DNA of 64,000 nt from a virus. Its lineage: Duplodnaviria > Heunggongvirae > Uroviricota > Caudoviricetes. The notes under the pieces were generated by a model. That model saw only the letters and a list, made by a program, of their open reading frames with translations, did no database searches and had not been told where the DNA came from. Position numbers and translations under genes: made by a program. Shown here piece after piece: positions 1 to 64,000 of this stretch. Within the stretch, counting starts at the first letter, position 1. Each line of letters starts with the position of its first letter. The stretch lies in IMG/VR virus record IMGVR_UViG_2703718817_000003, one strand, 5' to 3'.

Positions 1-183
1 GGTTGATTCTCGGCTTTACCCTGTCTGTCGTCGCTGCATGAATGCCCTTCCAGCCAGACCAGTGCTTGTCGCATGAAATACGCAATATGCTTGCCGTGGT
101 AATCGTCTTCATCGATGTGAAAAGCGATACTGCGGATATATTCAATTGCGTTTTCAATGGCCTCCGGCGTTATCGGTGCTGAC
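1..183 (-). pseudogene. 3'-ward continuation of the IS2-interrupted gene (runs off window)
   Basis: Removing IS2 and one CTGAC copy gives an open frame ...KNMSDPITPEALKNALEYIRSIAFHIDEDDYHGKHIAYFMRQALVWLEGH... continuing to position 1. Confidence 0.6.
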
Positions 184-194
184 TGGATTTGCCC

Positions 195-1100
195 CTATAT
201 TTCCAGACACCTGTTATCACTTAACCCATTACTGGCCTGCTGCCGCAGATATTCCCGTGGCGAGCGATAACCCAGTGCACTATGCGGATGCCATTCGTTA
301 TAATGCTCGAACGCCTCTGCAAGGTTCTTTGCTGCCGTTAACCCGTCTGGTTTAGGCATGATACTGATGTAGTCACGCTTTATCGTTTTCACGAAGCTCT
401 CTGCTATGCCGTTACTCTCCGGACTCCGCACCGCCGTGTTCTTCGGTTCAAGCCCCAACATCCGGGCAAACTGCCGTGTTTCATTAGCCCGGTAGCATGA
501 ACCATTATCCGTCAGCCACTCTACTGGAGACGCCGGAAGCTCGTTGCCGAAGCGGCGTTCCACCGCTCCCAGCATTACGTCCTGTACTGTTTCACTGTCG
601 AAGCCGCCCGTAGTGACTGCCCAGTGCAGTGCCTCACGGTCACAGCAGTCCAGCGCGAACGTGACTCGCAGTTTTTCTCCGTTATCACAGCGGAACTCGA
701 ACCCGTCAGAGCACCATCGTTGATTGCTTTCTTTCACGGCCACTTTGCCAGTATGTGCCCGTTTCGATGGCGGTACAGCGGTTTTTCGCTCAAGCAACAG
801 CGCATTCTGGCGCATGATCCGGTAAACACGTTTGGCATTGATCGCAGGCATACCATCAAGTTCGGCCTGTCTGCGAAGCAGCGCCCATACCCGACGATAA
901 CCATACGTGGGCAGCTCTCCGATAACATGGTGTATACGGAGAAGCACATCCGTATCATCTGAGTGACGGCTGCGGCGACCATCTTTCCAGTCATCGGTTC
1001 GTCTGAGAATTACGTGCAACTGCGCACGCGACACCCGGAGACAACGGCTGACTAAGCTTACTCCCCATCCCCGGGCAATAAGGGCGCGTGCGCTATCCAC
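195..1100 (-). CDS. insD: IS2 transposase InsD (orfB)
   Basis: 301-aa ORF with IS2 InsD sequence ([30 protein letters not shown]...). Confidence 0.9.
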
Positions 1101-1423
1101 TTTTTTGCACGCCCGTATTCAACGGCTTCTTTAAGGAGTTCATTTTCCATCGTTTTTTTGCCGAGCAGGCGCTGGAGTTCTTTAATCTGCTTCATGGCAA
1201 CAGCAAGTTCAGAGGCAGGAACGACCTGCTCTCCTGCGGCCACAGCAGTAAGACTTCCCTCCTGGTATTGCTTGCGCCAGAGAAATAACTGGCTGGCTGC
1301 CACACCGTGTTGCCGGGCAACAAGGGAGACCGTCATTCCCGGTTCAAAACTCTGCTGAACAATAGCGATCTTTTCCTGTGTAGTACGCCGTCTGCGTTTC
1401 TCCGGTCCTAAGACATCAATCAT
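1058..1423 (-). CDS. insC: IS2 InsC (orfA), start moved to [12 protein letters not shown]
   Basis: ORF-track frame 1058..1468; canonical InsC start [26 protein letters not shown] at 1423; overlaps insD as in IS3-family frameshift architecture. Confidence 0.85.
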
Positions 1424-1519
1424 CTGCTCTCCAATGACTAGTCTAAAAACTAGTATTAAGACTATCACTTATTTAAGTGATATTGGTTGTCTGGAGATTC
1501 AGGGGGCCAGTCTACTGAC

Positions 1520-1887
1520 ATATTTTTATTTTGGAGTGCCAAGACGCGGCTGGCATCCTCTACGCCTTTAACTGCATCTGCGCAGTAGTTATAGCGATTG
1601 CATTCCACTAACTTCTGCTTGAGATTTTCAATTGCTTGTGCGACATCAGCCTGCAATTCCGGAACTGGCGGAGTGGCATATAACGGCACCCACTTTGGTG
1701 CTTTATCCCCGACCGAACGCTGATACCAGTCACCCGGTTTGTATTCATAAAAATCACCAACTGGCTCTGCTTCCAGAGATGCCAGCGCAATTTCATAAGC
1801 ACGGCGCTCAATATTGTCTCGCACGTCCAGACTGCCTATGCGCTCTTTGATTTCTTTAATCAGTTCTTTGTCGGTTAAAGTGGTCAT
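1520..1887 (-). pseudogene. 5' part of a phage gene interrupted by IS2
   Basis: ORF 1465..1887 is native for its first ~124 codons (MTTLTDKELIKEIKERIG...) then runs into IS2 sequence; reading frame resumes across the target duplication at 183. Confidence 0.7.
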
Positions 1888-1897
1888 AAATTATGCC

Positions 1898-2431
1898 TCA
1901 GTTGTATCCGATTGGATTAACCGCAACAATAACGCCATCCGCGAACAAATCTTTAATGAGGTGTTCGCTCGGCTCGCCTTTTTCGTACTCTTCAATAAGG
2001 TAAGTGTCTCCATCCTCATTGATATAAACTGGAAGAATGGAACCGTTGATGAAGTAGGTTCCGTTGTTATCGAGGATTTTTGCCTCGGCGATTTGTTTTT
2101 TGGTAAAACGATCTTCTTTTTTCAAAGTTGCCATATCTGTTTCCTTATGTGGGTTAATTTTATTGTGTAGCTTCCTGAATGGGGTCCACACTATATCGAT
2201 ATACAGTTCAACTAACGGTTCAAATACTTTCCCCATTAGAACAGTCACTAATATTGAGGCTATTGGTATCAGCAACACGAAAAACAGAATGATAAACAGC
2301 AATTCTAGTGCTCTACTCTTTCGCGGATATTCTTTTCTGAATAAAGTGGGCATTTCCTCCCCATTAAATGCCTCAATGATTTCTCCAGTGTTTTGCGCTG
2401 CACCTGAATTATCTTTAAATCCTTCTTTCAT
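1898..2431 (-). CDS. hypothetical protein with hydrophobic segment
   Basis: 177-aa ORF, 4-bp overlap with upstream gene; LLFIILFFVLLIPIASILVTVL transmembrane-like stretch. Confidence 0.5.
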   Translation of the reverse strand: MKEGFKDNSGAAQNTGEIIEAFNGEEMPTLFRKEYPRKSRALELLFIILFFVLLIPIASILVTVLMGKVFEPLVELYIDIVWTPFRKLHNKINPHKETDMATLKKEDRFTKKQIAEAKILDNNGTYFINGSILPVYINEDGDTYLIEEYEKGEPSEHLIKDLFADGVIVAVNPIGYN

Positions 2432-3126
2432 CGTTTGCTATCTTCCTCACACCCAAGATATGAAAGAGATGTAATTGCTTTTGCACGGAAACCACCAACC
2501 TTGCTAAGTGCGCTTTTAAGTGCGTCAAGGTCAGATTGTGATTTGATCATGAAAGTTAACCGCGCAATTCCAGACATAGAGTCAGAACCATTCACTGCGT
2601 TGTAGTGATATATGTATCGGGTGACTGATTGAGTCACGCCCTCCTGCTGGTGGTTTATATTGGCGTCCTGTCTTGTGTTGGCCTGCTCCAACTCTTCGAT
2701 ACGTTCAGCCATCGCAGCACACTCTTCAAAGTTGCTTAATGCTTTTCGCTCCGATTCAGCGCATTGTTTTTCCAGTTCTGCTATGCGCTTACCTCCATCC
2801 GCGATTACTCCCTCGTAATGCTCGCGCTGCTCGTTGAGTTTTGATTTTGCCGACTCCAGTTGTTTTGTTAGTTCCACAATACGGCAAACATCGTTGATAC
2901 GCGTTTCCTCTAATGCGTTGATCTCATCCAGTAGTGCCAAAGCAACCTTGGGATTAAAGGCAGCAATAAATTCAGCGTTGTTTTTCAGAACGTGTTGCGC
3001 AATGGCCTGACTACTTAGTCGGACCTCATAACCACGTGCGCCACGGTGTGGTTTATATGAGTCCCAGTCTCCCCACGTTGCTTTCACTGCCGCCTCACGC
3101 AGTGCCTGGTAATTAATTTCGCTCAC
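2428..3126 (-). CDS. Ea22-like phage protein
   Basis: N-terminus [13 protein letters not shown] typical of Ead/Ea22-like family; GTG start overlapping upstream stop (GTGA). Confidence 0.7.
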   Translation of the reverse strand: MSEINYQALREAAVKATWGDWDSYKPHRGARGYEVRLSSQAIAQHVLKNNAEFIAAFNPKVALALLDEINALEETRINDVCRIVELTKQLESAKSKLNEQREHYEGVIADGGKRIAELEKQCAESERKALSNFEECAAMAERIEELEQANTRQDANINHQQEGVTQSVTRYIYHYNAVNGSDSMSGIARLTFMIKSQSDLDALKSALSKVGGFRAKAITSLSYLGCEEDSKR

Positions 3127-3571
3127 TGGTTGCCTCCTTATTAATCAGTTTATACAGGTGCACCACAGTCACAGAGAGTGCATCCATCGCTCGTTTATCC
3201 AGGCGCGGGGCCAGAGCAACCAGTTCATTTATTGCAATCTGAATACGCTGCTCCGCCGCCAGCGTCGCGCGATTGCTCTCCAGTTCTGCAATTCGGCACA
3301 TGGCATCAATATTTGCGTCTTCCAGGCGCTTAATTTCGCCCAGTAGCGCCAGCGCAACTTTTGGTGGGATAGCCGCGATATAACGGGCATTGGCACCAGC
3401 GTTTCTCAGCCCATCAATACCAGGCCAGTCAATAAAGTATCCGCAATGCCTACCCTCAGACGTGCGCGCAGGATAAATGCCGTTATGACCCGGCAAAATA
3501 TATGCTACCCATTCATCTTGCGTTGCCTGTTCCGCCGCCTCGCGCAGTTCTTGATAGTTAATTTTGATCAC
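3113..3571 (-). CDS. Ea22-like phage protein (paralog)
   Basis: N-terminus MIKINYQELREAAEQATQDEW; GTG start preceded by GGAGG. Confidence 0.7.
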   Translation of the reverse strand: MIKINYQELREAAEQATQDEWVAYILPGHNGIYPARTSEGRHCGYFIDWPGIDGLRNAGANARYIAAIPPKVALALLGEIKRLEDANIDAMCRIAELESNRATLAAEQRIQIAINELVALAPRLDKRAMDALSVTVVHLYKLINKEATSERN

Positions 3572-3824
3572 TGGTTGCCTCCGCTTCCCACGTTTTCAGA
3601 CTTTCACCACAGAACGGGCAAAATGAAATTCGAATCGGCGATTTAGAAAACTCGCCTGACCGCAGCATGATCAGGTCTTGTGAATGAATTAATGCATGGT
3701 TATAGATTTTGTATTTCAGCAGACCTTTTCGCGTCGTGTATTCAGCGTCATGTTCCAGGGATTGCGTCAACGCCGCGCACGGTTCTATCTTGTTGCCATT
3801 AATTTGGCATTTTGACTCACTCAC
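3558..3824 (-). CDS. small zinc-ribbon protein
   Basis: GTG start 3824 overlapping upstream stop with GGAGG SD; CPFCGESL motif plus upstream Cys pair. Confidence 0.45.
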   Translation of the reverse strand: MSESKCQINGNKIEPCAALTQSLEHDAEYTTRKGLLKYKIYNHALIHSQDLIMLRSGEFSKSPIRISFCPFCGESLKTWEAEATSDQN

Positions 3825-4060
3825 TGGTTGCCTCCTTTGCGGAGTTGCGCTGCGATGCACGAAAAAAAAGACTCCCGAGTATGACAGTTAAGAGCTGGTG
3901 CGAACGCCGCGTTAAGAACGGCGGCATCACAGCCGTCATCAATATAGAGCGCAATTTTTTTCTCCAGGCGCGCTTTGGCTTCCTGCAACTGCATACCCCG
4001 GCACGCACGCGGGATATAATCAGCAATTTGAGCGATAGCTTTTTCGTTCTGTTTAAACAT
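3821..4060 (-). CDS. Ea22-like C-terminal-type small protein
   Basis: 79 aa ending [10 protein letters not shown], the C-terminal signature shared by the larger Ea22-like paralogs. Confidence 0.55.
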   Translation of the reverse strand: MFKQNEKAIAQIADYIPRACRGMQLQEAKARLEKKIALYIDDGCDAAVLNAAFAPALNCHTRESFFSCIAAQLRKGGNQ

Positions 4061-4256
4061 GCTTCACCTCGATAGGCTTGATGGTGTCTAACAGCAGTCG
4101 GCGGCGCGTATTTTCTGCAAAATGGCGGCGTCCAGTTTCTTTGTGGTAAAACTCGTTTTTGCCAACGACCCACATCCGCTCTGTTTGGTGCAGTTTTTTT
4201 ACCTGCGGGCCATCTTTGGTGATCACGGTACCGGTATGGGTTTTTACGATTGTCAT
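4053..4256 (-). CDS. hypothetical phage protein
   Basis: 67-aa ORF in operon context, overlapping neighbours by a few nt. Confidence 0.4.
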   Translation of the reverse strand: MTIVKTHTGTVITKDGPQVKKLHQTERMWVVGKNEFYHKETGRRHFAENTRRRLLLDTIKPIEVKHV

Positions 4257-4305
4257 GCCACTACCTATTCGAACAGATGAACGAGATTTGATGCATACTC
4301 ACGGT

Positions 4306-5034
4306 TTATTCCTGAATGCGCTTAAACTCGATTACCCACACCCAGGGATTAGCGTTCCAGCTTTCTTCACCATAGATGGATTCCCACAGGCGCTGGAACG
4401 CAACCTTGGCCATTGCGAAATCCCCCTTGGGAGTAAGGAATGTTCCCGGGTGATCAGGGAGCAAACTTCCAGCAGGCGGAACGCCCTCATCCCTTGCATC
4501 GCATTCGCTGATATCGTTCAACCGCTCAACGCGCACGTTGGTAATTTCCAACAGGATGCGTGATGCCCATCGCGGCATGTGAATTGATGGACGCCACCCA
4601 CCATCAAACTTTTCATTCACAGTGTGAGGTTTCCAGTCGGCATCATCGGGTATCGACCATAAACCGTAATCACCAGGCTTTTGCTCACAACTGGCCCGAT
4701 AAATCCTTGCTGCGTTCTTCTCATCGCCACGACAAAGGTTGTCGTTCCAGTCCACACTGCAACCATCTTCATTGCCTAATATCGCCCATGTTTCACGAAC
4801 CCAAATTCGATCGCCGACGATACCAAAGGGGCAATTGAAAACACTGCTTACACCATCAGCCCCGTACCACTGAAAACCTGCACCAATTTCCCTAACCATC
4901 ACTGGTGCTTCTGGACCAACTTCCGCAGGCTGATTTTTCATTATCCGCCGCGTCTGCGTTTTCCTTCCTTCGAGGATGGCTCGGACCATCTCATCGTTAA
5001 AAATCATCCCGCGTTCTTTCATTTTTTGATCCAC
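4306..5034 (-). CDS. ASCH/PUA-like domain phage protein
   Basis: MIFNDEMVRAILEGRKTQTRR resembles the ASCH motif (G-x-K-x-x-E/T-x-R); start among three nearby Met is uncertain. Confidence 0.5.
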   Translation of the reverse strand: MDQKMKERGMIFNDEMVRAILEGRKTQTRRIMKNQPAEVGPEAPVMVREIGAGFQWYGADGVSSVFNCPFGIVGDRIWVRETWAILGNEDGCSVDWNDNLCRGDEKNAARIYRASCEQKPGDYGLWSIPDDADWKPHTVNEKFDGGWRPSIHMPRWASRILLEITNVRVERLNDISECDARDEGVPPAGSLLPDHPGTFLTPKGDFAMAKVAFQRLWESIYGEESWNANPWVWVIEFKRIQE

Positions 5035-5038
5035 ACCA

Positions 5039-6034
5039 TCAGTTATTGAACGTGATCACTCCGCGCTCGATGGCGAAGTCGAAAAGCTGGTTGGCGGCTA
5101 CGTAAAGGCGTATGCCATGTGCTTTTTCCCATGCCCGGACATCGTTTTCTGCGCTTCTGGCGCATTCATCGCAAAGAGGAACGGCCCAGCGATCGTGTTC
5201 GTTTAACGAGCGGGCGCGGTACATGAACGGGTGATTAACTTTGCCTCCGCATCCGATGCACGGACGAGAAATCACAAACCGGAGATAAGCCGGGCTTTTA
5301 CCGAGAACCGCTTTTGGTCGGCGCATATACAGCAGGCCGGAATCCTCATCTACAGACAGGTTGACGATCTGCTCTGCGGTTATGTCCACCAGCTCACGGG
5401 TGCTGTGCTCCCAGGTGATATCCGATTCTTTCAGTGTGCCGGTAGGGATTTCCTGTTTTGGCTGACAAAATGCAATGCGACCGGCTTCATCTGGCAGCTC
5501 GTCTTTCAGATTCCGGCGAATGGCCCAAAAAGTGAGTTCAACCATGCTCAGATCGCGTTCTGGCGGTAGTTTTAACTCGCTCGCAGCCCAGTTCATAACC
5601 CAGTTGGCACGATTCAGGGATAACTGGTCATCCAGCTTGCCGTACCCCTTCATCATGTATTCCGCATCATGCTTCCAGCACAGGCGAACGGCAGAGCCGT
5701 TATAGAAATGAGTGGTTAGCTGGTGGCTGCAATCGCGCTTATCGTGCGCCTGGCAATCGTGGATATTGGAACTTACCCAATGAACAAGCGAATCTTCACC
5801 GCCTAATGCGTTAAATACGCGCTCGCTTTGAAAAAATGCTTTCAGAGACTGGTTGGCAACCAGCGAATAGTTCAGATCCACTACGCCATCTGGCGTGTTT
5901 TCAGCCTGTTCGCGCGGAAGTGGAGAGATAATGAAACGGCGACCTGCGCCAATGTAGTTGCTGGTGGGCTTGTCTACCGGAAAGACAGCCACACCAGCTC
6001 CGTTTACGAAATGAGGTGTGATTATTGCACTCAT
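5039..6034 (-). CDS. DUF968-like phage protein with C-terminal Cys cluster
   Basis: 331 aa; C-terminal CIGCGG...HDRWAVPLCDEC zinc-binding-like motifs typical of prophage DUF968 proteins. Confidence 0.5.
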   Translation of the reverse strand: MSAIITPHFVNGAGVAVFPVDKPTSNYIGAGRRFIISPLPREQAENTPDGVVDLNYSLVANQSLKAFFQSERVFNALGGEDSLVHWVSSNIHDCQAHDKRDCSHQLTTHFYNGSAVRLCWKHDAEYMMKGYGKLDDQLSLNRANWVMNWAASELKLPPERDLSMVELTFWAIRRNLKDELPDEAGRIAFCQPKQEIPTGTLKESDITWEHSTRELVDITAEQIVNLSVDEDSGLLYMRRPKAVLGKSPAYLRFVISRPCIGCGGKVNHPFMYRARSLNEHDRWAVPLCDECARSAENDVRAWEKAHGIRLYVAANQLFDFAIERGVITFNN

Positions 6035-6076
6035 AATGTATACCGACTCTGTTTTGTTCCGAGCGGTAAAATAATA

Positions 6077-6106
6077 TGTTAGAAAATTAAAATCAATATT
6101 CTAACA
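6077..6106. promoter_or_regulatory. palindromic operator-like site (TGTTAGAAAATT..ATATTCTAACA) upstream of phosphatase gene
   Basis: Inverted repeat with core TGTTAGAAAAT; same motif recurs at seven other intergenic positions. Confidence 0.5.
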
Positions 6107-6138
6107 CGGTTTTGAGTGCATAAACGATGTGTTCAGGA

Positions 6139-6825
6139 TTACGGCTGGCCTCCCTTCACCTGCTTTAGCGTCAGATTTCCGCAAAAAACCGCGCCAGTGT
6201 CTATGTAGTGCTGGTTCCAGAAAGATTTCGGGCTGTTTACTGGCGTATGCCCGAAAATAAAGCTATCTGCACCAGTGATCATTCCACCAACACCATCAAC
6301 CGCGTCATAAAATCGCTCACGCCGCCAGGTAACATTGAGATCGCTAACAGGTTTACCAAACTGGTATTCGTTATCAGGATAGTCGGCATGGGCTATAACG
6401 ATAGTTTCATGCCCGGTGTTCAACTCAATGATATAGGGTAAACGTCTTACCAGCTCCACCAGCGCCCTGGCTAATATTTCCCGATCAGCGTCCAGCATGA
6501 AGAACCATTGGCCGCCATTCATTAGCCAGTTATTCACGTTGCCTGCGGGGCTTAACGCATCGATCATTAATCGCTCGTGGTTTCCCATAACCGACCGAAA
6601 CCAGGGCATCTGCAATAGCTCCAGGCATTCAACATTTTCGGTGCCGCGATCGATAAGGTCGCCAACCGATATCAGTAAATCCTGTGTCGGGTCAAAGTCC
6701 ACACGATGAAGTTCAGACATCAATCTGGTGTAGCAACCATGCAGATCACCAACAACCCATATGTTTCTGTAGCCTGAACCATCAATACTGCTATATAAAT
6801 TCACTTCATGCAGCGCCTGGGTCAT
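6139..6825 (-). CDS. Ser/Thr protein phosphatase (lambda PPase/PrpA-like, calcineurin-like phosphoesterase)
   Basis: [29 protein letters not shown] motifs; start set at MTQALHEV (6825) giving ATGA overlap with upstream gene. Confidence 0.85.
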
Positions 6826-7133
6826 GCGGCAACCTTCTCCCGCAGCCAGATACAAACCGGGCCATCTTCAGTGTCATGAATAGAGCCAACAAACCATCCT
6901 TCGCCCTCTGGTCGCTCTGGTTCCCAGGCGGCAATATCGGGACCATCTGCGTCCAGATTAAAATGATCTTCATCCATACTGCGAATAGTCCACTGAAGAT
7001 TATTTTCCTTCATCCAGGCGTCAAATTCCTCAGTGGATATATATTCACGACCTGCGCAAAACTTTTCATACTCCGGATGTGTCCAGCAGCCATATTCATC
7101 ACGTTCTACCGGCATTTCTTTAATGATGCTCAC
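6822..7133 (-). CDS. hypothetical phage protein
   Basis: 103-aa ORF, operon-style 4-bp overlaps on both sides. Confidence 0.45.
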
Positions 7134-7354
7134 TCTTCATCCTCCAAGTCGGCAACGGCCTCCATCACATCAGAACCGCGAATAACCTCAAAAGCACGGC
7201 AGGCCATTTCAAACACCTGTTGTTCTTGCGGATGCGGTGACTCCCAATACTTAAAACCAGGTCGATGCTCGTAACCCAACATGGAATAAAAATCGCCAGC
7301 AAGCTCAATCGCGGCATCAACAAGTTCGCGATTTGTCATCGTCTGTTCTGTCAT
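7130..7354 (-). CDS. hypothetical phage protein
   Basis: 74-aa ORF, 4-bp overlaps with neighbours. Confidence 0.4.
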   Translation of the reverse strand: MTEQTMTNRELVDAAIELAGDFYSMLGYEHRPGFKYWESPHPQEQQVFEMACRAFEVIRGSDVMEAVADLEDEE

Positions 7355-7626
7355 TTTGTTTTCTCCTGTCTGAACATCACTATCATCAGGTCGCCTTTTG
7401 TCGCTATCCTGGCTGTTGTACCTGGTTCAATGCGGCTAAGCTCAAATGCGTCATAGAACGCTTCTAATGCCTTCTGGCGTAGTTCCTGTTTGCGCCGTTT
7501 TTTCCACTGTTTCAGGAAAATGGAACCCAGCCATCGCCATGTACGGGACATGATGTAAAGCCAACCGAGAAGTGCCAGACCGGTATTTAGGAGCGTATCG
7601 ATCGTTATTGTCGTGTCGATATTCAC
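7351..7626 (-). CDS. small membrane protein
   Basis: 91 aa with one hydrophobic helix (LLNTGLALLGWLYIM) followed by basic stretch. Confidence 0.45.
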   Translation of the reverse strand: MNIDTTITIDTLLNTGLALLGWLYIMSRTWRWLGSIFLKQWKKRRKQELRQKALEAFYDAFELSRIEPGTTARIATKGDLMIVMFRQEKTK

Positions 7627-8335
7627 TGGCTGCCTCCTTTGCGAAGCTGTTCAGCAATACTTACGCATATCTCTGCGCCTCTAATCAGCCCCGGAACGTT
7701 CTTGTTTGGCCCAACTTCACCATCGACAAAATCAATCATCGCGTTACGAGCCATATCCACGCCCTGCGCACGTACTTCAGCCAGGAAAGCATCGGTGGCT
7801 GGGGTATCAACACGGATACTGTCGCGCAAGATGAAAAATGCATTGAGCATTCCAGTCTCTGGCACTTCATCCTGATGCTTCTCATACGCATCAAGAGCCT
7901 TCATCATCTCAGCTCCGAATGGTTGAGGGTGCACAGACTTCAGCTCCGCATTCTCCGCCGCCAGCACCGCGCGTTCGCTCTCCAGTTCTGTAATGCGCCG
8001 TCTTGCAGCATCCAGTTCAATCGACAATTTTCCCAACTGCTCTTTATGCTTCTTGTATTCCTGATATGCGTGCCAAGACTGACCTTTGCGCACACTATCC
8101 GTGATATCAGTAATCTGTTCTGGTGTTAGCGTGGTCAGTGGCTGTGCTGGGAAAATCAGCACTTTCCCGGCATCCCAATCAAAACCCACCTGAATTGACT
8201 GAACCTCAACTGATGGTGTTGAACCGATGCGACCAGGCGAATGAACAACGATCGTTACATCCATATCGCGACGATGGCTGTGGTTGTTGGACAAAATACG
8301 ATTCACCAACTCAGAAAATTTGGAAAATTTCATGC
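7623..8335 (-). CDS. Ea22-like phage protein (paralog)
   Basis: C-terminus EQLRKGGSQ; start set at MKFSKFSEL (8333) directly after upstream stop with AAGGGA SD; ORF-track start 8384 would overlap 54 nt. Confidence 0.6.
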
Positions 8336-8653
8336 TGATTCCCTTTGCTCTTCCAGGATAATGTTGTTGCAATCTTTCACGCACTCGTTGCAGATGAAAA
8401 CGTTGTCCCCGGCAATTAACTTTTTAACGGTGTGCTGGGATTTGTTGCAGAAGCTGCAATAAAGCGTTGGACTGGCTGATACGGATGGTGCGCCAGATGT
8501 CAGCCGCGCGATGTCGTTCTTGCGACGCAATATCACACGGCTGCACTCGACCAGCATCTCCGGGGATATATCCTCCTCCGTGGCGAGCGCCTCCAGACGT
8601 TCGAGCAAGCGAAATACTTTTTCCCGGGTGATTGCAGAATGCGATGTGGTCAT
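8330..8653 (-). CDS. ClpX N-terminal zinc-finger (C4) domain-containing phage protein
   Basis: C-terminal [36 protein letters not shown] closely matches the ClpX zinc-binding domain; start at MTTSHS (8653) with AAGGAGAG SD. Confidence 0.65.
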
Positions 8654-8654
8654 C

Positions 8655-9140
8655 TCACTCTCCTTTGAGGCGAATGCCTGTTGCAATGCTGTTTATGATG
8701 CTGTCAGTGCATGGGGTAGAAAGCTGGGCATCTCCAGCAATTTTCATGACCTCAACATCTGCATATCGAATACCGAGGTGTATCAGACCGGCTATGCCTG
8801 ACTTAAGCCGAGCATTTTCCATAAATAGAACCTTTGCCCGCTGTTTTTCTGCTTCAAGCTCAACGCGCAGCTTCCCTACCGTTAGCGCAATATCCTCGTT
8901 CTCCTGGTCGCGGCGTTTGATGTATTGCTGGTTTCTTTCCCGTTCATCCAGTAGTGCCAGCACGGTTTCTGGTCCGGCCAGAAATTTGAAGGCGTTGAGC
9001 GCATCAATATCCACACCGTAATCTTTAAGTTCCTGTTCACTTAACAAATCATCATCAGCTGGCAACATTAACAGGCGTTCCATTGCTGGAATTGCACGTT
9101 CCGCCGCCTCACGCAGTGCCTGGTAATTAATTTCGCTCAC
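8655..9140 (-). CDS. Ea22-like phage protein (paralog)
   Basis: N-terminus [16 protein letters not shown]; GTG start with GGAGG SD overlapping upstream stop. Confidence 0.65.
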
Positions 9141-9811
9141 TGGTTGCCTCCTTTGCGAAGCTGGGCAGCGAACCTATCAGCTGCATCCGCGCAAGCAGAA
9201 GCAACGGAATCAAAAAATGGATCATCTCCTGTATCGCGCATCGTCAAAGCGAATGCCTCCACCCCTTGTGCCTGTATTTCTACAAGGGATGCCTTAGATG
9301 TAGTGCTTTTCGCCTCGCCTAATTCGTTATGAGCGATGTTCGCTATACATGCGATGTCTATATCTGGATGATTAATTGGGCAATGGCTAAGAATTGCCTC
9401 AAGTGCTGCTTTTTTGCTTTGGCATTCCGCCACCAGCGCCCCGCAATTGCTTTCCAGCTCTGCAATACACTTTTTAGCGGCCTCCAGCTCAACACGCAGA
9501 TTCTCAAGCGTTAGAGCCTTCTCCACGTTCTCGTCCAGCAGTTCAATCACATCAGGATCGCTACCATCAACTACTGATATGCGCGAATTTTTGTAATGCT
9601 CGTCAGCATAAGTTCGTCCAGTTTTGAAGCATCCGTCATCCTCCATGCCGGAACAGGCATAAACAACATGTGATCCAGATATGCGCTGCATTGACATTTC
9701 CTCGCCACAAACAGGGCATTTAGGCGCTGGTTTCGGTGAATAACGTTCACGTAACGGATAGTAAAGCTCGATCTCCGCCAGTTGCTCTGGCGTTAAACCT
9801 TCAGACTTCAT
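9137..9811 (-). CDS. Ea22-like phage protein (paralog) with N-terminal Cys4 zinc ribbon
   Basis: C-terminus [10 protein letters not shown]; CPVCGEE...YACSGMEDDGC motif; AAGGAGAG SD before ATG. Confidence 0.65.
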   Translation of the reverse strand: MKSEGLTPEQLAEIELYYPLRERYSPKPAPKCPVCGEEMSMQRISGSHVVYACSGMEDDGCFKTGRTYADEHYKNSRISVVDGSDPDVIELLDENVEKALTLENLRVELEAAKKCIAELESNCGALVAECQSKKAALEAILSHCPINHPDIDIACIANIAHNELGEAKSTTSKASLVEIQAQGVEAFALTMRDTGDDPFFDSVASACADAADRFAAQLRKGGNQ

Positions 9812-10118
9812 GTACTCTCCTTTCGAAATAAACGTACTGATTAATCATTCCCAGGGGCATTTCGAGTTTTTCTGCGATCTCACGGCGGGGAACACCACAC
9901 TGATGAAGCTGCCGCGCCAGTTCTATATCGCTCTGCCGGTATTTGGCTGACTGGTGAAAGTCTCCTTTCAGAATCATGCTGATCCGCAGTTGCCGCGCTT
10001 TAGTCCTGACAGCACCACCGGTACGCCCGATCAGTCTCCCAATACCCTCGACTGTCATAGTCCCGGCGCACTGGCGGAGCATCATGATTTCTGCCCTTCC
10101 CCATCCCCGCCAGCTCAC
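9801..10118 (-). CDS. small helix-turn-helix DNA-binding protein
   Basis: 105 aa; HTH-like segments (GVPRREIAEKLEMPLGMINQYV); candidate transcription regulator. Confidence 0.4.
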   Translation of the reverse strand: MSWRGWGRAEIMMLRQCAGTMTVEGIGRLIGRTGGAVRTKARQLRISMILKGDFHQSAKYRQSDIELARQLHQCGVPRREIAEKLEMPLGMINQYVYFERRVHEV

Positions 10119-10726
10119 GCAGAACTCCTTCTAACCAAAAGAACGCCATCTTCAGAAACAATGTTGCAGGACTTCAGGTAATTCATTGCTACTTTCGGTA
10201 ATGGATTCTTTGGATCGGCGTTTGCCAGGGATTTCGATAACCTCATGATAAATTTGATCATTACCTTCTGACGGAGCTTGTGCTCATGAGATGCAGACAG
10301 GTAATAGGAAATGGTATGGGCTAAACGCTCACGAAGCTGTTCTGTGCCGTGATATACAGCAGCGATATCACGCAGTGCATTGACCAGTTCCCGGTAAATA
10401 TGCGGAGCAACCTGGCATTCAATGTTGGTTGGTGACTCATAAATTACATTCAGCCCCAGCTTTTGAGCCAGCTCGTGCTCTGCACGAGCGCCAACTGATT
10501 CCTCCCACCCCTTGAGCAAATAGACCGCATTAGCCGAACGCACCATTGCAAGGCAAATATCCATGTATTCGCTCTCGCAGAGGCCAGCAGGTAACAGCGC
10601 CGGATTCAGAACAATATGCCCTACCTCCATCAGCTCTTTTGCTTTCGAAAAAAACGCTGTGCGGTTGTAGTCGGGATAACCAGTCATCGGCCCTGCGATG
10701 TAAATTTTCATAATGCGTTTTGACAT
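10115..10726 (-). CDS. DUF4406 / nucleoside 2-deoxyribosyltransferase-like protein with C-terminal extension
   Basis: MKIYIAGPMTGYPDYNRTAFF...NPALLP N-terminal signature; start set at MSKR (10726) where upstream small ORF stop overlaps (TGATG). Confidence 0.5.
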   Translation of the reverse strand: MSKRIMKIYIAGPMTGYPDYNRTAFFSKAKELMEVGHIVLNPALLPAGLCESEYMDICLAMVRSANAVYLLKGWEESVGARAEHELAQKLGLNVIYESPTNIECQVAPHIYRELVNALRDIAAVYHGTEQLRERLAHTISYYLSASHEHKLRQKVMIKFIMRLSKSLANADPKNPLPKVAMNYLKSCNIVSEDGVLLVRRSSA

Positions 10727-10881
10727 CAAAGTTTCCCCAGGAACGTTACGCAAAAGTTGATGAGAGCAAAGAGTTCAATGCCCAGCTCAAACAACGCCAG
10801 GACAGTGAAAAACAGGGCATATAGCAACCCAATTTCTGTACCGGATTGCTGGTGGATTGCACTTATTGCGACAAGCATCAT
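10726..10881 (-). CDS. small hydrophobic peptide (about 50 aa), first gene of leftward operon
   Basis: ATG at 10881 with GGAGGT SD; product MMLVAISAIHQQSGTEIGLLYALFFTVLALFELGIELFALINFCVTFLGKL; below ORF-track size cutoff. Confidence 0.4.
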   Translation of the reverse strand: MMLVAISAIHQQSGTEIGLLYALFFTVLALFELGIELFALINFCVTFLGKL

Positions 10882-10921
10882 GACCTCCTGATATAGCGTC
10901 TGAAAAAAGTATCTTCATTTT

Positions 10922-10953
10922 GTGTTAGAAAATCAATTTTGATTTTCTAACAC
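10922..10953. promoter_or_regulatory. 32-bp perfect palindrome operator between divergent operons
   Basis: GTGTTAGAAAATCAATTTTGATTTTCTAACAC, perfect inverted repeat; between leftward early operon and ref-like gene. Confidence 0.6.
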
Positions 10954-10997
10954 GTTTGATCAACCATAGCGGCGATGTAGACAAACCGGGTATTTCT

Positions 10998-11573
10998 ATG
11001 AAGCAAAGCTATTGGGAGAAACAGACACAAAAAGCCCTGCAAAAACTGGCTGATCCGAAATGGCGGGAGGAACAAAGGGCAAAGCGTCTTCAGCAAGCTC
11101 AACGCCTGCAGCAGCGTGCGCGAGAAAAAGCCGCATCGCCTGAATATCGGCAAAAGAAAATTGAAAAAGCGAAGCAATATGAACAGCGAAGAAAAGAGAA
11201 GGCCGCTTCTGCTCCTGTCAAAAAAACTCGCGCGTCACGCGGCCTGAAAGGCAGAACACTCACAGCAGATGAGCGCCGGATACAAACTGCCATCGGTGCT
11301 CTCCCCTGCATTGCCTGCCATATGCACGGACAGCATAGCCCTGTGGTATCCCTGCACCACATCTTCGGAAGAACAGCAGAGAACGCGCATAAATACGTCC
11401 TCCCTTTGTGTAAATGGCACCATCAACACGCAGCGCCAGCAGAGATCCGCGAGCAATACCCCTGGTTGGTTCCTGTTCATGCTGATGGAAAAATAGGCGG
11501 CAAAGCAGATTTCAGGCGGCACAATGCTGATGAAATGACGTTGTATCAGATGGTGACTGAATTAATAAATTAA
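10998..11573 (+). CDS. P1 Ref-like HNH-type protein (basic disordered N-terminus plus Cys/His core)
   Basis: Lys/Arg-rich N-terminal ~75 aa then CIACHMH...LHHIF...CKWHHQH; size (191 aa from ATG 10998) and architecture match phage P1 Ref. Confidence 0.5.
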   Translation: MKQSYWEKQTQKALQKLADPKWREEQRAKRLQQAQRLQQRAREKAASPEYRQKKIEKAKQYEQRRKEKAASAPVKKTRASRGLKGRTLTADERRIQTAIGALPCIACHMHGQHSPVVSLHHIFGRTAENAHKYVLPLCKWHHQHAAPAEIREQYPWLVPVHADGKIGGKADFRRHNADEMTLYQMVTELIN

Positions 11574-11904
11574 TTTTCTAACATTTTAAGTTGAATTGTG
11601 AGATCCGCCGTTGTACATTCACAACCGATTGGTACACCGGTCAACTTTTTGAGACAAACCGTTTGGTTTTTCGTATGATTGCCGCCGCCATACCAATGGC
11701 GGTGCAATATAGGTGGCTGAAAAGCCCCCGTTGACTCACGGTGTTCCAACCTTTATTGCGCCGCCACCAGACCGTGGAACAGTCGATGGCGGCTCCGAAA
11801 GCAAGGAGTCACTACACTATGAACAGCTACTGTCTTTTCCCATCACTCGTTATCCGCCACTCACGCGATAATCTGCATTCTTTACTCGCGCTGGGGGTGT
11901 CAAA

Positions 11905-12072
11905 ATGACCGTTCGCTATCTCAACTTTCAAATCCAGAACATCACTGGCGGTTGCTATGACTGGTTTGTCACTCTCGGAAAAGAAGTGATCACCGGAAAG
12001 CTGGATGAAGTGAAAGCTAAAGCAATGGCCTACGCCTGCAAGCAAGCCCAAAAGAAGAAAAGAAAAGCATAA
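11905..12072 (+). CDS. small basic protein (55 aa)
   Basis: ATG 11905 preceded by GGGGG; product MTVRYLNFQIQNITGGCYDWFVTLGKEVITGKLDEVKAKAMAYACKQAQKKKRKA; followed by terminator. Confidence 0.35.
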   Translation: MTVRYLNFQIQNITGGCYDWFVTLGKEVITGKLDEVKAKAMAYACKQAQKKKRKA

Positions 12073-12178
12073 TAAAACACACAGTTGCGCCCTGGCATTA
12101 TCGTGGGGTATATTTCTACGGCACCTTAGAAAAACGGGTGCCGGGATTGGAACCCCGGATAATGTCAAAGGCGACACA

Positions 12179-12200
12179 GACGCCGAAAGCGTCTTTTTTT
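12179..12200 (+). terminator. Rho-independent terminator
   Basis: GACGC-CGAAA-GCGTC hairpin followed by TTTTTTT. Confidence 0.6.
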
Positions 12201-12224
12201 GTGTCATGCCATCGCGCAGCCATA

Positions 12225-12320
12225 CGTAGCGTTTAGCTCAGAGATCAATGGTAGTGCTGGCTGGGCTGCCGAAAGGCAGGCCGGTTCCCTTTGACGCCGG
12301 TAGTTCCAACCCAGTCAGTG
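12225..12320 (+). ncRNA. c4-like antisense RNA of immI-type module (copy 1)
   Basis: Contains b' CCCTTTGAC (12288-12296) and a' GTTCCAA (12303-12309) complementary to b2 GTCAAAGG (12367-12374, at the icd SD) and a2 TTGGAAC (12336-12342); same targets repeated upstream as a1/b1 (12147-12171); boundaries approximate. Confidence 0.45.
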
Positions 12321-12385
12321 CTACCGCCATTGAGATTGGAACCTCACGCGGTAGCTCCTTAACTTAGTCAAAGGAGGCTGCCAAT

Positions 12386-12601
12386 ATGGCTACTATCCCC
12401 ACCCCAACTCATTCTGAATTTATCTGGCGTTTCTATTCCTGCCAAAAACACCTCTATATCTGCGTCATGGCTGCTACCGAAGCAGAAGCGCGCTCATACC
12501 TTCCCGAAGAACCCTGCATTTTTGCTGCTCGCTTCACTCTTGATGCGATGGAGATCCTCAATTACTGGAATCTGCCGATGAACTGCGTGGAGGTGCACTG
12601 A
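12386..12601 (+). CDS. Icd-like small protein (immI module)
   Basis: 71 aa, AAGGAGG SD, stop overlaps rha start (TGATG); paralog of 63277..63501. Confidence 0.6.
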   Translation: MATIPTPTHSEFIWRFYSCQKHLYICVMAATEAEARSYLPEEPCIFAARFTLDAMEILNYWNLPMNCVEVH

Positions 12602-13542
12602 TGAATCTGTCCATCTCTCAAAAAGCGACAATGACCAGTATTGAAATCGCGGAACTGGTAGGTAAGCGTCATGATAATGTGAAGCGTACCATTGAAGTAT
12701 TAACTAAAGGTGGTGTCATTCAATTTCCTCAAATTGAGGAAATTGAAAATAAACAATCAGTTGGCCCTCGTCGATTTTCCAAGGCTTACATCTTTGAAGG
12801 CGAACAAGGCAAGCGTGACAGTATCATTGTCGTTGCGCAGCTCTCTCCGGAATTCACCGCCCGGCTGGTGGACCGCTGGCGCGAACTGGAGAATGCCAGG
12901 GGACCGTTAAAATCAAAAGCCGAAATCCTGGCTGAAATGGCGCAAATGCATCTTGAGCATGAACGCCGGATCAACGCTGTTAATGCCCAGGTAGCCGAAG
13001 TATCGGCACAAGTGTCCAAAGTCGCTGAAACCGTCGAGCAGATCAAGAAAGGCAACATACCAGAAGGTTACATTGGCTATCGCCAGTTAGCGGCGAAATG
13101 CGGCCTGACTGAAGCCAAATGCCGCAACCTGGTCAACGCTTACCGGATCCCCACAGATACGCATGAGTTTTTGACTCCCGACGGTTTGCTTGCGCGACGC
13201 TCAATTGTGGCCCTGGCCCCCTTCCGGAAAGCCTTTAAGCAGGTGATGTCGGAGGCAGAACCACGTAACAAACGCTGGTATCATCCCAGGATGGGGCTAT
13301 TTCAGGCCATTCACCATCCTGTGCCTGAAAGTCCAAAGGCAAACCTGTCGTTGCATACCGCCAGAGAGAAGATTAAAACAGGGTATGCAACCGTATGCCG
13401 TCGAGCATCCTGGCCTGAAAGTGTCTGGGTATGGCCCGAAAGAGGCTCACGGAAAAACTGGCGCACCATTCGCGACGGCAAGATCTGTGCGATTGATTTA
13501 CAGCCAGAAGATGTAGCAGCGACCGACTGGATTGTTAGTTAA
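12601..13542 (+). CDS. Rha-family phage regulatory/antirepressor protein
   Basis: N-terminal MTSIEIAELVGKRHDNVKRTIEVL... Phage_pRha-type signature; 313 aa. Confidence 0.75.
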   Translation: MNLSISQKATMTSIEIAELVGKRHDNVKRTIEVLTKGGVIQFPQIEEIENKQSVGPRRFSKAYIFEGEQGKRDSIIVVAQLSPEFTARLVDRWRELENARGPLKSKAEILAEMAQMHLEHERRINAVNAQVAEVSAQVSKVAETVEQIKKGNIPEGYIGYRQLAAKCGLTEAKCRNLVNAYRIPTDTHEFLTPDGLLARRSIVALAPFRKAFKQVMSEAEPRNKRWYHPRMGLFQAIHHPVPESPKANLSLHTAREKIKTGYATVCRRASWPESVWVWPERGSRKNWRTIRDGKICAIDLQPEDVAATDWIVS

Positions 13543-13549
13543 TAGATTT

Positions 13550-13572
13550 GCCCCGGTCATGCCGGGGCTTTA
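13550..13572 (+). terminator. hairpin terminator after rha
   Basis: GCCCCGG-TCATG-CCGGGGC stem-loop followed by TTT. Confidence 0.45.
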
Positions 13573-13598
13573 ACTACTAAGTGACCGGACACAGCAAA

Positions 13599-13919
13599 AT
13601 GTATGCCACGAAAAAAATTGATTTCACTTATTCTTCCGCCACAATTGAGCGGCGCTTCACCCTCATTAGAGAGTTGGAACTGTCAAAAGTCTGGTATCAA
13701 ATTCTACTGGATGAAGAGTTCTCACTGATGATAATGGCTGAAAAAGAAGCAATGCCGAATGACCGGCATAAAGTCATTGCCAGCCTTGACCTGGTGACAA
13801 ACAGATACTGGGAGACAGAGGAACTGCGTGAAGCGGGAGTAATTCGTGACCTGATGGAGAGTTCCGTTCCCCGCCGCTATCGTGCGGGAAACGAAATCTC
13901 CGTGATTAAAGGGGCTTAA
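13599..13919 (+). CDS. hypothetical protein
   Basis: 106 aa from ATG 13599 (ORF-track frame 13581..13919); no recognisable motif. Confidence 0.4.
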   Translation: MYATKKIDFTYSSATIERRFTLIRELELSKVWYQILLDEEFSLMIMAEKEAMPNDRHKVIASLDLVTNRYWETEELREAGVIRDLMESSVPRRYRAGNEISVIKGA

Positions 13920-14308
13920 AGCTCACCAGCACGCTGTTTTTCAAGCGTAGATTTAACATTGGGCGCTTTCCCTTTAAAAGAATGGAAAGTGCCACATTTT
14001 TCTGTTTTAACCTCGCGCAGAGCTTCGCCATCGGCATTCTGCCATTGATGAGATAACGTCATATCACCACGAGAAGGAACATCCAGCGAGTACAACGTGT
14101 AAGTTCCCCCCATCTCGGCATACTCCTGGAACACATAGCTCATTACGTCAGATTCAGTTTTCCGGTGCGCGTTATCGACCTTATTCCCATTCAGAAATAT
14201 GGCGTTCGGATAGATTTTTATATCAAACCTACCGCACTTCACTTGTAAATTCCCGGCATGAGCGATCAAAGGGAAAGCTGCCAATAAAGCAATAGCTAAT
14301 CTTTTCAA
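13916..14308 (-). CDS. secreted protein with signal peptide (cargo)
   Basis: MKRLAIALLAAFPLIAHA signal peptide; 130 aa. Confidence 0.55.
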   Translation of the reverse strand: MKRLAIALLAAFPLIAHAGNLQVKCGRFDIKIYPNAIFLNGNKVDNAHRKTESDVMSYVFQEYAEMGGTYTLYSLDVPSRGDMTLSHQWQNADGEALREVKTEKCGTFHSFKGKAPNVKSTLEKQRAGEL

Positions 14309-14328
14309 TTCTGCCTCCGCTGCGTAAC

Positions 14329-14949
14329 TTATTGCCCGTATTGTTTACACCATTGCTCTGCCATTTGTGGGGCTAAAGGCCCAGCCACTGCGCTGTATTC
14401 TGCTGTTTTGCTTTGCACGCATGAGGCAGATGGTTTTTTATTGCGCTGTTCCTTGAGTTGTTTTTCATAGGCAACGATGGCATCGAAACCAGCTACATCT
14501 TCCTCCCTCATGAACCCTTTCTTGATCAGAAACTGCTGACCTTCCGGCACCAATGCTAGAGCATACAACGGCTGCAACAGCTCCCCCAATCCTTCCCGGC
14601 TATAAACTTGAAACTGCATCCAGCTTTTACTTAACGCTGTCATAGTGTCTTTGGTGGAATAGCCAGCCTTGCGTATAGCCTTGTCTAATCGATCTGCTGA
14701 ATACGCAAACAAACAGAAATCGCCCTTTCCTGTAAACCCCGGTTCAACCGGTTGCAACGTGATATTTTCTTTTTCGCAAAAGTCTATAAATTCATCAGGT
14801 CTATCGGTTTTATAGTCCCGCAATACCTTCAGTCCAGCCTCATACTTTGCAGGTAACGCGCCTGCATAGGCAGCATTAAGAGAAACTCCCCCCAATATAA
14901 CCGCGAGCACTGCTCCCAAAACCCTTAACTTCACAAAACCATCCTTCAT
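14329..14949 (-). CDS. secreted/periplasmic protein (cargo)
   Basis: Start set at MKDGFVKLRVLGAVLAVILGGVSLNAAYA (signal-peptide-like); ORF-track frame 14329..15090. Confidence 0.5.
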   Translation of the reverse strand: MKDGFVKLRVLGAVLAVILGGVSLNAAYAGALPAKYEAGLKVLRDYKTDRPDEFIDFCEKENITLQPVEPGFTGKGDFCLFAYSADRLDKAIRKAGYSTKDTMTALSKSWMQFQVYSREGLGELLQPLYALALVPEGQQFLIKKGFMREEDVAGFDAIVAYEKQLKEQRNKKPSASCVQSKTAEYSAVAGPLAPQMAEQWCKQYGQ

Positions 14950-15164
14950 GTAAAAAAACTGAAGTTTTATGTTACAAAAGCAAACATGTACGCCAAAATG
15001 ACCTAGGCCAAATTCAGCGCGAATAAAAAATTCAAAAAAATTGTTGACACTATTCTGGAAATCACAATCTGGACAAAATCCATTACGCAAACGGCTCCCG
15101 TTGAAGGTTCTTTTGACGACTAACTTTCAGCCGATGCGCGGTAGGGAGTCATAACGCCAAAGCA

Positions 15165-15188
15165 GGCCGCCATGTGCGGCCTTTTTTT
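15165..15188 (+). terminator. Rho-independent terminator 26 nt upstream of 15215 gene
   Basis: GGCCGC-CATGT-GCGGCC hairpin followed by TTTTTTT. Confidence 0.55.
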
Positions 15189-15214
15189 GTGCCTGCTATC
15201 GTGGAGTAAAAGCC

Positions 15215-15868
15215 ATGCAAAAGATCGCAATATTCAGCCTTTCTACTAACAAGCCGCTGATGGCTACAGCAGTCCTGAAAGACGGCGCGCTTGTAATTGA
15301 CAAAGTAAAGCCCCTCCCTGCATCTGCAATTGAGCAAAAACGAAAAATTCCACCAGCAATTGCCGAGCTGCGTAAAAGTGAATTTAAGGTGCTGGTTGAC
15401 GAAATCACGCCAACCATTTCAGCCGGTACAGGGGCCAGTCAGGTAACATTAAAAACACGGCACGCCGACGGCAGAGCGGCGATCATTGTCGGCATGGAGA
15501 GATACCGAGAGCTGAAACTACAAAGACTGCTATCCCTGCCTGACAAGAACAAAGGGGCATTCGAGATCCCCGACTCTATCGTCGATACCGAATACAACGG
15601 CAACGGTGAAGAGGTTTATCGAGTTAACTGGCAAGATATCCGACCAGAGCACATCCTGATGATTCTGTGCTGCTATGCAACGGTATACCACAATGTTGCC
15701 AGCGCGGATTACCTGAAACAAATGACAGGAGCGGTAGAGAAAGAAAACAAAGCAGGGATAATGGCCTCGTTCCTGTCAATTATCAGCGATCAAAAAGCTA
15801 AAGCAGGAAATACCCAACCAAAATCGCTGGCCGGGCAAGTAATTGATGAAGATACGGTGATACTTTAA
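15215..15868 (+). CDS. hypothetical protein (cargo)
   Basis: 217 aa, GGAG SD; no recognisable catalytic motif. Confidence 0.5.
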   Translation: MQKIAIFSLSTNKPLMATAVLKDGALVIDKVKPLPASAIEQKRKIPPAIAELRKSEFKVLVDEITPTISAGTGASQVTLKTRHADGRAAIIVGMERYRELKLQRLLSLPDKNKGAFEIPDSIVDTEYNGNGEEVYRVNWQDIRPEHILMILCCYATVYHNVASADYLKQMTGAVEKENKAGIMASFLSIISDQKAKAGNTQPKSLAGQVIDEDTVIL

Positions 15869-16003
15869 TCAACTCAGTAGCTTTGTTAACTCCCTTAATA
15901 CAAGGTAGAAGAGTAACAAAAACACTGACGTGGATACCTGCTGAGTTAAAGAAGCACTAATGAATTTATTCAATAAATCAATCAGCTTATTAAAAATATT
16001 CAT
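15869..16003 (-). CDS. possible small hydrophobic peptide (44 aa)
   Basis: MNIFNKLIDLLNKFISASLTQQVSTSVFLLLFYLVLRELTKLLS; AT-rich context, weak support. Confidence 0.2.
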   Translation of the reverse strand: MNIFNKLIDLLNKFISASLTQQVSTSVFLLLFYLVLRELTKLLS

Positions 16004-16204
16004 CTTTTCGAATCCATTCGATCGGTAAATAACACCCAGCTCACTATCGAGCTGGTCCATGCCTTAAGATTAATGAAAGTCACTTGTTGACAGTCAATAA
16101 ATTCCAGGGCGGCGAAAAAACTCTGTCTATACGGATAGTGCTTGCATTTTGCTCTTTCTGCGTGTAGCGTATATACACAGGTTACACGCACGAATGGAAT
16201 TATT

Positions 16205-16486
16205 TTGATTAAGTCATTTCGCCATAAAGGGCTTGAACGCTTTTTCAAGACAGGTTCAACCGCAGGCATTCAGGCCAAACATGCGGTTAAGCTACGCATT
16301 CAATTGACTGCGCTTAATACAGCTAAACGCCCGGACGATATGTCTGCGCCTGGATGGGAATTGCACCCTCTAAAGGGGGCGGACCTTAAAGGTCACTGGG
16401 CAATATCGGTAAACGGTAACTGGCGACTTACCTTCCGATTTGAAGGAGAAGACGCAATTCTAGTTGACTATCAGGATTATCATTGA
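16205..16486 (+). CDS. higB: HigB toxin (RelE/ParE superfamily, plasmid maintenance killer type)
   Basis: [18 protein letters not shown]...[31 protein letters not shown] signature; TTG start at 16205 (ORF-track frame starts 16142). Confidence 0.75.
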
Positions 16487-16494
16487 GGAACACT

Positions 16495-16776
16495 ATGAGT
16501 CGTATGCATAATCCCGCGCATCCAGGCGCGGTTCTTCGTGAATATTTGGGAGACATGTCAGTCACAGACGCCGCTGCTGCATTAGGCATTACTCGCACGG
16601 CGCTTTCCCGAATTCTGAACGAAAAAGCAGGTATTTCTGCTGATATGGCACTTCGTCTGGAGTCCGCTCTTGGAACCAGTGCCGAAATGTGGACCGGTAT
16701 GCAATCCCAGTATGAGCTTTGGGTTGCTTCGCAAACCACTCGCCCAAACATCCGTCCATTATTTTTCCACGCATAA
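16495..16776 (+). CDS. higA: HigA antitoxin (XRE-type HTH)
   Basis: [18 protein letters not shown]... with HTH; directly downstream of higB; GAGGAA SD. Confidence 0.75.
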
Positions 16777-16868
16777 TTTCACAGCGTCACCAAGCCAGGT
16801 GGCGCTGCTTTCTCGCATTTCACACCCTGCATACAGTTCCCCCCAGGTTATGACTGTGAGGAACTGTT

Positions 16869-17198
16869 ATGAGTTACAGCAGGCTCGACGATCGATGCAT
16901 TGAAGACGATGTGCTGCGCGCACTATTCCATCAGGAGATGATCAAGCGGGTATCGGAGTATCACTCCGATAATTTCCAGTACACGATAAAAATTGATGAG
17001 GTTTATCGCTCAGACCTGGCGGCCTATCGCGCCTATGGCAACGCTGATTTGCGCTGGGTATTTCGCGTGCTGGTGGGCCATGAGTCAGAAATGGAAGAAA
17101 TGCCGGTCGGGACAACGTTAACTCTTCCTGACGCAGCATGGCTAAGAAACAAGATTCGCGATTACGCTGGCTCGGCACCGGAGATAGAAAATGCCTGA
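16869..17198 (+). CDS. hypothetical protein, first gene of unknown two-gene operon
   Basis: 109 aa; stop overlaps next start (ATGCCTGA). Confidence 0.45.
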   Translation: MSYSRLDDRCIEDDVLRALFHQEMIKRVSEYHSDNFQYTIKIDEVYRSDLAAYRAYGNADLRWVFRVLVGHESEMEEMPVGTTLTLPDAAWLRNKIRDYAGSAPEIENA

Positions 17199-18396
17199 CT
17201 TCCTGAAAAATCAGGACGGGCGATATATCACTGACGGCCTGTCCTCTAAGGATTTCACACGCGTATTTGAACTCATCAGGAAAGAGCAAAACCGCAAACG
17301 CCGCCAGGCGCACAGGACACTCACGCCGGGCAGGCTTAGGAATAAATCAGCCGAAGACATTCTTAAGCTGGGGAAAAAGAAAGGCGGCACGTTCTTTACG
17401 CGTGACGATCTGAAAGGCTTCGAAAAGCTGCGAAGCAAAGCTCGCGAAAAATACGACAGCAAGACGGCTGGCATTACATACGCACAACTGGTAGCGTCCA
17501 GCCAGGCTATCGATATTAAGCGAGCAAATAACGCCGTAGACGACGGTTCTGGTATCAAAAGAGCTACGCCCGTATCTCTTCGTCACAATGTGATTAATAT
17601 CCGCGTGGAAGCGTCCGATATATCCGTTCACCAGCACCACATTGTCCGGGTACGTTTTGAAGAATGGGATCAGATGGTCGATGACATCGCAGAAGACGAT
17701 AAATCAGCCCTGAAAGTCACAAAATCACTGTGTGCCGGGCGAGTGTCTTTCGATTGTGACTGCGGTCGCCATCAATACTGGTATCGCTACATCGCCACTG
17801 CGGGTAACTTTGCCCTGGCCCCGCCAAAAGAATACGCCTATCCAAAAGTTCGCAACCCTAAGCTGCAAGGCGTCGCCTGTAAACATGTGATCCACTCAAT
17901 GACACGACTACAGTCTGCCAGTTGGCAGATGAGTATTGCTCGCGCCCTGCAAAAAGCTGCAACGCAAGTTGCCTTTGGTGACGATCGCCGCCGCACGACA
18001 AAACACTTCACAAAAGAAGACGAGAAGGCGTTCAATCGAAACCGTAGCAGCAAAACGAATGTTGAGGCAGCTAAACGTGAATGGAAGCTCTATCAGAAAC
18101 GCCAGGCCGCTTTAAGCTCAAAACTGGCAAAGGACAACGGTAAGATCGACAAGCTGCGCGACCAACTGACCAGGGCCAGAAAGTTATCCGACGCACAGAA
18201 AAAACGGGCAGCGGCAAAAGAAGCTGCTTTGCAACGGGAGAAGCAGAAAAACAAGGAACTTCAGCAACGCCTTGCTGATCAGTTCGCACTGAAGAAGCAG
18301 GCGTTCATTGATGCGCTTGTTATGGCAGGAACACCACCAGCACAAGCCGAAAAGATGTTCATGGCGTATGTGAAGAACAACGTAAAAAATGTATAA
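17191..18396 (+). CDS. hypothetical protein with Cys/His cluster and Lys-rich coiled-coil C-terminus
   Basis: 401 aa; FDCDCGRH...CKHVIH motif; C-terminal ~120 aa strongly basic/coiled-coil. Confidence 0.5.
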   Translation: MPDFLKNQDGRYITDGLSSKDFTRVFELIRKEQNRKRRQAHRTLTPGRLRNKSAEDILKLGKKKGGTFFTRDDLKGFEKLRSKAREKYDSKTAGITYAQLVASSQAIDIKRANNAVDDGSGIKRATPVSLRHNVINIRVEASDISVHQHHIVRVRFEEWDQMVDDIAEDDKSALKVTKSLCAGRVSFDCDCGRHQYWYRYIATAGNFALAPPKEYAYPKVRNPKLQGVACKHVIHSMTRLQSASWQMSIARALQKAATQVAFGDDRRRTTKHFTKEDEKAFNRNRSSKTNVEAAKREWKLYQKRQAALSSKLAKDNGKIDKLRDQLTRARKLSDAQKKRAAAKEAALQREKQKNKELQQRLADQFALKKQAFIDALVMAGTPPAQAEKMFMAYVKNNVKNV

Positions 18397-18596
18397 GTGT
18401 TTGCAAGGACATGAATAGTACACTATTATGATGGTGAAGGAATGGTACATGTTGAACCAAACCTTCGAGGATGCAGCAGACTGAAGAAATTCAGACATCC
18501 CGCAACCAGCTATCATAACAGGTCAAACCAGTTGTGATACTTGGTCAAGGCAAAGTCCGGTAATGGCGTTCTGAATACCAGAAAATAATTTCTGGC

Positions 18597-18630
18597 GAAG
18601 CCCACCTTAAGGTGGGCTTTGTTATTTTGG
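18597..18630 (+). terminator. Rho-independent terminator between convergent genes
   Basis: AAGCCCACC-TTAA-GGTGGGCTT hairpin then TTTGTTATTTT. Confidence 0.7.
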
Positions 18631-19161
18631 TGGCTTAGGAAGCGGTTTGTTCCTTAACAGATTGTATGCGATTGCGAAAAACTTCACTGACCTGCCATTT
18701 GGTTTTTCTGATACCGGGTAGGCGCTAGTGATGTGTAACCGCAACTTTTTCTTTTCCCTGAAAGCCTTAAACGCAACAAAATAATACTCCTTGTTACCCT
18801 CCCCAATATTTACCTCAATAACGGCATAGCTTCCGTATCCGGCATGGATCACCTTACCTTCCGACAATGACAGAATTGCCTCTTTTAAGTGAAGTTTGGC
18901 AAGATTATAGCGACGCTCACAAAATGGACGAGACTCTTTAGGGGCGTGGTACATTAACGCCAGTTTCTCTTCCTCAGTCTGGTGTGCATAGTCTTTTGTG
19001 AAGCAGTGAAAAGAGTACGTAACCCAAAAGCGATACTCTATCGGTTGCTTTCCTTCTTGTTGCTGAACAAACACAGCCTGATGAGCATCAAGAAATGACA
19101 AATCACGAATAACACCATCAGGGTGTTCAAATGCTCGCCACTTTTCAACTTCCTGACTCAC
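18622..19161 (-). CDS. hypothetical protein, single-gene opposite-strand insertion (moron-like)
   Basis: 179 aa on minus strand between plus-strand operons, own upstream region and shared terminator. Confidence 0.5.
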   Translation of the reverse strand: MSQEVEKWRAFEHPDGVIRDLSFLDAHQAVFVQQQEGKQPIEYRFWVTYSFHCFTKDYAHQTEEEKLALMYHAPKESRPFCERRYNLAKLHLKEAILSLSEGKVIHAGYGSYAVIEVNIGEGNKEYYFVAFKAFREKKKLRLHITSAYPVSEKPNGRSVKFFAIAYNLLRNKPLPKPPK

Positions 19162-19312
19162 TGTCTCTCCTTAAATTTCAACCGAGCAATGATACCGCAC
19201 CTCTGATAGTTTTCGCCTCCCCAATCTACATAAATCTCCTGTCAGCAAACAAATCACAATCTCCCGAAAATCTTCCTTTCGATACCTGATAAATCGACCT
19301 TTGAGGACGCTT

Positions 19313-20107
19313 ATGGGCCGTTTTGATGAATGGCTTGCTGATGATGCAAGCCTGATGAGAAAGGGAACAGAACATGACAGCACGCAGAGAGAAGAGACAA
19401 CGACGGTTGAAGCGAATGAAGGAAGCACAACGGAAAATGGGAAGGTCAGTACAGGGCCATTCAGTATTCTGGAAGAACGCGCTGCCACCGAAGCAGATAG
19501 CCGCCATGATAATTGGTCTGATAATGCTGGTGACTCTGTTACGGAAGTGATTGAACCTGACATCGCTCCCCTACCGGCATCGCTCGCTAACAGAGAACCA
19601 AACCAGCAGCTTAAAACCCGATATAACGGACACAAAGCGTTCAACGACCAGATCCGCGCCGATTGGATGCTCATTATTGAATCAAGCCCTGACGCATTCG
19701 AGGCGCTTTTATATCGCCCGGCTGATGGCACCTATGGCGTCGTAAACGATGAAACAGGTGAAGAGTCATTCACGCAACTGGACAACAACCAGCGTGAGCT
19801 TACCTATCTGGAACCGGAAATCGTATACGTCCTGGACAACCCGGACGGAAGGGATTCGTTTCATGCCATTGATGCCGATGGAGAACAGGATGGTCTTGCT
19901 GATGAAGTGCTAATCCTGCGTATTGCTGCAAACAACGTACCTGTTGGTTCAATCCTGGAATGGAACGAAGAAATGGCGAATGGCCTCGCCCGCCGCTGGT
20001 GGTACGTGCACCGAATCTTCAGCTACGGAACACAACACGTCGGCTCCCTTTATTACTGCATCCCGGCCAGGAACTTTGATACCACTCAAAACGGAGTGAT
20101 CGAATGA
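19313..20107 (+). CDS. hypothetical acidic protein
   Basis: ATG 19313 with GAGGA SD (ORF-track frame 19301..20107); acidic N-terminal half. Confidence 0.45.
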   Translation: MGRFDEWLADDASLMRKGTEHDSTQREETTTVEANEGSTTENGKVSTGPFSILEERAATEADSRHDNWSDNAGDSVTEVIEPDIAPLPASLANREPNQQLKTRYNGHKAFNDQIRADWMLIIESSPDAFEALLYRPADGTYGVVNDETGEESFTQLDNNQRELTYLEPEIVYVLDNPDGRDSFHAIDADGEQDGLADEVLILRIAANNVPVGSILEWNEEMANGLARRWWYVHRIFSYGTQHVGSLYYCIPARNFDTTQNGVIE

Positions 20108-20871
20108 CATCCAACAAAACTCTCCTGTCCCGCATTGGCGAGTGGCAGACAACGCGTACTGGAAAATTCCAGACAACTGGTCTGGAAAGAGTGGATAACG
20201 CTTTTGCTACGCTAATCAGCGACATTTTTTCTGACGTAACGCTGGTGGAACCAGCAAAAGAAGAAAGGCGCTTTGCATCATTCCTGAGTCGCCCACCAGC
20301 GGAGCGTGTTTATGTTGCCCGTTTTGATAACGCGGTCGAGTTCCTTAAATCGGTTCGCCGTGCTAATGCCGGGCAAGGGAGAAAGCCAGAGAATCCGAAC
20401 ATTAATCGCGATGCGCTCCCTCTGATTAATATCTCGCGCTCAATGGATATCAGCTATATCAACAATGACCAGCAGATAGACCGCAAAAGCTGTGATCACT
20501 TCTGCGAACCTGGCAGCGGTATGCCTTTAGTAGCCCTGGAATACACCCAGGCAAATCTGACGTATGACGTTACGTTAATGGCGACGGATAAGGCGACCAT
20601 GAGTCTGATGTGTAATTCGCTAGGAGCACGTCTTCGCTTGATGGCAGGAACGCAGTTTGAAGCAACAACCCCGCTGGTACGAGTACCCGTCCCGCTAATT
20701 TGCGCGATTCAGGATGCTAAAGACATCAGTTTTACTGATGTTTCAGCCCCAATTGGGGAAGAGCGTATTTATGCTGCACAAACGGCAATTAGTGTTATAG
20801 CAGACGTGATCACCGCCTGGGAGCTGGACGCGAAACGAATTATTACTGAAACCTCTCTGAGAATGGGGTAA
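20104..20871 (+). CDS. hypothetical protein (possible virion/baseplate-associated)
   Basis: 255 aa; ATGA overlap with upstream gene; no specific motif. Confidence 0.4.
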   Translation: MTSNKTLLSRIGEWQTTRTGKFQTTGLERVDNAFATLISDIFSDVTLVEPAKEERRFASFLSRPPAERVYVARFDNAVEFLKSVRRANAGQGRKPENPNINRDALPLINISRSMDISYINNDQQIDRKSCDHFCEPGSGMPLVALEYTQANLTYDVTLMATDKATMSLMCNSLGARLRLMAGTQFEATTPLVRVPVPLICAIQDAKDISFTDVSAPIGEERIYAAQTAISVIADVITAWELDAKRIITETSLRMG

Positions 20872-20874
20872 GCC

Positions 20875-21855
20875 ATGTCCCAGGAGCTACAGCAATACTT
20901 TCTACAGTCCGTTACCATCAACGGAAACAAAGTACCCAGGGAGTGGATATTCACTGCCGTATATGTGGAAAAGGCAAACCTGCGTGCACCATTGCTGAAA
21001 CTGGAAATTCACGACATTACCGGCACCATAATTGATGACTGGAAAACAAAATACGGCGCAGCACTGGTTGCAGAGATGGGAGATCCACAAGGCAATTCAG
21101 GCACGTTTAAAACAACTTTTTTCGTAACATCTGCGGTGCTGGCTGGTGATGTCATCACGGTCATTGCAGTCAGTGAAGACGTTCGGATATTTAAGATCCC
21201 CGCTATACGGGCTAACCTGCATACAAATAAAACGCCTGATACCATTTTCAAGACGTATACCGGTACACTGAAAATCGCCTCCAGCGCATTGAAACGAAGC
21301 TGTACGTACCATCTTTCCGCCGGGGAAAAACCCTCCAAAATGCTATCTGAAATGGCCCGCGACAAAGGCGCTTTATGCTGGGCCTGCCGTGGTCAGTTTA
21401 ACTTTTATACATTAGCTGACCTTATGAAAGCCAAACCATCATTCACCTATGAAGGGAACAACCCCAGGGCGGAATACACGATTTCAAAAATGAGGCTTAT
21501 ACAGCAAGAGTATGCCGTTACGGCAAATACTCAGTATCGATTTACCGGCTATTCAATGACTGAAGGCTATGTCGAATATGGCGATAGCTCACTTCCAATA
21601 CGCTATATATCCGATCCGGATATGGAAACTCTGCGCAATATGCAATTGTCGCTCGTACCCAAAATGGATATTGAGGTCGCGGGTAATCCCGACATCACGC
21701 CGGGAATGGTTATTGAGATCCTCGTGTATCGTTACGACCAGGAAAATAAGCTGGACGAATCGTTGCCTCGTAAGCTGTTGGTGAAAAACGTAGCCCATTT
21801 TGAGGACCGGATCGGATATACAACACGAATGATATTAGGAGTACCCAACCAGTGA
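20875..21855 (+). CDS. possible baseplate hub-like protein
   Basis: 326 aa immediately upstream of gpV-like spike gene with GTGA overlap; assignment by position only. Confidence 0.3.
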   Translation: MSQELQQYFLQSVTINGNKVPREWIFTAVYVEKANLRAPLLKLEIHDITGTIIDDWKTKYGAALVAEMGDPQGNSGTFKTTFFVTSAVLAGDVITVIAVSEDVRIFKIPAIRANLHTNKTPDTIFKTYTGTLKIASSALKRSCTYHLSAGEKPSKMLSEMARDKGALCWACRGQFNFYTLADLMKAKPSFTYEGNNPRAEYTISKMRLIQQEYAVTANTQYRFTGYSMTEGYVEYGDSSLPIRYISDPDMETLRNMQLSLVPKMDIEVAGNPDITPGMVIEILVYRYDQENKLDESLPRKLLVKNVAHFEDRIGYTTRMILGVPNQ

Positions 21856-22529
21856 AACGCAGAGCGCAAATCGTAGGGACCAAACACCCTGCCGGACTTA
21901 TGCGAGCGCAGGTCCGCATACTGCCTGACTGGAACGGTGTACCGGATGAAGACCTCCCATGGGCAGAGTATCAAATGCCTATCGGTAACGCCTTTACACC
22001 TACAGTCAGCGGCGATTTAGTCTGGGTAGAATTTCCTTATCTGGATGCTAAAGGCAGGATAGACACGCGCCGACCTTTAATCGTTGGTGCGGCGCAGGAT
22101 GCCCCAGGAGGCGTACCAAATGTGCCTCCGGAAGCCTCCGGACAAGGAAGTGGATGGTCGCCAGAAGAAGTTGATGGTGCTCCTGCCCGCCCCCAGTTTT
22201 CGGCGACTGAAGATTTTGTTATTCACCGAAACAATATCCTTGAGGTCAGAACGGCTGGCGGTGGCTATGAAATAGCAAACACCGCCGCAGGATCAAGGAT
22301 AGGGATGAACGAATCCGGCCAGATTTACATAATCGGCCCGGCGAATATAGTGCTTAATGCTGGAGGTGAGGTTAACGTCAAATCAAGCAGCAAAACCAAT
22401 GTATCCTCTGATGGAGACGTTAATGTAAAAGGCAGCAATGTAACCGTCGCCGCTGATGGTGATATAGCCCTGAAAGCTGGTGGCGCGCTAAAAGCAACAG
22501 CGAGCAATTTCTCCTTTGTGAAGGGATAG
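21852..22529 (+). CDS. baseplate central spike protein, gpV/Phage_base_V-like
   Basis: N-terminal OB-like region (GDLVWVEFPYLD...RRPLIVGA) and C-terminal beta-helix-like repeats (GGEVNVKSS..GDVNVKGSNVTVAADGDIALKAGG). Confidence 0.5.
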   Translation: MKRRAQIVGTKHPAGLMRAQVRILPDWNGVPDEDLPWAEYQMPIGNAFTPTVSGDLVWVEFPYLDAKGRIDTRRPLIVGAAQDAPGGVPNVPPEASGQGSGWSPEEVDGAPARPQFSATEDFVIHRNNILEVRTAGGGYEIANTAAGSRIGMNESGQIYIIGPANIVLNAGGEVNVKSSSKTNVSSDGDVNVKGSNVTVAADGDIALKAGGALKATASNFSFVKG

Positions 22530-22540
22530 CAAAATGCAAA

Positions 22541-22576
22541 ACTGTGTTAGATAATTGAGTTTTATTTTCTAACACA
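22541..22576. promoter_or_regulatory. palindromic operator-like site upstream of rdgC
   Basis: CTGTGTTAGATAAT-N8-ATTTTCTAACACAG inverted repeat. Confidence 0.55.
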
Positions 22577-22588
22577 GTTTTGCGAAAC

Positions 22589-23494
22589 ATGAGATTAGTC
22601 GCCTTTAAAAACATATACGTCTATCGCCTTGCCCGCGAAATTAAACTGGACTCAACCACCGTTAGTGATGCCTTAAGCCAATTCACATTCACTCCATGCG
22701 CATCACAAGAAATGGCAAAAGTCGGATGGGTGCCGGTTCTGGCTGACAACCTGATCCATGAATACCACGGTTTTCTACTTCTCCAGCAACAGCGAGAAAT
22801 TAAGCTCCTGCCCTCTCATGTCATTAAGGAGGAAGTGCAGAAAAAAGTGGAAAAGCTCGAAAATGAGCAATCTCGTAAGCTGAAGAAGTCGGAAAAAAAC
22901 ACCCTGAAGGATGAAGTTCTCCACTCTTTGTTGCCTCGCGCATTCACTCGCAAATCATTGTCGCGAATCCTTATTGATCGCGACAACTATCTGGTCTTCG
23001 TAGAAGCTTCCAGCGCCAGAAAAGCAGAAGAAATGCTGGCGCTCTTACGTAAATCACTTGGCAGCCTGCCAGTGATTCCATTCACGCCGATAGAACCGCT
23101 CGAAATGACTATGACCGAATGGTTCAAGTCAACATTTCCTCAAGGCTTTAAAGCAGGCGAAGAAGCCATATTGAAATCGCTGTTCGATGACGGCGGCGCA
23201 GTTCGTTGCAAGAAAGTAGACCTACAGTCAGAGGAAATAATGACTCATATTGAAGCCGGAAAAGTTGCAACAACAGTTGCAATCAACTGGCAGGACCGCG
23301 CGACCTTCAGGTTAAACGATGATATGAGCATCAAAGCACTGACGTTTTGCGATGATCTCTATGACCAGAACGATGACATCGACCGTGAAGATGTTGCCCA
23401 GCGATTTGATGCTGACTTCATTCTGTTCACAAGCGAATTATCCGCGATGTTTAGCTCGCTGGTGGAGGCCATTGGCGGTGAAGCAGAGCATTAA
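22589..23494 (+). CDS. rdgC: recombination-associated protein RdgC homolog
   Basis: Strong match to E. coli RdgC along whole length (VAFKNIYVYRL..., KLKKSEKNTLKDEVLHSLLPRAF, ALLRKSLGSLPVIPF, DIDREDVAQRFDADFILFTSEL, GGEAEH). Confidence 0.85.
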   Translation: MRLVAFKNIYVYRLAREIKLDSTTVSDALSQFTFTPCASQEMAKVGWVPVLADNLIHEYHGFLLLQQQREIKLLPSHVIKEEVQKKVEKLENEQSRKLKKSEKNTLKDEVLHSLLPRAFTRKSLSRILIDRDNYLVFVEASSARKAEEMLALLRKSLGSLPVIPFTPIEPLEMTMTEWFKSTFPQGFKAGEEAILKSLFDDGGAVRCKKVDLQSEEIMTHIEAGKVATTVAINWQDRATFRLNDDMSIKALTFCDDLYDQNDDIDREDVAQRFDADFILFTSELSAMFSSLVEAIGGEAEH

Positions 23495-23537
23495 TAACCG
23501 ACCGCTGGCGGTGAGTCTTTGTGATTATACAGGGAAT

Positions 23538-24158
23538 ATGGTTTCCCCCTGGCTGGAACACGGCATTGATGCAGTCATTGTCGATCCGCAACACCAGGAG
23601 TCCGGCAGCCAATTGATGGAGTCAGGTGCTGTACTCACACGTATCAGCGCAATTATTGACAGTGATGAGGTCTACAATTTCCTTCGGAAAAATTTGCACA
23701 GAGTTGTATTTTTAGCCGGTTTCCCTCCATGTACTGACCTGGCTGTATCTGGCGCACGCTGGTTCGCAGATAAAGCGAAAAAAGATCCGGTTTTCCAGTT
23801 CAAAGCAATGCAGGTTGTCTGGCAGTGTTACGACATTGCAAAGATGATTGGTTGCCCGTACATGATTGAAAACCCGGTCAGCCAAATATCGACATTCTGG
23901 CGTAAACCTGATCACATATTCCATCCTTATCACTTCACTGCATATTGCAAGGAAGACAATTACACCAAAAAAACATGCCTGTGGAGCGGACAAGGATTCA
24001 TCATGCCAACTCCGCGAATCGACGAGTCGTTAGGTGATCCAGACAACCGAATACACAAGGCACCGCCAGGACCTGAAAGAGCGAATTTTCGTAGCGCAAC
24101 ACCTTACGGTTTTGCAAGAGCTGTATTTGAAGCAAATAAGGAGGGAATCCGTGGCTGA
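23538..24158 (+). CDS. C5-cytosine methyltransferase-like protein (PPC and ENV motifs, no obvious target-recognition domain)
   Basis: AGFPPCTDLAVSG (motif IV Pro-Cys) and YMIENPVSQ (motif VI-like); AdoMet motif I atypical; alternative GTG start at 23511. Confidence 0.5.
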   Translation: MVSPWLEHGIDAVIVDPQHQESGSQLMESGAVLTRISAIIDSDEVYNFLRKNLHRVVFLAGFPPCTDLAVSGARWFADKAKKDPVFQFKAMQVVWQCYDIAKMIGCPYMIENPVSQISTFWRKPDHIFHPYHFTAYCKEDNYTKKTCLWSGQGFIMPTPRIDESLGDPDNRIHKAPPGPERANFRSATPYGFARAVFEANKEGIRG

Positions 24159-25068
24159 TATTGGTGCTAAATTTATTTCTTATAGCGACAATCATCGTCC
24201 TGCGGCGGAAGCCACTATCAACCATATGCGACGTATTCGCTCGGAGGACGAATTTGATCGCCCCGTCTTTAAGTGGGTCGGCGGCAAATTTTCTGCACTG
24301 CCCATTATCTTCGAACACCTGCCCCACGGAAAACGGTTGATAGAACCTTTCGTTGGAGGTGGCGCTGTTTTCACTAATGCCGGATTTAAAAGCAACCTGC
24401 TGAACGATATCAATAATGACCTGATTAACTTCTATCAGACATTGCAGCGTGAAGGGCATTCTCTTATCACACTGGCATATCGTTTTTTTCAGGATTACAA
24501 CTCTGCTGATGCATTTTTGAATGTTCGCAATGCATTCAACAATGGTGCTTATGATTCTCTTCACCATGCGGCGGCGTTCCTGTATCTCAATCGTCATTGT
24601 TTTAATGGCGTCACTCGCTATAACCGTAAAGGAGAGTTCAACGTCGGATATGGAAAGCAGAAATCTCCCTACTTCCCTCTCGCGGAAATGGAGGCGTTCC
24701 TGGATGACGATATTTCAAAGTATTCGGAGTTTGTGTCCGGCGATTTTGCTGGTGTAATTGAGGCTGCCGGGAATGATGATGTGATTTTCTGCGATCCCCC
24801 CTATGAACCATTGCCTGACACTACCGGATTTACAAATTACTCAGGGCATAGCTTTAGGTTTGAAGATCAACAACGGCTGGTGTCACTGCTGGTGGATGCC
24901 CACAGACGCGGAGCGAAAATTGTGATAACAAACAGTGGTGCGCCTAACATTCGCGAACTTTACGTTGGCAATGGCTTCAAGGTGTATCCTATGCCATCCC
25001 GTCGCTCTGTATCCTGTAAAGCATCAACGCGAATGATAGCTAACGACATTATAGCCACGCTTAATTAA
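24151..25068 (+). CDS. dam: DNA adenine methyltransferase (Dam family)
   Basis: FKWVGGK, EPFVGGGAVF, DPPY motifs and overall similarity to E. coli Dam; GTG start with AAGGAGGG SD. Confidence 0.85.
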   Translation: MADIGAKFISYSDNHRPAAEATINHMRRIRSEDEFDRPVFKWVGGKFSALPIIFEHLPHGKRLIEPFVGGGAVFTNAGFKSNLLNDINNDLINFYQTLQREGHSLITLAYRFFQDYNSADAFLNVRNAFNNGAYDSLHHAAAFLYLNRHCFNGVTRYNRKGEFNVGYGKQKSPYFPLAEMEAFLDDDISKYSEFVSGDFAGVIEAAGNDDVIFCDPPYEPLPDTTGFTNYSGHSFRFEDQQRLVSLLVDAHRRGAKIVITNSGAPNIRELYVGNGFKVYPMPSRRSVSCKASTRMIANDIIATLN

Positions 25069-25070
25069 GA

Positions 25071-25092
25071 AAAGCCCCATATGGGGCTTTTA
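25071..25092. terminator. bidirectional hairpin terminator between dam and parG-like gene
   Basis: AAGCCCC-ATAT-GGGGCTT hairpin with flanking A/T runs. Confidence 0.6.
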
Positions 25093-25109
25093 TAACATCA
25101 AACAAGCAC

Positions 25110-25200
25110 CGTTACGGTACACTAATAACACCATTCTGGTACTAAAAAGGAACCAAAGCAGCCTCAAAATAACACATGGAACCAAAACGGTGTTATTCCG
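25110..25200. repeat. centromere-like repeats (GGTAC/GGAACCAAA family) downstream of parA/RHH operon
   Basis: GGTACTAAAAAGGAACCAAAG and GGAACCAAAACGG; related repeats recur at 26140-26365 on the other side of the operon. Confidence 0.4.
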
Positions 25201-25203
25201 GCG

Positions 25204-25491
25204 TCATTTTGTATCCTCAGACTCTGCAAGCATGAGGATAGCATGGCGGATCATATTCAATTTGCTGCGATTATGCTTTTTGCTTAACGCATCAAGTACC
25301 TGGTACTCGTATTCATTGAAGCCAACACGAATGGATTTAAAATCACGTGGGGCGTCCTTATCGAGCACTTTGTTGTCTTCTGGTTGCTCACCCGGCACCA
25401 AATCAGCTTTGCTGGCAAAAGCCTCAATTCGGCGTTCAAGATCGAGGTCTTTTACTTCGGGGGCTTTTACCGATTTACGAGGCTTAATCAC
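25204..25491 (-). CDS. ParG-like ribbon-helix-helix partition protein
   Basis: 95 aa downstream of ParA-type ATPase; C-terminal RHH-like segment (KLNMIRHAILMLAE). Confidence 0.5.
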   Translation of the reverse strand: MIKPRKSVKAPEVKDLDLERRIEAFASKADLVPGEQPEDNKVLDKDAPRDFKSIRVGFNEYEYQVLDALSKKHNRSKLNMIRHAILMLAESEDTK

Positions 25492-26125
25492 TTAATAACT
25501 CCTTAACCAACATCTGGATTTCACCTTTAGCTTTCCCGTTGTCCATCTCAACAACGCCCTTCCCTTCAGCCATACAATCGCGGTAAACCTTGCGATCGCG
25601 AATGATGGTTTTCAGCAACTTCAGTTGCGGATATTCAGCAAGGTACTCTTTGGCCTCATTGGCTTCATTCACAACCGGATTGGATGGGGCCATTGTTAAG
25701 ACTGCGCACGCCTTAATGCTAGGATTAGGCATCAGATCCAAAGCCTCTTCAAAGACTTCAACAAAATGCGCCAGCGTGTCTAAATCTGGCTGAGATGGCC
25801 TGAATGGAACAAGCAAAACATCCGCCGCAGTAATACCGGTGCGCATCTCTTTGCTATCACGACCAGCGGTATCAACAACCACAAATTCATAACGCTTGTC
25901 CAGATCAAGAAGTGTTTCACGAATATTCCCAAACTTCTGGACGCAATGAATTACTGGAGAAACCTCTGCCGCATTACGGTCCGATGCCCAACGGGCAGAT
26001 GTTCCTTGCTTATCTGCATCAAGTAGAACTACGTCCTTATTTGCGCGGGCAAGCTCCGCACAAATGTTTACGCTGGTGGTTGATTTGCCACAGCCACCTT
26101 TTTGGCTGGCTACCAATATAATCAT
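25484..26125 (-). CDS. ParA/ParF-type partition ATPase (small, type Ib)
   Basis: Deviant Walker A KGGCGKST at N-terminus; 213 aa. Confidence 0.8.
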   Translation of the reverse strand: MIILVASQKGGCGKSTTSVNICAELARANKDVVLLDADKQGTSARWASDRNAAEVSPVIHCVQKFGNIRETLLDLDKRYEFVVVDTAGRDSKEMRTGITAADVLLVPFRPSQPDLDTLAHFVEVFEEALDLMPNPSIKACAVLTMAPSNPVVNEANEAKEYLAEYPQLKLLKTIIRDRKVYRDCMAEGKGVVEMDNGKAKGEIQMLVKELLSD

Positions 26126-26139
26126 ATCCGTTCCTCGGT

Positions 26140-26365
26140 GTTATTTTGGTATCAAAATGGTTCCAAACAGAAGCCTTATTGATGCGGTTTTGGCTCTATA
26201 GTGGAGTCACTATGCTTTGCAAAAGTATAACACTAAACACTCTAAATTTGCCCTCTGTTGCATCCTGTTTAACACGAAATCAGCCTCAAAGTGGAACCAG
26301 ACACAAAACAGCACCATAACAACACCGTTTTGGTACTAAAAGAACACCAAATTAGAACCATAACA
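26140..26365. repeat. centromere-like repeats upstream of parA-type gene
   Basis: TTTTGGTATCAAAATGGTTCCAAAC, GTGGAACCAGACACAAAACAGCACC, GTTTTGGTACTAAAAGAACACC, AGAACCATAACAG. Confidence 0.4.
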
Positions 26366-26370
26366 GTATA

Positions 26371-26396
26371 AAAAAGGCTGCAAATTGCAGCCTTTG
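26371..26396 (-). terminator. Rho-independent terminator after parR
   Basis: GGCTGCAA-AT-TTGCAGCC hairpin followed by U-run on minus strand. Confidence 0.6.
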
Positions 26397-26410
26397 AAGA
26401 TGTAGATTTG

Positions 26411-26776
26411 TTAATCAGGGAGTGAGTTTGCCAAATTCTGTGCAGAGCGGCTTTTCGAAACGCCAGGTTTTTTAACATCCGCTGAGGCAGAGGGGTTTCC
26501 TTCAGGGTTTTCCCGAACTTCAGGCGAAATTTCAAGAAATGAAACCAGCATTTTTCTGATCACTTCAGGGCTATTATCACCGGATAAAAGCGATGCCAAC
26601 ATGGGAGGTAATCTGCTATCAACCTCGCCAAGAGCGATACCTGCAAGCATCGCTGTGCGCGCCATATCATTGCGATCTCTTAATGGATGGCCCTCAAGTT
26701 TTGCATCAGCATATTGCTCACTGGCGTTAAGACCAGGACGAAGATAAAACAATACTTTTCGACGTTCCTGAGACAT
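26411..26776 (-). CDS. parR: ParR-like centromere-binding protein
   Basis: RNDMARTAMLAGIALGEVDSRLPPMLASLLS resembles plasmid R1 ParR; directly downstream of parM. Confidence 0.65.
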   Translation of the reverse strand: MSQERRKVLFYLRPGLNASEQYADAKLEGHPLRDRNDMARTAMLAGIALGEVDSRLPPMLASLLSGDNSPEVIRKMLVSFLEISPEVRENPEGNPSASADVKKPGVSKSRSAQNLANSLPD

Positions 26777-26786
26777 GGCAACCTCA

Positions 26787-27746
26787 TCAACCGATAGATT
26801 TTAGACCATAGACAAGAGCAAGTTGTGGATCATCAGCAACGAAAAACCTATCGTCACGAATGTTTACCTGCTCACGGATAGCATCAGCAACAAGCGGCGC
26901 GCCGCCACCAATGACCATAACATGCGTGTATCCTTTGAAATCACTGATCACATCCAGTACGCGTGTACGGAGTCGTTCTATGCTTGACGAAATGGCTTTC
27001 TTAACATCATCAATAGCAGACGGATCGTTAATATTGTCGGTCAAATAATCCTCATCATCACGATTAATGATTAATTGATCGACATTATAATTAGAGGTTT
27101 CGGTATTCGCTTTTGCAAGTGCCTGTCTGACCTCTTTAGTTACCAGCGAAACGCCGAGATTAGAATCGCCAAATACGCGAGAAACGGCGGTCATTTGCCC
27201 GGCGACCATCGACACATCCAGAGTAGTCCCACCAAGATCAACAATAAGCACAGAATGCGCTGGCACAAGGCTGTCGCACAGACCGATCCCTGCGGGTATT
27301 GACTCCGGGCGCACAGTCACTTTTTTGATAGTAAAAACCTGACCTTTGTTAAGGGTGACTGGTCGCATCAGGCTGGCCTTTTTCCGCTCAATATTTTTCA
27401 TGTTGTATTGTGCGTCGTCGTCATAAAACTCTGCCAGTGGCAACGTGACAACTATTTCCACTTCTTGAGGCTCAATGCCACTTGTAAGCAGGGCATGATG
27501 AACAGCAAGCACATTAAGCGGGCTGTATTGCCATTCAACGTTATTCGTCGGCAGCACATCCGGCGAGATCAAGTCATATGAATATTTTTCGTCATCAATG
27601 ATGTAGTTAAACGGCTTTCCTGCGCCAAATGTGGCGGACCATCCACGTTTAAAACTGTTCGGACAGATATGGGTTCGAGTTTCCCCGTCTTGTTCCCACA
27701 GCATTTTGATATTGGTAGAACCATCGTCGATAAAAATGCGCATCAT
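26787..27746 (-). CDS. parM: ParM/StbA actin-like plasmid segregation ATPase
   Basis: MMRIFIDDGSTNIKMLW..., SPNSFKR, NVLAVHHALLTSG, LIVDLGGTTLD, GYTHVMVIGGGA closely match R1 ParM; start at 27746 with GGAG SD. Confidence 0.85.
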   Translation of the reverse strand: MMRIFIDDGSTNIKMLWEQDGETRTHICPNSFKRGWSATFGAGKPFNYIIDDEKYSYDLISPDVLPTNNVEWQYSPLNVLAVHHALLTSGIEPQEVEIVVTLPLAEFYDDDAQYNMKNIERKKASLMRPVTLNKGQVFTIKKVTVRPESIPAGIGLCDSLVPAHSVLIVDLGGTTLDVSMVAGQMTAVSRVFGDSNLGVSLVTKEVRQALAKANTETSNYNVDQLIINRDDEDYLTDNINDPSAIDDVKKAISSSIERLRTRVLDVISDFKGYTHVMVIGGGAPLVADAIREQVNIRDDRFFVADDPQLALVYGLKSIG

Positions 27747-27842
27747 ATTGCTCCACTTCTGAGACACATTTGAGAAAGAATTGAATTTTATATGAGAAAA
27801 CAAAATAAGACCAGAAGTTAGATAGCGTAAAAAGCATCAAAC

Positions 27843-27970
27843 TAGAGACGTAAAAGAGACACAAAAGAGACTTAGATGATACATGATGTACCCACGATAC
27901 CCATTTGAGACAAATCAGAGACAAATATGAGAAGTAAGAAATCTGAAGAGTGAAAATCACAAAGTGGAGA
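27843..27970. repeat. parC-like centromere: two clusters of ~11-bp direct repeats (core GAGAC) flanking promoter
   Basis: TAGAGACGTAA AAGAGACACAA AAGAGACTTAG ... TTTGAGACAAA TCAGAGACAAA TATGAGAAGTA at 11-bp periodicity upstream of parM. Confidence 0.65.
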
Positions 27971-27995
27971 AGATTTAAGAAAAAGGAGGTGTTAG

Positions 27996-28280
27996 ATGAG
28001 TGCAATAGCGACCAGTGACACAGTTTGTTCTGGTCATGGAGGATTCCCTCCGCGACCTGTAGCAGAAACAGTTTCCTGGTTTACCGTAAATGGAAAGCCA
28101 GTGGTTGTAGATGGGGGAGCGTTCCCCAGCCATACAGACGGAAATAGCGCGCACCCCGGATCAGCCGTATCGACGCGCTCATGGTTTGCAATAGGCGGAA
28201 AAGGAGTTGTTTGTGTGGGAGATCCCCTTTCTTGTGGCTCAGTCATCGCCAATGGTGAGGCAATTTTTCAGGTGTCATAA
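27996..28280 (+). CDS. PAAR-like spike-tip domain protein
   Basis: 94 aa with repeated G-K-x-V-x-V / GD..xCG motifs (FTVNGKPVVVDGG, IGGKGVVCVGDPLSCG); AGGAGG SD. Confidence 0.45.
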   Translation: MSAIATSDTVCSGHGGFPPRPVAETVSWFTVNGKPVVVDGGAFPSHTDGNSAHPGSAVSTRSWFAIGGKGVVCVGDPLSCGSVIANGEAIFQVS

Positions 28281-29074
28281 TGCTTGATTCAATCGCTGAA
28301 GTTAATGCATTCAAAATTCTAAATGCATCAGGCACAACTACGCCTGCATCTATCACGCTAAGTAAAACAGCGTCATCCAATGCCAGTTCTCTGGAAGAGA
28401 ATATCCAGGCTCTTATCCTGAAGGATAAAGCATACCCGGCGTCGGTGGTTTCATGGGTCAATCAGCTTTCTGTCTTTTCAGAACAACTGAAAACTGTCAG
28501 TGCAGAAGCAACCAATTTAGCCGACTCGCTGTCTCCGTATACTTCGCCAACTGAATTACTTCAGATGAAAATTGGCTGGGAATGTTACGTCAAAGGTAAT
28601 GAGTTATCTCCTGCGCCAGAATTTGCTCTCGTAACAGTTATGGGAGATACCCTGCATCCGCAATCGCTTATTGACGCGTTGGCTGCATTTGAACTGGTGC
28701 CAATCACTTCAGCCATGGCCGCTATAAATGCAAAAGTTCAGGCGTCAAGCGGGGAGGCTTCAGGCAACGGAAGTTCCACCGGAACAACACAGCAACCAGC
28801 ACTAACAGAAGAAGAGATCAAAGCACTAAAAGACGCTGTGGAAGCAGCAACAGAACAAATAAATGCAATAAACAACACGAGCAGTAGTCTCTCAACACTT
28901 GCACAGCAAGTTAAGGACTCTACCGGAAAAGCCAAACAGGGACTGGAAAATGCTGTAGCTATTACGTTAACCGGTTCTCTACTGGGCGATGAAGTAATGA
29001 GTCCGGCAATCAGTTTGATCATGCCACAAGGTGTAATCGATGCGCTCCAAAGCAACACTAAAAAGGAATCATAA
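28280..29074 (+). CDS. hypothetical protein coupled to PAAR-like gene
   Basis: 264 aa, start overlaps upstream stop; Ser/Thr/Ala-rich, no enzymatic motif. Confidence 0.45.
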   Translation: MLDSIAEVNAFKILNASGTTTPASITLSKTASSNASSLEENIQALILKDKAYPASVVSWVNQLSVFSEQLKTVSAEATNLADSLSPYTSPTELLQMKIGWECYVKGNELSPAPEFALVTVMGDTLHPQSLIDALAAFELVPITSAMAAINAKVQASSGEASGNGSSTGTTQQPALTEEEIKALKDAVEAATEQINAINNTSSSLSTLAQQVKDSTGKAKQGLENAVAITLTGSLLGDEVMSPAISLIMPQGVIDALQSNTKKES

Positions 29075-29144
29075 CCACACCATTTAAGCCCATAAATGGT
29101 TACAAATTGGTACACATATCACACCAACAAAAAATCTGAAGAGG

Positions 29145-29603
29145 ATGGTTTTGAAAAAGATAATTTTGATAGTAGTTGCGCTTTTAGCCATTTATGGAAT
29201 TTACCGTACTACGGCGGCAGTTATCGATCACATCAGGTATATCCGTTCCCTGGAAGACTCAAAATCACAACTTGAAAGCGAGAACAACACGCTTTCTACC
29301 GCATTGCAGTTAAGTGAAAAATCGCGATCTGCCATGATGGCTGAAAACGAAAGAATTAAAACACTGGAGAAGGAGTACCAGCGCAAAACAGCAGAACTGA
29401 ATACCAGCCTGATCAAACAACGGGAGGAAAGCCAGAATGAAATCAATCGTCTTGAAACTGCGTTACGTAATGCCGGGGTTAATGATGTGCGTGTGCCTGA
29501 TGACGTTATCAGGATGCAGCGGGAACGGGCAAAAGAAATCAATCAGCGTGCCAATGCAAATTACCGTAGAAGCCACCAGCAAACCGCAGGGAAATCTGAT
29601 TGA
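29145..29603 (+). CDS. i-spanin (Rz-like)
   Basis: N-terminal TM helix (IILIVVALLAIYGIY) then long coiled-coil periplasmic domain. Confidence 0.65.
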   Translation: MVLKKIILIVVALLAIYGIYRTTAAVIDHIRYIRSLEDSKSQLESENNTLSTALQLSEKSRSAMMAENERIKTLEKEYQRKTAELNTSLIKQREESQNEINRLETALRNAGVNDVRVPDDVIRMQRERAKEINQRANANYRRSHQQTAGKSD

Positions 29604-29769
29604 TTATACCCCTTGCATAGTGCCAGAGGACACACCTGTGCTGTTAAACAAGTATCCGGCATACACTGAACAGTTATTCAGCACTATCGATGAATGCAAC
29701 CAACGAAATGCACTGAATAACCAAAGGAACAGGGAAATTTGGGAAGGGAAGGGGGATCACGGCTCCTGA
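29437..29769 (+). CDS. o-spanin (Rz1-like lipoprotein), overlapped with i-spanin in another frame
   Basis: Signal peptide with lipobox LMTLSGC; starts inside i-spanin gene and extends past it; GGGAGG SD. Confidence 0.6.
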   Translation: MKSIVLKLRYVMPGLMMCVCLMTLSGCSGNGQKKSISVPMQITVEATSKPQGNLIDYTPCIVPEDTPVLLNKYPAYTEQLFSTIDECNQRNALNNQRNREIWEGKGDHGS

Positions 29770-30215
29770 AGCCAGATATCCTGGCTGTCAGCTTCTTCAA
29801 AACCGTGACAGACGTTAAAGTCACTCAAGCGATACTGGCGCTGACGGCCTCTATTTCGCTCATGCCAATGCATATATCCACCGGCAAATGCCAGCGGACA
29901 ATCGCTATAGTCGATGTAGCCAATACCATTACCCAAACGCGCTTCGCGCGCCCCGGCTTTCCAGGACAGTAGAAAAGAGTCACGATCTGCCAGCATGACT
30001 ACAAAATCATCTGGATCGCCTATGCAGTGAAGAATGCCTGCCTTGCATAACTGTTTGAGTGCCTTAGACTGGCTCAGGATGTCTTCACCGTAATACTGAA
30101 AACAATCATCAACAATAGCGGGATAGCCAGCGGGTGGATTCAGGCTGGTTGGTATAGCTGACGCGATAGCCAGCATTAAACGATATTGTGTTTTCGATGG
30201 GTTCGCGTGACTCAT
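29757..30215 (-). CDS. hypothetical protein
   Basis: Start set at MSHANPSK (30215) with GAGGA SD; ORF-track frame 29757..30239. Confidence 0.4.
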   Translation of the reverse strand: MSHANPSKTQYRLMLAIASAIPTSLNPPAGYPAIVDDCFQYYGEDILSQSKALKQLCKAGILHCIGDPDDFVVMLADRDSFLLSWKAGAREARLGNGIGYIDYSDCPLAFAGGYMHWHERNRGRQRQYRLSDFNVCHGFEEADSQDIWLQEP

Positions 30216-30226
30216 GTTTCCTCTAC

Positions 30227-30619
30227 TCACTGTCTCCATGCATTTTTCAGCTCCGGAATATCAGCCATTTCCACTAACTTCCGAAGCCCCGCGCTGACCT
30301 TCCCATTACCAACCGCAGCAAGCCAATCCCTTACTGACTTCGGCATATAAAGAGTGGTCGTTACAGGATCTTCCACTCTTACAGGCGTGCCAATTTGAGG
30401 CCACTTAACAGATGCCAAAACGTCAGAAGGCGGGGTAAGCGCGGGAACATTAAGAATAGCCTTTCCTGAATGGAGAATCACGATTCGTTCAGCCAGGGAA
30501 AGAATGTCTCTTTCAGTAAGGATTGATGACAGTTGAGCTTCTACAAGGCATCTGCTGCTTGTATTCAGAGAATGGCTTTTAGCACCATTTTTGTATGAAA
30601 CGAAGATCTTGTACGCCAT
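30227..30619 (-). CDS. hypothetical protein, candidate regulator adjacent to operator cluster
   Basis: 130 aa; transcribed divergently from head gene; C-terminal helical segment (VRDWLAAVGNGKVSAGLRKLVEM). Confidence 0.4.
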   Translation of the reverse strand: MAYKIFVSYKNGAKSHSLNTSSRCLVEAQLSSILTERDILSLAERIVILHSGKAILNVPALTPPSDVLASVKWPQIGTPVRVEDPVTTTLYMPKSVRDWLAAVGNGKVSAGLRKLVEMADIPELKNAWRQ

Positions 30620-30620
30620 T

Positions 30621-30700
30621 TGTTCTAATGTTTTATGTTAGAAAATTAAGATTAAAACATACTAACACAAGATTGTTAACGAAAATTATTTTTCTAATGC
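30621..30700. promoter_or_regulatory. cluster of operator-like half-sites (TGTTAGAAAAT / TTCTAATG) in divergent promoter region
   Basis: TTCTAATG (30623), ATGTTAGAAAATT (30635), ACTAACAC (30661), TTTTTCTAATG (30689). Confidence 0.5.
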
Positions 30701-30778
30701 TATTGACTAAATAACAAAGTGAGTATTGTCACCTCGTCAAAAGAATCTTCACGCCGCGCCCGAATTTAGGGTTTAACC

Positions 30779-32476
30779 GTGAACAAGAACATTGAGCCAG
30801 CTCGTAAGCGCGAGCGCGAGATTATGAATCGGGCGGCAAGCGTCATGGCTATGACCGTCGATCCAACCACTGATGCTGCCGGTAACATGATTGCCGACAA
30901 CGAAGTGATGATGGCTAACCTGGAAAAAGCTATCCAGAAAGAGCCTATGTTTGAAGGCGTTGAACCAGAAGCAGCTCGCCAGATCATTGGTAGCTGGGCC
31001 ATGTCTATTCATGAATACAAACGCCAGTATGGGCATTATCCGGCAAGCGATGTATTAGCCAACGCCCATGTAGCACTTGAGCGCCTGATGATGGAGTCCG
31101 CTAAAGAGACTCATGAAGGCGCTGGCAAAGCCATGTTTGAATCAGTAGCCAAGGACATGCGCACCTCCGATGGTGTAATGAAGGTTGCACAATATGCCGC
31201 ACTGATCCTGCCTGCTTCTCTCGGCGCAGCCACCAGCGACGCATGTACGTTTATCCCTTGTGATCGTGATGAAACCAATATTTACGAGCTGACCAACGTT
31301 GCTGGTACAAAATTCGGTACATTCGAGCAGGGCGATGAACTGAACATGCAGTCTGCTGGAGTGTATTCGCAGATGAAACGCCTGTACATCCTGACCGAAA
31401 AAGGAGATGGCAGCAAAACCACCTTCCAGTTTGATATCCAGAACTTCGAAGGCCAGGCCTGCCCACTGCGCCAGGGCTACAACAAACTGCTGATTAACCG
31501 CAAACCGTCCAAAGTAGATGATGGTGACGGCAACCTGTATTTCAACGACAAAGACGTCAACGGCAACTCTTTCTCTGTGACGGCAAAGGTTCGATACGAT
31601 ACCGGCGTTATCGATATCACCTTTAATGAAGCACCAGCAGAAGGCACAGAAATCGCTGTTCAGGTTGAAATCAACATTGAACGCAATCCGAACCTGATAC
31701 CTGTCATTAACCAGTCCATGCGCAATTACGCCCTGCGCCCGTCGGAGTACGTGATCGCATCCGAACATACGGTTATGGCTGCATCTGACCTGAGCCGTGA
31801 ACACGGACTCGAACTGGCAGCATTGCAATTCTCTGCAATGCGCAACTGGATTTCCCACGAAATCGATATGATGCGCCTGCGCACTCTGGTATTCCACACC
31901 GTTTACGGTCGTGAATTTGATGTGGCACTGCCAGAAGCGCAGAACTACGAGTCGTGGGTTGGTTTAATTCGCCATGTTGTGAACGCGCTGTCACAGGAGA
32001 TGGCTGACCGCACCCTGACTACCGGTATCCGTGGTGGCTTTGCTGGTGGCGATGCTGCTAACTTCCTGCGTTCCTTACCGCCGCAGCACTTCCAGTTGGC
32101 ACCGGGCTATGTACAGTCGCCGTACATTCAATACATCGGCACCCTGTTTGGTTCCATTCGTATCTACGAAGTGCCGAAGCCTATCTGCAAACAATTCCAG
32201 AAATATGGCTACGACTTCGGCCTGGACGACATCTATTTCTATGGTCGTGGCGAAGGCATTGGTAAAGCAGGCCTGGTCGCAGGTGATGCTGTGCCTGCTA
32301 TTCCGTATGTCCACGAAACAAATCCAGCCCTGGTGAACCGCACCACTTTCTGGGGCAAAGCAATCAACGATGTGCATCCGCGCAACGGTGAGAACTATTT
32401 CACTCGCCTTCGCCTGACACGTTCGAAAGAAGGTGCGATTGACATGTTGAGCGGGCAAATCAACGAAAAAAAGTAG
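30779..32476 (+). CDS. putative major head (capsid) protein precursor
   Basis: 565 aa (~62 kDa) with helical N-terminal ~120 aa (delta/scaffold-like) followed by large beta-rich body; immediately upstream of sheath-like gene; start GTG 30779 or ATG 30824. Confidence 0.45.
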   Translation: MNKNIEPARKREREIMNRAASVMAMTVDPTTDAAGNMIADNEVMMANLEKAIQKEPMFEGVEPEAARQIIGSWAMSIHEYKRQYGHYPASDVLANAHVALERLMMESAKETHEGAGKAMFESVAKDMRTSDGVMKVAQYAALILPASLGAATSDACTFIPCDRDETNIYELTNVAGTKFGTFEQGDELNMQSAGVYSQMKRLYILTEKGDGSKTTFQFDIQNFEGQACPLRQGYNKLLINRKPSKVDDGDGNLYFNDKDVNGNSFSVTAKVRYDTGVIDITFNEAPAEGTEIAVQVEINIERNPNLIPVINQSMRNYALRPSEYVIASEHTVMAASDLSREHGLELAALQFSAMRNWISHEIDMMRLRTLVFHTVYGREFDVALPEAQNYESWVGLIRHVVNALSQEMADRTLTTGIRGGFAGGDAANFLRSLPPQHFQLAPGYVQSPYIQYIGTLFGSIRIYEVPKPICKQFQKYGYDFGLDDIYFYGRGEGIGKAGLVAGDAVPAIPYVHETNPALVNRTTFWGKAINDVHPRNGENYFTRLRLTRSKEGAIDMLSGQINEKK

Positions 32477-32580
32477 CAGTGGCGAACGTGTCAGTTTCAC
32501 CAACGGCAATTGAAGTAAACGAAGGTGAAACTATCGCCGCGAGCACTTCAAAGACACGAAAAACACCCAAAAAGAAGTAA
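32467..32580 (+). other. candidate -1 programmed frameshift site (A_AAA_AAG) and 35-codon -1 frame extension encoding start of an Ig-like (Big_2) domain
   Basis: Heptamer A AAA AAG at last two codons of head gene; -1 frame reads VAVANVSVSPTAIEVNEGETIAASTSKTRKTPKKK then stops at 32578-32580. Confidence 0.4.
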
Positions 32581-32617
32581 AACCAGCCCCTGAATAGGGG
32601 GCTATATGGAGGAAAAA

Positions 32618-32896
32618 ATGGCTGATATCAAAGTAACTATTACCCCACCAAATGCGACAGATAAAACTTTCACTGTCGAATCCGATCATCCGGAAATTGT
32701 GAGAGTTGATGGAACCACATGCACCGCAGTATCTGCTGGTACTGCGGTACTAACCATCAAAACTACAGATGGAAATAAAACCGCAACGTGCACTGTAACG
32801 GTTAATGAAGCCGTAGTAAGTGTCGACTCTGTCAGCGTTGATCCGTCAACCAAAGAAGTGACGGTAGGTGACAGCTTCACGGTCGGCGAAGCCTGA
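32618..32896 (+). CDS. Big_2 (bacterial Ig-like) domain protein
   Basis: ITPPNATDKTFTVESDHPEIVRVDGTTCTAVSAGTAVLTIKTTDGNKTATCTVTV matches Big_2 pattern; GGAGGA SD before ATG 32618; alternative ATG 32606. Confidence 0.55.
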   Translation: MADIKVTITPPNATDKTFTVESDHPEIVRVDGTTCTAVSAGTAVLTIKTTDGNKTATCTVTVNEAVVSVDSVSVDPSTKEVTVGDSFTVGEA

Positions 32897-32961
32897 TAAA
32901 AGCCTCCCCATGCAAATGGGGAGGCTTCTCTCATCCGCTCGATAAAGAGGAAAAGAGCAGC

Positions 32962-34617
32962 ATGAATAAAATTGGTTTTTCTGTTGGTCAGGCTGCGGGC
33001 GTTGCGGTAGCGGACGTTAATGCCGATGCTACTCTGACTAACACATCTGGCGGTGCTTCCGTCTTTGCCGGGCTGGTCATTTCCCGCAGAGGGGCGCCAG
33101 GTAAGGTTTTGCAGGTTACAGCAGCCAACTATCAGAGCGTGTTAGGTTCACCTCTTCACCCGCGCACCGGGGCCGCATTTGAACCATATCGCCACGTTGA
33201 ACGCGCAGTAAAAGGCGGCAGCGGTTATGTGGTTCGCGTATGCGCAAAAGACATGAAAGTACCGGGCATTGCCGTTTCTGTTCAGGCCAAGTCGAAAAGC
33301 ACTAAGTCTGCAAAAACTCTGCAAATTGCTCCGACCGAAGCAACGGTAAACATCGGCGATACACTGACCGTTCGTGCCGTTTCTGGTGCCACTTCTACGG
33401 TAACTTTCGCTGCAAGCGAAACACCTGAAATTTCCGGCAGTGAACTGGCTATTTTCTACATAAAGGACGGTGATGCTTCGACAAACCGCACGTTATCACT
33501 GACCCGTGAGGACGAAGAAAATGACCTGTTCACTCTGGAACTGAAAGAGACACAGACCGATGGTTCTGTAGAAACTCTGGAAAGCTACCAGGTTTCTTTC
33601 GATCCGGATGCAACGAACGATATGGGCCAGCCAGCATGGATTCCTGCGTTGTTAGAAAGTCAGTCCACCAGGCTTGGAGCTGTACTGGCTGATGGTGCCG
33701 AAGACTCCGCTCACTTGCTGACTTTCGAAGATGTAGCGTTTGAAGGCGGTACAGATGGCGATCTGTCCTCAATTGACGCTGATGATTATCTGAAAGCGTT
33801 AGAGGTTCTCGAAGCGTCAGAAGTTAATTATACCGCGCTGCTTTCTCTGGGCTGCTACGACGCATCCGTGCTGGCAAAAATCAATTCGCTGGCAGAAGAC
33901 GTTCGCGTGGATATGTTCTACGACCTGAAATGTGCTCAGACTGGTGAAAACGCTATCGCAGAAGCTAAATCACATGGTTTCGGCAAATCCCACCAGGCTG
34001 CACGTTATCACTTCCCGTACTCATGCCGTGACACTTTCAGCGGTATGAATGTGGTTTACGGAATCAGTTGCGACGCATTTGTGGCAAAAGCGAAAGGCGT
34101 TGCGCTTGTGTCTGATGTAGGCGGCTGGCATTACGCCCCGGCTGGTCTGTCTCGCGCAATCATTGATCGCCAGAACATCACCAGACTCTCCGGGATTGGC
34201 ACAATCGATCGTGAAGCGTATGTAACCGCTCGTATTAACCCTGTAAGCGTTGCAGCGGATGGTTCTGTCTACATCGACGACTCCCTGACGACATACAGCA
34301 AAAATAACCATCTGCGATTCCAGCACGTTTCATCACTGATGAATGCAATTGCCCGCAATTTCTATGAAGTTGCTCAGGCAATCAAGCATGAACCTGATGG
34401 CGTAACGCAGGAAAGTCTGACTAACGCACTGACAGATCTTCTGGACCGTTTTTATGCGGCTGGTGCGCTGGTTACACCACGCGATGAATCTCAAGGTTCA
34501 GACCCTTATGTGGTCAAGGTAACTCAAAAAGACATCGACTTGTGGGAAGTGGAATGGTCCGTGTGCCCAACAGGCACTGCTCGTCGAATCCTCGGCAAAC
34601 CAATCCTGATGCGTTGA
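32962..34617 (+). CDS. putative tail sheath protein (with Ig-like insertion)
   Basis: 551 aa (~58 kDa) following head gene, consistent with P1-like head-sheath order; internal Ig-like segment (QIAPTEATVNIGDTLTVRAVSGATSTVTF). Confidence 0.4.
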   Translation: MNKIGFSVGQAAGVAVADVNADATLTNTSGGASVFAGLVISRRGAPGKVLQVTAANYQSVLGSPLHPRTGAAFEPYRHVERAVKGGSGYVVRVCAKDMKVPGIAVSVQAKSKSTKSAKTLQIAPTEATVNIGDTLTVRAVSGATSTVTFAASETPEISGSELAIFYIKDGDASTNRTLSLTREDEENDLFTLELKETQTDGSVETLESYQVSFDPDATNDMGQPAWIPALLESQSTRLGAVLADGAEDSAHLLTFEDVAFEGGTDGDLSSIDADDYLKALEVLEASEVNYTALLSLGCYDASVLAKINSLAEDVRVDMFYDLKCAQTGENAIAEAKSHGFGKSHQAARYHFPYSCRDTFSGMNVVYGISCDAFVAKAKGVALVSDVGGWHYAPAGLSRAIIDRQNITRLSGIGTIDREAYVTARINPVSVAADGSVYIDDSLTTYSKNNHLRFQHVSSLMNAIARNFYEVAQAIKHEPDGVTQESLTNALTDLLDRFYAAGALVTPRDESQGSDPYVVKVTQKDIDLWEVEWSVCPTGTARRILGKPILMR

Positions 34618-34660
34618 TTTATCTTCCCCGCTGAAACGCGGGGATGAATGAGGTTTCCTA

Positions 34661-35407
34661 ATGAAAAACTATTCTGTTGTTGATCCATTCATGCGCGCGC
34701 TATTTGCAGGCAAAACAGCCGATAACGCAGATACAGCCATACTGGAAAGCGCCAAAGATTCTGGTTGTTTTGAAAGTGGCGATAACGCCATCCTGGAAAG
34801 TGCCAAGAATGGAACCGATGGCGCGGATATCGAAGCCGCAATGATGGAAGCGGTGGAATCCCGTGCACAAAGTGACATCCGCAGTCTGGCAGCTTCAATG
34901 CTGGCGAGCTGGGTAGAAGATGGCGACCCTGAAGCGGATTCATTTGATGCGCTGGCAATCACAATGGCTGGCCTGGCCGACATTGACGAAGACACAGAAC
35001 TGACCGACGAACAGGTTGACGCATATAACGACGCACTCGCGGCGTTGGCTAACGCGGCTGTGGCCCTGGGCGCTGATCAGGACGACGTCACCGAGATGAT
35101 CGATGACGAAGATGACGCGGCAGCAGAACGCGTATTTGACGCACTGTCAGAAAGCGATAGCGAAATGATGGAAGAAGCCATTGCAATTTACACCGTTGCT
35201 GGTGGCAATACAGCAATGCTCGAAGCTGTAAGCAAAAAAGTCGTCCGTGATGGCAAGGTTACTATCATCCGCAAACGCCCGCGCCCGCGTCGCATGACGT
35301 CCTTACAAAAGCAGGCGCTGAAAAAAGCGCGCCTTAAGGCGCATACGTCGATAGCTAACACTCGCCGCCGGAAGTCTATCCGCATTCGCAAAAAACGCGG
35401 CCTGTAA
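34661..35407 (+). CDS. acidic protein with basic C-terminal tail (virion-associated candidate)
   Basis: 248 aa, very acidic (D/E-rich) body, C-terminal RKRPRPRR...RRRKSIRIRKKRGL. Confidence 0.45.
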   Translation: MKNYSVVDPFMRALFAGKTADNADTAILESAKDSGCFESGDNAILESAKNGTDGADIEAAMMEAVESRAQSDIRSLAASMLASWVEDGDPEADSFDALAITMAGLADIDEDTELTDEQVDAYNDALAALANAAVALGADQDDVTEMIDDEDDAAAERVFDALSESDSEMMEEAIAIYTVAGGNTAMLEAVSKKVVRDGKVTIIRKRPRPRRMTSLQKQALKKARLKAHTSIANTRRRKSIRIRKKRGL

Positions 35408-35425
35408 TTATGTAAGCCACCTGTA

Positions 35426-36043
35426 ATGGTGGCCTGTTTGGGAGAAATAGCAGTGATTTGCGGCGCGATCATGGCAGACGGCATAAGCCCGCTAATGAAA
35501 GCCTACATCAAGTCAAGTGAGGATATGGTAGTCGGATATATCGGCGAAGGTTCCTCTGCCGAACTATCGTCTCTGTGGCAGTCGCCATTTGAAGATAAAG
35601 CGATGGGCAGCATGTTAGGCGCTATTAGCGAGGCTGCATCATCTCTTGCAGGCATCGTGCAGACATCATCAGGGTACACGAGTAAAAGCCGGTTCAACTC
35701 CACCCTCGTGTGGGAAGGGCAACAACCGCCGGAATTTACCCTTGTCCTGGATTTTTTAGCTACATCCAGCGCAAAAATTGAGGTGAATGACGCCATCACG
35801 ACGTTGCTGAAAATGGCATCGCCAGAACTAAACGACATTACGCCTTTTGGTCGAGTCCCGGAGGCCGTAACGATAAATATCGGCAGGAACGTGATGTTAA
35901 CGAACGTTGTGATCAAAAGCGTCAGCTATCAGCTTGACGCCCCGCGCACATCGGAAGGCTATTTCACCCACAACACGGTCACTCTGCAATGCAGTGGCAA
36001 CACATCTATTAACCGCAGCAATATCTCATCTGTTTTTGTTTAG
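35426..36043 (+). CDS. hypothetical tail-region protein
   Basis: 205-aa ORF in structural operon; start uncertain (alternative GTG 35453). Confidence 0.4.
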   Translation: MVACLGEIAVICGAIMADGISPLMKAYIKSSEDMVVGYIGEGSSAELSSLWQSPFEDKAMGSMLGAISEAASSLAGIVQTSSGYTSKSRFNSTLVWEGQQPPEFTLVLDFLATSSAKIEVNDAITTLLKMASPELNDITPFGRVPEAVTINIGRNVMLTNVVIKSVSYQLDAPRTSEGYFTHNTVTLQCSGNTSINRSNISSVFV

Positions 36044-36051
36044 GAGTAATT

Positions 36052-36543
36052 ATGGCCGGTTTTTCAAACACAAAAGCCGATCTCGCCTTCCTGAAAGCCA
36101 GATTCAACAAGAACCTGGCAGCAGGCGAAAAATTAATTGGCACTGAATACTGGATGACCATTAAGGGATACGAAAATCTGTCAGTGCTGATCCGCACTGC
36201 GCAGTTACCGGAAATGACGCGTGAAGACGTAGAAGATTACGCACCAGGCGGTATGAAGTTCAACCAACACGGTCCGCTGCGTAACTCAGGTGAATTTCAG
36301 GTTACCTGTGCGGAGACGATTGAAGGTGTTGTACTCGCTGCCGTCAAAGAGATGGTTTATCAGAAGAAATATCTGGATATCTCTTTCCAGGCTGCCGCTG
36401 AATCTAACAGCGGTGACAGCAAAGGTCTGTCACGTACTTACTCACACTGCAAAGTGTATTCCGATGCCGTTGATTTCTCATCAGAAGATGTAACGGCGGT
36501 TGTCAGACCGACCCTGCGTATTGTGTACAACTGGGTTGAGTAA
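36052..36543 (+). CDS. possible tail tube protein
   Basis: 163 aa, size and position downstream of sheath-like gene. Confidence 0.35.
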   Translation: MAGFSNTKADLAFLKARFNKNLAAGEKLIGTEYWMTIKGYENLSVLIRTAQLPEMTREDVEDYAPGGMKFNQHGPLRNSGEFQVTCAETIEGVVLAAVKEMVYQKKYLDISFQAAAESNSGDSKGLSRTYSHCKVYSDAVDFSSEDVTAVVRPTLRIVYNWVE

Positions 36544-36594
36544 TACCGATCCCGCTCAAAAGAGCGGGGTTATCCCCCTCCGTCCGGAGCATCT

Positions 36595-37146
36595 ATGACA
36601 CCTTCTGAACTATTAGAAAGCGTTAAAGCGCGATTCAATCCTCTTCTTGTACGGGAAGAGGAGACACTGAAAGCATTCCTGATCAAAGCATTGACTACTT
36701 ACCAGGACAGAGCGGGAGTAGTGAAGGCATTAAAGCTGGAGAAAGCAGACGGTACGGCGATCCCTGTTCCGGATGATTATCTGTCTCTGGTCCACGTCAC
36801 TGACCACAACGGACTTCTGGTTTACGCCGACGAGATTGCCGGTTTTGTCGAACTTGAGCTTACCGGTTCTGAACGCTGGCCTTTCAAGATGCAATACCTT
36901 GTAAATCTCCGCGATCGCAACCTGGATGAGTGGCAAGTTCCACCTGCGATTATCGGAATGCTTGAGGAATATCTTGAAGCACTAATCAATGTCCGCAACG
37001 TTGCCCGCCAGCGAAGGGCGTCAATTGATGGCAAGTTTGATTACTCCGATCTTCCTGATGAGGCGACGCTCTACGCGCGTGTTCAGGAGATAGAAGAAAA
37101 AATGGCAGCCAACCGGGCCATTATCCCTGGTGCCACCATTTTTTAA
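36595..37146 (+). CDS. hypothetical tail-region protein
   Basis: 183-aa ORF in structural operon. Confidence 0.4.
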   Translation: MTPSELLESVKARFNPLLVREEETLKAFLIKALTTYQDRAGVVKALKLEKADGTAIPVPDDYLSLVHVTDHNGLLVYADEIAGFVELELTGSERWPFKMQYLVNLRDRNLDEWQVPPAIIGMLEEYLEALINVRNVARQRRASIDGKFDYSDLPDEATLYARVQEIEEKMAANRAIIPGATIF

Positions 37147-37159
37147 CACGGAGGGCTAC

Positions 37160-37867
37160 GTGAGTATTTTTAGTGCTACAACGCAAACGCTAGCCAGTGC
37201 GGTATCGTTTAGCGCGAAATCGTTCACCAGCAACCTTATCAGCGACATTCTGGATAGAGCGGTGTCTGGCAGTGGCGTTAGTGGGAGCTACGGCAATGAC
37301 ATCGCTTACGGAAAGAACGTAGTTGCTACGGCTATGCGTATCCGCTATGCCCAGGGCTGGCAGTGGACGGTAGACGTAGACGGATTAAGCGGCTTTGATA
37401 TGTTCGTTAAGGACATCACTTACAGTAGCGGGAATATTGAAACAGAAAGCAAAATCATTGGTAGCGTCGAGTTCAATAAGCCAACGCACGTAACCGCCGG
37501 ACCGGTAACAATGACGGTCAGAGACACAGAAGACGGCAAAATAATGAATTGGTTCAAGGAGCGCCGCGCCCGTGTAACCAATAGCGATGGTACGCTAAAC
37601 CTGCCGCCAGATTATCTCATGAATATCAGGCTATACCGCGTTACACAGGAAGGCGGGAAAGAGCTGGAAGAGGAAATGCGTGTATTTCCGACTCAGATAG
37701 GAGAGATCAGCCGCTCACGTGATCAGGTGTCCGAATTCTTGTCCTATCCGATCACGTTCCAGCGATACACATCTGCTGGTTCCGGCCTGTCCGCATTAGT
37801 CAATGGAGCTGCTGGTTTAGCAACAAGCGCACTTAAAAGCGCCGCCAGCAACGTGATCAAGTTTTGA
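37160..37867 (+). CDS. hypothetical tail-region protein
   Basis: GTG 37160 with GGAGGG SD (ORF-track frame 37130..37867). Confidence 0.4.
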   Translation: MSIFSATTQTLASAVSFSAKSFTSNLISDILDRAVSGSGVSGSYGNDIAYGKNVVATAMRIRYAQGWQWTVDVDGLSGFDMFVKDITYSSGNIETESKIIGSVEFNKPTHVTAGPVTMTVRDTEDGKIMNWFKERRARVTNSDGTLNLPPDYLMNIRLYRVTQEGGKELEEEMRVFPTQIGEISRSRDQVSEFLSYPITFQRYTSAGSGLSALVNGAAGLATSALKSAASNVIKF

Positions 37868-37907
37868 AATGCAATATTAAAGTGCGAGAAGGAGAGGAAA
37901 GGACAAA

Positions 37908-38203
37908 CTTGAGGGCAATTTTTACACCAGCTATTTACACCAGTGATGGCATTTTTTACACACCACAACAAAATCAATGAGTTACATTCAAAAAACACTT
38001 AACAGGTGTGCTATAAAAATAGCTATAACATACGATGCTATCTGAGGGTGATTTTTACACATTACTTATTAATCAATAAATTACAAATGATGTTAGCCGT
38101 TAAAGCTCCAACCAACTCACTAATGGTGTAAGAATTGCCCTCAATCTCCCATCTTTAAGGGCAAATCCTACACCTACAGAGAGGTGTAGAAATTGCCCTT
38201 AAG
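37908..38203. repeat. iteron cluster downstream of repE (incC-like), mixed orientation
   Basis: Five copies of TGAGGGCAA(A/T)NNTTACACC-type 19-21-bp repeats at 37908, 38042, 38125(inv), 38156, 38183(inv). Confidence 0.7.
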
Positions 38204-38954
38204 ACTGCTGATAGGTGAATTTTATTTTTGTAACTCTGCCACCTTCTGTAACCTCTGAGAAAACTATTTTCATTTTTGTGTTTTTTTCGATTTCAGCTAC
38301 AGCTTTTGCCAGAAAGCTTCTCTTAAATTCGGCGTACCGTTGATAGCTTTTGGGAAGACCATAACGCTCCCGCATCCATTCAACGCCAAGTATAGCGAAG
38401 CCGCTCCCATCATCCTTTCTATACTGGCATAAGGACTCATAAAGCCGCATAGAATAAGGGTTTGTCAGGCGAGACACTTCAGTAAAATTCAGCCTCGTGA
38501 ACCTCTTATCAAGCAGAGTAAAAAACGGCATGAGATATGGATTCAGATGAATAATGTAAGTCCCCCGGCGTGGTGAGTAAGCATCCTTAATCATCCAGGG
38601 ATAAGACTCATAACTGTCTTCTGATTCGGTTGATTCATCAGGGTTATATATCGTGACTTTCTTCTCACTAAGTCCGGAGATAGCTTTACGAATATCCTTG
38701 CTGGCTTCAGCAGAGGGCAAATTATACATCTCTGCATATTCGTTGACCGTCAACTCACAGGCTCCTGAACCAAGAACGCCATCCTTAGAAGCATAGCGAA
38801 GTCTTCCCACCACAATAAACAACAGTCGCTTTTGGTCGCGTGTCAGGTGATAAGCCGCCTCTGTGATCTCATTGGCCTGCGCCAAGCTACGGCTAATTGG
38901 TGTCGCTGATTCAATCAGACTGACGGCTTTTGCCGTTAATTCCGCTCTGTTCAT
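38199..38954 (-). CDS. repE: RepE-type (Rep_3 family) iteron-binding plasmid replication initiator
   Basis: 251 aa from ATG 38954; similarity to F RepE (ITEAAYHLTRDQKRLLFIVV, AEASKDIRKAISGLSEKKVTIY, YESYPWMIKDAYSPRRGTYIIHLNPYLMPFF, NPYSMRLYESLCQYRKDDGSGF). Confidence 0.85.
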   Translation of the reverse strand: MNRAELTAKAVSLIESATPISRSLAQANEITEAAYHLTRDQKRLLFIVVGRLRYASKDGVLGSGACELTVNEYAEMYNLPSAEASKDIRKAISGLSEKKVTIYNPDESTESEDSYESYPWMIKDAYSPRRGTYIIHLNPYLMPFFTLLDKRFTRLNFTEVSRLTNPYSMRLYESLCQYRKDDGSGFAILGVEWMRERYGLPKSYQRYAEFKRSFLAKAVAEIEKNTKMKIVFSEVTEGGRVTKIKFTYQQS

Positions 38955-38976
38955 AACCCTGTGTGATCCTTCAAAT

Positions 38977-39239
38977 GGTGAGGGCAATTTTTACATCACT
39001 TTGAGGGCAATTACTACACCTTTTGAGGGCAAATCTTACACCTGCTGAGGGCAAATCTTACACCTCAATAGCTTAATTGAGGGCAAATCTTACACCTTGG
39101 TCCTCTACAAGCCCCGCCACACCTGACCTCCGCGATGCCTAAAAAGGATCTAAAAAGGATTAAAAAGAGAAAAAGGTTTATAAAAATACTCTGTGGATAT
39201 GTGAATTGCGTCACTTAAGGTGTAAAAATCACCCTCAAT
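38977..39239. repeat. origin-like region: five direct iterons at ~22-bp spacing, DnaA-box-like site, A-rich repeats, GATC pairs
   Basis: Iterons at 38977, 39001, 39023, 39046, 39077 (TTGAGGGCAAATCTTACACC), inverted copy 39214-39239, TGTGGATAT at 39193, TAAAAAGGA repeats 39140-39175. Confidence 0.7.
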
Positions 39240-39340
39240 AGTTGCTGTTCGATCGACAAAGATCCTTATTCAATACTCCCACAAATCACACACTCCCTAT
39301 CCTCTGAAAAACTAACTGAACCTAGCTTTCGGAGGAATCC

Positions 39341-40165
39341 TTGAACATTCCCAAATTCCCATTGCCTTCACAGCCTGAAATGGAAATTCAGTTTCATGCA
39401 CCTACTGTGAAAGATGCCCTGAAATATTCAGACATCAATCCGGCAGAAGACGAGGCAACCACAACAGAATACCTCAATGCCATGCAAGACGGCGAAATTA
39501 ACGACAGCTCAAACTGGACAGTTCAGGATCGCAGAACCGCACTTTGGTGGATCTTTGTCAATTCCAGACCAGATGCCGTAATGACTTACTCATACGAGTG
39601 TGGTCACTGTGGAAGCGTTCATCACGCAGATATTAACCTTTCCGACCTTGCCGAAACGGTAGAAATCCTGACTGTTCCGCCGTTTATTAAAACTATGGTC
39701 CCAATAAACGGAGTACCAACCGAGTGGACGCTTAAACCACTAACAGGGAAAGGCGCTGAATTGCTTGAGCGTATGCGCGCCACTCTGCCTGATATGAAAA
39801 CTCCAGAGTACAGTGCTAAGGTTGCTCGTCTCCGCATAGCTGAGTTGGCCTTGTGTACATCTCTGAACGACGATCCAGAAGACTTCACACAAGCTGCAAA
39901 CAGACGATTCGATATCATTGAAAACATGGCACTGGAAACCGAGTTTACCCCTCTGGTAGCTCGCATTCAGCTCATGCAGAAAGACCTTCGCCACGGCTTA
40001 AAAATGGCTATTGAACGAGGCACAAGCCGCCTGATCCTACCGCCACAACGTTGCAAAAACGCTAAGGAGGGTGCAGACGTGACTACCACGCTGTACGCCC
40101 CATTTCTCAATAGAGAGTTTATCCCATCAATTAGATCTGAATGGATGGCTAACCATTATCAATAA
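39341..40165 (+). CDS. hypothetical protein
   Basis: 274 aa with Cys cluster (YECGHCGSVHH). Confidence 0.45.
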   Translation: MNIPKFPLPSQPEMEIQFHAPTVKDALKYSDINPAEDEATTTEYLNAMQDGEINDSSNWTVQDRRTALWWIFVNSRPDAVMTYSYECGHCGSVHHADINLSDLAETVEILTVPPFIKTMVPINGVPTEWTLKPLTGKGAELLERMRATLPDMKTPEYSAKVARLRIAELALCTSLNDDPEDFTQAANRRFDIIENMALETEFTPLVARIQLMQKDLRHGLKMAIERGTSRLILPPQRCKNAKEGADVTTTLYAPFLNREFIPSIRSEWMANHYQ

Positions 40166-40216
40166 CCTGACGTTATACGGCTACCAGCCAGTTAGTGACG
40201 TTGAACAATTACCGCA

Positions 40217-43200
40217 GTGGCGGGCACTCCATATGGAAAAAGCACTGGAAGAGAAATACAAAGCCCACGCCAAAAAAACAGGGTGATCACCGCCGATGTA
40301 AGTGAGGTTATTTTGAACGATAAAAAAGACCGAATAGCGATAATCGACGCAATACAAACGGCAAACGCGAAAGAGCTAGCTGCGCTTTCAGAAATAAAAA
40401 AAGCACTTGAGTCTTACGGACGCAATCCTGATACCAGCGACGCACCACAAGGACGCGTAAGTCGTCGCCTGGCCCGAACAGGGAAAGCAGGGGCGCAACG
40501 CAACAGTTTCACACAGGGGCCGTATAAAGACCGGCTCCCTGCCAAGAAACAGAGATTACGTATAAACAACGCTAGCGAGATAGATAATCCGCAAAAAGCA
40601 GCAGCAGATCACCGCACCGCTCATTCGGAATCAAAAACAGCACCGCTGGCTGAAGGCAAAGCCACGAAGTCATCACCTGAGCGCATTCAGTCGCTCACTT
40701 CTGACATTCAGCCTGCAAGGCAAGAACAACCAGTTAGAGAAAACCAGAGTATCGCTGGTGCACCGTTACGGGATAGCAACGGACGATTTGCCTCTCAGAA
40801 AAAAAACGAGGATCTCGCACGCCAGAATGAGCTACGCGCACAGGCAAAACTACAGGTTGGGTTCCTGCGAAAACTCGGTTCCATTATGGGGGTTGATGGT
40901 TCAGGGAAAGTCGACGATGGAGCTGTAACCGATGCTGCTGGGGTAGGTGCTGGTGGTCCACTATGGATGGCAGCACGGGGCGTATTTGATATCAGCCGCG
41001 AGATTACTGGTAAGGCTAAATCATTGAAAGAATGGATAGATAATGGCAACGACAAGGCGGCTGGCGCACCGGTGGTCGCAAAATCCCCCGCCATTACTTA
41101 CCCGGCACCTGACAATGAAAGGAAGACTCCAGATAACGCGCCCGGTTCAGCAAAGGCATTTACTGAAGCCGTTAAAGAAAAATCTGTACGTGCGATCGAA
41201 GAACAAACGAAAGTTCTTCAACGCAACGACAGCCAGATAATTGATGAGCTGGAAACTGTATCCGAAGAGATCCGGAAACTACGAAAGTCGCAGGAGAGTG
41301 GGCTAAAACTGAGCGACCTCCTCGGCGGTGGCGGATTACGTACCAAAATATCCCCTACACGCGGTCGTAGCAGTGCACGTGGTGGCAACACGGGCCGCAC
41401 TGGAGACAGTAAAGAAAACAAGGGCAAGAAGGGAAAAAACACCAGCAAACCTACTGAGACGGGCAGGAGTCAGGAAGGCAAAGAGGGGAAAAAAAATCAG
41501 CCAGGCAAAAACAACAGTGCGGGCGAGGAAAAAAATCGGACAAAAAATGCTGGTGGGAACGAGGGTAGTACCTCACCAAAATCATCGGGTGATAAATCTT
41601 CAGTTAAAACCAGAGCAGGTAAGGTCACTGAAGAAAGTGTAGCCAAAACGGTGACTGGTGGAGCGGCAGGGAAAGACGCTGGTAAAGCGGCAACTTCCGC
41701 TGGGGAAAGCCTTACCAGGAAAGAGGCGGGTAAGGTTGCCGTTGCCACTGGTGAAAACATCGCGAAAAAAGAAGCTGGAAAAGTGGCTCTCAAAGCTGCC
41801 GGAGGTGTTGCCGCAAGGGCCGGATTCAGGGCGATTCCAGTCATCGGCCAGGTGGCTATGGTTGGTTATGATGCCGTAGACGGCTACAGCGACACAGAAG
41901 CGCAGAGGGCGACTTATAACCTGAAGGAAGGGCAGGACGTTACAACACAGCAAAAGAGCGCCTACGCCGCTGCTAACGTCCTGGATATGGGCGGTCTGGT
42001 GACGGGAGCGGCTAACCTCATTGGCGAGGGGATGTCCGCGCTAGGCTTTGAAGGTGTCGGACAAAAACTTCAGAGTCTTGATACCAGCAATATCGCTCGC
42101 GGCATAAATAGTTCTATCGACGCGTCGAAGAACGCATTCAGCAGCCTAAAAGAATCGTTCTCATCAAGCAGCGAAGGCACTGCGCAGGTTAAGAAAGCCG
42201 TTGAAGATGGCACCAAGCAAACGGTAGCCGCAATTAATGATCTGGCCCGACAGCTACAGGGCGGGCGCAGAGGTGAGGATGGCGTGGGTGAACACGGCTA
42301 CAAATCGCCAGACGAATTTAAAGCGCCTGAAAAAAATACAATAACGGCTGATCTGAATATAGGCGGAAGCAACGCCAAGAACAGGAATTACCGGAATAAC
42401 AACCTGGGGAACCTGGTTTTTGCAAATCAGGAGGGGGCGGTACTGGAAGCGCCGAACGCGAAAGGCGAACAGCGTTTTGCGCGGTTTAATACGCCCGAAG
42501 AAGGGATTCGGGCATTGGCAAACCAGGTATCGAGTTATTACAACGGTACAAGTGCTGCCGCCGGGTATCAGAAGCTGCAAACAGTATCCAGCATCATTTC
42601 AAAATGGGCACCACCAACAGAGAACAACACCAATCAGTACATTGAAAACGTCAGCAAATATCTCGGGGTATCCCCCAACGATAAAATAGACGTTAGCAAC
42701 CCTGAAGTTATGACGCACCTTGTTCGCGCCATTGCGACGAAGGAGGGGGGTAACCCGGCGGTTAACAACAATTTCATCAAAACAGCTCTTGGTTCATTCA
42801 ACGCTAAAACTGGGCGTTGGGAAGGGCAATTCAATGATGAAACGCTGGAACACATTAATAAAATCCAGAAGGAAAAGGGCGGTCCTCTAATCGCTCGCAA
42901 CTCCCAATATAGTGTCGGTAGCAAAGTCAAATACGCCAACGGCTCATCTTCTGCTATTCCTGCGTCAAGCGTAGCCCAGGCTGTAATGCCTAGCCCTACT
43001 GACGTGGTTCAACACGCACAGGCAGCTAAAAAACCGAAGGCAGCTCAACAGGAAAATGCCCAGGCGATCAGCCACGCGAAAGCTAGTGGCAATTCTTCCG
43101 CCGCAGCCGGATTGACGGAGCGGTTAATGAGTGCAGACGGTGTTGGGGGCGTCATCGCCGGGATAGTTGGGGGAGATCCCAATATGGGGCTAAATCTCGG

Positions 43201-44080
43201 CCCTGTCAGTTCTCCGGAAGAGATGTCCTCGTTAGCAGCAAAAGCCAAGCAATTGGATAAGTTTCTTGTTGAAAAAATATCCAGAGCAACGGGCAAAAAC
43301 TTTAGTTTCCAGAAGGCGGAACAGATCGCCGATATCACTACGGCTATACAGCAAAAGCGCAACGTTAACCGCGATACAGAAACCATTGGCCTGCTTCCGG
43401 AGAGTCCGGCAACCATCAGCGAGAAGCGTGCCACATCGACACCGGCGGGTGTGCAGATGTACGACAACGGCTACAAGGTGGTTGAAGGTGAGGACAGGGG
43501 CTTCTTTGGCTCGCTATTTGATTCAACTGTGTCAGGGCTTAACCAGGTAGGCTCCGCCGTCCTCCCCGCCGTTGGAGATAACCTCTCGCGACTTGTGGGC
43601 GGTATTGATAGCACCGGAATGTTAAATGACTTTGTATTGCAGTCCTCTGGACAGAATACCGATGTTGCTCGCGCTATTAGTCCGTTAACAAGGAGTGTTG
43701 GCGGTTGGCTGAATGGTGGCATACAGAAAACGGCGGATACGATCAGGGACACAACTGGCGCAATCAATCAAAGCCTGTTTGCTTCGGGCGTGGCTGCTAA
43801 AGAACCGTTCCTTGCAATGCCTCCGCAGCTACCAATCGTCACGGACCTCGCACGAAGCGGAATAAGGCAGATGCTAACAACAGATACCGCAAATAACGAT
43901 CCGGCTATGTTGAAAGCACTGGAGAACGTTTATTCCGTTCTCAAAGAGATTCTTGGCGTAAGCAAAGACAACCGAAAAGGCGATCAGGACAAAGTTGTGA
44001 ACACATCACAACCACAACCTCGTCAGCGTGCCAGCACGACTATCAATGACCCATCTCTTGACAAATTACTGGAGGATTAA
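40217..44080 (+). CDS. large virion-associated protein (tape-measure / injection protein candidate)
   Basis: 1287 aa, Lys/Gly-rich low-complexity N-terminal third, immediately upstream of baseplate W-J-I genes; start uncertain (GTG 40217, GTG 40283 or TTG 40313). Confidence 0.5.
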   Translation: MAGTPYGKSTGREIQSPRQKNRVITADVSEVILNDKKDRIAIIDAIQTANAKELAALSEIKKALESYGRNPDTSDAPQGRVSRRLARTGKAGAQRNSFTQGPYKDRLPAKKQRLRINNASEIDNPQKAAADHRTAHSESKTAPLAEGKATKSSPERIQSLTSDIQPARQEQPVRENQSIAGAPLRDSNGRFASQKKNEDLARQNELRAQAKLQVGFLRKLGSIMGVDGSGKVDDGAVTDAAGVGAGGPLWMAARGVFDISREITGKAKSLKEWIDNGNDKAAGAPVVAKSPAITYPAPDNERKTPDNAPGSAKAFTEAVKEKSVRAIEEQTKVLQRNDSQIIDELETVSEEIRKLRKSQESGLKLSDLLGGGGLRTKISPTRGRSSARGGNTGRTGDSKENKGKKGKNTSKPTETGRSQEGKEGKKNQPGKNNSAGEEKNRTKNAGGNEGSTSPKSSGDKSSVKTRAGKVTEESVAKTVTGGAAGKDAGKAATSAGESLTRKEAGKVAVATGENIAKKEAGKVALKAAGGVAARAGFRAIPVIGQVAMVGYDAVDGYSDTEAQRATYNLKEGQDVTTQQKSAYAAANVLDMGGLVTGAANLIGEGMSALGFEGVGQKLQSLDTSNIARGINSSIDASKNAFSSLKESFSSSSEGTAQVKKAVEDGTKQTVAAINDLARQLQGGRRGEDGVGEHGYKSPDEFKAPEKNTITADLNIGGSNAKNRNYRNNNLGNLVFANQEGAVLEAPNAKGEQRFARFNTPEEGIRALANQVSSYYNGTSAAAGYQKLQTVSSIISKWAPPTENNTNQYIENVSKYLGVSPNDKIDVSNPEVMTHLVRAIATKEGGNPAVNNNFIKTALGSFNAKTGRWEGQFNDETLEHINKIQKEKGGPLIARNSQYSVGSKVKYANGSSSAIPASSVAQAVMPSPTDVVQHAQAAKKPKAAQQENAQAISHAKASGNSSAAAGLTERLMSADGVGGVIAGIVGGDPNMGLNLGPVSSPEEMSSLAAKAKQLDKFLVEKISRATGKNFSFQKAEQIADITTAIQQKRNVNRDTETIGLLPESPATISEKRATSTPAGVQMYDNGYKVVEGEDRGFFGSLFDSTVSGLNQVGSAVLPAVGDNLSRLVGGIDSTGMLNDFVLQSSGQNTDVARAISPLTRSVGGWLNGGIQKTADTIRDTTGAINQSLFASGVAAKEPFLAMPPQLPIVTDLARSGIRQMLTTDTANNDPAMLKALENVYSVLKEILGVSKDNRKGDQDKVVNTSQPQPRQRASTTINDPSLDKLLED

Positions 44081-44085
44081 GACCG

Positions 44086-44460
44086 ATGCTTTATGAGATT
44101 GATGCCCGCCTTCAGACAAACGAGAGCGGGGTGGTGATCGCTGAAGGCGACACAAACGCCTGGATAGCCCGACTCGATGAATGGCTACGGACACCAAATG
44201 GCAGCGTTTACGGATTGCCGTCATGGGGGAATCCGATGGAGGAGTTCAAACACGAACCCTTCGGTTCTGATACGTCACACATTGTTGAAGTGGCGATTGA
44301 AGCGCGAATGATGACGAAGCTACAGCAGGACTTACCAGGGCTTGGACTCCAGGCGATCCGCTGCGCGACTGTCTCTGAAGACCAGTTACTAATTAGCTTC
44401 CAGGCAAAAGGAGGCACCGTGAATGTTGTTATGCAGAAAGATAGCGGAGATACAGCGTGA
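44086..44460 (+). CDS. baseplate wedge protein, gpW/gp25-like
   Basis: WLRTPNGSVYGLPSWGN motif resembling P2 gpW (ILRTPVGSRVMRRDYGS); 124 aa. Confidence 0.6.
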   Translation: MLYEIDARLQTNESGVVIAEGDTNAWIARLDEWLRTPNGSVYGLPSWGNPMEEFKHEPFGSDTSHIVEVAIEARMMTKLQQDLPGLGLQAIRCATVSEDQLLISFQAKGGTVNVVMQKDSGDTA

Positions 44461-45887
44461 GTATTACCGAATTACTGGACAAGTTTAATGCCAAGCTGAA
44501 CGAAAACCCCTGGTGGGCGCGATTTGTAAACAGCCAGTTTATTCAAATGCAGTCCGTTTTGGGCGCGCAGATTGTTTATATTGCGCGTACATTTGCAAGC
44601 CGTGCACTTACAGAAGGATTCATTTCCACCGCGACGCGTAGAGCAAGTATTCTCGCGGCAGCGGAAGACCGTGGCTATGTCGGTCGTTTGGTCGATGCGT
44701 CATACGGCACTGTTTCCATCACCAACAAAACCGACAGGGATATTACTCTACCCGGAGGGGCTGAATTACTGACAAGTGACCAGACACCAATTGCAACCAG
44801 CAGTAGTGTTGTTATCCCTGCTGGTGAAACAGTACCCGGCATAGAAGTAAAACAGCATGAAGCAGTCAGCGTAACGTTCGACGTGGTGCAAGAAACACCA
44901 TTCTTGACGCTGTTACTTTCCCGTGAGTTAACAGCAGAAGTCGCCAGCCTGGAAGTTGTCGTGATAACTAATGGTGTCGAGGAAAAATGGACACATAACC
45001 CCCTGTTCCGCATGTCCAGGGATAACAGTAAACATTATGTGTTGGTTTATAAGCCGACAGAACAGATCGGCGTGCGCTTCGGTGATGGATCAATGGGGAT
45101 GATGCCAGCGGCAGGGAGTCAGGTACGCATTGACATTATGGCAAGCCTCGGTGATTACACGCTGGCTGAAGGCCAGAAACTTGAACCAGCAGGGAACATC
45201 TCCGGGTATGTCGAATCACTGGAAGTAAAAACCGATTCGATCATTTCTGGCGGTGGTGGCATGGAAACTACCGAGGAAACCCGAAACAGGGCGCAGTATT
45301 ATGTGGCCTACGATGAGCAGGTTGTTTGGGGCGGTGATTACCGCCAGTTCATTCAGAACGTGGTCAGTGGCACGTCATGGCTTAACGTGTGGGGGGAGGC
45401 GCTACAGGAGAAAATAACGGGCTTTGATGTGCGTAATATCAACAAAATTTTCTTTTGTGGGCATAAGCCCGGCGTAACACAGGAAGCTCTGAAAACAGAG
45501 ATATTATCAGCCCTTGAGAGTATCCCTAATGAGCTGAATAAGAAGTTCGAATACGTCGCCACCAATGAACAGCCGTTCAACATCAAATTTACCGGTATCG
45601 TAAAAAAGAGTGTGCTGGTGGATGACGCGCTAACTGCAATTAAAGCGGCACTGGAGGAGAACTTCGGTAAAGACTCCATGTCATTTAACCAGCTATTGCA
45701 GAGTGATGACGACTCACAGCAATGTTATGCACAGGTCAAAGTAAAAGATATCTGGCGAGTAATCGAATCGCTGGATATGTTCCTGTCTTATGACGTGGCT
45801 ACGCAGAACATGAAAGAAGCAGTGTACTTTAATGATTTTGTTTATCTGGACGTGGAATCATCAACGTTCAGCATAACCTATCCGTAA
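44457..45887 (+). CDS. baseplate J-like protein
   Basis: 476 aa directly after gpW-like gene with GTGA overlap; W-J-I order. Confidence 0.55.
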   Translation: MSITELLDKFNAKLNENPWWARFVNSQFIQMQSVLGAQIVYIARTFASRALTEGFISTATRRASILAAAEDRGYVGRLVDASYGTVSITNKTDRDITLPGGAELLTSDQTPIATSSSVVIPAGETVPGIEVKQHEAVSVTFDVVQETPFLTLLLSRELTAEVASLEVVVITNGVEEKWTHNPLFRMSRDNSKHYVLVYKPTEQIGVRFGDGSMGMMPAAGSQVRIDIMASLGDYTLAEGQKLEPAGNISGYVESLEVKTDSIISGGGGMETTEETRNRAQYYVAYDEQVVWGGDYRQFIQNVVSGTSWLNVWGEALQEKITGFDVRNINKIFFCGHKPGVTQEALKTEILSALESIPNELNKKFEYVATNEQPFNIKFTGIVKKSVLVDDALTAIKAALEENFGKDSMSFNQLLQSDDDSQQCYAQVKVKDIWRVIESLDMFLSYDVATQNMKEAVYFNDFVYLDVESSTFSITYP

Positions 45888-45896
45888 GAGGTCACA

Positions 45897-46739
45897 ATGC
45901 AGAATAACTGGCTAAAAGAGCGTCTGACGCAATTTAAACAGGATTCTAAATTGTGGGCCGCCTTTGTTGATACGATTCAGGACGTGTGGAATGAATCGGT
46001 TGAACCTATTCTCACGCGAATAAGCAACCGTAAATCGTTTTTCACAATGGCAAGCGAGGATATGGACACTCGCATTGCTGAATATGGTCGTTTCTTTGTT
46101 ATCACAGAAACGGACAAAACACGCAGGCCAATGCTATTAGCTCAACGACTGGATGAGGTGCACTTCAAAGGAACAGTAAGGCCGATAGAGCAAACGTTCT
46201 GGCGTGAATTTGGCACAATCCCCGTCTCATGGGAACCTTTGTATGCGCCTGTCGATACAGAAAAACATCCCTATGGTTCATTCTTCGCGACTGCAAATGA
46301 AATACCGACTGCTCAGGCACAATATGGTGAGTTTTTCCTGACATCCAGAGGGCTGGTTGTCGTCAACCAAAATAAGCTGTATCGAGCTTATGATAGCGAT
46401 GACAGAGACGTTGCTGTACAGAAGCTACTTGCTGATTTTGATACGGTTATAGCGCCGCTATTGCCATTGCATATCGTGTTTGATGGTGTTTCTTTCCAGT
46501 TGAGCGCAACATTGCCGGAAATGGCGGAGATCCTGAATTGCTTATCTGCGGAAGTGTCCTTTATTGAGGGGGTGTACACGACGCAAGAGATGGTCGATGA
46601 ACTATCTATTAGCGATACGATCATTCAATTAGACGGCATCCAGTTCGCAGGAAGGCCAGACCGGACGACGGAAAGAGTGCTTCATCTCGATGAACTCCCG
46701 CTCGACGCCTGGGCGCTGGATTATAATTTTGCACCTTAG
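45897..46739 (+). CDS. baseplate/tail protein I-like
   Basis: 280 aa following J-like gene, position-based. Confidence 0.4.
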   Translation: MQNNWLKERLTQFKQDSKLWAAFVDTIQDVWNESVEPILTRISNRKSFFTMASEDMDTRIAEYGRFFVITETDKTRRPMLLAQRLDEVHFKGTVRPIEQTFWREFGTIPVSWEPLYAPVDTEKHPYGSFFATANEIPTAQAQYGEFFLTSRGLVVVNQNKLYRAYDSDDRDVAVQKLLADFDTVIAPLLPLHIVFDGVSFQLSATLPEMAEILNCLSAEVSFIEGVYTTQEMVDELSISDTIIQLDGIQFAGRPDRTTERVLHLDELPLDAWALDYNFAP

Positions 46740-46855
46740 CAAACCAGGCCCCACCAACCTGGGTGGGGCCATTTCTCAAAACAAAAGACCACTGGAAATC
46801 ACAAACTGAACATACTGCCCTTCGATTTATTGCTTGTTAAAGGGGCTATGTTCGT

Positions 46856-47302
46856 ATGGCTGAAACTTTAAAATCCCAAAGCGATTCAAGTATTTACAAG
46901 GCGCAACTCCTTTCTTACTACTACTCTCGCCGTGCAGAGTCTGCAATCGGCAGGGGTGAGCGTTTTGTTATGACAAAGGCTTATTGGTGCAAGTCCGATC
47001 TTGTGACGGTAAATAGTGCTGGTGGCTGGACTATTTCTGATATTCCGCTCGACTTCAAGTTAAGTGATGCACAGCATTTTGCTGAATCCAATCTCATTCT
47101 TTCCAGCCTCGATGGTGTCATTACGATTAATGCCGCTTTTCCACAAGAAACGATGCCGGACGATACACCTTACGATTTCAATACGCTGGTTCTCGTAGAT
47201 GCAGAGGATCAGGCTTTTGGGGTTGTTTGTACTCAACAGGACACCTTATTCAAAGGTAAGCGATACAGCTTGCTCATGACCATTGAACAGGTCGAGGGAT
47301 AA
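46856..47302 (+). CDS. hypothetical protein upstream of tail fibre
   Basis: 148-aa ORF. Confidence 0.4.
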   Translation: MAETLKSQSDSSIYKAQLLSYYYSRRAESAIGRGERFVMTKAYWCKSDLVTVNSAGGWTISDIPLDFKLSDAQHFAESNLILSSLDGVITINAAFPQETMPDDTPYDFNTLVLVDAEDQAFGVVCTQQDTLFKGKRYSLLMTIEQVEG

Positions 47303-47304
47303 TT

Positions 47305-50300
47305 ATGTGCGCAGATAAAGTAAAGAATATTGTCACCTTATCTTCGGACATTTCCGCTCCACTAATTGCAGACATGCAATACTTTGAGCTGTATAGCACC
47401 GAAGCTCTAAACAGGAAGATGAAAAATATCGTTCTGCCCGGAGTGTACTGTGGGTTTGAACCGGTGCCAGGGGATGGTCTGTTTGTGCGTATTACATCCG
47501 AGAAAACAGAGGGAAGAGGGGCGGCTTCAATTGACGTGGGTAAATGTCAGATATCCGTGCAGCAAGTCAGTGATGTTCTTGTTCCTGTAGAAGCTGGTGT
47601 AACGACAATCATCGTTCTTGAAGCTAATTACGAACATGGAGTGAAAACCAGCCAGGTAGATAGCTCATCGGATATTAGCGCAGCGAGAATTATTGCTCTC
47701 GTTGATGAGGAAATAGCATCTAACCAGATTGAGCTATGCCGCGTGATCGTGCCTGACAATGCTCAAGCCGTTACCGCAGATATGATTAGCACTGAATATC
47801 GTGCTAATCGTGCTGTTGGTGTTGAGTTTTCCAGTGCTTTGGATAGTGACGAAGAATATAAAGCCGCAACACCTCTTGCTATCAGCACGTTAAACAAACT
47901 AAAAGCTCCGGTTGATAGCCCGGAGTTTATTGGTATACCTAAATCTCCAACTCCGGAACAAGGTACAAACAGTACACAAATCGCAAACACTGCCTTTGTT
48001 CAGGCCGCAATAACCGCCCTTATTGATGGTTCTCCTTCAGCGTTGGATACGCTGAAAAAAATTGCAGATGCAATTAACAATGATCCTCAGTTTAGCCAGA
48101 CGATTAATGCTGCTTTAGCTCTTAAAGCACCGTTATTAAGCCCGGCATTTACAGGGGTGCCAACAGCGCCTACAGCGTCACAAGGTACGAACAACACTCA
48201 GATTGCAACAACCGCTTATGTTCGTGCCGCTATTTCTGCATTGGTCGGCTCATCACCAGAAGCTCTTGATACTCTTAATGAGCTTGCTGCGGCGCTGGGC
48301 AATGACCCGAACTTTGCGGCTACAATGACAAATGCCCTGGCAGGTAAGCAGCCTCTCGACGCAACCTTAACCGCGCTCGCTGACCTGGCGACGGGGGCAA
48401 ATAAATTACCGTACTTTACCGGAACAGACACTGTAGCCCAGACTGATTTAACGTCAGTCGGTCGCGATATTCTTGCTAAAACAAGCACACTGGCTGTTAT
48501 CCAATACCTTGGTTTAAGAGAACTCGGAACCAGCGGAGAAAAGCTCCCCCTGTTGAGCACAGCTAATACCTGGAGTGCACGCCAGACTTTCAGCGCGGGG
48601 ATCACTGGTACGCTGACCGGGAACGCCGATACTGCGACGAAATTAAAAACAGCCAGAAAGATTAACGGTGTGGCATTTGATGGGTCGGCAGATATTACTC
48701 TGACCCCTGAAGATCTTGGCTTAACGGATATTGCTTCTCAAGCTGGTAACGCAGTTCAGCGTTCTGGCGACACAATGGGGGGGCAGCTAAAAATTGGCAC
48801 AATAAATGCCCTTCGAATATTTAACCAGGACTTTGGCCTTATCTTCAGGAGATCCGAGGAATATCTTCATCTTATCCCGACAAATGAAGGTGAGGGAGAA
48901 AATGGTGACATCGGCCCATTAAGACCTTTTGCTATAAATTTAAGAACCGGGTTGGTGTCCATCGGTAATGGGGTAACAGTTAGTGGTGGCATTACAGGTA
49001 ATTTGACGGGAAACGCAGATACTGCGACAAAGCTCAAGACGGCACGCACAATCGGCGGAGTGTCATTTGATGGCAGCGCCAATATCGACCTGCCAGGCGT
49101 GAATAAAACAGGTAATCAGAGCACTACCGGCAATGCTGCAACCGCAACGAAACTTCAGACGGCACGCACAATCGGCGGAGTGTCATTTGATGGCAGCGCC
49201 AATATCAACCTGCCGGGTGTGAACATTGCCGGTAACCAGAACACAACAGGTAATGCTGCAACCGCTACAAAACTGCAAACAGCCCGCACAATCAACGGTG
49301 TTAATTTTGATGGTTCTGCGAACATTTCGATACCAACAATTACGTCCAGAGGGCGTGTTACTGCGCTCACCGGTACAACGCAAGGTGCTGCTGCTGGATT
49401 GCAGATGTATGAGGCGTACAACAACGGCTATCCTTCTGCTTACGGGAATGTGCTTCATCTTAAGGGCGCAACGGCAGTTGGTGAAGGCGAGTTGTTCATA
49501 GGCTGGAGCGGTACAAGTGGCGCTCATGCTCCGGCTTTTATTCGCTCTCGCAGAGATTCAACAGATGCAGCATGGTCTGATTGGGCGCAGGTCTACACAT
49601 CGAAGGATTCCATCCCTGGTGTAAATACAACAGGCAACCAGAACACAACCGGAAACGCGGCGTCTGCAACGAAATTACAAACGGCAAGAACCATTGGTGG
49701 CGTTTCATTTAATGGCACCGCAAACATCGACCTGCCAGGTGTGAATAAAACAGGTAATCAGAGCACTACTGGCAATGCCGCAACTGCAACAAAACTGCAA
49801 ACAGCACGCACAATAGGCGGGGTTTCGTTTGATGGCACCGCAAACATCAATCTTCCGGGCGTCAATATTGCCGGGAATCAAAATACAACTGGTAATGCAG
49901 CTACAGCGACAAAGTTAAAAACAGCCAGGAAAATAAGTGGCGTGGCTTTTGATGGTTCCGCAGATATCACATTAACGGCAAGTCATGTTGGTGCGTTAGC
50001 AACAACAGGTGGTACTGTTACCGGTGAAATTATATCCAGCAGCCAAAATGCTATACGCCTAACTTATAATAATAACTATGGATTCCTAATAACTAATACT
50101 GGATATAGTTTCCAGATATCAACCACTGGGCAAAATGTTAATGGTGATGTCGTTTACACTCCATTAAAGATAGATGGCGGTGATGGTCGCGTAGAATTAG
50201 GACGTGCTGATGGTCATGTAAGGGTTATGGGGAATTTATCTGCCGCTGGTCAGATTACCCCTGGTAACTATAGTAATTTCAACACGAAATATCAGGCTAA

Positions 50301-50574
50301 AAACACTGCATATGCCAACATTCATGGATGGCATAAGGATACATCAACTAAGGTGATGATGCAGTGGGGGTTTATAACAAATTTAACTCCAGGAAGCGTG
50401 GTTAACTTTCCGACTACTTTTCCTGAGGCGTGTGCGGTAGTTGTGATTTCGCCTCACAGCGGGAATGCTGTCAATTCAATTCTTTATACATACAACCACT
50501 CAGTCACTGGTTTTACAGTGAAAAGTAGCTCCACTGATAAAATATATGCACAGTATGTTGCTTATGGTTATTAA
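47305..50574 (+). CDS. tail fibre protein with multiple Phage_fiber_2-type repeats
   Basis: 1089 aa; about nine copies of GNA(A/D)TATKL(Q/K)TARTIGGVSFDGSANI repeat; followed by Tfa. Confidence 0.8.
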   Translation: MCADKVKNIVTLSSDISAPLIADMQYFELYSTEALNRKMKNIVLPGVYCGFEPVPGDGLFVRITSEKTEGRGAASIDVGKCQISVQQVSDVLVPVEAGVTTIIVLEANYEHGVKTSQVDSSSDISAARIIALVDEEIASNQIELCRVIVPDNAQAVTADMISTEYRANRAVGVEFSSALDSDEEYKAATPLAISTLNKLKAPVDSPEFIGIPKSPTPEQGTNSTQIANTAFVQAAITALIDGSPSALDTLKKIADAINNDPQFSQTINAALALKAPLLSPAFTGVPTAPTASQGTNNTQIATTAYVRAAISALVGSSPEALDTLNELAAALGNDPNFAATMTNALAGKQPLDATLTALADLATGANKLPYFTGTDTVAQTDLTSVGRDILAKTSTLAVIQYLGLRELGTSGEKLPLLSTANTWSARQTFSAGITGTLTGNADTATKLKTARKINGVAFDGSADITLTPEDLGLTDIASQAGNAVQRSGDTMGGQLKIGTINALRIFNQDFGLIFRRSEEYLHLIPTNEGEGENGDIGPLRPFAINLRTGLVSIGNGVTVSGGITGNLTGNADTATKLKTARTIGGVSFDGSANIDLPGVNKTGNQSTTGNAATATKLQTARTIGGVSFDGSANINLPGVNIAGNQNTTGNAATATKLQTARTINGVNFDGSANISIPTITSRGRVTALTGTTQGAAAGLQMYEAYNNGYPSAYGNVLHLKGATAVGEGELFIGWSGTSGAHAPAFIRSRRDSTDAAWSDWAQVYTSKDSIPGVNTTGNQNTTGNAASATKLQTARTIGGVSFNGTANIDLPGVNKTGNQSTTGNAATATKLQTARTIGGVSFDGTANINLPGVNIAGNQNTTGNAATATKLKTARKISGVAFDGSADITLTASHVGALATTGGTVTGEIISSSQNAIRLTYNNNYGFLITNTGYSFQISTTGQNVNGDVVYTPLKIDGGDGRVELGRADGHVRVMGNLSAAGQITPGNYSNFNTKYQAKNTAYANIHGWHKDTSTKVMMQWGFITNLTPGSVVNFPTTFPEACAVVVISPHSGNAVNSILYTYNHSVTGFTVKSSSTDKIYAQYVAYGY
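48600..49960 (+). repeat. tandem near-identical ~120-bp DNA repeats inside tail fibre gene
   Basis: For example 49021-49140 vs 49141-49260 and 49680-49800 vs 49800-49920 are nearly identical at nucleotide level. Confidence 0.7.
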
Positions 50575-50605
50575 AAATATAGTTAATTAGAATGAAGGTG
50601 CTTAA

Positions 50606-51028
50606 ATGGCAAAGTATTACAGCAAAGAGACTGGTGGTTTCTACGACGACAGACTAAAAGAAGATTACGATAAAAACGGTTCATGGCCGTCCGATACTGT
50701 ACATATACCTGATGACTTATATGATGAATTGTTATCAGGGTATGGCAATGGGAAAATAATAATTGCAAATGGCGATGGTTATCCAATGTTATCTGACCCA
50801 CAACCTATGAGCTTAGAGGATAGAGTCAGCATTGCTGAAAACACCAAAAGTAGTCTTATCAATGATGTGAGCATAAAAATATCAACGCTTCAGGATGCTG
50901 TTGATATGGATATTGCCACTGATGAGGAAATAGAAATGTTGACAAAGTTAAAGAGGTATAGAGTTCTTCTTAATAGAGTTGACACTTCTGTTGATGCAGA
51001 TATCTCATGGCCTGAGATGCCTGCATAA
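50606..51028 (+). CDS. tail fibre assembly protein (Tfa)
   Basis: N-terminal MAKYYSKETGGFY and C-terminal LQDAVDMDIATDEEIEMLTKLKRYRVLLNRVDTSVDADISWPEMP match Tfa family. Confidence 0.8.
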   Translation: MAKYYSKETGGFYDDRLKEDYDKNGSWPSDTVHIPDDLYDELLSGYGNGKIIIANGDGYPMLSDPQPMSLEDRVSIAENTKSSLINDVSIKISTLQDAVDMDIATDEEIEMLTKLKRYRVLLNRVDTSVDADISWPEMPA

Positions 51029-51070
51029 ACAATCATAACAATCCAATCAGCACTGCTTTTTTGATATTTC

Positions 51071-51096
51071 AAGCCCTCTTTTGTTGAGGGCTTTAT
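51071..51096 (+). terminator. hairpin terminator after tfa
   Basis: AAGCCCTC-TTTTGTT-GAGGGCTT hairpin then T-rich. Confidence 0.5.
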
Positions 51097-51142
51097 TAGT
51101 GAGTGCTTTTGTGACCTTTTTTAGTAATACAATCCTTTGGTA

Positions 51143-51176
51143 CAAAAAAGCCGCCGTCCAGTCAATGACGGCGGGC
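51143..51176 (-). terminator. Rho-independent terminator for small minus-strand gene
   Basis: GCCCGCCGTC-ATTGACTG-GACGGCGGC hairpin followed by TTTTTT on minus strand. Confidence 0.6.
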
Positions 51177-51187
51177 AAAATGAACAC

Positions 51188-51406
51188 TCAGTTAGTGGTA
51201 TCTGAGAGGGGGGCATTATATTCACTGAATGACGCTTGTGAAGACTCACATGTCATCATTTTGTCCTCAAGAATCAGCTCACATCTTGCGCATTCAAGCG
51301 TATTTCTCTTTAAAGCCGTGTTTGGACCATTTTGTTGATACGCGAATTTGGCATCCTCCACGCTCTGAGTGACGAGGTTTACGGACCACCGGGCCATCAT
51401 ATGCAT
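51188..51406 (-). CDS. small protein on opposite strand between tfa and holin
   Basis: 72-aa ORF with own terminator 12 nt downstream. Confidence 0.4.
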   Translation of the reverse strand: MHMMARWSVNLVTQSVEDAKFAYQQNGPNTALKRNTLECARCELILEDKMMTCESSQASFSEYNAPLSDTTN

Positions 51407-51488
51407 CCATTTTGTGTGAATGGCATTTAGTCGGGAAATAACAAACTGGATAAGTTGAAGCCGCGTTAAACGTCATTTCTGGAGGGGT

Positions 51489-51815
51489 ATGTTTGCAGAT
51501 TATGAAAATCTGGCTGTAGCAGTCATAACATCCCTGCTGAGTGGAACCGGCGTATTCCTTCTCGGAGTTAGAGACGGGCGCATTTCTGCGTCACTGCTCA
51601 ACCTCGCGAGTGAATTGTTTACTGCGGTAACTGCCGGGCTTGCGGGGTTTTGGGTGGCTGATAGCTATGAATGGCCGGAAGGCATCATTTACTGCGTTGT
51701 TCTGATTGCCAGTAACAACGGAAGTGAAATTTTACAGGGCTTGAAGTCCAGAGCTAGTAACGTCTTGAATCTCTTAAGCGTAATAGCGAGTGGGGGAAAA
51801 GGTGGAGAGAAGTAA
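51489..51815 (+). CDS. holin (multi-TM small membrane protein, lambda S / P1 LydA-like)
   Basis: 108 aa with three hydrophobic segments and charged C-terminus. Confidence 0.55.
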   Translation: MFADYENLAVAVITSLLSGTGVFLLGVRDGRISASLLNLASELFTAVTAGLAGFWVADSYEWPEGIIYCVVLIASNNGSEILQGLKSRASNVLNLLSVIASGGKGGEK

Positions 51816-52261
51816 TGGGTGACTTTGGAAATTATTTCATTTTTATCATGGCATTTGTTGCCGTTATTGACCGTTTCTTATTTCGTCGCAAGAGTGTTGA
51901 TATTTTGAGCATTGGCGAAGCTGTAGTGAAAGAGTCTGCTATAGCGTTTCCTGTGTCGCTTCGCGTTAAACGAAGCTGGGTAAGCAATGCACAAATCGAA
52001 TATTGGTTGCAGGACTTGAAAAATCCATCTGTGGTTATTTCGGGGAAAACCAGACCAGTTGACGCATCAAAACGCGGTGAGAGAGAAGAATATTTGCTCA
52101 TCGACACGAAATATCTTGAGCCAGCGAAGTGGGATCTAAAGGTCACATTGACTAACGGTAATTGCCGCCTGAATCCGCTTTATCGCATTTTCCCTATCAA
52201 TGACTGCATAGAACGTCAGTTTATGATTGAAAAGTGTGAAGGAGACTGGAATGTCAAATAA
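51815..52261 (+). CDS. membrane-anchored protein downstream of holin (antiholin/LydB-like candidate)
   Basis: 148 aa, N-terminal TM (YFIFIMAFVAVI); start overlaps holin stop. Confidence 0.4.
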   Translation: MGDFGNYFIFIMAFVAVIDRFLFRRKSVDILSIGEAVVKESAIAFPVSLRVKRSWVSNAQIEYWLQDLKNPSVVISGKTRPVDASKRGEREEYLLIDTKYLEPAKWDLKVTLTNGNCRLNPLYRIFPINDCIERQFMIEKCEGDWNVK

Positions 52262-52868
52262 GTCTAATTATGTTCTTCTTAATTATGATGAGTTAAACGA
52301 AAAGGGGCTGGCAAAACTCGTCAAAGAAATCGATAAAGGAGGCTACAAGATAGCGAGGGTGATCCCCGCCAGTAATGGCAGGAAGAAAGACGGGATCATG
52401 ACGCGCACGTTTACCCTTATCGGAATCGATGAGCAGACGATGGACGTTCAGGTTAATGATACTGGTGATATTTCTGGTGTAAAACTGAACGGAAAAATTG
52501 TTCCTTTCAAGCCAGTTAAAACGCTGATGGCTTTAGGGCAATCACTGGCTGCTTTATTTAATAAAGGCGCATCATCATTTCAGAAATCATTGGCGCGTAA
52601 GTTAGCTCGTGCGGCGAAAGATATTGATGATGGGAATAAGAAAATAAAAGGCGTTAAGTCCAATGCGCAGAAACTAGCAGAGGCAAAGGAATCTCGCGAT
52701 GCGATCCGCGAGGATATTGAAAGGGCCAAAGAAAAATTAAATCAGGTGCAAGGTAATTCAGACCGCGCAACAAGAGAAACTGAAATCATTAGAACCGAGA
52801 TGGCGCAGGAACTGGCGAAAACTCGCGTATTGAAAGAAGAAATAGCGCGCCTGGAGGAAGATGCATGA
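52251..52868 (+). CDS. hypothetical coiled-coil protein (dar-like operon)
   Basis: ATG 52251 with GGAGA SD; C-terminal half charged coiled-coil. Confidence 0.45.
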   Translation: MSNKSNYVLLNYDELNEKGLAKLVKEIDKGGYKIARVIPASNGRKKDGIMTRTFTLIGIDEQTMDVQVNDTGDISGVKLNGKIVPFKPVKTLMALGQSLAALFNKGASSFQKSLARKLARAAKDIDDGNKKIKGVKSNAQKLAEAKESRDAIREDIERAKEKLNQVQGNSDRATRETEIIRTEMAQELAKTRVLKEEIARLEEDA

Positions 52869-54817
52869 TAAAGAAACCTATTCGAATAAATATCCAGTCC
52901 ACTTTTGCAGATACGCTCACTGGATATACGCCTAATCGTTGGGTGGCGGAAGATATCACCGAGGATGATTTACTTATCGAGCCTGCGACGCTGGAAGATA
53001 TCGAGCTGGCCTATATGGGCAACGAAATTTTGGTAACTACCAATGAGGCAATGTTCGAAGCTATAACCACAACAAAATTGCGGTTAGCGCAAACAATGCG
53101 AGCATTTGTCCGGGCGCTTAATCGCGGCCTGAATGGCACTGACATTGCTGCGGGTACGGATGAGGCAGGTGAATATGAAGACGGACGTAATAGTATCGGT
53201 GGGGCAATCATTGGGCGCGTGCGCCGGGTTGCTAATATCCCTGTTGTAACAGCACAAATACCTCTAACCGATGGACAAACGACAAGCATAATTTTCCATT
53301 CTCCAACCGCAGACGGCACAAGAATTAAAGGGGATGACGAGCTGGTTGCGTTTCAGTTTCTTCTTAACAAAAGAAACGTTACGCATGTTGTTGCGCCAAT
53401 CGGTGGGCGTGATGTATCTCTGAGCCAGGTGTGTCAGGCGCTTTCTAACCTCATTGAGCGTAACAGTGCAAAATTCAAAAAAGCAAAGGAGCGCCAGGAC
53501 AAAATGAAGGCTGATATTGAGGGGTATCTCAATGAAGCCGACAAGCTGGCAGAAGAACGTTCTGTGCTGATTGAGCAGGTTGAAGACGCACAGCGGGGGC
53601 TGGCAGAGAAACGCTCAACACTCAATGATATGCAGAATAAATTAGACGCACAAAAAGCCCTTAACGCGGAATTGCAGGCTAAACGCGATAATTTATTGTC
53701 AGCTAAGAGCCAAGGAACTAAAGAGCGTGCCTTCAATGATCAACTGCGACACATAAAACATAATCTTGCTACAGAAGGCCAAACAACGCTGGATAATGGT
53801 GCTGTAGTTAAGTATGTCACGTCAGGCAGTGATAGCTTTGTCACGATTGAGGCACCAGAAGGCAATTTCAGTATTGATGTCAGTGCTGTTAAAGGTGGGA
53901 GTTCAGCGGACGCTGCAACCAAATTACTTAAAGCCTATCGTGAACATAATGCTGATCAATACAAAGTGGATGTGTTGCCGGGCCAGCCTGAGCCAACTGA
54001 TCAGCCGCAGCCTGAACAGGAGCCACAACCAGCATCACATCCTGATCCCCTGGAGGTTGGTAAATATCGCTATGCGCTCCAATCTCGCCCGGCGGGTGTT
54101 GGTGCGGTTCCTGAAGGAAATAAAGCTGTACTTGACCGTCCTGATCAGGCTGATCCGTATTACGAATATGCTCGTCACGGAATCATTACGTATGACCGCA
54201 AACTGACAGACGAAGAAGTCAGTCAGTACGAGTTGCTATATCTCCCTGGTGACGATGAATTGAAAGAGATTGCAGGCGAATTGGTTGCGTCCAGTATGTC
54301 GAACCATATTGATGGCTATGTTGATCTGTTTGGAAGCGACTTGAAAACCTTTAAGGCGCAGATAAAAATCCTCTTCCGCAAAGCATTTCCTAACGTCGCT
54401 TATCCACTTGGAGATGGGGAGAACCTTTTTATAATGGATATCTATGACGCGCTTCAGAATCAATCAGAAGTAGTCGAAGCTGAACAGACATTAGATCAGG
54501 CACCGGAAGCAGTACAAGAACCAGAACCTGAGTCTGAACCTGAATCCCCCCAAGAGTCTGATACAGGTTCAGATGGGCCAGTAGTTAGTGAGGCTGATCA
54601 GGAGGCGGACAGTGCGCTGGAATATCTGAAATCCGTGCCGTTGCAGTTTACGTCCCGTGATTTGACGGTGATTAGAGCGGAGTTTGATCGCATTCAGGAG
54701 GCAGCTAATGTTCTTATCAACGCAGGTCGATATGATGAGAACGAGTCACTTGTTGGTGCGGCAGCCGATCACCTGATCAACATTCTGGCAGAGATACAAC
54801 AAGGGGGCGTGTGGTGA
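52865..54817 (+). CDS. large hypothetical protein (DarA-like by size and position)
   Basis: 650 aa; ATGA overlap with upstream gene; acidic Pro/Glu-rich linkers; no enzymatic motif. Confidence 0.45.
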   Translation: MIKKPIRINIQSTFADTLTGYTPNRWVAEDITEDDLLIEPATLEDIELAYMGNEILVTTNEAMFEAITTTKLRLAQTMRAFVRALNRGLNGTDIAAGTDEAGEYEDGRNSIGGAIIGRVRRVANIPVVTAQIPLTDGQTTSIIFHSPTADGTRIKGDDELVAFQFLLNKRNVTHVVAPIGGRDVSLSQVCQALSNLIERNSAKFKKAKERQDKMKADIEGYLNEADKLAEERSVLIEQVEDAQRGLAEKRSTLNDMQNKLDAQKALNAELQAKRDNLLSAKSQGTKERAFNDQLRHIKHNLATEGQTTLDNGAVVKYVTSGSDSFVTIEAPEGNFSIDVSAVKGGSSADAATKLLKAYREHNADQYKVDVLPGQPEPTDQPQPEQEPQPASHPDPLEVGKYRYALQSRPAGVGAVPEGNKAVLDRPDQADPYYEYARHGIITYDRKLTDEEVSQYELLYLPGDDELKEIAGELVASSMSNHIDGYVDLFGSDLKTFKAQIKILFRKAFPNVAYPLGDGENLFIMDIYDALQNQSEVVEAEQTLDQAPEAVQEPEPESEPESPQESDTGSDGPVVSEADQEADSALEYLKSVPLQFTSRDLTVIRAEFDRIQEAANVLINAGRYDENESLVGAAADHLINILAEIQQGGVW

Positions 54818-55182
54818 AAATATCAGTAACGGAGCGCCTTAGCTTAGGCAAAGAACTGTCTGAGCTGATGTCAGCGCAAAAAAGCGCGACTGCGGTACAA
54901 CGTGTCACTATTGGCGTGCGGATAGTTGAAGTGATGATGAAGCTGGGGCTTGGTTCATCGAATAATCCAGCACAACAGCAAGAAGAGGAAGTGCAACCGG
55001 CGGCACAAGAAACGCCTAAAATTGTTGCTGACTTCCTTAGTGGTGCATTTACTAAATCATCACAAATGGAGTTCATCGATGCTTTGAGAGGCATATCTCA
55101 ATATATTGGTGAATTTTTGACACTCGACCAGGCCAAAGAACAGACCGTAAACTGGGTTTCAGCTAACGGGTATGCAGCGTAA
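54811..55182 (+). CDS. hypothetical protein
   Basis: 123 aa, GTG start overlapping upstream stop. Confidence 0.4.
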   Translation: MVKISVTERLSLGKELSELMSAQKSATAVQRVTIGVRIVEVMMKLGLGSSNNPAQQQEEEVQPAAQETPKIVADFLSGAFTKSSQMEFIDALRGISQYIGEFLTLDQAKEQTVNWVSANGYAA

Positions 55183-55273
55183 AAGAGAGGGGCAGAATGC
55201 CCCTTTCTTCTTAAAATAGTCACCGAAATAACACACTTTTTACACTGCCTTTTTTACAGAAAGGTGGTTAATT

Positions 55274-56659
55274 GTGACTCAAAACGTAACATCAGCACTT
55301 CTGGCCGCAGCGAACATTGAGGGGGTTATCGCTGTGGTGTCATCTCTTGAAAAGCAAGAGACGAAGTTGGGGCGTAGCAGCTATGTCGTCACCAGCAAAG
55401 GCGACGAAGTTAAAACAGCGTTCAAGGTTATTGATGCCAAAAAGCTCATCATTTCTAACAACCTGGACGGAAGTATAAATCCGTCATTTCCGGAGGAACT
55501 CCAGCCTCGCGATCGCACCCGACTGTCAAGTAAGCTCCAGGTTAACCGTATCGCCGCCAATTTACGCCCGGCACAGCTCACTGATTCGGGTATGAGTAGT
55601 CATGGTTCCCCGATTGTTGGTCCGGATAATGTCGTTGAGTCTGGTAATGGTCGAAGCATGGGAATCTGGCGTGCTTATGAACAAGGACAGGCTGAAGATT
55701 ACCGACAATATCTTATCGATCACGCTAAAGAGTTTGGCCTTAATCCCGAAGACGTCAGGGCAATGGTGATGCCTGTACTGGTTCGCGAGCGCCTCACTGA
55801 CGTTGATCGTGCTCAATTTGCACGCGACTCAAACATCAGCGATCTGCAAGAGATGGCTGCAAGTGAGAAAGCGTATGCGGATGCGCAATTTCTCACTGAG
55901 AGCGTCATGGCGCTATTTAATCCTTCAGATGATGGAAATCTACTGGCGCGGTCCAATGATGCGTTTATTCGTGCGTTTTTGCACGAAATAGGCGATACCG
56001 CGACGGCAGGTTTGCTTACAGCCGATGGACGTCCAACGAAACAGCTTATCGATCGCATTCAGAATGCGATTTTTGCCAAAGCCTATAAGGATGAGCGACT
56101 TGTTCGGCTTGTGGCGGAAGAACCGGATCCGGAAATGCGCAATATCCTGACCGCGCTTAATACAGCAGCCAGTGACTTTGCGCAAATGCAGTCGATTTCT
56201 GGCGATGCACATCATGATGCTGTAACTGGTCTGGTTGATGGTATAGAGCAGGTGAACGGTCTGGATAAACAGGCTATAGCAGCACTCCAGGACGCGATTA
56301 ACCTTGTTCGTGAAGCCAAAGACAACGGTCAGGCAGTGGAAGAGGTGATAGCCCAGCGCGGACTCTTCGGTGATAGCACGCCGGAAGCTGAGGCGTTGGC
56401 GCTATTCATCGTGGCAAATAATCGAAGCGCGAAGCGCATGGGGGCTGCATTCAAAAAAATGGCACAAAAAATCAACGACGAACTGATTCATAAACAGCAG
56501 GCGTTGGGCGATATGTTCGGCGGTGGAGATGTCGATCTACGTAGTATTTTGACCGCTGTTTCTAATGAGATTGAACTGGAACATGGAGAGGGGAAAGGGC
56601 TTAACTTCACGATGTTCGAAGCCAAAACAGAACAAAGCGATTTTGGGCTGGAAACCTGA
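55274..56659 (+). CDS. hypothetical protein
   Basis: 461 aa, GTG start with AAGGTGG SD; terminator hairpin (CCCCGGA..TCCGGGG, 56675-56693) downstream. Confidence 0.45.
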   Translation: MTQNVTSALLAAANIEGVIAVVSSLEKQETKLGRSSYVVTSKGDEVKTAFKVIDAKKLIISNNLDGSINPSFPEELQPRDRTRLSSKLQVNRIAANLRPAQLTDSGMSSHGSPIVGPDNVVESGNGRSMGIWRAYEQGQAEDYRQYLIDHAKEFGLNPEDVRAMVMPVLVRERLTDVDRAQFARDSNISDLQEMAASEKAYADAQFLTESVMALFNPSDDGNLLARSNDAFIRAFLHEIGDTATAGLLTADGRPTKQLIDRIQNAIFAKAYKDERLVRLVAEEPDPEMRNILTALNTAASDFAQMQSISGDAHHDAVTGLVDGIEQVNGLDKQAIAALQDAINLVREAKDNGQAVEEVIAQRGLFGDSTPEAEALALFIVANNRSAKRMGAAFKKMAQKINDELIHKQQALGDMFGGGDVDLRSILTAVSNEIELEHGEGKGLNFTMFEAKTEQSDFGLET

Positions 56660-56771
56660 CCTGGCGACCGGACACCCCGGATAACCTCCGGGGGATTCGG
56701 TATTTCTTCTTTGAATAGAGCATTTTTAACAAATATCCCGTAAATCCTCGCCCAGCCAGGGCGGGGAGCAG

Positions 56772-57203
56772 TCACCGCATTGGTGTGACAGATACGGCGA
56801 TATTTTTATTCAGTTGATGCAGTGCCAGCTCGACAGTTTCAACTTTCGATGAATGTTCGACGTCGAGAAGCCGATCAATCTGTGTTCCATTTTTTCCGAG
56901 TTTGCGCGCCAACTCTGCTTTGCGTGTGCCGGTTTCTATCATCGCGTTGTGGAGTGCAGCCTTCATTGCTGGTAGCACTGGCAAAGAGACAACGTACTCA
57001 CCTTCTTTTGGCTCGCTACCAGTGGGAACAGGTCGGCGTTCTTCAATCTCAATCGCAACCGCTGCGACCAATCCATAACCAGCCTCAAGCAACGCTTCTT
57101 TAACTGAGTCACCCACGGAATTAAACAATGGTAGGTCGCGGCATGATACGACATACGCGCCGGTTTTGTCGTCGCGCTCCAGTTTTACCGGATAGTTAAA
57201 CAT
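56772..57203 (-). CDS. hicB: HicB antitoxin
   Basis: N-terminal YPVKLERDDKTGAYVVSCRDLP RNase-H-like HicB fold signature plus C-terminal HTH; downstream of hicA. Confidence 0.75.
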   Translation of the reverse strand: MFNYPVKLERDDKTGAYVVSCRDLPLFNSVGDSVKEALLEAGYGLVAAVAIEIEERRPVPTGSEPKEGEYVVSLPVLPAMKAALHNAMIETGTRKAELARKLGKNGTQIDRLLDVEHSSKVETVELALHQLNKNIAVSVTPMR

Positions 57204-57233
57204 AGAGAAGCTCCTAGTGAAAAAGGCTGGGGC

Positions 57234-57440
57234 TTAAAGCCACAGGTCCTTCATTATTTTCTTGCGTAGCGGTTCAGGCATTTCCTTTGAACCGTGGTCC
57301 GGGAAAACCGACCGCTTTCCGTTCAGGTTCACTTTCTGATGACTGCCGCCACCTGGCGCTTTCCTGAACTCTGCCCCTTGCTGGATTAACCAGCGTTTGA
57401 ACTGTGACTGCTCCCCGCCCGGTCGGACGAGGATTCCCAC
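57234..57440 (-). CDS. hicA: HicA toxin
   Basis: GSHQK, RSVFPDH, LRKKIMKDL motifs of HicA family; no ATG, putative GTG start 4 nt after tnpB stop. Confidence 0.65.
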   Translation of the reverse strand: MGILVRPGGEQSQFKRWLIQQGAEFRKAPGGGSHQKVNLNGKRSVFPDHGSKEMPEPLRKKIMKDLWL

Positions 57441-58720
57441 TTCTCAGGCCGCAACCGTCTGTTCGACGGATTTACGCTGGCCTCCATGGACAGAAACGAC
57501 GAGTCCCGCCGCCTTTAGTTCCAGTATTCCTTTTTGCCGGATGTTGAGTGCCGCATTGATATCGCGGTCATGCTCTGCTCCACATTCAGGGCATCGCCAG
57601 ATGCGTTTATGAAGAGGCATTTCCGGCATCCTGTAACCACAACAATGGCAGTTTTTCGAACTGGCAAACCACTGGTCGAGTTTTACCAGGTGAACGCCTT
57701 TTTCTGCAGCCTTGTACTCCAGCTTTGTGATGAAGCTGTGCCAGCCTGCATCACCTATCGCTCTTGCCAGATTGTGGTTTTTCATCATGTTGGCTGTTTT
57801 CAGCGTCTCCACAATTACCGCTTGGTTTTCGTCAACAATTGCACGAGAGAGCTTGTGTTGAAAATCAGCACGGGCATTAGCCACCCGTTCGTGTAAGGCC
57901 GCAAGACGGATTCTGGCCTTTTTACGATTCGCGCTTCCCTTTTGCTTACGGGATAATGCTTTTTGTTTGCGTCGCAGATTACGACCTGCATTGATGAGAT
58001 GGCGAGGATTCGGAACTTTTACAGCATCAGAAGTGATGGCATAGTGCTCCAGTCCCATATCCAGACCTGTAATCTTTTCTTCCTTCAGGTACGTGGGTTT
58101 CTCTGGTGCGGAAGCGCCATCGTCACAAAGAATGGAAGCGTAGTATTTCCCCGTTGCAGAACGGGTGACAGTGATGCTTTTCAGCTTTCCATGAAGTTCA
58201 CGATGAAGGCGTGCTTCTATCGGGGCCAGTTTGGGGATTTTGATGGCATTATCCAGCACCTTAATCCCGACACAGTGATAGCTCGATTGTTTTCCGCGTT
58301 TGCGTTTAAACGTCGGGAACCGGGCTTTCAGCTTCGGATTAAAAAAGTTGGAAAACGCCACATCAAGATTGATTACCGCCTGTTGCAATGCCATTGAATC
58401 AAATTCTTTAAGCCAGGCATATCTGCGGGACTTCTTCGCCACAGACAACAACGGCTTTAAATCTTTACGCGGACTTAAATTCACTCCGTGTCGCTGGTAA
58501 GCGTGTTTTTTGATGTGAAGAGCTTTGTTGTACGCAAAACGCACTGCACCGAACTGAGCATTGAGATACTCAGCCTGTTCAGTGGTTGGATAGATGCGTA
58601 CTTTTGTTGCTCTTAACATAGTCACGGCTCATTGATACAGGTTTTTATGCTAACACCGTAATAATATTTTTAAAGCCCTTCGAGCTTTTCCGCCTTTCCT
58701 CCCCGCCCGCATTGGGCGAG
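57415..58720 (-). mobile_element. IS605/IS1341-group tnpB-only element (ends approximate)
   Basis: tnpB with no adjacent tnpA; element ends not defined from sequence alone. Confidence 0.45.
57444..58625 (-). CDS. tnpB: IS605-family TnpB (OrfB) RNA-guided nuclease-type transposase accessory protein
   Basis: 393 aa; N-terminal KVRIYPTTEQAEYLN..RFAYNKAL, central GLDMG, C-terminal CHCCGYR...CPECGAEHDRDINAALNI zinc finger. Confidence 0.85.
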   Translation of the reverse strand: MTMLRATKVRIYPTTEQAEYLNAQFGAVRFAYNKALHIKKHAYQRHGVNLSPRKDLKPLLSVAKKSRRYAWLKEFDSMALQQAVINLDVAFSNFFNPKLKARFPTFKRKRGKQSSYHCVGIKVLDNAIKIPKLAPIEARLHRELHGKLKSITVTRSATGKYYASILCDDGASAPEKPTYLKEEKITGLDMGLEHYAITSDAVKVPNPRHLINAGRNLRRKQKALSRKQKGSANRKKARIRLAALHERVANARADFQHKLSRAIVDENQAVIVETLKTANMMKNHNLARAIGDAGWHSFITKLEYKAAEKGVHLVKLDQWFASSKNCHCCGYRMPEMPLHKRIWRCPECGAEHDRDINAALNIRQKGILELKAAGLVVSVHGGQRKSVEQTVAA

Positions 58721-58883
58721 GGTTCTCGGCGGTTGTTTGCTGAATACTTCACAAGTTTCCTTATGCGATTTATCCATCGTGGGCGATAAGAATAGCAACA
58801 CAAAAGATGTAAAACACAACAAAAATGTTTATAAACATAACTTTTGTGTTTAGTGATTGCGTTTTTGGAAAAGCATTTCCGCA

Positions 58884-58958
58884 TATGAAAAAAAACATAA
58901 ATGATGAAAAAAACATCAATAAATGGTGAAAACAACGAAAAATTACTGATGAAATCAC
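58884..58958 (+). repeat. four direct (T/G)RTGAAAA repeats in AT-rich region upstream of portal-like gene
   Basis: TATGAAAAAAAACAT, GATGAAAAAAACAT, GGTGAAAACAAC, GATGAAATCAC at ~20-bp intervals. Confidence 0.35.
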
Positions 58959-59004
58959 ACACTGGATAAGCTGCCACGAAATCGGAAACCTTTTGCGGTG
59001 AATC

Positions 59005-60690
59005 ATGGCAACGAAAGACAAAAACAAGGGCTTTCTGTCGGCATTGAAGAAAGCCTTCAGCGGTGGTGATGTTACGCCTGCCGATCCGGTCGTATTTGCG
59101 AGCGGGCATAGCGTCGTTGCTCGTTCTGGCCTGTCCGCCTTGCGTCCTGGCATCCTGGGGAGCAATAGCGATGGCATGACAAGCGCGGCGGATACTGTAT
59201 CTATATCGGCAGAATTACCGAGTGACCGCCTGCAAAAATACAACATACTGGAGACGATGGCGAAAAGTCCGACTATCTCCACAGCATTAAACATTCACAT
59301 TGCGCATTCTCTGGCTCCATCAAAAAAAACAGGCCTCGCATTTATTCTCTCTCCGAAAAATGGGGCGGATAAGGAGGCTGTAAGTCGATGTGAGGAATTG
59401 ACCGCTGATTTAAGCTCAATGATTAATGATGGCCTGCCATCGTGGGCCATGATCATGGCTATTTTCGGTGTGTCGTATATCCGTCCATATGCAGAGCAAG
59501 GGAAGGGGATAACTGGAATTGAGTCGAGCTATTACACGCTCCCTCATTTCGTTCAGGAGTTTTATCGCGGTAGCCAACTTGTCGGATTCAGCGGTGATTA
59601 TATTCTGGATACGCATACTTTGCGCAGAGTTATAACCGAACCGTGGAATCTGGTTTCCATGAAAAACCCGTACTGGATGCCTCAGCATAAAGTAATGCCA
59701 GTAACTTACGGCACTAACGGCTATTCCTTGCTTAGTGAACAGCAGGACAAGCCGTTAATGGAGACGCAGAACTACGGTACGTCGTTTCTTGAATACAGTT
59801 ATGAACCCTACCTGAATTTATGTGCCGCGCTTGCTGCGCTGAAAGCAACGCGAAACAACGCTGCAAAAATTGATCGCCTGATTGCACTCACAACGAACAC
59901 GATAGATCCGGTAAACGCGGCGAATTATACGCGCGGGGTCAGCCAGGCACTGAAGCGTCATAGCGACCTCGTAGCGCAACGGTCGATTAATTCTAATGCT
60001 CTCCCATCTGTACTTAACCATCTGATACCCGTCATGGGGGATGGGAAGAACGGGATCACCATTGATACGCAATCTATACCCGCAGATATCAGTGGTATCG
60101 AAGACGTTATGTTTCATCTCCGACAGCTCGCGGCAAGCCTCGGTATTGACGCAACAATGCTTGGCTGGGCTGATCAGATGAGTGGTGGACTTGGAGAAGG
60201 CGGTTGGCAGCAAACAGCTATCCAGGCCGCCTTACGCGCGAACTGGATCAGACAGGCCGCCCAGCGGACTATTTATCGGCTTCATGACATTCACCTCGCT
60301 TATAAATACGGGAAGGTTTACACCGAAAAAAACCGTCCTTATGACGTGCAATTCAACTCAATGAACACAGCTATCCAGGAAGAGGAAAACCGAGAGCTGG
60401 ATGCGCGCGCCAACTTCGTAGCTGTCATCTCGCAAATAATGGACCAGATCCAGAACAACCCGAAACTGGCGGGTAGCGACGCGTTTATGCGTTATCTGTT
60501 CACCGAACAGCTTCGTATCGACGATGACACTCTCAACGTAATGATCAAAGAGTTTAAGGCGAATGAATCAGAGCAAAACAACGAGCATGGTATGTACGAA
60601 TCCGCGCCGTTGTCGTCCGGTGACGATCCGGAAAACTGGACGCAAGAACAATTAATCAACTTTGCAAAATTTGTGATGAGCAATAATTAA
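59005..60690 (+). CDS. putative portal protein
   Basis: 561 aa followed by protease/scaffold-like gene; assignment by size and gene order. Confidence 0.35.
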   Translation: MATKDKNKGFLSALKKAFSGGDVTPADPVVFASGHSVVARSGLSALRPGILGSNSDGMTSAADTVSISAELPSDRLQKYNILETMAKSPTISTALNIHIAHSLAPSKKTGLAFILSPKNGADKEAVSRCEELTADLSSMINDGLPSWAMIMAIFGVSYIRPYAEQGKGITGIESSYYTLPHFVQEFYRGSQLVGFSGDYILDTHTLRRVITEPWNLVSMKNPYWMPQHKVMPVTYGTNGYSLLSEQQDKPLMETQNYGTSFLEYSYEPYLNLCAALAALKATRNNAAKIDRLIALTTNTIDPVNAANYTRGVSQALKRHSDLVAQRSINSNALPSVLNHLIPVMGDGKNGITIDTQSIPADISGIEDVMFHLRQLAASLGIDATMLGWADQMSGGLGEGGWQQTAIQAALRANWIRQAAQRTIYRLHDIHLAYKYGKVYTEKNRPYDVQFNSMNTAIQEEENRELDARANFVAVISQIMDQIQNNPKLAGSDAFMRYLFTEQLRIDDDTLNVMIKEFKANESEQNNEHGMYESAPLSSGDDPENWTQEQLINFAKFVMSNN

Positions 60691-60703
60691 CCGGAGGGAA
60701 ATA

Positions 60704-61702
60704 ATGCAATCACTGAATACCGTTACGGATCGCTTCTCCCTGGTAGAGAAAATCCGCAAACACACACCTCAGAACAATCGCAATTACGTTATCCAGTCGG
60801 TACGAGACACATTCAACTCGCCAGAAACAAAAGAGCGTATCGCACTGGGTGAGATGTATGGTTATTACGGTCATGGTCGCCGGGCGATGCACTATAACAA
60901 AACGAAAAGCCTGGACTTGCCGGAAGTCTCTGTTGTGATGGTAGATGGGAAGCCTGTTGTATTGGAGAACGTGCCGTCAAACAGGACTATCGACATTTCA
61001 ATTGACGACAACGGCATTGTTACCCATACACAGGAAATACTGGATACGGACACCGGACGTATTGTTCAGGGTATGATTAATTCTGGCGCAGGTGGTTGGT
61101 CATGGGCTACATCTGGTCCAGATTACTCTGTATCCCTGGTAAAGTCTTTTCACGGTTTTGATTACGTAACTGTGCCTAACTATATCAGCCTCGACAAGAA
61201 AAGCCTGATGCTTGAATCAGCAGAAGAACGCGACGCGGCGATTCATGCGGCACTTATCGAACAAGGTTTTACCGATAATGCTGCTACGGATCTGGTTCAC
61301 CACTTTTCAGCAATGAAGAGTCAGCAAGCCATATTCGAATCAGCACAACGTGAAGTTCTGGAGTCGGAACTGATACATCTTGAAGTGGAAAATATGCAGC
61401 TTCGCGACAAACTACGCGACCAGGCCGCGATGATGGAAAGCCAGGGGGAGAACGCGAAGAAATGCCGCCGTATTTTGCGTGATGCTATCCAGGAAATGCC
61501 TGTTTTTATCAGCGCAGAACAGCGCCGGGCGCTCTGCCGTATGCAGTCAGAGGATGATGCACGCATTGTCGCAGCGATGCTTGAATCCCTGGGGGCTAAT
61601 GCCACTTATGGTCTGCCAATATCAGCCAATAAACAACAAGAAATACCGGTGAAAGAGAACAAGACGGTGACTCCGCTGATCTTTGTGTCTAAGAGGATGT
61701 GA
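60704..61702 (+). CDS. putative head maturation protease / scaffold protein
   Basis: 332 aa with C-terminal coiled-coil region; position after portal-like gene. Confidence 0.35.
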   Translation: MQSLNTVTDRFSLVEKIRKHTPQNNRNYVIQSVRDTFNSPETKERIALGEMYGYYGHGRRAMHYNKTKSLDLPEVSVVMVDGKPVVLENVPSNRTIDISIDDNGIVTHTQEILDTDTGRIVQGMINSGAGGWSWATSGPDYSVSLVKSFHGFDYVTVPNYISLDKKSLMLESAEERDAAIHAALIEQGFTDNAATDLVHHFSAMKSQQAIFESAQREVLESELIHLEVENMQLRDKLRDQAAMMESQGENAKKCRRILRDAIQEMPVFISAEQRRALCRMQSEDDARIVAAMLESLGANATYGLPISANKQQEIPVKENKTVTPLIFVSKRM

Positions 61703-61818
61703 GCTAAAAGCTAGCTTAATTTTCTAACACAGTGTGTTTTTATACACTGTTGATCCGATGGCGCGTGATCGAGTAGGATCGCGGTCACTGCTCCGGTAGC
61801 GACTGCCAAAAAAGCAAA

Positions 61819-61840
61819 AGCCGCTGAGAAGCGGCTTTTG
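61819..61840 (+). terminator. Rho-independent terminator
   Basis: AGCCGC-TGAGAA-GCGGCT hairpin followed by TTTTG, preceded by A-run. Confidence 0.6.
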
Positions 61841-61842
61841 GG

Positions 61843-61870
61843 TGTATAAATCTCCGGACATAGATTTATA
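61843..61870. promoter_or_regulatory. perfect 10-bp inverted repeat (GTATAAATCT-N8-AGATTTATAC) upstream of 61901 gene
   Basis: Seen directly; followed by second imperfect IR TAGATAG..CTATCT. Confidence 0.45.
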
Positions 61871-61900
61871 CGGTAGATAGATTTTTCACGGTACTATCTG

Positions 61901-62860
61901 GTGAGTATTTTAAATTCAGTTTCAGTAACTTTCAACACTTCTGAGTATAAAAACAACACTGAATACCACAAAAAAATCAAAGGTCATCAGTTGAGTTTTT
62001 TTGCTCGTCATAGCGGTTTTCTTTCCCCTTCACATAGCGCCATTATTGCCGAGTTCGCCAACCTGGCAGGAGCTACCGATGAATACATGATCCGTCGCTC
62101 ATATGCTGATATGTCCGAGATTACAGGACGCAGTATTTCTACTGTGCGCCGGGCATTTACCGAAGCGACGAAGTGCGGAATGCTTGTTAAGCAGCATCAG
62201 GTAGCGAATAACAATGCTCAGGTGTGTAACGTGTACCGGTTTACAACACAATTTCTCCACTTCATTCATGTAGCAATGGAGATAGGGAGTAAGCAGGGCA
62301 TCAAATTTGCCAACGCCACAAAACTGGTTAAGCAGTTGATTTCAAAGGTTCGTTATTTTTTTGAAACTGGGAACCCCCTGTTCAAATTGAACAAGTCCCC
62401 CCATGTTCAAAATGAACAGCCAATAGAAAATAAGAGTCACTCTATAGCCAAAAGAAGAGAAAGATCATGCGCGGTTCAGCCAAAGGCTTCACCAGCAGAT
62501 AGTTCTCAAGCGGATAATGGCTTGCTGGATAAAAAAACAGTAATCAGGGAAGAACTTACCAACCACTGCCTGGCGGCAGCAAAAGCGAGAGCTGCAAAGC
62601 GTCGTTCAGACGAGGGGTACGCAAAACGGCAGGCTCTGTATCGTACCGCTGAAAAACTGGCAAAAAAATTTGCATGGTTACGTAGTGCTACCACAGTGAA
62701 TAAGCCCAAACGATCCAGCGCCCTGGATTTCTCTATGGATTATTCTGCTTCCCAGGGATGTGCAACCATCAATGAAGCATTTGACCTGATGAAACAGCGT
62801 GGCTATCGGTCTGAATTTGACCGGGAAGACTGGTCAATTCCGGAGGGCTTTCGGGGATGA
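61901..62860 (+). CDS. HTH DNA-binding protein (candidate regulator or replication-associated protein)
   Basis: HTH-like segment MSEITGRSISTVRRAFTEATKCGML; start uncertain (GTG 61901, TTG 61991 or ATG 62084). Confidence 0.45.
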   Translation: MSILNSVSVTFNTSEYKNNTEYHKKIKGHQLSFFARHSGFLSPSHSAIIAEFANLAGATDEYMIRRSYADMSEITGRSISTVRRAFTEATKCGMLVKQHQVANNNAQVCNVYRFTTQFLHFIHVAMEIGSKQGIKFANATKLVKQLISKVRYFFETGNPLFKLNKSPHVQNEQPIENKSHSIAKRRERSCAVQPKASPADSSQADNGLLDKKTVIREELTNHCLAAAKARAAKRRSDEGYAKRQALYRTAEKLAKKFAWLRSATTVNKPKRSSALDFSMDYSASQGCATINEAFDLMKQRGYRSEFDREDWSIPEGFRG

Positions 62861-62916
62861 TGTTGCGATTGACTGTACAATAACCGTGCGGCGGGAATTT
62901 CATCGCTCGAAAATGT

Positions 62917-62946
62917 ATGTTAGAAAATTAAATTGATGTTTCTAAT
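62917..62946. promoter_or_regulatory. palindromic operator-like site upstream of second immI module
   Basis: ATGTTAGAAAATTAAATTGATGTTTCTAAT; further half-site TCTTTCTAATG at 63005-63015. Confidence 0.5.
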
Positions 62947-63139
62947 CAAGAATGTATGATTTATATCGTCACTAAAAAACAGCATCTGATAAAAATTCTG
63001 TTGATCTTTCTAATGTTCAGGCTTATATTCATGCCGTCGTAGCAAATTCTGCGACCGGGTTTAGCAGCCTGAATGTTAGTGCGGACAACCGCAGATATCC
63101 GATATTGCGGTATTTTTGTGTCCGTAAAACCGCGTTACG

Positions 63140-63225
63140 CCCAAATTATGGTGGGGCGTGATGGGGAGGCTTCGGCCTGCTGGTTTCACTAACGCCAGTC
63201 TGCTAACCCCGTCACGTCCTGCCAC
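63140..63225 (+). ncRNA. c4-like antisense RNA of immI-type module (copy 2, different specificity)
   Basis: b' TTCACTAAC (63185-63193) and a' CTGCTAA (63200-63206) complementary to b2 GTTAGTGAG (63260-63268, includes SD) and a2 TTAGCAG (63230-63236); a1/b1 copies at 63061-63081; boundaries approximate. Confidence 0.45.
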
Positions 63226-63276
63226 CTGTTTAGCAGCGGGTAGCAGGTTGTTAAACCTGTTAGTGAGGCCGTAACT

Positions 63277-63501
63277 ATGGTTAATGCCAATCCTTGCTCA
63301 CGTCCAGAATTCATCTGGCGTTTTCACTCCCTGCAAAAACACTGCGATCACTTCGCAATTGCCGCAACTGAAAAAGAAGCCCGTTCTCTGATCCCGGATC
63401 AGTATGGCGTTCTCACTGGTCGTTTCTCTACTTCCCCACAACCAAACACCAATCCCTGGTATCGCAATATTACCAATCCCGGCATTGTGGAGGCTCACTG
63501 A
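63277..63501 (+). CDS. Icd-like small protein (immI module copy 2)
   Basis: 74 aa paralog of 12386..12601 (PEFIWRFHSLQKH...); stop overlaps rha start. Confidence 0.6.
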   Translation: MVNANPCSRPEFIWRFHSLQKHCDHFAIAATEKEARSLIPDQYGVLTGRFSTSPQPNTNPWYRNITNPGIVEAH

Positions 63502-63986
63502 TGGATATCTGCATTCTCGAAAAGCCATCAATGACAAGCATTGAGATCGCGGAGCTGGTGGGAAAACGTCATGACAATGTGAAACGCACTATTGAGACAT
63601 TAGCCAAAGGTGGCGTTATTGTTCGTCCTCAAATTGAGGTTTTCGAAAAAATCAATAACTTAGGACTACGACGTAGTGTTGAGGCTTACGTCTTCGAAGG
63701 CGAGCAAGGCAAGCGCGATAGCATTATCGTCGTCGCGCAGCTCTCTCCCGAATTCACCGCCCGGCTGGTGGACCGCTGGCGCGAACTGGAAGAACAAGTA
63801 CGCCAGCCGTTGACCGAAATAGAGATGATCGCTGCAATGGCTGCAAATGCAGTTCAGCAGCAAAAGCGGCTTCATGTTGTTGAGTCAAAGGTTAGCCAGG
63901 TTGCTGAAACCGTCGAGCAGATCAAGAAAGGCAATATTCCGGAAGGCTACATTGGCTATCGCCAGTTGGCGGCAAATGCGGCCTGA
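63501..63986 (+). CDS. Rha-family protein, copy 2, apparently frameshifted/truncated
   Basis: N-terminal 150 aa paralogous to 12601..13542; 1-nt deletion relative to copy 1 near 63975 (GCGGCAAATGC vs GCGGCGAAATGC) gives stop at 63986. Confidence 0.55.
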   Translation: MDICILEKPSMTSIEIAELVGKRHDNVKRTIETLAKGGVIVRPQIEVFEKINNLGLRRSVEAYVFEGEQGKRDSIIVVAQLSPEFTARLVDRWRELEEQVRQPLTEIEMIAAMAANAVQQQKRLHVVESKVSQVAETVEQIKKGNIPEGYIGYRQLAANAA

Positions 63987-64000
63987 CTGAAGCCAAATGC

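What the first reader, a model, noticed from the sequence alone, without database searches (positions are those of the whole stretch)
57234..58720. IS605-family tnpB abuts hicA, which lacks an ATG start
The tnpB stop (57444) is 4 nt from the only possible hicA start (GTG 57440), and the first eight HicA codons (GILVRPGG) precede the conserved HicA N-terminus. Either the tnpB element inserted into the 5' end of hicAB, leaving it to be expressed by read-through from tnpB, or the element end supplies a new start. TnpB elements derive their guide RNA from this same 3' end region, so the RNA and hicA translation start overlap.
Basis: partly seen in the sequence, partly recalled or inferred. Interest (0 to 1): 0.45.

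Follow-up and report, generated by a model that had tools for sequence, protein, structure and literature searches.

The report
TnpB insertion sequence splits hicA toxin gene
A small tnpB-only insertion sequence has landed inside codon 5 of the hicA toxin gene of a phage-plasmid, so the annotated "HicA" start is really the tail of the mobile element and its guide RNA; this is an ordinary, well-understood kind of event.

Summary
On the minus strand, the tnpB stop (57446-57444) is followed 3 nt later by GTG 57440. That GTG opens a 68-codon ORF whose last 55 codons are HicA, followed by hicB.

A 1336-bp IS200/IS605-family, tnpB-only element (57404-58739; annotated IS609 or ISEc46 in related records) inserted 3' of TTCAG inside codon 5 of hicA, with no target duplication. 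Ten E. coli plasmids carry hicAB and its ddrB-side flank at 99.1-99.4% with no adjacent IS. The two inspected hold the empty site, GTGAAGTATTCAG|AGTTCAAACGC.

The native hicA start is also GTG, with a TAAGGA ribosome-binding site. It now lies at 58752-58750, 1336 bp upstream. The first 12 codons plus 1 nt of the annotated ORF come from the element's right end.

That GTG sits in a helix of a conserved RNA structure, supported by covariation across 44 elements, and it is GTT in 15 of them. This structure is the predicted omega RNA scaffold, and its guide would be hicA codons 5-10.

Sister plasmids show hicA' decaying through a frameshift and through deletions ending at TCAG sites. hicA is therefore most likely insertionally disrupted. 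Interest is low to moderate.

The parts
58758..58763 (-). Native hicA Shine-Dalgarno sequence (TAAGGA), 5 nt upstream of the native GTG. It is now separated from the hicA body.
   Evidence: Sequence read. The same TAAGGAAACTTGTG is present in the uninterrupted loci L002 and L004.
58740..58752 (-). Displaced 5' fragment of hicA: GTG AAG TAT TCA G (native start, codons 1-4, and the first base of codon 5).
   Evidence: It is contiguous with AGTTCAAACGC in the empty sites L004 and L005 and in Enterobacter phage L002.
58740..58744 (-). Target or transposon-adjacent motif TTCAG (core TCAG) immediately 5' of the element's left end.
   Evidence: Four unrelated flanks end in TCAG (window, L003, L008, L001). 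The wider family uses TTAG.
57404..58739 (-). IS200/IS605-family tnpB-only element, 1336 bp, with no target duplication and no tnpA. Related records annotate it as IS609 or ISEc46.
   Evidence: Right end from copies at ~96.7% in hundreds of plasmids; left end and insertion point from the empty sites. Element names as written in the records. No TnpA homologue in the window.
58701..58722 (-). Left-end subterminal imperfect hairpin, CCCTCGCCC-AATGC-GGGCGGGG.
   Evidence: DNA fold -13.7 kcal/mol, z-score -2.4. Conserved in about 48 relatives.
58645..58752 (-). 35-codon ORF created by the insertion. It runs from the native hicA start into the left end and stops 25 nt before the tnpB ATG.
   Evidence: Read from the sequence. 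It is the tail of the 154-aa ORF 58645..59109.
57444..58619 (-). tnpB, 391 aa, apparently intact.
   Evidence: Pfam HTH_OrfB_IS605, OrfB_IS605 and Cas12f1-like_TNB. Aligns to ISDra2 TnpB 8BF8 at E 9e-78 with the catalytic D, E and D positions conserved.
57404..57514 (-). Predicted omega RNA scaffold with five helices:
- H1: 57514-57508 with 57500-57494
- H2: 57490-57486 with 57440-57436
- H3: 57483-57476 with 57452-57446
- H4: 57469-57465 with 57459-57455
- H5: 57432-57425 with 57420-57413
   Evidence: 44-sequence alignment A1. 98% of cells are paired, against 35-52% in slid controls. 15 of 32 pairs show compensatory changes, and 0 of 500 shuffles reach the observed score. No Rfam family matches.
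57413..57432 (-). Right-end subterminal hairpin (H5), followed by the invariant tail AGCAGTCAC that ends the element at 57404.
57388..57403 (-). Predicted omega RNA guide, AGTTCAAACGCTGGTT. This covers the last two bases of hicA codon 5 through the start of codon 10. It matches the TTCAG-flanked intact hicA of IS-free sister plasmids.
   Evidence: Position follows from the ISDra2 paradigm, in which the guide is the DNA just 3' of the right end. Cleavage was not tested.
57234..57440 (-). Chimeric ORF hicA'. The first 12 codons plus 1 nt come from the element's right end. Codons 14-68 are native HicA residues 6-60, with a G->W change at the penultimate residue (TGG, 57242-57240).
56772..57203 (-). 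hicB antitoxin gene, 143 aa, intact.
   Evidence: PF15970 at 47 bits. One amino-acid difference from the IS-free allele.
56730..56775 (+). Orphan 46-nt left-end/right-end fusion remnant of a related element, in inverted orientation. Its last 17 nt are identical to the right-end tail. It supplies the hicB stop codon and the last base of the final Arg codon.
   Evidence: Exact 17-mer found twice in the window, with 0.07 expected even allowing 3 mismatches. Repeats I6 and I7. DNA hairpin z-score -2.3. Present in IS-free plasmids and absent from L002. Its 5' half matches the family left-end consensus.

Best explanation
**Shown.**
- The window comes from a phage D6-like phage-plasmid. It carries a hicAB toxin-antitoxin module on the minus strand, in the variable slot between the ddrB-like gene and the portal gene.
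- A non-autonomous IS200/IS605-family element (tnpB only, 1336 bp, window 57404-58739) inserted in the sense orientation, immediately 3' of TTCAG, between the first and second base of hicA codon 5.
- The insertion separates the native ribosome-binding site and GTG start (58763-58750) from the rest of hicA.
- The 68-codon "HicA" ORF is a by-product. The conserved right-end sequence TGA GAA GTG GGA ... CAG TCA C happens to be open and in frame with hicA.
- The right end and the last ~70 nt of tnpB form a conserved, covarying RNA structure. The GTG is base-paired inside it, in helix 2.

**Inferred.**
- This structure is the omega RNA scaffold of TnpB, and the 16 nt of hicA just beyond 57404 serve as its guide. 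The TnpB-RNA complex would then cut TTCAG-flanked intact hicA alleles on sister plasmids and favour copying of the insertion. This is the homing or gene-drive behaviour described for TnpB.
- hicA is functionally disrupted or at best weakly expressed. There is no Shine-Dalgarno sequence at a workable distance from the GTG, and the start codon is sequestered in RNA structure.
- hicB can still be transcribed by read-through from the hicAB promoter across the element.
For: **Element ends and empty site.**
- The right end is defined by copies at ~96.7% identity with identical ends in E. coli and Salmonella plasmids.
- Exact empty sites exist in L004 and L005, whose hicAB and ddrB-side flank match the window at 99.1-99.3%; they fix the left end at 58739.
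- Uninterrupted hicA in phage L002 starts GTG AAA TAT TCA GAG TTC.

**HicA relatives.**
- All native relatives are 60 aa and start (M/V/L)KYSEF. The extension appears only in IS-bearing alleles P0001 and P0002.

**Family architecture.**
- The arrangement stop-GAAGTGGGAAGCC-hairpin-AGCAGTCAC is conserved in more than 40 elements from other genera, all ending at GTCAC.
- RNA covariation: 98% of cells paired and 15 compensatory pairs. The GTG's third base is U in 15 of 44 elements, with a compensating C->A in its partner.
- TnpB is intact, with D, E and D conserved.
- There is no tnpA in the window.

**Decay of hicA' in sister plasmids.**
- L009 and L010: four non-synonymous changes plus a frameshift.
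- L011 and L012: 40 bp deleted.
- L007: hicA' and about 35 codons of hicB deleted.
- All three sequenced hicA' alleles of the window type (window, L003, L006) carry G->W at a glycine that every native relative inspected keeps, and that aligns with the C-terminal glycine of E. coli HicA 6HPB.
Against: - Expression was not measured.
- The window's own hicA' is otherwise intact. It is in frame, keeps the catalytic-region GSH motif, and even regains an S-Q-F sequence resembling native S-E-F.
- The TGA-GAA-GTG arrangement could allow termination-reinitiation coupling with tnpB, because ribosomes translating tnpB would open helices 2-4.
- The chimeric 68-aa allele P0001 is seen intact on 275 contigs, so decay is not universal.
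- No sigma-70 consensus promoter was detected for any gene here, so the read-through idea is untested.
- Guide length, the motif requirement and nuclease activity are inferred from ISDra2, not tested for this element.
Confidence: 0.85

Rival explanations
1. The chimeric HicA' is a working toxin. Transcription from the hicAB promoter or a tnpB promoter reads through the element. Ribosomes terminating at the tnpB TGA reinitiate 3 nt later at GTG 57440. The 68-aa protein folds normally with a floppy 12-residue N-terminal tail and is neutralised by HicB. The toxin-antitoxin module would then remain active and be coupled to tnpB expression.
For: - The ORF is in frame and uninterrupted, and the HicA domain scores above the Pfam cut-off.
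- Alignment to E. coli HicA 6HPB starts at residue 2 of the toxin, so the core is complete.
- hicB is intact.
- The related chimeric allele P0001 is intact on 275 contigs.
- Stop and start are 3 nt apart and in the same frame.
Against: - The GTG is part of a conserved RNA helix and is GTT in 15 of 44 related elements, so it is not maintained as a start codon.
- The only purine-rich stretch (GAG) lies 2 nt from the GTG. The native gene has TAAGGA at 5 nt.
- Sister lineages carry a frameshift, several missense changes and deletions in hicA', while hicB changes little.
- The window's own allele and two sister alleles (L003, L006) carry G->W at a conserved glycine.
Confidence: 0.15
2. hicAB is passenger cargo of the insertion sequence. 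The true right end would be the hairpin downstream of hicB at 56743-56775, and the N-terminal extension would be native to this HicA.
For: A right-end-like hairpin with an identical 17-nt tail lies just beyond hicB.
Against: - That copy is on the opposite strand, so it is inverted.
- It is already present in plasmids that lack the element, L004 and L005.
- Copies of the element elsewhere, in IncI plasmids and phage RCS47, end at the position equivalent to 57404 with unrelated flanks.
- More than 40 relatives have the right end directly after tnpB.
- An exact empty site exists.
Confidence: 0.01
3. The same junction in several diverged plasmids reflects repeated independent insertion into a hot-spot TTCAG, rather than one ancestral event spread by recombination or homing.
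For: - The elements at this site differ by 4-6% and carry two right-end hairpin variants, while the hicA'B flanks differ by under 1%.
- Other TCAG sites in hicA and hicB are also used as junctions.
Against: - Right-end variant and hicA' allele type occur in all four combinations: window, L003, L009 and L011. This indicates recombination rather than separate origins.
- Window, L003 and L006 share the G->W and a synonymous change.
- About 175 TTCAG sites are expected per ~90-kb plasmid on random-sequence arithmetic, which makes exact reuse unlikely without selection.
Confidence: 0.15

Closest known systems
IS200/IS605-family tnpB-only elements of Enterobacteriaceae, annotated IS609 (insQ) in AP024477 and ISEc46 in phage RCS47
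   Same: - Same TnpB domain set.
- Same left-end and right-end hairpins and the same GCAGTCAC terminus.
- Same TCAG target and no target duplication.
- 96.7-96.8% DNA identity to the IncI-plasmid copies and 80% to the RCS47 copy.
   Different: - This copy has no match above ~97% in the collections searched.
- Its right-end hairpin has three substitutions (AATCCTCGTCCGACC against AAGCCTCGCCCGACA) that keep pairing through G-U.
- I could not check the ISfinder name assignment.
ISDra2 TnpB with its omega (right-end) RNA (PDB 8BF8, 8EXA, 8H1J)
   Same: - The protein aligns over almost its full length (E 9e-78) with the catalytic D, E and D conserved.
- A structured RNA overlaps the tnpB 3' end and the right end, and the guide position lies immediately outside the element.
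   Different: - The target motif here is TCAG (TTAG in the wider clade), against TTGAT for ISDra2 (from my own knowledge).
- No tnpA is present.
- The RNA structure is inferred from covariation. No Rfam model matches it.
E. coli K-12 HicA/HicB (PDB 6HPB) and the 60-aa MKYSEF HicA subfamily of Enterobacterales
   Same: - The core sequence from SEF/SQF to the C-terminus aligns.
- The histidine in the G-S-H motif is kept.
- hicB lies downstream.
- The native start is non-ATG.
   Different: - The N-terminal MKYSE is replaced by 13 residues, of which 12 codons plus 1 nt are element-derived.
- The native ribosome-binding site and promoter are displaced by 1336 bp.
- The penultimate conserved Gly is Trp.
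[quoted passage not shown]
   Same: An IS605-family element on a plasmid whose predicted guide matches the uninterrupted allele found on closely related plasmids.
   Different: Nothing here demonstrates cleavage or biased inheritance. The element lacks tnpA, so a new insertion would need a transposase supplied in trans.

Membership tests
IS200/IS605 family (tnpB-only element) | TnpB/OrfB protein with HTH, OrfB_IS605 (RuvC) and zinc-ribbon (TNB) domains. | tested here: met
   PF12323 at 68.5 bits, PF01385 at 87.7 bits and PF07282 at 87.7 bits, all above their cut-offs.
IS200/IS605 family (tnpB-only element) | RuvC catalytic Asp-Glu-Asp triad intact. | tested here: met
   In the alignment to ISDra2 TnpB 8BF8, GLDMG, VIVETL and HDRDINAALN align with GVDVG, IIGTEH and HDRDENAALN. 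The residue numbering D191/E278/D361 is from memory.
IS200/IS605 family (tnpB-only element) | Subterminal imperfect hairpins at both ends on the same strand, with no terminal inverted repeats. | tested here: met
   Left-end hairpin 58722-58701 and right-end hairpin 57432-57413, both on the tnpB strand. Conserved with compensatory changes in relatives.
IS200/IS605 family (tnpB-only element) | Insertion 3' of a specific tetra- or pentanucleotide, with no target-site duplication. | tested here: met
   Empty site GTATTCAG|AGTTC against the filled site GTATTCAG[IS]AGTTC. TCAG is found at four unrelated left flanks, and TTAG in about 48 relatives.
IS200/IS605 family (tnpB-only element) | Y1 (HUH) transposase TnpA. 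This defines autonomous members. | tested here: not met
   Only 120 nt separate the left end from tnpB. tblastn with the TnpA-like ORF of relative L016 (assigned from its position beside tnpB and its HVHLL motif, not scanned against Pfam) finds nothing in the window (best E 0.17). The element is non-autonomous, as are many family members.
IS200/IS605 family (tnpB-only element) | Structured guide RNA (omega or right-end RNA) overlapping the tnpB 3' end and the right end. | tested here: met
   Five helices, 98% of cells paired, 15 compensatory pairs, 0 of 500 shuffles reach the observed score, slid controls 35-52%. Existence of the transcript was not tested.
IS200/IS605 family (tnpB-only element) | RNA-guided, motif-dependent DNA cleavage. 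| not testable with these tools
   Needs a plasmid-interference or in vitro cleavage assay.
HicA toxin (PF07927) | HicA double-stranded-RNA-binding-like domain scoring above the Pfam threshold. | tested here: met
   32.4 bits against a cut-off of 27, residues 13-66. E 5.5e-11 to 6HPB.
HicA toxin (PF07927) | Conserved catalytic-region histidine (G-x-x-H). | tested here: met
   GGGSHQK aligns with GSNHLK of E. coli HicA. The functional role of this His is from the literature as I recall it.
HicA toxin (PF07927) | Native N-terminus and its own translation signals, (M/V/L)KYSEF preceded by a Shine-Dalgarno sequence. | tested here: not met
   Replaced by element-derived MGILVRPGGEQSQ. The native TAAGGA-N5-GTG lies 1336 bp upstream.
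HicA toxin (PF07927) | Cognate HicB gene immediately downstream. | tested here: met
   hicB at 57203-56772, PF15970 at 47 bits.
HicA toxin (PF07927) | mRNA-interferase toxicity neutralised by HicB. | not testable with these tools
   Needs an expression and rescue assay.

The most novel reading that the evidence does not exclude
The insertion may not be simply a knockout. The element sits in the sense orientation inside an autoregulated toxin-antitoxin operon, which suggests three linked effects.
- tnpB and its guide RNA would come under the HicB-controlled hicAB promoter.
- The guide (hicA codons 5-10) would let TnpB cut intact hicA on co-resident or incoming D6-like phage-plasmids. This would drive the insertion through the plasmid family, or exclude competitors.
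- A weakly coupled HicA' together with HicB would keep an addiction function linked to the element.

The right-end-adjacent deletions that stop exactly after TCAG sites would then record element-mediated remodelling of the toxin gene, whether by a transposase supplied in trans or by a second insertion followed by recombination.
Probability: 0.1. Interest if true: 0.55.

Novelty: new member of a known kind. Interest (0 to 1): 0.25.

Why it matters
**Mainly an annotation correction.**
- The 68-aa "type II toxin-antitoxin system HicA family toxin" in this window is a chimeric ORF created by an insertion sequence, not a HicA variant with a novel N-terminus.
- Its close relative P0001, seen on 275 public contigs, is the same kind of chimera.
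- Counts of intact toxin-antitoxin modules in D6-like phage-plasmids would be inflated by such calls.

**Secondary value.**
- The locus is a clean natural example of a TnpB element with both the filled and the empty site in near-identical plasmids.
- It gives a defined target motif (TCAG, or TTAG in the wider clade).
- It gives a covariation-supported guide-RNA scaffold that Rfam does not hold.
- It offers a series of decay products: a frameshift, motif-bounded deletions, and 46-48-nt fusion scars of the two ends.

Together these make a convenient system for testing TnpB homing between plasmids.

Tried and rejected
- **Rfam scan** of 55000-60500 at E <= 1. It returned only a spurious snoRNA hit and no described family for the right-end RNA. 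I therefore built an alignment of 44 right ends and tested covariation myself.
- **Single-sequence RNA fold** of the tnpB 3' region. The z-score was -1.1, which is uninformative alone.
- **Promoter and terminator scan**. The numbers found were no higher than in shuffles. There was no outward promoter in the right end and no consensus hicAB promoter, so nothing can be concluded about transcription.
- **Phage collection search** with the locus. It gave only three partial hits. The backbone was identified as D6-like with a different query.
- **Passenger-cargo idea**, prompted by the inverted right-end-like hairpin beyond hicB. Rejected because that hairpin pre-exists in IS-free plasmids and is on the other strand.
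- **Native-extension idea.** Rejected using protein relatives.
- **tnpA elsewhere in the window.** None found.
- **Literature search for IS609 plus TnpB**. Nothing specific to this element.
- **Not done:** I did not predict structures for HicA', because a disordered tail would not settle whether it is expressed.
Full report
**1. What is in the sequence**

- On the minus strand, tnpB runs from ATG 58619 to the TGA stop at 57446-57444. It encodes 391 aa with the Pfam domains HTH_OrfB_IS605, OrfB_IS605 and Cas12f1-like_TNB.
- Three bases later, GTG 57440 opens a 68-codon ORF ending at 57234. Residues 13-66 of that ORF match HicA_toxin.
- hicB follows at 57203-56772 (HicB-like_2).
- The module lies between a plus-strand ddrB-like gene (55274-56659) and the portal gene (59005-60690).
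- The backbone is 88.9% identical to phage D6, a P1-related phage-plasmid. D6 itself has two unrelated small genes in this slot. hicAB is therefore an accessory module in a variable position.

**2. Where the mobile element ends**

- Megablast against complete E. coli genomes and against PLSDB finds hundreds of copies of the tnpB element at about 96.7% identity in unrelated contexts, such as IncI plasmids. The matches share their ends at window 57404 and 58743.
- The last four bases at the left end of those matches are the shared target TCAG.
- Ten E. coli plasmids of 89-94 kb carry hicAB and its ddrB-side flank at 99.1-99.4% identity with no adjacent IS.
- In the two I inspected, L004 and L005, the site reads CTTGTGAAGTATTCAG|AGTTCAAACGCTGG and hicA is a 60-aa gene.
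- In the window, GTGAAGTATTCAG sits at 58752-58740, directly outside the left end. AGTTCAAACGCTGG begins at 57403, directly outside the right end.
- The element is therefore 57404-58739, 1336 bp. It inserted between the first and second base of hicA codon 5, 3' of TTCAG, with no duplication.
- An Enterobacter phage with 86% identical hicAB (L002) confirms the native start GTG AAA TAT TCA GAG TTC, preceded by TAAGGA.

**3. The N-terminal extension is element-derived**

- The first 12 codons and one base of the annotated ORF are the last 37 nt of the element: GTG GGA ATC CTC GTC CGA CCG GGC GGG GAG CAG TCA C.
- Protein relatives in a 5.8-billion-sequence collection are all 60 aa and begin (M/V/L)KYSEF. 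Longer gene calls merely run upstream through a V or L that marks a GTG or TTG start.
- The extension occurs only in two clusters: P0001 (MGSLARQGGEQSQ..., 275 contigs) and P0002 (MLVRPGGEQSQ...). Their representative loci, L003 and L006 for P0001 and L009 and L010 for P0002, all sit next to the same element.
- Absence of an ATG is a native trait of this HicA subfamily, not a result of the insertion.

**4. The right end is a conserved structured RNA, and the GTG is part of it**

- I collected 80 loci encoding relatives of this TnpB (59-83% aa identity) from Photorhabdus, Serratia, Aeromonas, Idiomarina, Halomonas and other genera.
- All full-length ones share the same layout: tnpB stop, GAAGT(G/T)GGAAGCC, hairpin, AGCAGTCAC, then unrelated flank.
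- An alignment of 44 right ends folds into five helices.
  - 98% of cells are paired, against 35-52% when partners are slid.
  - 15 of 32 pairs have compensatory double changes.
  - No shuffle out of 500 reaches the observed covariation.
- Three helices lie inside the tnpB coding sequence and still covary.
- Helix 2 pairs 57490-57486 with 57440-57436, so it includes all three bases of the GTG. In 15 of 44 elements the codon is GTT, with a compensating C-to-A change in the partner.
- The GTG is therefore kept for RNA pairing, not as a start codon.
- By analogy with ISDra2, this structure is the omega RNA scaffold. The TnpB here aligns to ISDra2 TnpB at E 9e-78 with the catalytic D, E and D conserved.
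- The guide would then be the 16 or so bases beyond 57404, AGTTCAAACGCTGGTT. This inference is not tested. Rfam has no matching model.

**5. Target motif**

- Four unrelated left flanks of the E. coli sub-lineage end in TCAG.
- About 48 relatives end in TTAG.
- The five bases preceding the left-end hairpin differ correspondingly: GAGAA against GTAAA. This fits the known use of a short internal guide by IS200/IS605 transposases to read the target (my own knowledge). I could not fix the pairing register.

**6. Is hicA' a working gene?**

Evidence for disruption:
- The native TAAGGA-N5-GTG now heads a 35-codon ORF that runs into the left end and stops at 58645.
- The new GTG has only GAG two bases upstream, and it lies in a helix.
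- Sister plasmids show decay.
  - L009 and L010 share the window's junction and right-end variant. Their hicA' has four non-synonymous changes and a frameshift, against four changes in the 435 nt of hicB.
  - L011 has the right end joined after the second TTCAG of hicA (57364), losing helix 1 of the toxin.
  - L012 has the same junction, but the element is reduced to a 48-nt fusion of the left-end hairpin and the right-end tail.
  - L007 has the right end joined after a TCAG in hicB (57104), losing hicA' and about 35 codons of hicB.
- The window, L003 and L006 alleles share Gly-to-Trp at the penultimate residue. This glycine is kept in every native relative inspected and aligns with the C-terminal Gly of E. 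coli HicA.

Evidence against disruption:
- The window's ORF is otherwise intact.
- The junction fortuitously recreates S-Q-F for native S-E-F.
- The stop and start are 3 nt apart, so coupling to tnpB translation is conceivable.
- P0001 is common.

I put about 0.15 on a functional, coupled HicA'.

**7. Spread among plasmids**

- Elements at this site differ by 4-6% and carry two right-end hairpin variants, while the hicA'B flanks differ by under 1%.
- Hairpin variant and hicA' allele occur in all four combinations: window, L003, L009 and L011. This indicates recombination among plasmids and element copies.
- In L003 the left flank is no longer hicA, which points to a rearrangement between element copies.
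- The predicted guide matches the intact hicA of IS-free plasmids exactly, with TTCAG in place. That is the configuration in which TnpB homing and plasmid gene drive have been demonstrated for other elements (PMC10055086; bioRxiv 10.1101/2025.02.20.638934). Whether it operates here is untested.
- The element has no tnpA, and none is present in the window.

**8. Verdict**

- This is an ordinary insertion of a known kind of element into a toxin gene, resolved to the base.
- The annotated HicA start is an artefact of an open, in-frame element end.
- Interest is low to moderate. The value lies in the annotation correction and in a tidy natural system for TnpB biology.

Noticed in passing
window 56730-56775 (+ strand): A 46-nt remnant that fuses a family-type left end (CAAATATCCCGTAAATCCTCGCCC...) to the right-end tail (GGGCGGGGAGCAGTCAC, identical to 57420-57404 on the other strand). 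It abuts hicB and supplies its TGA stop codon and the last base of the final Arg codon. It is present in IS-free plasmids and absent from the Enterobacter phage, where hicB ends CGC TAG. hicAB has therefore been hit by this element family at both ends, at different times.
   Followed up: partly
L007 (~3015-3018), L011 (~4044), L012 (1-84); equivalent window sites 57104 and 57364: In sister plasmids the left end stays at the original hicA site, but the right end is joined to DNA immediately 3' of another TCAG: the second TTCAG in hicA, or a TCAG in hicB. The interval between is deleted. Two independent endpoints both fall on one of only three TCAG sites in ~630 bp. This implies a motif-dependent process: either transposase-type cleavage, or a second insertion followed by recombination between copies.
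   Followed up: partly
L012:37-84: The full element has collapsed to a 48-nt scar, CAAACAACCGCCGAGAACCCTCGCCCAATGCGGGCGGGGAGCAGTCAC. The collapse was apparently by recombination between the near-identical left-end and right-end hairpins. It is read through as part of a "partial HicA" protein call (P0021).
   Followed up: partly
window 57240-57242 (minus-strand codon TGG): The hicA' alleles in the window, L003 and L006 carry Gly->Trp at the penultimate residue (DLGL -> DLWL). IS-free alleles and all distant relatives keep Gly. The same base change weakens the GGGGC/GCCCC hairpin that spans the hicA stop codon.
   Followed up: partly
window 57438-57446: The tnpB stop codon and the hicA' start are in the same frame (TGA GAA GTG). 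Read-through of the TGA would therefore give a TnpB-HicA' fusion protein.
   Followed up: no
window 58723-58727, compared with the left ends of L013-L092: The five bases before the left-end hairpin are GAGAA in the TCAG-targeting E. coli sub-lineage and GTAAA in about 48 TTAG-targeting relatives. This is a correlated change between the internal sequence and the target motif.
   Followed up: partly
window 58796-58954: The AT-rich region between the hicA promoter side and the portal gene holds four copies of a ~17-nt motif (AAACATAAATGATGAAA-like). It also holds a 20-nt perfect-centre palindrome at 58812-58851. These may be operator or promoter elements for hicAB or the portal operon.
   Followed up: no
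L003 5100-5300, compared with window 58740-58900: In five ~94-kb E. coli plasmids the element's left flank is not hicA but an unrelated sequence ending CATTTCAG, and the ddrB-like gene lies on the other side of the module. This indicates a rearrangement between two element copies.
   Followed up: partly
L093 (phage D6 25273-26207), compared with window 56660-59004: Phage D6 carries two small same-strand genes (orf23, orf24) where the window and related plasmids carry the opposite-strand hicAB. The ddrB-prt interval is a swap site for accessory genes.
   Followed up: no

What the first reader, a model, noticed from the sequence alone, without database searches (positions are those of the whole stretch)
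63055..63501. Second immI-type module with a different antisense specificity
Copy 2 has the same architecture, but its recognition elements differ: TTCACTAAC and CTGCTAA pair with GTTAGTGAG (over the SD) and TTAGCAG, with a1/b1 copies at 63061-63081. Copy 1 uses CCCTTTGAC/GTTCCAA. P1 and P7 differ in exactly this way in their c4 specificity. One element carrying two immI modules of different specificity, in direct orientation about 51 kb apart, could control two antirepressors independently and provide two long direct repeats for recombination.
Basis: partly seen in the sequence, partly recalled or inferred. Interest (0 to 1): 0.65.

Follow-up and report, generated by a model that had tools for sequence, protein, structure and literature searches.

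The report
Two antisense-RNA-gated antirepressor cassettes
This stretch of a D6-like phage-plasmid carries two P1-style immunity cassettes, each with a small C4 antisense RNA predicted to silence its own antirepressor operon through a different recognition code; the reading is correct, but the arrangement is ordinary and already noted for this phage family.

Summary
Rfam finds a C4 antisense RNA at 63144-63229 with a c4-a1b1 motif at 63023-63075. It finds a second C4 at 12244-12331, preceded by an isrK sRNA at 12121-12199. In each module the two C4 recognition elements are complementary to one target pair upstream and one downstream, and the downstream b site overlaps the Shine-Dalgarno sequence of an icd-like gene. 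Each composite pattern occurs exactly three times in 64 kb, against 0 expected. Across 169 related loci the three sites co-vary (99.8-100% paired; 7-8 pairs with double changes). The two codes are unrelated, and loop-level energies favour cognate over cross-module pairing. Copy 2 is a hybrid: the P7-type a element with the P1-type b element.

The window is one replicon, collinear at 97-99% with complete circular D6-like E. coli plasmids that all hold both modules. D6 itself, RCS47 and 21 contigs also carry two, and one P1-like plasmid carries five.

Three corrections apply. The effectors are Rha-family proteins, not P1 Ant. The two copies are not near-duplicates, since only the rha genes are BLAST-similar, at 74%. 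The "long direct repeats" idea is therefore weak. The second c4/icd region in D6-like plasmids was noted in 2019. Verdict: a new member of a known kind, of modest interest.

The parts
62917..62931 (-). Candidate D6-type C1 operator (core AATTTTCTAACA) abutting the -35 of the upstream promoter of module 2
   Evidence: The most over-represented 11-mer family in the window. There are 10 good sites, including three inverted pairs, and the core matches the P1 operator at 8 of 12 positions. Inferred, not tested.
62933..63029 (+). Two tandem sigma-70-like promoters of module 2 (TTGATG-16-TATGAT at 62933-62960; TTGATC-17-TATATT at 63001-63029)
   Evidence: Consensus scan. The downstream promoter aligns with P1 P1c4/P51b.
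63023..63081 (+). c4-a1b1 leader of module 2, with a1 TTAGCAG (63061-63067) and b1 GTTAGTG (63075-63081)
   Evidence: Rfam RF03163, 53.9 bits against a cut-off of 46.7. Covaries with the C4 loops, 100% paired.
63089..63117 (+). Hairpin followed by a U5 tract between b1 and C4-2, in the same position as the IsrK terminator of module 1
   Evidence: Sequence and fold. Nearly invariant in 32 relatives, so there is no covariation evidence. The function is inferred.
63144..63229 (+). C4 antisense RNA of module 2 (predicted mature RNA 63150-63226 by alignment to the 77-nt P1 c4); b' CACTAAC 63187-63193, a' CTGCTAA 63200-63206
   Evidence: Rfam RF01695, 70.0 bits against a cut-off of 45. Alignment to the annotated P1/P7 c4. 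Fold.
63230..63268 (+). Downstream targets of module 2: a2 TTAGCAG 63230-63236 and b2 GTTAGTG 63259-63265, overlapping the SD GAGG 63265-63268
   Evidence: Sequence, pattern count, and covariation with 100% paired and 8 of 14 pairs changed on both sides.
63277..63501 (+). icd-like gene 2 (74 aa); its stop overlaps the start of the next gene (ATGA)
   Evidence: 53% identical to P1 Icd and 99% to D6 orf19. phrog_1426 at 1e-38.
63501..64000 (+). Rha-family putative antirepressor 2, cut off by the window end (235 aa in the near-identical plasmid LR890273)
   Evidence: Pfam Phage_pRha and PHROG 63 'anti-repressor Ant', scored on the full-length relative.
12085..12114 (+). Putative promoter of module 1 (TTGCGC-18-TATATT), ending 7 nt before the isrK 5' end
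   Evidence: Read from the sequence and conserved in D6. It falls below the threshold of the consensus scan. Inferred.
12121..12201 (+). IsrK-type sRNA carrying a1 TTGGAAC (12147-12153) and b1 GTCAAAGG (12164-12171), ending in an intrinsic terminator (stem 12178-12194 plus a T run)
   Evidence: Rfam RF01394, 62.7 bits against a cut-off of 50. Terminator scan. Covaries with the C4-1 loops, 99.8% paired.
12244..12331 (+). C4 antisense RNA of module 1 (predicted mature RNA about 12250-12328); b' CCTTTGAC 12288-12295, a' GTTCCAA 12303-12309
   Evidence: Rfam RF01695, 77.1 bits. Fold.
12336..12377 (+). Downstream targets of module 1: a2 TTGGAAC 12336-12342 and b2 GTCAAAGG 12367-12374, overlapping the SD GGAGG 12373-12377
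   Evidence: Sequence, pattern count, and covariation with 100% paired and 7 of 15 pairs changed on both sides.
12386..12601 (+). icd-like gene 1 (71 aa), with an ATGA overlap onto the next gene
   Evidence: ORF list. 45% identical to icd-like 2. phrog_1426 at 4e-41.
12601..13542 (+). Rha-family putative antirepressor 1 (313 aa), 71% identical to antirepressor 2 over 235 aa, plus an extra C-terminal domain (phrog_7385 / weak Tad2-like)

Best explanation
The window is part of a D6-like (P1-type) phage-plasmid that carries two paralogous immI-type cassettes. Each is one operon: promoter(s), a leader with decoy sites a1/b1, a C4 RNA, target sites a2/b2, an icd-like ORF, and a translationally coupled Rha-family antirepressor. 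By analogy with P1/P7, the roughly 77-nt C4 RNA is cut out of the operon's own transcript. Its hairpin loop (b') and adjacent single strand (a') then pair with a2/b2. Because b2 covers the Shine-Dalgarno sequence of icd, icd translation is blocked, and through coupling and polarity the antirepressor is not made. The prophage repressor therefore stays active, and incoming phages with the same code are silenced. Module 2 (63023-64000) belongs to the P1/P7 subfamily and uses the code a=TTAGCAG (P7 allele) with b=GTTAGTG (P1 allele). Module 1 (12085-13542) belongs to an IsrK-linked subfamily and uses TTGGAAC/GTCAAAGG. Its a1/b1 sites sit on a terminated sRNA (IsrK) that can act as a sponge for C4-1. 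The codes are unrelated, so each C4 should gate only its own antirepressor. What is shown here: the RNA genes, the complementarities, their covariation, the gene order, and the single-replicon context. What is inferred: RNA processing, repression in trans, orthogonality in vivo, and the antirepressor activity of the Rha proteins.
For: Rfam hits for C4 (twice), c4-a1b1 and isrK all exceed their gathering scores. Each composite a/b pattern occurs exactly 3 times, against 0 expected. The sites align with the annotated P1 a1/b1/c4/a2/b2. Covariation is strong. In 85 loci of the P1 type, 2 a alleles and 5 b alleles occur in 8 combinations, and a1=a2=rc(a') and b1=b2=rc(b') hold in 85 of 85. In 84 loci of the isrK type, 7 combinations occur, all paired (26 use G:U wobbles) except one a1 recombinant. 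Formal counts give 99.8-100% paired and 7-8 pairs with double changes, against 25-58% in slid controls. In the P1-type leader, 24 of 42 recognition columns are variable against 14 of 190 elsewhere (odds ratio 16.8, p=3.5e-12). Loop-level duplex energies are -8.5 to -13.4 kcal/mol for cognate pairs and -1.2 to -6.8 across modules. Both icd-like ORFs end in ATGA overlaps onto Rha-family genes, which match PHROG 63 'anti-repressor Ant'. The window is one replicon: it is collinear at 97-99% with the circular plasmid NZ_LR890273.1, which holds both modules about 50 kb apart. The same holds in D6 and in 21 contigs, none of which has two identical codes.
Against: Nothing here shows transcription, processing or repression. 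The effector is not homologous to P1 Ant1/2 (PF03374 against PF09669), and no D6-type Rha protein has been shown to bind C1. The P1 C1 operator consensus is absent, and only a candidate D6-type operator lies next to module 2. In the Gifsy-1 IsrK system the published model is activation by IsrK through alternative mRNA structures, not C4-type repression (PMC4825925). In plasmid LR890273 the module-1 rha gene is annotated as a pseudogene, so that module is dispensable in at least some relatives.
Confidence: 0.85

Rival explanations
1. Module 1 works mainly as an IsrK-type positive switch, as described for Gifsy-1. The full-length transcript folds into a translationally inactive structure, and the short terminated IsrK RNA, acting in trans, opens it and activates the downstream antirepressor. 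The C4-like RNA would be only a processing product, or a termination factor as in P4.
For: isrK scores above its gathering threshold and has its terminator. In Gifsy-1, IsrK supplied in trans raises anrP translation more than 100-fold, and a processed RNA (STnc1160) arises downstream of isrK (PMC4825925). An ORF of 39 aa (12248-12367) overlies C4-1, like orf45.
Against: The C4-1 loops co-vary not only with the IsrK sites but also with a2/b2 at the icd RBS, which is what the repression model predicts. IsrK acting as a sponge for C4 reproduces the published activation phenotype, so the two models are compatible rather than exclusive. Here an icd-like ORF, not an orf45-type ORF, is the one coupled to rha.
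Confidence: 0.3
2. One of the two modules is a redundant or decaying duplicate with no present function.
For: The module-1 rha gene is a pseudogene in plasmid LR890273. The two Rha proteins are 71% identical and so possibly redundant.
Against: In the window both operons are intact. Three-site complementarity is maintained in 168 of 169 loci across both families. Both modules are retained in D6, in many plasmids and in 21 contigs.
Confidence: 0.1
3. The two modules cross-talk, with each C4 repressing both operons, so they form one redundant immunity rather than two independent ones.
For: They share the same fold and architecture. Within other multi-module plasmids, some cassettes share one of the two elements.
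Against: The a and b elements of the two window modules share no complementarity. Cross-module loop energies are -1.2 to -6.8 kcal/mol against -8.5 to -13.4 for cognate pairs. No two-module contig has identical codes.
Confidence: 0.05
4. The two copies come from different replicons joined by misassembly, or exist mainly as recombination substrates.
For: None for misassembly. For recombination, the rha genes share exact runs of 41 nt (80 nt when the full-length relative is used).
Against: The window is collinear with complete circular plasmids and with the sequenced phage D6, all of which hold both modules at similar spacing. The RNA regions are too diverged for BLAST to detect. A crossover between direct repeats would split the plasmid into two incomplete circles.
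Confidence: 0.02

Closest known systems
immI region of phages P1 and P7 (c4 RNA, icd, ant1/2)
   Same: Module 2 is about 91% identical to P1/P7 from the promoter through the start of icd. It has the same order a1-b1-c4-a2-b2-icd, with b2 over the icd SD, and tandem promoters. Specificity differs by compensated changes in a and b, exactly as between P1 and P7.
   Different: The code is a hybrid, with the P7 a allele and the P1 b allele. The effector is a Rha-family protein, not Ant1/2 with its KilAC domain. There is no P1-type C1 operator. The cassette lies downstream of repL rather than upstream of kilA-repL.
Phage D6 (MF356679), orf19/orf18 and orf83/orf82, and D6-like plasmid prophages such as pYU39_89
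   Same: Same element type, with the same two cassettes at the same genomic places (after repL, and after ref). Nucleotide identity is 88-89%. The second c4/icd region is already noted in PMC6799933.
   Different: D6 uses other codes: TTGACAG/ACTTACG in the P1-type module and TTGAGAC/GCAAAAGG in the isrK-type module.
Gifsy-1 isrK-orf45-anrP locus of Salmonella (Hershko-Shalev et al. 2016, PMC4825925)
   Same: Module 1 has an IsrK homologue with a terminator, then a processed-RNA region, then a Rha/AnrP-type antirepressor gene. IsrK is complementary to the downstream RNA.
   Different: Here the downstream RNA is a bona fide Rfam C4, and an icd-like ORF lies between it and the antirepressor. The published model does not invoke C4-type repression at the RBS.
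P4 immunity (CI RNA with seqA/seqC), same Rfam clan CL00128
   Same: A small RNA processed from the leader pairs with repeated sites both upstream and downstream of itself.
   Different: P4 CI acts by premature transcription termination and controls replication genes, not an icd-antirepressor operon. This was not tested here.
Extra icd-ant cassettes in P1-like plasmids (RCS47, pTZ20_1P, pSvP1; PMC6906374)
   Same: RCS47 carries an isrK-type module (89% identical to module 1) between pacB and c1, in addition to its canonical immI. The plasmid NZ_AP042542.1 has five C4 cassettes.
   Different: Those cassettes drive KilAC-type antirepressors and sit at other insertion points.

Membership tests
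C4 antisense RNA (Rfam RF01695) | Sequence and structure reach the curated gathering score | tested here: met
   70.0 bits (63144-63229) and 77.1 bits (12244-12331) against a cut-off of 45.
P1/P7 immI module | C4 elements a' and b' are complementary to a2 and b2 downstream, with b2 overlapping the RBS of the first ORF | tested here: met
   Exact 7-8 nt complements, with b2 running into GAGG or GGAGG. Covariation is 100% paired.
P1/P7 immI module | A second copy of the targets (a1/b1) lies upstream of c4 in the same leader | tested here: met
   Module 2 has the Rfam c4-a1b1 motif at 53.9 bits against 46.7. In module 1 the sites lie inside isrK. Covariation is 99.8-100%.
P1/P7 immI module | An icd homologue is the first ORF, translationally coupled to the antirepressor gene | tested here: met
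   The two Icd-like proteins are 53% and 38% identical to the reference proteins in alignment A4. Both junctions have ATGA stop/start overlaps.
P1/P7 immI module | The antirepressor belongs to the Ant1/Ant2 (KilAC, PF03374) family | tested here: not met
   Both effectors are Phage_pRha PF09669, whereas P1 Ant1 scores PF03374 at 1e-30.
P1/P7 immI module | A C1 operator (ATTGCTCTAATAAATTT) lies at the upstream promoter | tested here: inconclusive
   The P1 consensus gives 0 hits at up to 3 mismatches. A different repeated motif, AATTTTCTAACA, abuts the -35 of module 2's upstream promoter.
P1/P7 immI module | C4 is excised by RNase P and represses in trans, giving code-specific (hetero)immunity | not testable with these tools
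   This needs northern blots, reporter assays and superinfection assays.
IsrK sRNA (Rfam RF01394) / Gifsy-1 isrK locus | isrK reaches its gathering score and ends in an intrinsic terminator | tested here: met
   Module 1 only: 62.7 bits against 50, with a terminator at 12178-12194 plus a T run. Module 2 has no isrK hit.
IsrK sRNA (Rfam RF01394) / Gifsy-1 isrK locus | An orf45-type ORF overlaps the processed RNA and is directly coupled (AUGA) to the antirepressor gene | tested here: not met
   An ORF at 12248-12367 exists but ends 19 nt before icd. The ORF coupled to rha is icd-like.
D6-like phage-plasmids | Collinearity with D6 and D6-like circular plasmids across the window | tested here: met
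   97-99% identity in blocks covering most of the window against NZ_LR890273.1, and 88-89% to D6 at both modules.

The most novel reading that the evidence does not exclude
P1- and D6-like phage-plasmids may carry arrays of two to five C4-gated antirepressor cassettes. Each would be addressed by a two-part RNA code (a and b) whose alleles are reassorted combinatorially and kept matched at three interleaved sites. This would amount to an RNA 'barcode' system under diversifying selection, setting which co-resident or incoming elements can induce which. The terminated a1/b1 leader RNAs (IsrK and perhaps its P1-type counterpart) would act as sponges that set the threshold. The window's pair, the P7-a/P1-b hybrid plus TTGGAAC/GTCAAAGG, would be one address in that space.
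Probability: 0.4. Interest if true: 0.55.

Novelty: new member of a known kind. Interest (0 to 1): 0.3.

Why it matters
For this window the result is mainly annotation. Two RNA genes, an sRNA and their targets are missed or mis-called as proteins by standard pipelines, which annotate an 'ash family protein' CDS over C4. More broadly, the survey shows that C4 recognition codes are modular. There are 8 and 7 combinations in the two subfamilies, and they are perfectly compensated at three interleaved sites. Phage-plasmids also stack up to five such cassettes. If the codes are orthogonal in vivo, they would govern heteroimmunity and cross-induction among the P1/D6-like plasmids, which carry resistance genes in about 10% of complete E. 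coli genomes. They would also offer a natural set of orthogonal antisense switches.

Tried and rejected
- Full-length RNAduplex of C4 against the leaders (first block) was uninformative because it ignores the C4 fold. I used loop-restricted energies instead.
- The P1 C1 operator consensus gave 0 hits.
- The shared promoter motif TTGATNTTTCTAAT is not enriched: 5 matches against 2.65 expected.
- The genome-contig scan returned only 6 loci.
- The D6 genome paper (Gilcrease & Casjens 2018, PMC5800970) is not held, so what it says about the two modules could not be read. The D6 GenBank annotation was used instead.
- A predicted long-range helix between the a1 region (63056-63071) and the a2-b2 spacer (63244-63259) is 93.7% paired in relatives but has no compensatory changes, so it is inconclusive.
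- The 'long direct repeat' idea is rejected on sequence identity, and misassembly is rejected.
- No further C4 copies reach the Rfam gathering score in the window.

Full report

Yes. In 63055-63501 the sequence reads, in order:
- a1 TTAGCAG (63061-63067)
- b1 GTTAGTG (63075-63081)
- a hairpin followed by a U tract
- a structured RNA whose hairpin loop holds CACTAAC (63187-63193), followed by single-stranded CTGCTAA (63200-63206)
- a2 TTAGCAG (63230-63236)
- b2 GTTAGTG (63259-63265), running into GAGG
- an ATG at 63277 that opens a 74-codon ORF ending at 63501

The composite pattern TTAGCAG-N(5-30)-GTTAGTG occurs exactly three times in the 64-kb window: upstream target, the RNA on the complementary strand, and downstream target. 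Shuffles give none. The other copy gives the same result with TTGGAAC/GTCAAAGG at 12147-12171, 12288-12309 and 12336-12374.

Rfam at gathering thresholds finds:
- C4 antisense RNA at 63144-63229 (70.0 bits) and 12244-12331 (77.1 bits; cut-off 45)
- the c4-a1b1 motif at 63023-63075 (53.9 bits; cut-off 46.7)
- isrK at 12121-12199 (62.7 bits; cut-off 50)

**2. One caveat on "same scaffold"**

The two copies share architecture and fold, but not much sequence. A pairwise alignment has about 45% identical columns. BLAST does not detect the RNA regions as similar. Only the downstream rha genes match, at 74% over about 540 bp. Copy 2 is about 91% identical to P1/P7 from the promoter into icd. Copy 1 belongs to a different subfamily that is linked to isrK.

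**3. What the window is**

The window is collinear, in blocks of 97-99% identity, with the complete circular 92.8-kb E. coli plasmid NZ_LR890273.1. That plasmid carries P1/D6-type head, tail, pac, repL, par and phd/doc genes, and it holds both modules about 50 kb apart. The best phage match is D6, at 88-89% for both modules. Its GenBank record annotates two "icd" genes, each followed by a "putative anti-repressor": orf19/18 after repL, and orf83/82 after ref.

All twelve top plasmid hits have two places. The misassembly refuter therefore fails: this is one replicon of a D6-like phage-plasmid.

**4. Evidence that the pairings are functional**

I fetched 160 related loci from IMG/VR, added D6, P1, P7, RCS47 and six genome loci, and read the six elements in each.

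*P1-type family (n=85).* Two a alleles (TTAGCAG, TTGACAG) and five b alleles (GTTAGTG, GATTGTG, ACTTACG, ACGAATG, ACTTGTG) occur in eight combinations. In 85 of 85 sequences a1=a2=rc(a') and b1=b2=rc(b').

*isrK-type family (n=84).* Seven combinations occur. Of these, 57 are perfect, 26 keep pairing through G:U wobbles, and one (L126) has a mismatched a1.

*Formal counts on dereplicated alignments.* These give 99.8-100% of cells paired. In the P1-type family 8 of 14 pairs are changed on both sides, and in the isrK-type family 7 of 15. Slid controls give 25-58%, and 0 of 500 shuffles reach the observed covariation score.

*Where the variation sits.* In the P1-type leader it is concentrated in the recognition elements. 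24 of 42 element columns are variable, against 14 of 190 outside them (odds ratio 16.8, p=3.5e-12).

This supports pairing of C4 with both the downstream and the upstream sites, in both subfamilies. It also shows that the isrK sRNA is the a1/b1 carrier of the copy-1 subfamily.

**5. Specificities**

Copy 2 combines the P7 a allele with the P1 b allele, so it is a hybrid code. D6 has the P1 a allele with a third b allele. Copy 1 uses TTGGAAC/GTCAAAGG, D6 uses TTGAGAC/GCAAAAGG, and RCS47's second module uses TTGAGAC/GTCAAAGG.

Loop-restricted duplex energies are -8.5 to -13.4 kcal/mol for cognate pairs and -1.2 to -6.8 between the two modules. Among 21 contigs carrying both scaffolds there are 16 different code combinations, and none has two identical codes.

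Orthogonality is therefore well supported thermodynamically and by comparison, but it has not been demonstrated.

**6. Most likely mechanism**

This follows established P1/P7 knowledge (Citron & Schuster 1990; Biere et al. 1992; Hartmann et al. 1995, from my own knowledge; summarised in PMC12197685).

- The operon is transcribed from its promoter(s). Module 2 has two tandem sigma-70-like promoters. Module 1 has a weaker-consensus TTGCGC-18-TATATT ending 7 nt before isrK.
- C4 is excised from the transcript.
- Its b' loop and a' strand pair with b2 and a2. This occludes the icd SD.
- Through the ATGA coupling and polarity, the downstream antirepressor is not made.

In module 1 the a1/b1 sites lie on a terminated sRNA (terminator at 12178-12194). 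In Gifsy-1, IsrK supplied in trans activates the downstream antirepressor more than 100-fold, and a processed RNA (STnc1160) arises just downstream (PMC4825925). A sponge role for IsrK against C4-1 would explain both findings.

Shown here are the genes, sites, covariation and context. Processing, repression and sponge action are inferred.

**7. Effectors**

Both icd-like proteins (71 and 74 aa, 45% identical to each other) belong to phrog_1426. Both downstream proteins are Rha-family (PF09669; PHROG 63 "anti-repressor Ant") and are 71% identical to each other. They are not the KilAC-type Ant1/2 of P1.

The window cuts copy 2's rha gene at 64000. Copy 1's protein has an extra C-terminal domain (phrog_7385, with a weak Tad2-like match). 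After copy 2 in LR890273, that domain is a separate 65-aa ORF.

**8. Repressor control**

The P1 C1 operator consensus is absent. A different motif, AATTTTCTAACA(C/T), matches the P1 operator at 8 of 12 positions and is the most over-represented word family in the window. It has about 10 sites, including three inverted pairs. One site (62917-62931) abuts the -35 of module 2's upstream promoter, as Op51 does in P1. None lies next to module 1's promoter. This is a candidate D6-type C1 operator. It would mean that only module 2 is additionally under repressor control.

**9. The "long direct repeats" idea**

This is weak. The longest exact run shared by the two modules within the window is 41 nt, or 80 nt against a full-length relative. 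A crossover between them would split the plasmid into two incomplete circles.

**10. Comparison with what is known, and novelty**

- C4, c4-a1b1 and isrK are curated Rfam families (PMC2864571).
- The second c4/icd region of D6-like plasmids was remarked in 2019 (PMC6799933).
- Extra icd-ant cassettes in P1-like plasmids were noted in PMC6906374.
- Both leader types are common on plasmids of complete E. coli genomes: 310 and 537 of 5426 genomes.
- One P1-like plasmid, NZ_AP042542.1, carries five C4 cassettes with five different (a,b) combinations.

Two cassettes in one element is therefore ordinary for this clade.

What I did not find described in the held literature is the combinatorial reassortment of a and b alleles across three interleaved sites, the equivalence of IsrK with the a1/b1 leader, or the stacking of up to five cassettes. 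A 2025 review treats IsrK and c4 separately.

**Verdict:** It is a new member (a new code combination) of a known kind, of modest interest.

Noticed in passing
window 6077/6096, 10923/10942, 22545/22564 (inverted pairs); 11573, 30636, 61719, 62918: An over-represented motif, AATTTTCTAACA(C/T), resembles the P1 C1 operator (8 of 12 positions). It occurs as single sites and as inverted pairs, like P1's monovalent and bivalent operators. It is a candidate operator of the D6-type C1 repressor. One site abuts the upstream promoter of C4 module 2.
   Followed up: partly
L174/L175 (NZ_AP042542.1, a 98.6-kb P1-like plasmid): This plasmid has five C4 RNAs, four with c4-a1b1 and one with isrK. Each precedes an icd-like gene and a KilAC antirepressor. 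All five (a,b) codes differ, though some share a single element. A further b allele, GTACATG, occurs here.
   Followed up: partly
window 12248-12367: A 39-aa ORF overlies the C4-1 RNA. In related RefSeq plasmids PGAP calls it an 'ash family protein'. This is probably a protein annotation laid over an RNA gene. It is the positional counterpart of orf45 in the Gifsy-1 IsrK study.
   Followed up: partly
window 63056-63071 with 63244-63259: The predicted minimum-free-energy fold of the module-2 leader pairs the a1 region with the a2-b2 spacer in a 16-bp helix. Both a alleles remain paired through A-U/G-U switching (93.7% of cells paired in 32 relatives), but there are no compensatory changes. It is reminiscent of the inactive 'structure A' of the IsrK locus.
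   Followed up: partly
window 13350-13542 and L001 18473-18670: The module-1 Rha protein carries a C-terminal domain (phrog_7385; weak Pfam Tad2-like match, E=0.0095, below the cut-off). After module 2 in the related plasmid this domain is a separate 65-aa ORF, so the two differ by a fusion or split.
   Followed up: partly
window 18435-18620 (segment 18378-19250): The Rfam sroH hit (113 bits) lies in a cargo segment that plasmid LR890273 lacks. The segment holds a plasmid-borne paralogue (about 81% nt identity) of chromosomal yjaZ/htrC, annotated 'stationary phase growth adaptation protein'.
   Followed up: partly
L126:1236-1505: This is the only locus of 169 in which a1 (TTGAGAC) does not match its C4 a' (GTTCCAA), while a2 does. 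It looks like a recombinant leader, and it suggests that a1 mismatch is rare but tolerated.
   Followed up: no
L002 10765-11475 (NZ_LR890273.1 60765-61475): In this otherwise near-identical plasmid, the module-1 rha gene is annotated as a truncated pseudogene. It is intact (313 aa) in the window.
   Followed up: no
window 49006-49970; 3076-3582 and 9092-9153: There are internal direct repeats of about 120 nt periodicity inside the large 'beta strand repeat-containing' tail-fibre-like gene. A short repeat of 51-62 nt is shared among ead/Ea22-like genes (self-comparison).
   Followed up: no
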